NCBI RefSeq assembly: GCF_019295435.1
Contig: NZ_WEKL01000007.1
Location: forward strand, 127,212-145,015
Direction: 5' to 3'
Source: Aquimarina litoralis
GTDB lineage: Bacteria > Bacteroidota > Bacteroidia > Flavobacteriales > Flavobacteriaceae
DNA: 17,804 nt
In this document: piece after piece, positions 1-17,804 of the stretch
How the letters are laid out: each line of letters opens with the position of its first letter
How positions within the stretch are numbered: the first letter of the stretch is position 1
Made by a program: the position numbers and the translations under genes
Notes under the pieces: generated by a model
Databases searched by the model: none
The model's input: only the letters and a program-made list of their open reading frames with translations
What the model was told of the DNA's origin: nothing

Positions 1-363
1 CCAAGGTTCTCCTGGAGATTCAATAACTCCTCCAGACGTAATAGTAATTAGTCTTTTTATATGATTTTCATTAGCCAATTTTACGAGTGCATTGGCTGTT
101 CTTTCATATAAGGCATTAGGTTTTCTAGCTTGTAAAATTCCAGGAATACCAACTAGTGAGATCACTACATCAAAGTTTTTTACATGTTCTTTTAAAACTT
201 GAGTATCATCAATGGAAGCTTTAATGATCTTTAAGTTTGGAAATTCATTTCCTAATTTTTCCGGGCTTCTTACTACAGCAGTAATATCAAAATTGTAATT
301 TTTACTTTGTCTTAAAAATTCTAAACCTGTTCCTCCTGTAGCACCAAATAACGCAATTTTCAT
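1..363 (-). CDS. NAD(P)-binding domain protein (NmrA/SDR-like oxidoreductase), 3'-truncated by the window edge
   Basis: The reverse strand from the ATG at 363 translates MKIALFGATGGTGLEFLRQS...VVRSPEKL...VISLVG...ITITSGGV with no stop through position 1. GATGGTG is a classic Rossmann GxxGxxG dinucleotide-binding motif of the NAD(P)H-binding (NAD_binding_10/NmrA-like) family. The gene is not in the supplied ORF track because it is partial. Confidence 0.75.
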   Translation of the reverse strand, partial: MKIALFGATGGTGLEFLRQSKNYNFDITAVVRSPEKLGNEFPNLKIIKASIDDTQVLKEHVKNFDVVISLVGIPGILQARKPNALYERTANALVKLANENHIKRLITITSGGVIESPGEPW

Positions 364-490
364 TTTTCTTATTTTTAGGATTACTAATTTTTTTCTTTGA
401 ATTATGATCCAAAGATATGCCGAGAATAATCCAAGGTTTAGGTAGATAATTCGCTTATTCAGGTAGATATTTCTCCTTGAAATAAATATT

Positions 491-1366
491 TTAAGAATCT
501 AACGATTTGATATATGACTTTGGAGAATGATTAGTGTTTCTTTTGAAGTATTTACTAAAGTTGGATGGGTCATCAAATTGTAGTTTATAGGCTACATCCG
601 AAATAGATAATGATGAATTTTGCAATAAAGCTTTTGCTTCTAAAATAATAGCTTTGTTAATCCAAAAGGAAGGAGAATGTCCAGTTTTGTTTTTCACTAC
701 TTTGGATAGATGTTTCGCAGTGATATGCATTTGATCAGCATAAAATTGAACCGAACGCTCCTCAATAAAATTAGCATTTATTAAACTTTTGAATTTTTCT
801 ACCGTGGTTACGAATGAATCTTTTCTAATAGATAATTCTTCTGTAGCTTGATTATAAATATTGGCAATTTTGAATAACAACGTTATAATTCCATATCTAA
901 TAATTTCTCTTTTATGAATAGTATTGCTTTTGTTTACATGGAGCAAATCATCAAAGGCTGGTCTCAATATAGTATAGTCTTCTTCAGAGATTTGAAGAAC
1001 ATGAGTAGCATCTTGTTTAAAAAACAGAAATTTCTGAAATATTGAATTGTTTCCGAGATGTTCTAAAAGAAAGGATTCTTTGAAAAAAAATGTATAACAG
1101 GAAATTTTAGAACTTTTCATAGTCCATTGTCTAATCACAGAAGGACTCATCATTATTAAAGAAGGAGCCGTTACTTCATATTCTTTCAAATCGGCTATTA
1201 AATTACTCTCACCTTTATAGAACAAACTAAAACCGAATAGTTCGGATCTATAAGGTTCTGTAGGTACTCTTAAATTTTCATGAGTTTGTGGTAAATAAAA
1301 ATCTCTCATTAGACTTTTATCTGCAAAAGTTTCCTTTAATTTTTCTAATGAAAATCGTTCTATCAT
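491..1366 (-). CDS. AraC/XylS-family transcriptional regulator
   Basis: 291 aa. The C-terminal ~100 aa carries the bipartite AraC HTH (…FYADQMHITAKHLSKVVKNKTGHSPSFWINKAIILEAKALLQNSSLSISDVAYKLQFDDPSNFSKYFKRNTNHSPKSY). The N-terminal part is a ligand/effector-type domain. It sits directly upstream of, and co-directional with, the oxidoreductase gene. Confidence 0.85.
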   Translation of the reverse strand: MIERFSLEKLKETFADKSLMRDFYLPQTHENLRVPTEPYRSELFGFSLFYKGESNLIADLKEYEVTAPSLIMMSPSVIRQWTMKSSKISCYTFFFKESFLLEHLGNNSIFQKFLFFKQDATHVLQISEEDYTILRPAFDDLLHVNKSNTIHKREIIRYGIITLLFKIANIYNQATEELSIRKDSFVTTVEKFKSLINANFIEERSVQFYADQMHITAKHLSKVVKNKTGHSPSFWINKAIILEAKALLQNSSLSISDVAYKLQFDDPSNFSKYFKRNTNHSPKSYIKSLDS

Positions 1367-1555
1367 CGGTTTTCAGTTCAAATAAATGTGCTATTCTTAT
1401 AGAAGAATCAACAAGTTAATTTTTTAAAATGAAAGATCTATTATTTTAATACAATTATTAACGTCTTATATTTATTTCATAAATTTTAGCAGCCGAGTAA
1501 CATTTTATAGCTCTTTAATACTGATAAGATGAAATATTCATCTAAAGTCTAGGTC

Positions 1556-2116
1556 ATGAGAAACATACTAGTTGTATTATTTATTTTATTCTTGATTGTT
1601 GGTTGTCATAAAAAAGATGATCGAATAGAAAAGGTGCATATGTATTATGAAGCCTTTAATACCTCAGATTATAATCAGGTAATGGAACTAATTACAGATA
1701 GTATTACGATTATTGAAGGGGATTATATCATGGGATACACGCATCCTACTTTTCATGAACATTTTAAATGGGATTCTGTTTTTCGACCAACAAATAAAGT
1801 AATAGATATACAAGAATCAGGAAGTGATATTATTGCAACTGTAGAAGTTCATTCACCGAGATTTAAGTTTTTAAAAAATAACCCGTTGACATGTAAACAT
1901 AAAATATCTTTTGAAGGTAATAAGCTTACCAAATTTGAAAATTTAGATTGTATCGATGCGGATTGGTCAATATGGGAAAAGGAAAGAGACTCTTTAGTAA
2001 GTTGGATTAAAATAAACCATCCTGAACTTGATGGATTTATTTATGATTTAACAATGAATGGAGCTATCAATTATCTTAAAGCAATAGCATTGTATGAAGA
2101 AAGTATTAAAGAATAG
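1556..2116 (+). CDS. small lipoprotein, possibly NTF2/SnoaL-like fold
   Basis: 186 aa with a signal peptide and lipobox (LFLIVGCHKK). The segment EKVHMYYEAFNTSDYNQVMELITDSITIIEGDY…G loosely resembles the N-terminus of NTF2-like/SnoaL-like proteins. The fold assignment is tentative. Confidence 0.5.
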   Translation: MRNILVVLFILFLIVGCHKKDDRIEKVHMYYEAFNTSDYNQVMELITDSITIIEGDYIMGYTHPTFHEHFKWDSVFRPTNKVIDIQESGSDIIATVEVHSPRFKFLKNNPLTCKHKISFEGNKLTKFENLDCIDADWSIWEKERDSLVSWIKINHPELDGFIYDLTMNGAINYLKAIALYEESIKE

Positions 2117-2606
2117 TCTTTATTTTTTGTGTATTGCCTTATTTATTTTGGGATGTACAAAACCAAAATCTTTACTAGAGAGAACTAAGAATTTTCAAGT
2201 TTCCGAATGTAAACAGGATTGTGGAGTTGATTCTATGGGAGTACGATTGAATAAAATTAGAAATGGGGATTTATATGTAAGATTAGGACATATTGTGAAT
2301 TGTTCTTGGAAACAAGGGTATCTAAGAGACATGATATATGATTCAGATACTTTAGTGTTAGAATTAGATCGACCACATGACATCGATACAGTGAGAATCG
2401 ATAGTACGAAAAACAATGTTTTTTATGAGATAGAAACTTCTTACACTTTAGCCGATTGTGATTGTTTTTTCTTTTTTGAATTTACTGTTGAAGATTTTGA
2501 AACTACTCCTAAATCTATCCGTATTTTAGATAATTTTAAAAAAGGAAAGTATTGGGATGAACGAGATATAATTGAAGAGGTAGAAGATGTAGAAGAGGAG
2601 TTCTGA
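2094..2606 (+). CDS. hypothetical lipoprotein with acidic C-terminus
   Basis: 170 aa with a lipoprotein signal (LFILGCTKP). Its start overlaps the stop of the upstream lipoprotein gene by 23 nt, consistent with translational coupling. It has a Cys-rich N-terminal region (CKQDCGVDS…C…CDC) and a DE-rich tail (EEVEDVEEEF). Confidence 0.5.
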   Translation: MKKVLKNSLYFLCIALFILGCTKPKSLLERTKNFQVSECKQDCGVDSMGVRLNKIRNGDLYVRLGHIVNCSWKQGYLRDMIYDSDTLVLELDRPHDIDTVRIDSTKNNVFYEIETSYTLADCDCFFFFEFTVEDFETTPKSIRILDNFKKGKYWDERDIIEEVEDVEEEF

Positions 2607-2748
2607 TCAAATTTGTTTTATAAATTGAATTTAAAAGAATCAATTATTGAATCCTATAACAAAAGTTAAGAAAACAATAAAACCACTTTAAGAGTATTTT
2701 TATCTTTATTTTTACCACTTACACATCATATTTCAAACTCAACACACT

Positions 2749-4374
2749 ATGAAAAAAGTACTATTATTCATTGTCAGTACCTTTCTTTTTATTTCTTGCC
2801 AACCATCTAAAGAAACAGCAGATTTGCTTGTTTTTAATGCGAATGTTTATACGGTAGATGATATCAAACCTAAGGTAGAGGCTTTTGCTATTACAAATGG
2901 TAAGTTTGTTGCTGTGGGTAGCTTAGAAGAACTAAATAAGTTATATACTTTCACAGATTCTGTTAATGCGCAAGGAAAAACTATCCTTCCAGGATTAATT
3001 GACGCACATTGTCATTTTTATGGATTAGGACTACAACAACAAAAGGTAAATCTTATTGGTACTACTAGTTATGAAGAAGTTTTAAATCGTATTATAGCTT
3101 TTCAGAAAGAGAAAAAAGTACCATTTATTACAGGTCGTGGTTGGGATCAAAATGATTGGGAAGTAAAAGAATTTCCAACAAAGGAAAAACTTGATAGTCT
3201 TTTCCCGGAAACACCGGTGGCGATTACTAGAGTAGATGGACATGCAATGTTAGCAAATCAGGCTGCTTTAGATTTAGCGAAGATCACATTAGATACAAAA
3301 ATTGCTGGTGGAGAAATTATCCAAAAAGAAGGTAAACTAACTGGAGTATTAATCGATAATCCGATGGAGTTGGTGGAAGCTATTTTTCCACAACCAACCA
3401 TTGCAGAACAAGTAACTGCTTTAAAAGATGCTGAGAAAATTAACTTTAGTTATGGGTTAACGACGGTAGATGATGCAGGATTAAGTCCGCAAGTGATTTC
3501 TGTAATTGATAGTTTACAAAAAACGGAAGATTTAAAAATCAGGATGTATACGATGGTTAGTAATGTACCAGAATATGTGGAATATTACTTAAAAAAGGGA
3601 GTTTATAAAACTGAAAAACTTAATGTGTCTTCTTTTAAAGTATATGCTGATGGGGCATTAGGATCTAGAGGAGCAGTACTTAAAAAACCATATTCTGATA
3701 AACATGATCATTATGGAGCTATGGTAATCGGGACTAAAGAATTTAAAGAATTAGCCCAAAAACTAGCCGCTTCTCCTTTTCAGATGAATACTCATGCTAT
3801 TGGAGATTCTGCTAATGCGGTTGTAATGAATACATATTATGATGTGTTAAAAAATAAAAGTGACAGAAGATGGCGCGTAGAACATGCACAAGTAGTAGCT
3901 CCTGAAGAGTTTAAAATTCTTAACGATAATCTGGTAATGAGTGTACAACCCACGCATGCCACTAGTGATATGTATTGGGCAGATGAACGATTGGGTGAAG
4001 TACGAATTAAGGGAGCCTATGCATATAAACAATTGCTTAACAAAACTGGTAAATTGGCATTAGGAACGGATTATCCTGTAGAAAACGTGAGTCCGTTTTA
4101 TACGTTTTATGCAGCAGTAGCTCGCAAAGATTTAAAACAATATCCAGAAGGTGGTTTTCAGAAAGAAGATGCACTCACCCGAGAAGAAACTCTAAAAGGA
4201 ATGACGATTTGGGCCGCCTACAGTAATTTTGAAGAAAATGAAAAAGGAAGTATTACCGTTGGTAAGTTTGCAGATTTTGTAATTCTGGAAGAAAATATCA
4301 TGGAAGTGAATGAAGATAAAATTCCGAATATTAAGGTAAATGCGACATACTTAGGAGGAGAAAAGGTATATTAA
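2749..4374 (+). CDS. metal-dependent amidohydrolase (Amidohydro_3 / YtcJ-like), lipoprotein
   Basis: 541 aa with a lipoprotein signal (LFISCQ). The N-terminal metal-binding motif ILPGLIDAHCHFYGLG is present. The length and overall layout (…VDGHA…, …THAIGD…, …HATSDMYWAD…, …GTDYPVE…) match amidohydrolase family 3 enzymes. Confidence 0.85.
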   Translation: MKKVLLFIVSTFLFISCQPSKETADLLVFNANVYTVDDIKPKVEAFAITNGKFVAVGSLEELNKLYTFTDSVNAQGKTILPGLIDAHCHFYGLGLQQQKVNLIGTTSYEEVLNRIIAFQKEKKVPFITGRGWDQNDWEVKEFPTKEKLDSLFPETPVAITRVDGHAMLANQAALDLAKITLDTKIAGGEIIQKEGKLTGVLIDNPMELVEAIFPQPTIAEQVTALKDAEKINFSYGLTTVDDAGLSPQVISVIDSLQKTEDLKIRMYTMVSNVPEYVEYYLKKGVYKTEKLNVSSFKVYADGALGSRGAVLKKPYSDKHDHYGAMVIGTKEFKELAQKLAASPFQMNTHAIGDSANAVVMNTYYDVLKNKSDRRWRVEHAQVVAPEEFKILNDNLVMSVQPTHATSDMYWADERLGEVRIKGAYAYKQLLNKTGKLALGTDYPVENVSPFYTFYAAVARKDLKQYPEGGFQKEDALTREETLKGMTIWAAYSNFEENEKGSITVGKFADFVILEENIMEVNEDKIPNIKVNATYLGGEKVY

Positions 4375-4377
4375 AAC

Positions 4378-5148
4378 CTATTTTCCTCCATTTGCTCTTA
4401 AATCAGCAAGGCATATTGGACATAAAGTTGGAACACCATTTCCCATGAGATCCATCATTCCACTTTCAAATTCAATGGCTGCTCGCATTAAACAATTTTC
4501 AGAACTACAATGCCCTAGCGATAAACTATCTTCGTGAGGTGATTGTAATGGGGTTCCGATGTTTACTAATCCTAGCAAATGAGAAAATTCATGATTCAAA
4601 GTGGCAGCTTCTATGGTTGATAACATTGGCGCAAGAGGATTACTACTCAACTCACGAAGGGTTTTCTCATATATAACTATAGAAGTATTGAGATAAGCTG
4701 ATCCTAATATTACCTTGGAATTATTATCGGTTTCATTACTGCCATCTGCAAAATAGATATACACTGTAATTTCATCACCTTCATTAAACAAGGTTCTTTC
4801 TACAGTTTCAATTTGTCTTATTTTACTAATATTAAAAGGAGCTAAACCAGAAGAAGGTACTGTACGCTGATTAATGGTAATTCCATCAGGTTTATTCAAT
4901 CGATCTTCCAAAAAGTTTCTAAATGAGTTTATTGCAGTAGTAGTAGGTGCAAATCCTTCTACGGAAATAATTTCTACAGTTAATCCTCTAAAATTTGTAT
5001 CACTTAATAAATCATTCGCGGAAGTTCCTAGTGCTTTTGTATTACCAGTTTCGGTATCAAGTACAAAATTATTTTCATCATCATCAGAACATCCAACGAC
5101 TAAAAATGATACGAAGAAAAGAATGCTTAAGAATTTTGTAATTTGCAT
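4378..5148 (-). CDS. zinc metalloprotease lipoprotein, archaemetzincin-like (peptidase M54-type signature)
   Basis: 256 aa with a lipobox (LVVGCSDDDENN). It contains HEFSHLLG (HExxHxxG), followed by GHCSSENCLM (an HCx4CxM motif), followed 21 residues later by CPIC (CxxC). That arrangement is the archaemetzincin-type zinc and second-metal signature. It is convergent with the amidohydrolase gene with only a 3-bp gap. Confidence 0.65.
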   Translation of the reverse strand: MQITKFLSILFFVSFLVVGCSDDDENNFVLDTETGNTKALGTSANDLLSDTNFRGLTVEIISVEGFAPTTTAINSFRNFLEDRLNKPDGITINQRTVPSSGLAPFNISKIRQIETVERTLFNEGDEITVYIYFADGSNETDNNSKVILGSAYLNTSIVIYEKTLRELSSNPLAPMLSTIEAATLNHEFSHLLGLVNIGTPLQSPHEDSLSLGHCSSENCLMRAAIEFESGMMDLMGNGVPTLCPICLADLRANGGK

Positions 5149-5191
5149 AAAAAATTGGTTTTCCAGAGGTAGTTAGTAAATAAACGAATTT

Positions 5192-5722
5192 ATGAGATAT
5201 TTAGTTTTTGTTTTAACGTTATTTTTAACAGTTACGGCAAATTTTGCACAAAGATCATACCATGAAGACGCCATGAGATATTTTTCTTTGAACGGTACTG
5301 AACAGCAGTATGATGAGGCGATTGATCAAATGTTTATACTGCTGAAACAGCAATATAGTGGGCAACAGATTCCGGAAAATGTTTGGAAAGAGATAAAAGT
5401 AGACAAGAAAAAGTCCATAAATGACATTAAATCGTTATTAGTATCTGCATATCGAAGTAATTTTACTCATGAAGATATTAAGCAATTAATTGGTTTTTAT
5501 GAATCAGAAACTGGACAACAAATGGTAAAAGATAGATCCCAGCTTAATGATCGTCAAAAAGTGGAGTTATCGAATTTTTTCACTTCTGAAGTTGGGCAAA
5601 AAGTACAAAATCAAAGCAATTCCTTACGAACAATGGTAGCAGAAGTAAGTGAGCAATGGAGTAGGGATTTATATGAGCAAACCGTAAAAAAGTTGAAATC
5701 TAAAGGGTATCAATTGCCTTAG
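5192..5722 (+). CDS. secreted hypothetical protein
   Basis: 176 aa with an N-terminal signal peptide (MRYLVFVLTLFLTVTANFAQ). The mature part is Q/E/K-rich and predicted helical. I recognise no catalytic motif. Confidence 0.5.
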   Translation: MRYLVFVLTLFLTVTANFAQRSYHEDAMRYFSLNGTEQQYDEAIDQMFILLKQQYSGQQIPENVWKEIKVDKKKSINDIKSLLVSAYRSNFTHEDIKQLIGFYESETGQQMVKDRSQLNDRQKVELSNFFTSEVGQKVQNQSNSLRTMVAEVSEQWSRDLYEQTVKKLKSKGYQLP

Positions 5723-6437
5723 TTAATTTTGCTAAATAGTCATTGTTTTCTCCTTGTGTAACAAGCTCACAAAGAAATCCATTTGCATTAGCAGCGTTTT
5801 GTAAGGTGTTGTAATCGATATATAACCAATCAAACCAGTTTGATTCCAAATTCTTATATTTCAATTGATATTGCATTTCTCCATAATAACCTTTAGAGGT
5901 ATCTACCCAAAAACTACCATCTTCGTCTGCAAATAAATAAGAGATATCTGAGGAGTCCATAAGGATCTGCCCACCAGGTTTTAGTAATTTTTTTAAATGC
6001 GTAAAGAACAAATCGATATCATGTAATTTTCCGATAATTCCGCTTCCATTCATTAAAAACAACAGTGTGTCATATTGTTTCGTTTCTAATTTTAAAATAT
6101 CCTGAACCGAAGCATTAGCAACTCCTCTTTTTCTACAAATCTCTATCGCTCCTTTAGAGATATCTATGGAATGGACTTCCAACTTTCTATAATCCTGAAG
6201 AAATAAACTATGACTTCCAGCACCACAACCTACATCTAGCACTTCTCCATAAGCAAGATCTAATGCTTTTTGCTCTAGTATTGGCATTTCTTCATAGGAT
6301 CTAAACAAATAAGGAATTGGTATGATATCATCGTCAAAGTCTGGAGCTTTTACTACAATGTCTTCTTTATATTGATTTTGATAAAAATCTTTGATCGCTT
6401 CTCCAAAAATATCTTTGCTCATGATTATAGTTCTCAA
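5700..6437 (-). CDS. class I SAM-dependent methyltransferase
   Basis: 245 aa. Motif I VLDVGCGAGSHSLFL is present, with an acidic motif II (…LEVHSIDIS…) and motif III-like LLKPGGQILM. Its 3' end overlaps the 5192-5722 gene by 23 bp (convergent). Confidence 0.8.
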   Translation of the reverse strand: MRTIIMSKDIFGEAIKDFYQNQYKEDIVVKAPDFDDDIIPIPYLFRSYEEMPILEQKALDLAYGEVLDVGCGAGSHSLFLQDYRKLEVHSIDISKGAIEICRKRGVANASVQDILKLETKQYDTLLFLMNGSGIIGKLHDIDLFFTHLKKLLKPGGQILMDSSDISYLFADEDGSFWVDTSKGYYGEMQYQLKYKNLESNWFDWLYIDYNTLQNAANANGFLCELVTQGENNDYLAKLTKAIDTL

Positions 6438-6474
6438 TTCAAAATTCGTTGTTCATAATTTGTAATTTTGCACT

Positions 6475-6993
6475 ATGCAAGAATTCATAGATCAATTACC
6501 AGAACTGGCCAAAGATAAGCAGAACGAGAATAAAAAGTATTTTGCGAAACTGAAAAAGAAACCACCAAAACATTTAGATCAGTTTATGCAGGAATTGCAT
6601 GATGAAGAGTTTCAAAAAACGGATTGTTTAGAGTGTGCCAATTGTTGTAAAACTACAGGTCCACTTTTTACGGATATTGATGTGGATAGAATCGCCAAGC
6701 ATCTAAAAATGAAATCGTATCAGTTCGAGGAACAGTATCTTAGAAAAGATGAAGATGGAGATTTTGTATTGAAACAAACACCATGTGCTTTTTTAGCCCA
6801 TGATAATTATTGTTTGATTTATGATGTGCGACCCAAAGCCTGTAAAGAGTTCCCTCATACAGATCGCAAAAAGTTTTATCAGATTTCTAATTTAACAATG
6901 CATAACGTAGCGATTTGCCCTGCTGCTTACAACATTGTCGAAAAGATGAAAGCGACAATGCCTTTAGAACACAAGAGTAATAAACGAACTTAA
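6475..6993 (+). CDS. YkgJ-family Fe/Zn-chelating cysteine-cluster protein (CxxCxxCC)
   Basis: 172 aa. It contains CLECANCC (CxxCxxCC) plus the downstream Cys residues (…TPCAFL…YCLIY…ACKEFPH…) typical of the UPF0153/YkgJ putative metal-chelating domain. The true start may be an internal Met, because the divergent gap to the methyltransferase is only 37 bp. Confidence 0.7.
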   Translation: MQEFIDQLPELAKDKQNENKKYFAKLKKKPPKHLDQFMQELHDEEFQKTDCLECANCCKTTGPLFTDIDVDRIAKHLKMKSYQFEEQYLRKDEDGDFVLKQTPCAFLAHDNYCLIYDVRPKACKEFPHTDRKKFYQISNLTMHNVAICPAAYNIVEKMKATMPLEHKSNKRT

Positions 6994-7013
6994 CGTAAAA
7001 CTGTAGATAATTA

Positions 7014-7484
7014 TTATTGTTTTTTAGTAACTATAATCTTAATGTATTCATCATATTCAAATTCTTTTAGTTGAATTTGATAATTCTTCCAAAAGACAAA
7101 TCGATCATTATTTTGTGAAGTTGCGGAAACTATCATTCCATTTTCTTGTTCTATTGTTCTGGTATATTCGAAAGAATTTAATTCTTCCTCAGATTTTAAA
7201 TGATCATTACTATATGTGGATAATAGTCTTTCTGTTTGATCATTGTGGATGGATAAAACGAGATATGCAGAAGCTTTCGTGAACGTACGATCTACCGAGT
7301 GTTTATGAGAGAATGATTCTAAGGAGATACATAGATCATCTTCTAAGATTACTTTTTTCTTGAGCTTTATTTTAATAATTGATCCGTATTTCTTTTTTGT
7401 AGGTTCGGTTTCCATTGATTGATTTTGTGAATACGAAAAATAGCTAAAGAGTAATATAAGTATTTGAAGATTTATTCTGAGCAT
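7014..7484 (-). CDS. secreted hypothetical protein
   Basis: 156 aa with a signal peptide (LQILILLFSYFSYSQ). The start is 11 nt downstream of the preceding gene's stop, so it is likely the last gene of a five-gene minus-strand operon. Confidence 0.45.
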   Translation of the reverse strand: MLRINLQILILLFSYFSYSQNQSMETEPTKKKYGSIIKIKLKKKVILEDDLCISLESFSHKHSVDRTFTKASAYLVLSIHNDQTERLLSTYSNDHLKSEEELNSFEYTRTIEQENGMIVSATSQNNDRFVFWKNYQIQLKEFEYDEYIKIIVTKKQ

Positions 7485-7495
7485 TATCTTCTATT

Positions 7496-8137
7496 CTAAT
7501 TATATGTTTCTTCAAAATAATCTTCATCCAGAATGTACTCTGCGATTACTCTTAGTAAAACTTGTCCCATTTCTAAGTTTTGTGCTTCTTCAATAAGCAC
7601 AGCTTCACAATCTCCATGAGATACAAAATACAGCGTAGGCTCTCCTAATTGGTTAATTTTTCCTGGATGTGCAATAACCCAATTTTGTCCGTAATCAATA
7701 ATTCCTTCGGTATCTTCAATACCATAACCGTTATCTTTTAAGGAAGTAATGAATTCTTCATTTTCCTCTTCAGCTTCTTCTAAAAAGTAATATTCCCAAC
7801 TTTGTTCGATTGCAGATCCTCCTTCTTGAATTCCATTAAATCCAAGATATCCTCCACCTAATGATTCCCAAGATATTCCGTTATGAACTTTTGAAACTTC
7901 AATCCAAGATTTTGGACCTTTTTCAGTTTCAAATGGTGCATTGCATTCTAATACCACTTCTTCATCATACGCTTCGCTTCTAAAGGTAAGTAATAGCTTA
8001 TTACTATCAATTTCTGCTTTTAAAAATTGAGCGATGATAAGATCTAGGATTTTTTCATCTTCTTTGTTTTTGATCATAAAACTTAGATGCTCTCGTATTA
8101 TATTTTTATCCTGTTTATCGATAAGATGTTGCCACAT
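7496..8137 (-). CDS. acidic cytoplasmic hypothetical protein
   Basis: 213 aa with no signal peptide. It is highly acidic (EEAEEENEEF, DEDYFEETYN). It is co-operonic, with a 51-nt gap from the upstream TPR gene. Confidence 0.5.
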   Translation of the reverse strand: MWQHLIDKQDKNIIREHLSFMIKNKEDEKILDLIIAQFLKAEIDSNKLLLTFRSEAYDEEVVLECNAPFETEKGPKSWIEVSKVHNGISWESLGGGYLGFNGIQEGGSAIEQSWEYYFLEEAEEENEEFITSLKDNGYGIEDTEGIIDYGQNWVIAHPGKINQLGEPTLYFVSHGDCEAVLIEEAQNLEMGQVLLRVIAEYILDEDYFEETYN

Positions 8138-8188
8138 AATGCTGTATTTTAATTAATTGTATTAAAATTAAATGTTGATATTAAAATA

Positions 8189-9166
8189 TTATATTGGAAG
8201 TTTAGCCATGATATCAAGTACCTCTGGATGATCAGGATCCAATTGTAAGGCTTTTTTTCCATTATATTGTGCGTTTTTATATTTCCCTGAGTCAAAGTAG
8301 AATCTAGTTAGAATTCCATAATTCTGGGCAGAAGGTTCTATATCTATACATTTCTTCATCAATTTGATAGATTTTTTGAAGTTACCTTGACTTGCTGGAT
8401 ATCCACTGTAACCTCTCATTCCGTTGGTATATGCTGAATCCACTAGATAAGAAAGTTGTACGAAAAACTCACCTCGTTTCGGCATGATGTTAGCAACTTG
8501 AGTAATCATTCCCATATTATTGTAGGGGTTTGGATTTGTTGGGTCGACTAACATAGCTTCATAAAATTTCTTTGCAGCAGCATCAAAATTTCCTTGACCA
8601 AATAAGGCATTTCCTTCCTGTTTAATTTGTTCGGATTGTTCACGATCAGGACTTGTTTTTATAATAATCAGCTCATCTAGTTTGTTTGCAACGCGTGTTA
8701 GCTTATGTTCTCTTTTCGTACTTAACAGCAGGATTTCCATTGTAGAAAGGTCTTTTCCCGTATTCGTATTTAGAAATAACACACCATCAATTGGATGAAA
8801 AGGACCTTTATGTGCTTCTTTACCGATAAAAGCGAACGGAATTAAATCGTTTTGGTTCCAGAACCAGAATGATAACAATCCATCTCTTAAAAATTGATCT
8901 TGCCCATCTACCCAAACTATATCTGCTGAAGATATATTGATTTCACATAGTTCAGAGATATATGAAACTATGGAATATCGCAATGATTTTCCAATGGCAA
9001 AAAAATCAAAAAAGAATATAGGTTGGTTACCTGAAATACCTTGCCAATCATTGTTTTTAGAGATTTCGATTCGATGAGGTCCAATATGTTCTCTGAATGA
9101 TTTGGACAACTTTCTTAATTTTTTTATATCCTTCATATTTTTAATAAATGTTAATTTGTCTGACAA
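8189..9166 (-). CDS. TPR-repeat protein with uncharacterised N-terminal domain
   Basis: 325 aa. The C-terminal ~150 aa contains at least 3 TPR-like units (EGNALFGQGNFDAAAKKFYEAMLVDPTNPNPYNNMG; …SAYTNGMRGYSGYPASQGNFKKSIKLMKKCIDIEPSAQNYG; …DSGKYKNAQYNGKKALQLDPDHPEV). The N-terminal 170 aa has no recognisable motif. Confidence 0.6.
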   Translation of the reverse strand: MSDKLTFIKNMKDIKKLRKLSKSFREHIGPHRIEISKNNDWQGISGNQPIFFFDFFAIGKSLRYSIVSYISELCEINISSADIVWVDGQDQFLRDGLLSFWFWNQNDLIPFAFIGKEAHKGPFHPIDGVLFLNTNTGKDLSTMEILLLSTKREHKLTRVANKLDELIIIKTSPDREQSEQIKQEGNALFGQGNFDAAAKKFYEAMLVDPTNPNPYNNMGMITQVANIMPKRGEFFVQLSYLVDSAYTNGMRGYSGYPASQGNFKKSIKLMKKCIDIEPSAQNYGILTRFYFDSGKYKNAQYNGKKALQLDPDHPEVLDIMAKLPI

Positions 9167-9172
9167 TTAAAA

Positions 9173-10042
9173 TCAATGATAAAATTTCCAAACTCCGTTT
9201 TTACGGCCAATAATATCTTTAAACCCTATATTGGATTCATTTTCATTAGAAGTACAAAATAATGGACTGTCATCTGCTCTTGTTACTCTAAATAGTTTAC
9301 CATTTGCAATAGGAGTTAATTTGATGGAGATTGAATTAATATCATCAAATGTATTTTGATCAGTAAAAACCATTTTCAGACCTTCGGTCCATTGATTAAT
9401 GAGTTCTTGTTTGGAAGTTTCAGGTTTGGATAAGGCCTCATATCCTATAATGGGATCTGCAGCAGCAGCCATTTCTTCAACGTTGCTTTGTTGCATGGTT
9501 TTATAAAATGATTTTGCAAATGCAATAGCTTCTTTCTTACTACTTTCATTGGTGATTAGATCGGTTTCCATCCATGACCACTTTTGTCTGTTTGGAGATA
9601 GTTTTATCTTTTTATGAACAGGAGTGTCATCATTTTCAATTTCAATTTTCACTAATGTTTCTCCATTATTTTCTCCCGTAATATCACCTTTCTTATACCT
9701 TGCCAAGCGAATAGTTGCGGATCCTTTTTTAGACAAAGGATATACTGATAATGTATTGATATCTGGGATTGCATAAAAATTGGCAAAGGTAAAAGCATTA
9801 CCAGAGCCATCTTCATTCTTAATTAATAATTCGCAAACAGGAATATCGTTTAATCGTACCTTGACATTACTGCCTTTTTCACCATATATTTCCACACACA
9901 AAAACTTTTTTGTTTCTTCCTGATTTATGGATTTATCTACATGATTTTTATCTTGGGGAAATACGAAAGTGCTAAAACCAACTATCATTAAACATATAAG
10001 CTTTAGGTTACTACTTATGGTGGTTATATTTTTGGTTTTCAT
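9173..10042 (-). CDS. secreted hypothetical protein
   Basis: 289 aa with a signal peptide (LKLICLMIVGFSTFVFPQD). There is a 6-nt gap to the downstream TPR gene and a 3-nt gap to the upstream gene. Confidence 0.5.
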   Translation of the reverse strand: MKTKNITTISSNLKLICLMIVGFSTFVFPQDKNHVDKSINQEETKKFLCVEIYGEKGSNVKVRLNDIPVCELLIKNEDGSGNAFTFANFYAIPDINTLSVYPLSKKGSATIRLARYKKGDITGENNGETLVKIEIENDDTPVHKKIKLSPNRQKWSWMETDLITNESSKKEAIAFAKSFYKTMQQSNVEEMAAAADPIIGYEALSKPETSKQELINQWTEGLKMVFTDQNTFDDINSISIKLTPIANGKLFRVTRADDSPLFCTSNENESNIGFKDIIGRKNGVWKFYH

Positions 10043-10045
10043 TTT

Positions 10046-10702
10046 TCAGTTGGTTATTTCGATAAATTTTTCTTGATGCACAGTATCATCTGGTAGGATT
10101 GGAATTGGTTCATAATGACCATTTATAAATGAAATTATTTCTCCGGTTTTTTTATCTATTTCTTCTTCACTAAACACTCCACCTAAATAGGGTTCTCTTG
10201 AAGAAAAATATACTAAATAACTATTTTCTGTTTCTTTAATGATGGTAGGCGGATTTGGAATTCCAATATTGAAAATGTCTTTTTTAATACCATCTGGGTT
10301 CATGATGGAATGGATCGTCTGTAAGTCAGCTTTGTTAGGATAATAATAGGTAGTATTGGTTTCATCGTTACTTTTACTACTTTTAGAGATCGAACCTGAG
10401 GGTAGTTCTACAATGATATCGGAGTAGTAACTTGTGTTCTTGGGAAGATACATTACATTATATCCGAATTGTACTAATATTCTTTTATCACTAGCTTTTA
10501 CTAAAACAAAATGAAAATCTTTTTCTTGAAAAGATATGTTTTCTTTCTTCTTTAATTGATCTAAGGCTAGTACTATAATATGATTTTTTCCAGATGCAAT
10601 CAGCTGTTTTATTTCTTCAGTTGGGTTTATGTTTTGTGAATACATTTTGCAGAAACAACATAGGATTAATAAAAAAACTGGTTTCATTATAGATTTTTCC
10701 AC
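10046..10702 (-). CDS. secreted hypothetical protein
   Basis: 218 aa with a signal peptide (MKPVFLLILCCFCKMYSQ). The real start may be the internal Met at residue 6. It is the first gene of the tightly packed 10702->7014 operon. Confidence 0.5.
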   Translation of the reverse strand: MEKSIMKPVFLLILCCFCKMYSQNINPTEEIKQLIASGKNHIIVLALDQLKKKENISFQEKDFHFVLVKASDKRILVQFGYNVMYLPKNTSYYSDIIVELPSGSISKSSKSNDETNTTYYYPNKADLQTIHSIMNPDGIKKDIFNIGIPNPPTIIKETENSYLVYFSSREPYLGGVFSEEEIDKKTGEIISFINGHYEPIPILPDDTVHQEKFIEITN

Positions 10703-10725
10703 TTTATTGTTATTAGGAGTGTTTT

Positions 10726-10796
10726 GAAGATAGTAAATGACCCGATTTTCATCGGTATATTATCTAAATCTAATGTCATGGAATTGTTGATGTCCA
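10726..10796. other. 11-bp perfect inverted repeat (AATGACCCGAT … ATCGGGTCATT) spaced 49 nt, with nested 5-bp mini-hairpin CCGAT-TTTC-ATCGG
   Basis: Read directly from the sequence. It lies in the 125-bp gap between the end of the Zn-ribbon/SPFH cassette (10828) and the start of the downstream secreted-protein operon (10702). The left arm can pair either locally, in the mini-hairpin, or with the distal arm. Confidence 0.7.
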
Positions 10797-10827
10797 TCGG
10801 GTCATTCTCATCTAAAAACGAATTCTA

Positions 10828-11925
10828 CTAGAAATCGATATCGTCTCCTGCGCCAGCTGTTGCAAATTCTGCATTATATTTTTCCATTAGCTCTCCCATT
10901 TTTAGGGCAAGTCTTGTGTCAGTTGCCATTTTTGTTGTCCATTGTGAACCTACTGAACTCCAATCGGTAACACTAAGACCATATTCATTAAGAATAGAAG
11001 CTGCATCTTTTCCTTGTGTTGCTCCCATATTTTGGTGACACATAATCTTGATATATAGGTCAAAATCTTCCATTACATTGTCTAAAGGACTTCCATCTGT
11101 ACCAGTTGAAGAAGGTGTTTCATTAGTTTCGGTTGCTGCGAATTTACCAATGTTAGAGTTCATAAAAGCATCTCCGTATACTTTGGAAATAGCAAAGGTT
11201 GTATCTTGAGACATTCTAGCAGTCCATTCTGCAGAAACTTCATCCCAGATAGGCTTTTCCGTTTCTACAACTTTCAATACTTCTTCTAGATCCATTCCAC
11301 CTGCAATTTTAGCATTTGCAGCAGCCCAAGTCTCCATATCTATTCCCTTAATAGGATCTAATAATCCTCCAGCTTCAGCCGCTTCAATATGAGCATCCAT
11401 TTGAGCATCTAGTTTTGCTTTTTGTTCTTTCAGAAAATCATCTGCGGCATCATAAGCTTTTCCTTCTGCTTTTTCTATTTTTATTAAAGAAGATGCAACA
11501 TGATCTTTTAAAGAAAAATGGTTATTACTTTTAAAACCATACTGTGCTGCGGTTTCTTCAAAACTTTCACTGTTATTAATTTCATCTAATATTTCTCTTG
11601 CTCTATCAGTAGTTGTGTTCAGCTCTTCTGGATAACCAAGTGTTTGTAAACAAGCATTTAATTTTCTTTCCTCACCGTTAGCGAATTGATTAAGGTCAAC
11701 CCATCCTCCAGTAGTTCCGTCATTATTTTTACTATAACATAACCAAGGTTCAATATGTCCAATTAGATCTGGATTAATATCTGGCCAACTAAAATCTGCT
11801 GCCTCTTGCGTAGTATAGTCATAGCTGCTTTGTGAAGAGGATTGTTTATTTTTTATACCTAAAGCGATAGCTTTTTGCCCTTGTTCAGTTTTGTCGTGAT
11901 CTGTGAATTTATGTATGTTGCTCAT
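10828..11925 (-). CDS. hypothetical cytoplasmic protein with internal tandem ~45-aa repeat (W-x7-W-T-x-[RK]-M-x2-D-T…[KE]FA)
   Basis: 365 aa with no signal peptide. Residues ~225-262 (WDEVSAEWTARMSQDTTFAISKVYGDAFMNSNIGKFA) and ~322-355 (WSSVGSQWTTKMATDTRLALKMGELMEKYNAEFA) are clearly homologous to each other. It is D/E/A-rich, and its start is 27 nt after the SPFH gene's stop. Confidence 0.55.
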   Translation of the reverse strand: MSNIHKFTDHDKTEQGQKAIALGIKNKQSSSQSSYDYTTQEAADFSWPDINPDLIGHIEPWLCYSKNNDGTTGGWVDLNQFANGEERKLNACLQTLGYPEELNTTTDRAREILDEINNSESFEETAAQYGFKSNNHFSLKDHVASSLIKIEKAEGKAYDAADDFLKEQKAKLDAQMDAHIEAAEAGGLLDPIKGIDMETWAAANAKIAGGMDLEEVLKVVETEKPIWDEVSAEWTARMSQDTTFAISKVYGDAFMNSNIGKFAATETNETPSSTGTDGSPLDNVMEDFDLYIKIMCHQNMGATQGKDAASILNEYGLSVTDWSSVGSQWTTKMATDTRLALKMGELMEKYNAEFATAGAGDDIDF

Positions 11926-11952
11926 AATTTTTGATTTTAAATTTGTTTTAAA

Positions 11953-12999
11953 TTAAAACTGAGATAGAATCTCTTGCTTTTTTTGTTTGTATTCTTGTTC
12001 ATCAATGAGTCCAGCTTCAAACATCTTTTTTAACTTTTCTAGCTTTTGCATTGGATCATTAGGGTCTGAAGTAGATGCTGGTGGATTGTTTGGTTGTTGA
12101 TACTGTTGCTGTTGAGGAGGTTGTTGATTTTGACTATTCATCATATTTCCCATCATTTGTCCCATACCTAAACCTGCTCCCATCTGCATACCTAAATTTC
12201 CACCACCTTCGTTTTTTGCCATATTTTTTAGAGCTTCAAGCTGCTGATAATCTTGATAACTCACTCCAAGTTCTCTCATTGCTTGTGCCTCGGCACTCAT
12301 GTCAGCTATTCTACCAATTCTTGTTTTGGTTTCCTCATCAAAATTGGTTCCTTCTATTCTAAAATCTAACAGCTGAAATCCTAAATCATTGAAAATAGAT
12401 TCGCAAGAAGTTCTAGAGAACTCCGCAATCTCATTTCTATGTTTATCAATATCTATATAACTAAAAGATGCTTTAGCAAGAAAATCACTAATAGGCTGTG
12501 TAATTCTTGATAAGATTACCTTTTGTATAGCTCTTACTGGATAATAATCATCGCCAGCAATTACATTGGTAAAAAAATCAACCGCCTTTGTAATCTTAAA
12601 TGAGAAATTTCCAAAAGCACCCAATCCTACAGGAAAATTATATACTGGATCTTTATAAGTAATAGGAGAAGGTGTTCCCCAACGTATATTTTGCATTTCT
12701 GCTTTTCTATAAAAGTAAATCCCTACTTTATGAGCAGACTCAAACTTATACATGATATTTTTAATAGTTGTCCAGAAAGGAATATTGCCAGTTTTAAGGT
12801 CATAAAGTCCTTCTTCTTCAAAATAACCCTCAACTTTTCCTTCATATACAAAAAGACATCCTTGTCCTGGGCCTACAATAAGTTTTGAAGCATTTTTAAT
12901 TTCATCACCATCTTGTGTCCATTTTTCGAAAAGTGTATCAGGTTTAGGATTACTCCACTCAATTACAGAGCGCAGTTGGTTGCTAAATGAATTTGACAT
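11953..12999 (-). CDS. SPFH/Band-7-superfamily protein of the YdjI-like (Band_7_1, 'putative virion core protein') type with G/M/Q-rich linker and C-terminal SHOCT-like domain
   Basis: 348 aa. The N-terminus MSNSFSNQLRSVIEWSNP…LFEKW…LIVGPGQGCLFVYEGKVEGYFEEEGLYDLKTGNIPF matches the characteristic start of YdjI-type SPFH proteins as I remember it. Residues ~264-316 are low-complexity (GGGNLGMQMGAGLGMGQMMGNMMNSQNQQPPQQQQYQQPNNPP). The last 32 aa (DPMQKLEKLKKMFEAGLIDEQEYKQKKQEILSQF) fit the SHOCT short C-terminal bihelical motif. Confidence 0.7.
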   Translation of the reverse strand: MSNSFSNQLRSVIEWSNPKPDTLFEKWTQDGDEIKNASKLIVGPGQGCLFVYEGKVEGYFEEEGLYDLKTGNIPFWTTIKNIMYKFESAHKVGIYFYRKAEMQNIRWGTPSPITYKDPVYNFPVGLGAFGNFSFKITKAVDFFTNVIAGDDYYPVRAIQKVILSRITQPISDFLAKASFSYIDIDKHRNEIAEFSRTSCESIFNDLGFQLLDFRIEGTNFDEETKTRIGRIADMSAEAQAMRELGVSYQDYQQLEALKNMAKNEGGGNLGMQMGAGLGMGQMMGNMMNSQNQQPPQQQQYQQPNNPPASTSDPNDPMQKLEKLKKMFEAGLIDEQEYKQKKQEILSQF

Positions 13000-13018
13000 A
13001 TAATTTCTTTTTTAGTTA

Positions 13019-13783
13019 TCAATAATCGATTACGAATGACATTTTTGCGGTGAGATCCTTCTCATATCTTTCTTGATAATCAGGAATGATTTCAATTCGT
13101 TTTTTAAGAAAAGCTTCTATGTATTTGCGATATGGTATAAGTAATTCGTCTTTGCTAAAAATATCTCTATCTGCTAGATAGTTTTGAAACTTGAGGTTTT
13201 CATATTCCAAATGATGTTGAAGTGCAGCCTCTTCTCCTAATGCATTGATTGCAAAATGTTCTACATTTCTGGCTTTTGTTCCTGGCTCGAATGTGTTTAC
13301 CGTCTGGCAATAATCACAAGTAGCATAATAGGATCTGAAAAAATTGTCCTTCACTGGTAGTTTTGCTTGACACTGTGTACAAGAAAAATCTTTGGACAAA
13401 GTTTCTTTAACCTGAGTGACTAATTTTTTCGCTGCATCTGCAAAAATTCGTACTTCATATGATTTCAATTCTTGATGTAGTTCATGTTGTAATTGAAACC
13501 CTTTTGTGCGTTCTTGTACAAATTTTTTTGAGTCGTACTCTAAATCGAGATCTAAAAATGTCTCTTCTACTTTTTCAAACCAAGTATCTTCTATTTTAGA
13601 GGCAAGATCTCTAGCTTGAGAATAGATTCCTGTCCAAGCATTTAAGAAAGTTGTGGTTTCAAAGTCAGTAGCTTCAAATAATAAGGGTAAAGCCTCTTCT
13701 GTCTTACTTAGTACTTCGTGAAATCGATCTTTTATTTTACTTAGGAACGTATCCCATCTTTGTTGTGTAGCAATGAAAGACAT
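13019..13783 (-). CDS. hypothetical protein with central zinc-ribbon (CxxC-x17-CxxC)
   Basis: 254 aa with no signal peptide. It contains CTQCQAKLPVKDNFFRSYYATCDYCQ (Cys135/138/156/159). The flanks are predicted helical and acidic. There is a 19-nt gap to the SPFH gene and 25 nt to the upstream small Zn-ribbon gene. Confidence 0.55.
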   Translation of the reverse strand: MSFIATQQRWDTFLSKIKDRFHEVLSKTEEALPLLFEATDFETTTFLNAWTGIYSQARDLASKIEDTWFEKVEETFLDLDLEYDSKKFVQERTKGFQLQHELHQELKSYEVRIFADAAKKLVTQVKETLSKDFSCTQCQAKLPVKDNFFRSYYATCDYCQTVNTFEPGTKARNVEHFAINALGEEAALQHHLEYENLKFQNYLADRDIFSKDELLIPYRKYIEAFLKKRIEIIPDYQERYEKDLTAKMSFVIDY

Positions 13784-13808
13784 GATTTAGAGTTTTGTTT
13801 GTTAGGTT

Positions 13809-14009
13809 TTAATAGAATGGAGTTCCGCAGAAATCGCAATATCTAAGGTTGGTGTCACTTGGTCTTGCCGCTCCGCAACTTTTACATTTTTTGGTTTCAA
13901 GTCCTGCATTCGTTTCTTCAAATTTATTTGTAGAAGAAAGTGCATTACCTAAAATACTATCGAGAAGGTTCTTTTCTTCCTTTTTATTGTTGTCAGTTTT
14001 GTCCTTCAT
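13809..14009 (-). CDS. small zinc-ribbon protein
   Basis: 66 aa with a K/E-rich N-terminus. The C-terminus is CKSCGAARPSDTNLRYCDFCGTPFY (CxxC-x12-CxxC). It is the first gene of the cassette and is preceded by a 16-bp perfect hairpin. Confidence 0.5.
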   Translation of the reverse strand: MKDKTDNNKKEEKNLLDSILGNALSSTNKFEETNAGLETKKCKSCGAARPSDTNLRYCDFCGTPFY

Positions 14010-14063
14010 TTTTGTAAAGAGCTTTGAGTGGTTTGTAGAAAGAACTTGTGATTTTTATCAATG

Positions 14064-14116
14064 AGAGATAGTTATTTCTGTAATCTTATTGGTTAGTTTA
14101 AGAAATAACTATCTCT
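14064..14116. other. perfect 16-bp inverted repeat / stem-loop (AGAGATAGTTATTTCT … AGAAATAACTATCTCT) with 21-nt loop
   Basis: Read directly from the sequence. Positions 14064-14079 are the exact reverse complement of 14101-14116. The structure lies between the stop of the 229-aa gene (14137) and the start of the 66-aa Zn-ribbon gene (14009). On the + strand it is followed by a T-rich stretch (TTATTTTATAG). Confidence 0.8.
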
Positions 14117-14136
14117 ACTTATTTTATAGAAAAATC

Positions 14137-14826
14137 TTATTTGCTAAGACCTTCTTTTAAATCTTTAATAGTTTTAGCCATTACTACACCTGGAAGTTTT
14201 ACTGGAGCAGCTACCTCAGCTAAGAAAGTACCTTTTACTTCTCCTGTTTTATAAGTTGTAAAACCGATTCTATATAATCCCACAGTAAGTGCTTTTAAAG
14301 GATCATTTATATCACTTTTATATCTTAATAATGAGTTGTAGGTACTACCACTTGGTTGTTTTGGCATTTCTCCGCTGTCGTCATTACGCTCTAATATTAC
14401 CCAATTTGCACTATCTACAGCATCTTGGCTAATGTTTGCAGTACTGATAATGTCGGATCTTTCTAAAGTGATATAGGTATCAAAGTAATCACCAGACTTA
14501 GCATTCTTTGTATATGCTTCTGATTTTATAGGTTTTTTTACTTTAGCTTTTCCCACAGGAGACATCATTCTTACTCCAAGTTCTGGAGCTACAGCAGGTA
14601 CCCAAACATAAATGTAATAGAATTTTTTTCCGTCTTTTACTTCATCTTCATTTCCTGGAGCAGCATATCCTAGATAAGATACTACATCTGTATATGGAAC
14701 CTTGATAGTTTTCGGACCTATCTTTTTCTCAATAGAGCTTCCGAATTTTTTTAGTTTTTGTGCTTGTAAGGTTGATGTAGTTCCAAGAACAATAATGCTT
14801 AAAAGAAATAAAATTTTTGTTTTCAT
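14137..14826 (-). CDS. secreted hypothetical protein
   Basis: 229 aa with a signal peptide (ILFLLSIIVLGTTSTLQAQ). There is a 32-nt gap to the upstream Zn-ribbon membrane protein gene. Confidence 0.5.
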   Translation of the reverse strand: MKTKILFLLSIIVLGTTSTLQAQKLKKFGSSIEKKIGPKTIKVPYTDVVSYLGYAAPGNEDEVKDGKKFYYIYVWVPAVAPELGVRMMSPVGKAKVKKPIKSEAYTKNAKSGDYFDTYITLERSDIISTANISQDAVDSANWVILERNDDSGEMPKQPSGSTYNSLLRYKSDINDPLKALTVGLYRIGFTTYKTGEVKGTFLAEVAAPVKLPGVVMAKTIKDLKEGLSK

Positions 14827-14858
14827 AATTTAAAAATTTGAGTGATTTGATAATTTAT

Positions 14859-15200
14859 TTAGTTAAAAAAAGGTAGTACTGTGATTAGTACTATTAGTAA
14901 TAAAAAAATGATTGTACCCGTGAAATGATACCACGGAATTCTTACTTCATTTTTTTCGAAGTTTTCAAAACTTGAAATTAGTTTTTCGCTTGTTAATTCA
15001 TGCTTTTCGAAAGCACCTTTGCAATGACTACATACAGCATATACTTTTTTGCCGATAGGAAATAATGGGATCCAAAATACATGGAAATACTTTCTATATC
15101 CTTGAATCCACATTTGATTTTCTGTTTTGCAATAAGGGCAGTAACCTCCATCGAGTTTAGCAGGATGGATTGTAGAACTACTTGTTCCGAATATGATCAT
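14859..15200 (-). CDS. zinc-ribbon protein with C-terminal transmembrane anchor
   Basis: 113 aa. It contains CPYCKTEN…(x32)…CSHCKGAF (two CxxC pairs) and ends in a hydrophobic helix (TIIFLLLIVLITVLPFF). Confidence 0.55.
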   Translation of the reverse strand: MIIFGTSSSTIHPAKLDGGYCPYCKTENQMWIQGYRKYFHVFWIPLFPIGKKVYAVCSHCKGAFEKHELTSEKLISSFENFEKNEVRIPWYHFTGTIIFLLLIVLITVLPFFN

Positions 15201-15249
15201 TACGATTTATGTTAGCGATTAAACGGTTTTTAAGAGTGTTGCTTGATTA

Positions 15250-15300
15250 GAATGGGAGAGAGAATACAACCTGGTTACAAGTTCATTTCTCTCTCCATTC
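15250..15300. other. GA/TC-rich near-perfect 14-15-bp inverted repeat (GAATGGGAGAGAGAA … TTCTCTCTCCATTC), 22-nt loop
   Basis: Read directly from the sequence. The arms are complementary except for one bulged G. It lies in the 117-bp gap between the 4-TM membrane protein gene and the Zn-ribbon membrane protein gene. Confidence 0.75.
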
Positions 15301-15317
15301 TTCAACTAACTAACATA

Positions 15318-15740
15318 TTACGTGAAGAAAAGGAATGACGCTACAATCATCCATCCTCCAACGATAAGTCCAAAGAGCCCTAGTTTTCCTTGCTTAGGAG
15401 CTAGCTTTGCTCGTAATTCGTTTGCTTTTTCTTTTGCTGCTTCATTTTTTGATAAGAAGAACTTATTGATAAGTCCGAAACCTAACATAAATCCAAGTGC
15501 AGCAGAAATGATATTACCTGCTAATAGAGTTACCCACCAGATTGGATAGGTTGTAAGCCAACCTAAGTTTAAAATTGCTGAAATAATTCCCCAGATACCC
15601 CAAAAACAAAATACAAAACCAATCCATCCTTGGTAAGGTTCGATTTTTTCTAAAAGTTCTTTTGCATTAGGCTTTTTGGAAAGTAATAATGATGGCACTG
15701 CTAAAATGCTTAATAAAATTAATGAGATTCCCCAGATCAT
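15318..15740 (-). CDS. small integral membrane protein (about 4 TM helices)
   Basis: 140 aa. There are four hydrophobic segments ([16 protein letters not shown]; [19 protein letters not shown]; [24 protein letters not shown]; [20 protein letters not shown]) with a K/E-rich cytoplasmic loop. Confidence 0.55.
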
Positions 15741-15842
15741 ATCTTAATGGTTTTATAGGGTTAGTAATTAGTTTAATTTTTAGAATTTGATTAGTTGTTT
15801 ATCAAAAACTACAGTACAAAGATGCTATTTAAACAAGCCCTT

Positions 15843-15899
15843 AGAAACACCTTTTCTGGTGAAAATGACTACCCTGAAAACAGGGAGGATGGTTTTTTT
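15843..15899. repeat. copy A of a ~55-nt intergenic motif AGAAACAC-YTTTTCTG(G)TGAAA…TACCCTGAAAACAGGG containing hairpin CCCTG-AAAA-CAGGG
   Basis: Read directly from the sequence. It lies ~100-160 nt upstream of the start of the 140-aa membrane protein gene. It shares ~45 of 55 positions with copy B. The flanking AAAACTACAGT at 15805-15815 also recurs next to copy B, as AAAACTACGGT. Confidence 0.6.
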
Positions 15900-16112
15900 G
15901 TTGATAACATATTTTGGCTTAATTATCTGGCTTTTAGTTGTTTAAAAATTATTTTTTAAAGCTGTAAATTAGATGTCTGATAGCTATTGATATCCATGCT
16001 AAACTATTAGAATGGGCTAATAAAGAAGAATCTATTGGCTTTGTAATCTTTTAGCCTTGATGAAATAAACAAAATGTGCTTTGCCTTTTAAGAACAAAAA
16101 ATAATTATGGAA

Positions 16113-17438
16113 TTATGGATAAATAAGTTTAGCGGAATAACTATCAATAGATTCCCCATACATTCCTTCTTGATAAATAAAAGTATCAGGATGAATATCG
16201 AGCAATCGTTTTTCTAAATAATAAACGTGGTTTTTATCTTTGGAAAACTGAGAATTAATTATTTCGAATGATGAAATATCAGCATTGTGTATTATAGAAG
16301 ATAAATAATATACTTGTTTATGATCCTTTGCATACAGATCTTCAGAGTTTTCATATACCTTAAAACTTTTATAATCTGCTTTTTTAATTCTATTATTTAG
16401 TGCATAGATTTCTTCTTTATAAATAGAATGAATTTTGGAAAGTTCAATTAATTCCTTTTTTCGGACAAAAATGATATGATCTTCATCATAACTTAAAGTT
16501 CTATAGTGGTAACTACTTTCTATGTCACGGATTTTATTAATACTATATTTCTTGAAGTCAGGATTCATTACTTTTTTTCCGATATAATATAGATTGTTTT
16601 TATCTCTGGAAAACAACGTACTAATAAATTGATAACTGTCTGGGTCACTATCGGAAATTATTTGAGTTTTATAATACAGGTGATTTTTATCTTTTTGGTA
16701 ATCTGAATTAAGAACAGTGAAACTTTCAGGATCAATATCCTTGAGTATGTGATTTTGAAAATAGATAGCTTTTTTATCCGTAGCAAAATTTTCGGTAATT
16801 ACCTCAAAGTTTTTTGCATCAATTGTTTGTACTAATAAATCTTTATAATAGATACTATCATTTACTCTGACATAGTTTCCTTTGATGTCATTTTTTATTG
16901 AATATACTGTGTCATTTAATGTTGAAAGCCTATTTTCTTGATAAAATATAGCTGCTGTATCTTTTGAAAAATCACCCCATAAATATTGAAATGTGGCTGG
17001 ATTCGCACCTTTTATAGGGTTTCTAAAGTAATATACTGTTGTAGTATCTTTGAAATAATAATGATATTGATACTTTGTCTCTGTTTTTTCGGTTGATATA
17101 ATCTCAAATGTTTTTGGTTGTGCTCCTTCAAGAACTTTTTCATTGAAATACACATGATTTTTGTCTTTACCTAAATTATTCGCTAATACTTCAAAAGTTT
17201 CATAATCTACATTCTTGATTTTTCGAGCTCCTAGACTAAAGAAATTGGCTCCTTGAACAAATACTATAGTATTTTCTTTGTAGTAATATTGATTGCTAAG
17301 CTCTTTGTTTATGATTTTTGCTCCATTTGTGGATGGTGAAGAGACCCAGGAAAATAGTGCAATAGCTACAGCATAGTATACAATTGTTATTCCAATCATT
17401 ACAGCAATGATAATTCCTATGATCTGTAATACTTTCAT
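16113..17438 (-). CDS. DKNYY-repeat protein with N-terminal membrane anchor
   Basis: 441 aa with an N-terminal TM helix (LQIIGIIIAVMIGITIVYYAVAIALF). It then has at least 7 copies of a ~38-40-aa repeat ending in F-S/T-K-D-K-N-H-[VL]-Y-Y (GKDKNHVYFN, SKDTAAIFYQ, ATDKKAIYFQ, QKDKNHLYYK, SRDKNNLYYI, AKDHKQVYYL, SKDKNHVYYL). This is the signature of the DKNYY domain family. Confidence 0.75.
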   Translation of the reverse strand: MKVLQIIGIIIAVMIGITIVYYAVAIALFSWVSSPSTNGAKIINKELSNQYYYKENTIVFVQGANFFSLGARKIKNVDYETFEVLANNLGKDKNHVYFNEKVLEGAQPKTFEIISTEKTETKYQYHYYFKDTTTVYYFRNPIKGANPATFQYLWGDFSKDTAAIFYQENRLSTLNDTVYSIKNDIKGNYVRVNDSIYYKDLLVQTIDAKNFEVITENFATDKKAIYFQNHILKDIDPESFTVLNSDYQKDKNHLYYKTQIISDSDPDSYQFISTLFSRDKNNLYYIGKKVMNPDFKKYSINKIRDIESSYHYRTLSYDEDHIIFVRKKELIELSKIHSIYKEEIYALNNRIKKADYKSFKVYENSEDLYAKDHKQVYYLSSIIHNADISSFEIINSQFSKDKNHVYYLEKRLLDIHPDTFIYQEGMYGESIDSYSAKLIYP

Positions 17439-17614
17439 CTTTTATATTATTGTTTTTGAAGCTATAAGTAATTTACCATTTGTCATTTTTTTATATCAAA
17501 ATATTGTAACACATTTTTCATTTATAGGTTGATAATGAGTTGTTTGCTTTGTAAAAAAAATGAAATTATTACTTCTGATATAAGGGTACAAGTTTTGGAT
17601 AAATAGATATATGA

Positions 17615-17695
17615 AGAAACACTTTTTTCTGTGAAAGTTATACCCTGAAAACAGGGGTGTGCCTGTTTTATGAAAACTACGGTTTCTGGTGATTT
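17615..17695. repeat. copy B of the same intergenic motif, here with two mutually exclusive hairpins (CCCTG-AAAA-CAGGG vs AAACAGG-GGTGTG-CCTGTTT)
   Basis: Read directly from the sequence. It lies ~180-260 nt upstream of the DKNYY gene start (17438). The sequence AGAAACACTTTTTTCTGTGAAAGTTATACCCTGAAAACAGGGGTGTGCCTGTTTTATGAAAACTACGGTTTCTGGTGA aligns with copy A. Confidence 0.6.
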
Positions 17696-17804
17696 AAACG
17701 AATCACTCGGCAGTTAATTTTGTCCCATATAATAACTCACAACTAATATATTATGAGGGAAAGTATATTAAAGTTTGATTATAAATTAAAATATAGCATT
17801 CTCA

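Follow-up and report, generated by a model that had tools for sequence, protein, structure and literature searches.

The window analysed here, a 17,804-nt stretch of Aquimarina litoralis DNA, contains two minus-strand genes for membrane proteins, each preceded by an intergenic region that carries one copy (copy A or copy B) of a shared sequence module.

15318–15740, minus strand: gene for a 140-aa membrane protein with four helices, usually the first gene to follow the module (an orthologue follows 71–73 of 89 module copies)
16113–17438, minus strand: gene for a 441-aa DKNYY-repeat membrane protein (Pfam PF13644, E = 6.4e-58), behind copy B

A gene divergent from copy B starts at 17753. The 140-aa protein has 1,322 homologues, none of them named where the source gives names, and the named hosts are Flavobacteriaceae; searches of Pfam, NCBIfam and PADLOC returned nothing significant for it, and an exact look-up of the protein in public assemblies gave no record. 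Its AlphaFold2 model has a pLDDT of 78, and a structure search of this model against the PDB gave no fold match with E below 0.4.

The preliminary description of this DNA reported a repeat of ~55 nt at two sites, and the recurrence is real. An exact 16-mer (TACCCTGAAAACAGGG) occurs at 15870–15885 and 17641–17656, both on the plus strand; with up to 3 mismatches allowed, no third match is present anywhere in the window, where 0.10 matches would be expected by chance (two matches in 0 of 200 shuffles). When the two intergenic regions are aligned locally, the best match pairs 15843–15885 with 17615–17656 (38 of 44 positions identical, 86%) and scores 52; shuffles average 23 and reach 38 at most (0 of 1,000 as good). 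The boundaries first given have to be corrected: the right tails (15886–15899 and 17657–17695) are neither common to both copies nor conserved in relatives. The element instead reaches further left, to ~15812 in copy A and ~17585 in copy B, and the extension includes GTACAA-N23-AGAAACAC in both. The true length of a copy is ~75 nt (15812–15885 for A, 17585–17657 for B), and the acting strand is the minus strand. The distances given earlier to the minus-strand start codons proved right (103–145 nt for the 140-aa gene, 177–218 nt for the DKNYY gene), as did the hairpin CCCTG-AAAA-CAGGG in both copies and the overlapping alternative AAACAGG-GGTGTG-CCTGTTT in copy B only. A short satellite said to accompany the copies (AAAACTACRGT) is present at 15805 and 17673, but the homology surrounding it is not significant (106 of 500 shuffles as high), and it is missing from the counterpart of copy B in an uncultured Aquimarina (locus L018). 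An explanation of the satellite by a third promoter copy that lies upstream of copy B and has an internal deletion was rejected on the same non-significant alignment. A 54-aa plus-strand ORF (15795–15959) overlaps copy A. A coding repeat was rejected, given that the same frame meets a stop in copy B and that the copies differ by a 1-nt indel.

In all, 92 copies from Flavobacteriaceae genomes and metagenomes align essentially gap-free when anchored on their last block, and share one layout: an inverted repeat CCCTG-N4-CAGGG (core CCC-N8-GGG; O1), 10 nt, a degenerate TTTTCAC...GGTG element (O2), 23 nt and a YAnnTTTG block, predicted below to be a −7 box. Using an nhmmer profile built from 40 related copies, together with the alignment, the parts were placed in the window as follows.

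15812–15885, minus strand: copy A, whole module of the 140-aa gene, with O1, O2, putative −7 box and predicted start (nhmmer 60.4 bits, 15886–15812)
15872–15885, minus strand: O1 of copy A, CCCTGTTTTCAGGG, the inverted repeat in its consensus form, with its centre at about −66.5 from the predicted start
15848–15861, minus strand: O2 of copy A, CACCAGAAAAGGTG, a second and degenerate form of the inverted repeat that corresponds to the TTTTCAC...GGTG box, with its centre at about −42.5, 23 nt before the putative −7 box
15817–15824, minus strand: putative −7 box of copy A, reading CATCTTTG in the direction of the gene, in the column that reads YAnnTTTG in 88 of 92 copies
17585–17657, minus strand: copy B, whole module of the DKNYY gene (nhmmer 42.6 bits, 17657–17585)
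17643–17656, minus strand: O1 of copy B, CCCTGTTTTCAGGG, 1 nt nearer O2 than in copy A
17620–17633, minus strand: O2 of copy B, CACAGAAAAAAGTG, from the alignment and direct reading of the sequence
17589–17596, minus strand: weak −7-like box of copy B, AAAACTTG, aligned with the −7 box column of the other copies

The box of copy B is the poorest match among the 92 copies. Across 46 independently retrieved copies, the CCC and GGG of the O1 core are invariant or nearly so. The centre of the repeat can be TTTT or AAAA with the arms unchanged, as expected of a symmetric dimer site. Similarity to CCC-N8-GGG peaks again exactly 24 columns after O1, where on average 4.08 of the 6 core positions are matched and 75% of copies match at least 4. 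This O1–O2 distance of 24 bp corresponds to ~2.3 helical turns, so that the two elements do not lie on exactly the same face of the DNA, which counts against a tandem operator. A longer 24-bp palindrome (AAACACCCTG-N4-CAGGGTATTC), attractive in some clades, was discarded, the outer five pairs being unpaired in 57–76% of independently retrieved copies.

The last block resembles the −7 element of Bacteroidetes sigma-A promoters, which have the consensus −33 TTG / −7 TAnnTTTG and in Flavobacterium psychrophilum place this box at −12 to −5 (PMC9723704). TTTG is found in 90 of the 92 copies, YAnnTTTG in 88 and a perfect TAnnTTTG in 22; the first base is usually C (66 of 92), unlike the T of the consensus. 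A further difference is that the −33 TTG, tested at spacers of 17–21 nt, is present in just 14 of 92 copies and missing in 78, with O2 in its place; this scarcity is consistent with an activator-dependent promoter. On these sequence grounds, we predict that the block is a sigma-A −7 box and that the motif lies outside the transcribed leader. The start codon follows the box after as little as 18–28 nt (L001, L004, L074, L098 and L102), a proximity that would place the motif upstream of the transcript. Transcription is predicted to start at ~15812 for copy A (leader of ~72 nt) and at ~17584 for copy B (~146 nt).

Copies of the module keep their position in front of genes. Gene starts lie 50–200 nt away, on the strand opposite to the plus reading of the motif, in 36 of the ~43 Flavobacteriaceae loci found by DNA pattern, and the motif is present in most upstream regions of the 80 loci retrieved only through the 140-aa protein. 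The L018 locus has module, DKNYY gene, module and 140-aa gene, as in the window, and a close relative (L133) has kinase, regulator, module and 140-aa gene, after which the gene order is much like that of the window. An orthologue of this regulator (Response_reg and GerE domains; 57–100% identity) ends 8–300 nt upstream of 54 copies, and its gene is in turn preceded by that of a TPR, HisKA_3 and HATPase kinase, which has a large TPR region N-terminal to a single predicted membrane helix, plus the HisKA_3 domain. The regulator (214 aa, for example in Aquimarina latercula, locus L042) is of the NarL/LuxR type, and all members of the set have essentially the same recognition helix (LFLSKHTIESYRKNL). 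The kinase gene has a promoter with one inverted repeat placed 23 nt before a perfect −7 box, the same spacing as from O2 to the box in the module; this repeat was found in 10 of the 15 loci with at least 350 nt of upstream DNA, as well as in L006 and L133. Neither the regulator nor the kinase gene lies within the window, and the link to the regulator comes only from comparison with other genomes.

Taken from sequence comparison, these observations make it likely that each copy is a regulated promoter, composed of a tandem DNA operator for the NarL/LuxR-type response regulator and a Bacteroidetes −7 box. Among the three explanations that the preliminary description had offered (leader RNA, shared transcription-factor site, small dispersed repeat), the evidence favours the transcription-factor site, given the fixed spacing, the linkage to the regulator and the −7 box. 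In the window, the module would work on the minus strand and in the form of double-stranded DNA. Phosphorylation by the partner kinase would allow the dimeric regulator to bind tightly at O1, and the bound regulator would help a second dimer onto the weak O2 (CAC-N8-GTG inside TTTTCAC...GGTGT), which, near −42, would take the place of the normal −33 element. From O2, the second dimer would contact RNA polymerase at a promoter that has no usable −33 element and turn transcription on; we infer the binding protein from its genomic linkage, and activation, rather than repression, is the presumed outcome. The regulator's own operon is probably controlled by the same protein through the single consensus repeat at the O2 position. 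Copies A and B would then be two promoters of one small membrane/envelope-protein regulon, the former driving the 140-aa gene and possibly later genes (encoding zinc-ribbon, LipL32-like, SPFH and other proteins) and the latter the DKNYY gene. Most likely, the pairing of regulator and module is ordinary gene regulation and involves no new kind of mechanism.

A cis-regulatory leader RNA, with mutually exclusive hairpins of the riboswitch or attenuator kind and a promoter further upstream, would likewise appear as intergenic sequence that is conserved, lies upstream of genes and contains a GC-rich hairpin. Both copies have such a hairpin (5 bp), copy B permits the overlapping alternative, and the repeat arms stay complementary in many copies; we nevertheless consider this reading very unlikely. 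The module, unlike such leaders, belongs to no Rfam family: the whole window gave no hit at gathering thresholds, and 15200–17804 gave none at E up to 10. The only matches, weak ones to models of microRNAs and snoRNAs, were spurious and fell on an unrelated hairpin and within the DKNYY gene. Folding on the gene strand is no better than for shuffles (z = −0.94 and −0.48 for the two copies); with both strands of both copies folded, only the plus strand of copy A reaches z = −2.0, and copy B does not repeat that. The covariation analysis that had been proposed for the hairpins, carried out on the 46 independently retrieved copies, gave a score of 0.093 compared with a shuffled mean of 0.117 (489 of 500 shuffles at or above the observed value). 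In the same copies, the inner two stem pairs are broken in 16–18 and the five core pairs show zero double changes, and three of five close Aquimarina relatives have CACTG...CAGGG, uncompensated. The alternative hairpin is built on a flank that is not conserved. Read as RNA, a second hairpin (CACC/GGTG) is broken in 17–27 of the 46 copies, and the element is better read as a degenerate operator. The conserved −7 box downstream of the motif, with start codons soon after it, places the module upstream of the predicted start, and a spacing that different genera keep to the nucleotide is a typical mark of promoter geometry rather than of leader RNAs. The competing-hairpin model of the preliminary description was therefore not borne out.

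At the level of DNA, the same promoter module might instead be read by another transcription factor, or by an alternative sigma factor that recognizes the TTTTCAC/GGTGT region, a region conserved as strongly as the inverted repeat; an adjoining regulator gene is lacking in about half of all copies, among them the two in the window, and flavobacteria possess several ECF sigma factors whose promoters are poorly known (PMC9723704). We regard this as unlikely: the regulator gene adjoins the 54 copies over a wide range of sequence identity, the repeat recurs in the two-component operon's own promoter, TTTTCAC...GGTG reads as a degenerate copy of that repeat at the right spacing, and the downstream box is of the sigma-A type rather than the CGT type reported for ECF promoters (PMC9723704). 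It is very unlikely that the inverted repeat is mainly the intrinsic terminator of the upstream gene (the regulator gene, or the DKNYY gene in the window) with a promoter merely adjoining. The repeat does start 8–50 nt past the regulator stop codon in many loci, and a pattern scan called the minus-strand stretch 15885–15872 terminator-like (5 pairs, tail TAGTCATTTT). However, the stem has just 5 bp, its sequence is conserved across genera beyond pairing that is often lost, the promoter that follows lies at a nucleotide-exact distance, the repeat also occurs beside a divergent upstream gene (window copy B, L002 and L030), and no T run follows it in front of the kinase gene. Least probable of all, to a degree that we consider negligible, is a small selfish dispersed repeat (REP/MITE-like) in intergenic DNA by chance. 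Two similar copies do lie within 2 kb, and the DNA that separates the regulator gene from the 140-aa gene varies, with extra genes gained in some strains. The proposed check for position bias speaks against it, with two copies in 17.8 kb and 1–3 per locus of 8–20 kb, always in the same orientation before a gene; the distance to the downstream gene is constant, orthologous positions are conserved from Aquimarina to Lacinutrix, Algibacter, Cellulophaga, Maribacter and Flavivirga, and no element-like terminal repeats stood out in the flanks read.

With a regulated promoter as the preferred reading, known systems offer points of comparison. Class I/class II activator-dependent promoters and tandem sites of the NarL family (NarL heptamers, TACYYMT, in a 7-2-7 arrangement; the R1/R2 sites of VraR; the tripartite site of ComA) presumably share with the module its combination of a strong distal palindrome (O1, near −65) and a weaker site closer to the start (O2, near −42). 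We take the half-site TACCC to resemble the start of the NarL heptamer, and its spacing, on the same assumption, to differ (TACCC-N8-GGGTA here versus N6 in the 7-2-7 site).

LiaR, of the LiaFSR cell-envelope stress system (Enterococcus faecalis, Bacillus subtilis), is likewise a regulator of the NarL/LuxR type, and at its target promoter it occupies a palindrome of consensus sequence together with a weaker, secondary site next to it (~43 bp protected), whereas its own operon has a shorter site (~29 bp) (PMC4482077). The system described here similarly has a strong and a weak site at its targets (O1 and O2, 38 bp) and one site at its own operon (the kinase promoter), and target operons begin with small membrane or envelope proteins in both systems. 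By analogy, the module would function like a LiaR site, yet it is not one: CCC-N8-GGG fails the consensus T-N4-C-N4-G-N4-A (PMC4482077), and ACCCTGTTTTCAGGGT, read directly, has A, G, C and T where the consensus has its four fixed bases. In addition, a large TPR domain precedes the single predicted membrane helix of the kinase here, there is no LiaF-like partner, and the host is a member of the Bacteroidetes with −33/−7 promoters. The literature search yielded no paper with the 14-mer in a relevant context and none on the kinase/regulator two-component system.

More tentatively, and with the odds somewhat against it, the copies may belong to an undescribed, Flavobacteriaceae-wide regulon that resembles the Lia envelope-stress response and includes a landing pad for new target genes. 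If so, the TPR-domain sensor kinase and the NarL-type regulator would switch on a fixed gene set (small membrane, lipoprotein, zinc-ribbon, LipL32-like, SPFH and DKNYY proteins) through a strong-plus-weak tandem operator at the targets and a single operator at their own operon. The DNA between the regulator gene and the first target would recruit genes, such as the DKNYY gene in the window, along with a promoter copy, and accessory envelope genes of this sort could enter the regulon by bringing or acquiring such a copy. Transcription factors and operators of marine Flavobacteriaceae are barely charted, and the 77-position profile of the module (O1, O2 and box) could be used to predict the regulon of this widespread, uncharacterized two-component system in these bacteria. 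The CCC and GGG cores of O1 and O2 supply the exact bases for mutation, and the predicted starts can be checked directly.

The element noted in the preliminary description is indeed repeated: the 16-mer TACCCTGAAAACAGGG occurs at 15870 and 17641, both on the plus strand, and the window (31% G+C) holds no third match even with up to three mismatches (approximately 0.1 chance matches expected; 0/200 shuffles gave two). Aligned locally, the two intergenic regions match best at 15843–15885 versus 17615–17656, with 38/44 identities and a score of 52, which was reached by none of 1,000 shuffles (mean, 23; maximum, 38). The hairpin CCCTG-AAAA-CAGGG, an overlapping alternative hairpin confined to copy B and the short satellite AAAACTACRGT (at 15805 and 17673) are present as described. 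As for the boundaries, the repeat itself stands and the right-hand tails do not, as they are not common to both copies; the true extension is leftwards, with GTACAA exactly 23 nt ahead of AGAAACAC in both copies and a profile of related copies matching the window at 15812–15886 and 17585–17657. The features concerned are:

15812–15885: copy A of the repeat
15318–15740, minus strand: gene for the 140-aa membrane protein, behind copy A
17585–17657: copy B of the repeat
16113–17438, minus strand: DKNYY gene, behind copy B

A pattern scan (GAAA-N4–7-TACCCTGAAAACAGGG) across 185,579 species genomes returned 52 loci, of which approximately 41 were from Flavobacteriaceae (Aquimarina, Lacinutrix, Algibacter, Cellulophaga, Flavivirga, Maribacter, Croceitalea, Nonlabens and Tenacibaculum); here, similarity continued leftwards of the hairpin for approximately 60 nt. 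To avoid selection on the hairpin, a second sample of 80 metagenomic loci was fetched by the 140-aa protein alone (the window's version shares 96% identity with proteins from uncultured Aquimarina), and most of their upstream regions contained a diverged motif. In the orientation used originally, the neighbouring gene lies to the left on the opposite strand, starting 50–200 nt from the motif in 36 of approximately 43 Flavobacteriaceae loci; the functional strand in the window is therefore the minus strand. An orthologue of the 140-aa four-helix membrane protein is downstream of 71–73 of the 89 motif copies with a recognizable downstream gene. Other genes behind the motif encode a membrane-anchored zinc-ribbon protein, a LipL32-like lipoprotein, DKNYY proteins (copy B and the uncultured Aquimarina locus L018), small lipoproteins, a 136-aa protein and a large protein with NFNQPLN repeats, which we take to be BspA-like judging from those repeats; the element thus marks a small set of envelope-related genes. 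Further, more diverged copies precede other genes in the comparison loci L134 (12517–12584, ahead of a pair encoding 226-aa and 136-aa proteins), L004 (3670–3742), L037 (2590–2633) and L121 (1290–1361, ahead of a 108-aa membrane protein), which suggests that the regulon has members missed by the exact-pattern scan. Three copies that fit the exact pattern come from Flavivirga algicola alone (L017, L044 and L049).

The element is most likely a conserved promoter regulated through a tandem operator, in keeping with the shared transcription-factor site that was among the options raised initially. Its anatomy, spacing and conservation are directly visible: the alignment of 92 distinct copies on their final conserved block is essentially gap-free, and MAFFT introduced no gap into 46 independently retrieved copies. 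Read in gene direction, the order is CCCTGTTTTCAGGG, TA, 3–4 nt, (A)TTTTCAC, 8 nt, G(G/T)GT, approximately 22 nt, YAnnTTTG and TAC. At the final conserved block, TTTG is found in 90/92 copies and the fuller form YAnnTTTG in 88/92, and 22/92 match TAnnTTTG perfectly (among them TAAATTTG in Lacinutrix and TACTTTTG in Algibacter). The primary sigma factor of Bacteroidetes has TAnnTTTG as its −7 box, which lies at −12 to −5 in Flavobacterium psychrophilum (PMC9723704). Only 14/92 copies carry the customary −33 TTG. Placing the predicted start site 5 nt beyond the −7 box gives the following positions, the last three relative to that start:

approximately 15812, minus strand: predicted transcription start, copy A
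approximately 17584, minus strand: predicted transcription start, copy B
near −66: centre of the inverted repeat
near −50: TTTTCAC
near −36: GGTGT

Every 14-nt stretch of the 92 copies was scored against the six core positions of CCC-N8-GGG. Besides the expected peak on the repeat itself (O1; 5.87/6), there was one more sharp peak exactly 24 columns past O1 (4.08/6; at least 4/6 in 75% of copies), and no other position exceeded approximately 2.2/6. The TTTTCAC...GGTG box (O2) is thus the same repeat in degenerate form (CAC-N8-GTG), and it ends 23 nt ahead of the −7 box.

The tandem operator is most likely recognized by a NarL/LuxR-type response regulator. Genomic linkage to such a regulator gene is itself directly visible. 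An orthologous gene for a 214-aa protein with Response_reg and GerE (LuxR-type helix-turn-helix) domains ends 8–300 nt upstream of 54 copies on the same strand (in the window's genome, it lies outside the window), and is preceded by a gene for a 700–750-aa kinase (Pfam: TPR repeats, HisKA_3 and HATPase; by eye, a signal-peptide-like N-terminus and one hydrophobic helix past the TPR region). Among 15 loci in which at least 350 nt of DNA precede the kinase gene, 10 have the same inverted repeat there on its own, as do L006 and L133 (a close relative), and it always lies 23 nt ahead of a perfect −7 box (TACATTTG, TATCTTTG and TACCTTTG). This repeat occupies exactly the O2 position; the kinase operon thus carries a lone consensus site at approximately −42, and the targets have a weak site there and a consensus site one step upstream. 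The recognition helix of the regulator (LFLSKHTIESYRKNL) is essentially invariant across orthologues down to 57% identity, which is consistent with the invariant CCC/GGG cores. In one clade (L089, L095, L103, L106 and L107), the repeat is of the CCCCA-TTTT-CAGGGG type and TTTACCC replaces TTTCAC; in those members whose neighbouring regulator was read (L089, L095, L106 and L107), the helix is HTIEGYRK instead of HTIESYRK, which may reflect protein–site co-variation or simply shared ancestry.

With the binding protein and the direction of regulation both inferred, we propose that a phosphorylated regulator dimer would bind O1 and help a further dimer to occupy the weak O2 (approximately −42), which would bring RNA polymerase to a promoter without a −33 element; the single consensus site in the kinase promoter would allow autoregulation. 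The nearest characterized analogue of this two-site target and one-site own-operon arrangement is LiaR, which protects approximately 43 bp (consensus plus 'secondary' sequence) at its target liaXYZ and approximately 29 bp at its own liaFSR operon (PMC4482077). Because the site here does not match the LiaR consensus, it would work like a LiaR operator without being one. No description of the motif or of the two-component system was found in the searchable literature; the module is useful for annotating Flavobacteriaceae regulons, and the mechanism itself, of a well-known kind, is not surprising.

The suggestion of mutually exclusive, riboswitch-like hairpins is not supported, on several counts. 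An Rfam search of the window gave no match for the motif, and gene-strand folding was no better than for shuffled sequence (z = −0.94 and −0.48). Among the 46 independently retrieved copies, three C–G pairs are invariant and so uninformative on covariation, pairing at the two inner stem positions fails in 16 and 18 copies and is never restored by a compensatory change, and the putative second hairpin is broken in 17–27; the whole-structure covariation score (0.093) fell below the shuffled mean (0.117), with 489/500 shuffles at least as high. CACTG...CAGGG, seen in 3/5 very close Aquimarina relatives, is a single uncompensated change, and the alternative hairpin of copy B relies on non-conserved flanking bases. 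The repeat centre is TTTT in most copies and AAAA in at least eight with the arms unchanged, a swap that is natural for a symmetric protein site. From the −7 box to the start codon, the median distance is 67 nt, shrinking to only 18–28 nt in L001, L004, L074, L098 and L102, such that the motif would not fit inside the predicted transcript.

Might the inverted repeat be a terminator? A simple scan flags that of copy A as terminator-like, and the repeat often lies close behind the regulator's stop codon; however, it is sequence and not pairing that is conserved, the distance to the next promoter is nucleotide-exact, the repeat also lies behind divergent genes (copy B, L002 and L030), and no run of T follows the repeat ahead of the kinase gene. 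Low copy number, constant orientation and conservation at orthologous positions exclude a selfish element, and with it the dispersed-repeat option of the preliminary description. The main remaining alternative to the response regulator is that another regulator or sigma factor reads the module.

As a regulated promoter, copy A is predicted to serve the 140-aa gene and copy B the DKNYY gene; copy A may also serve the long minus-strand run past the 140-aa gene (zinc ribbon, LipL32-like, 66-aa protein, 254-aa protein, SPFH, DUF6620 and others). This gene order closely matches L133, in which kinase and regulator genes stand at the place of the window's DKNYY gene and copy B; L018 shares the window's DKNYY arrangement. 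The DNA from the regulator to the 140-aa gene spans approximately 300 nt in L133 and approximately 9 kb in L134, in which the genes lying there encode a 218-aa protein, PorP/SprF, a 1650-aa FG-GAP/HYR/CHU_C protein, a Pel9A-like protein and a 263-aa protein. These differences indicate a variable interval from the regulator to its first target, with the DKNYY gene placed there with its own promoter copy, and the region (17657–17752 in the window; also L018, L133 and L134) looks like a hot spot of gene gain. On the plus strand, an ORF at 17753–17804 (MRESILKFDYKLKYSIL...), divergent from the DKNYY gene, begins 97 nt past the copy B repeat and runs off the window; its L018 counterpart encodes a large secreted protein with FG-GAP repeats, whose N-terminus differs. 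The 66-aa ORF (13809–14009, minus strand), between the LipL32-like and 254-aa genes, is probably a real small gene; it is also called in L133, and L030 has a 66-aa ORF at the equivalent place, directly behind a module copy and before a 254-aa gene, with a zinc-ribbon-like C-terminus (CNGCG...CDFCG).

Just past copy B, AAAACTACGGTTTCTGGTGA (17673–17694, plus strand) resembles two non-adjacent segments of copy A, namely TCACCAGAAA and CTGTAGTTTT (gene strand); a third, internally deleted promoter copy left as a scar was rejected, as the similarity is not significant (106/500 shuffles). Several families of direct repeats (22–56 nt, 65–86% identity) at 16200–17170, inside the DKNYY gene, reflect the protein's repeated DKNYY domains (five Pfam stretches) and not a separate DNA element. 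Between the 140-aa stop (15318) and the zinc-ribbon start (15200), a long, very stable hairpin (GAAGAATGGAGAGAGAA...TTCTCTCTCCCATTC; 15232–15315, minus strand; −36.6 kcal/mol, z = −5.4, 0/200 shuffles) lacks a following run of T, and causes spurious Rfam microRNA matches. In three close Aquimarina relatives, its stem is conserved and its loop differs. The hairpin may serve as an intra-operon attenuator, processing site or stabilizer that sets the ratio of the 140-aa to the downstream genes. The last approximately 50 nt before the 140-aa ATG (15741–15790, minus strand) form a leader, TTAAACTAATTACTAACCCTATAAAACCAT, that is almost invariant in five Aquimarina loci, with a variable mid-leader, and might act as a signal for translation initiation or as an additional regulatory element.
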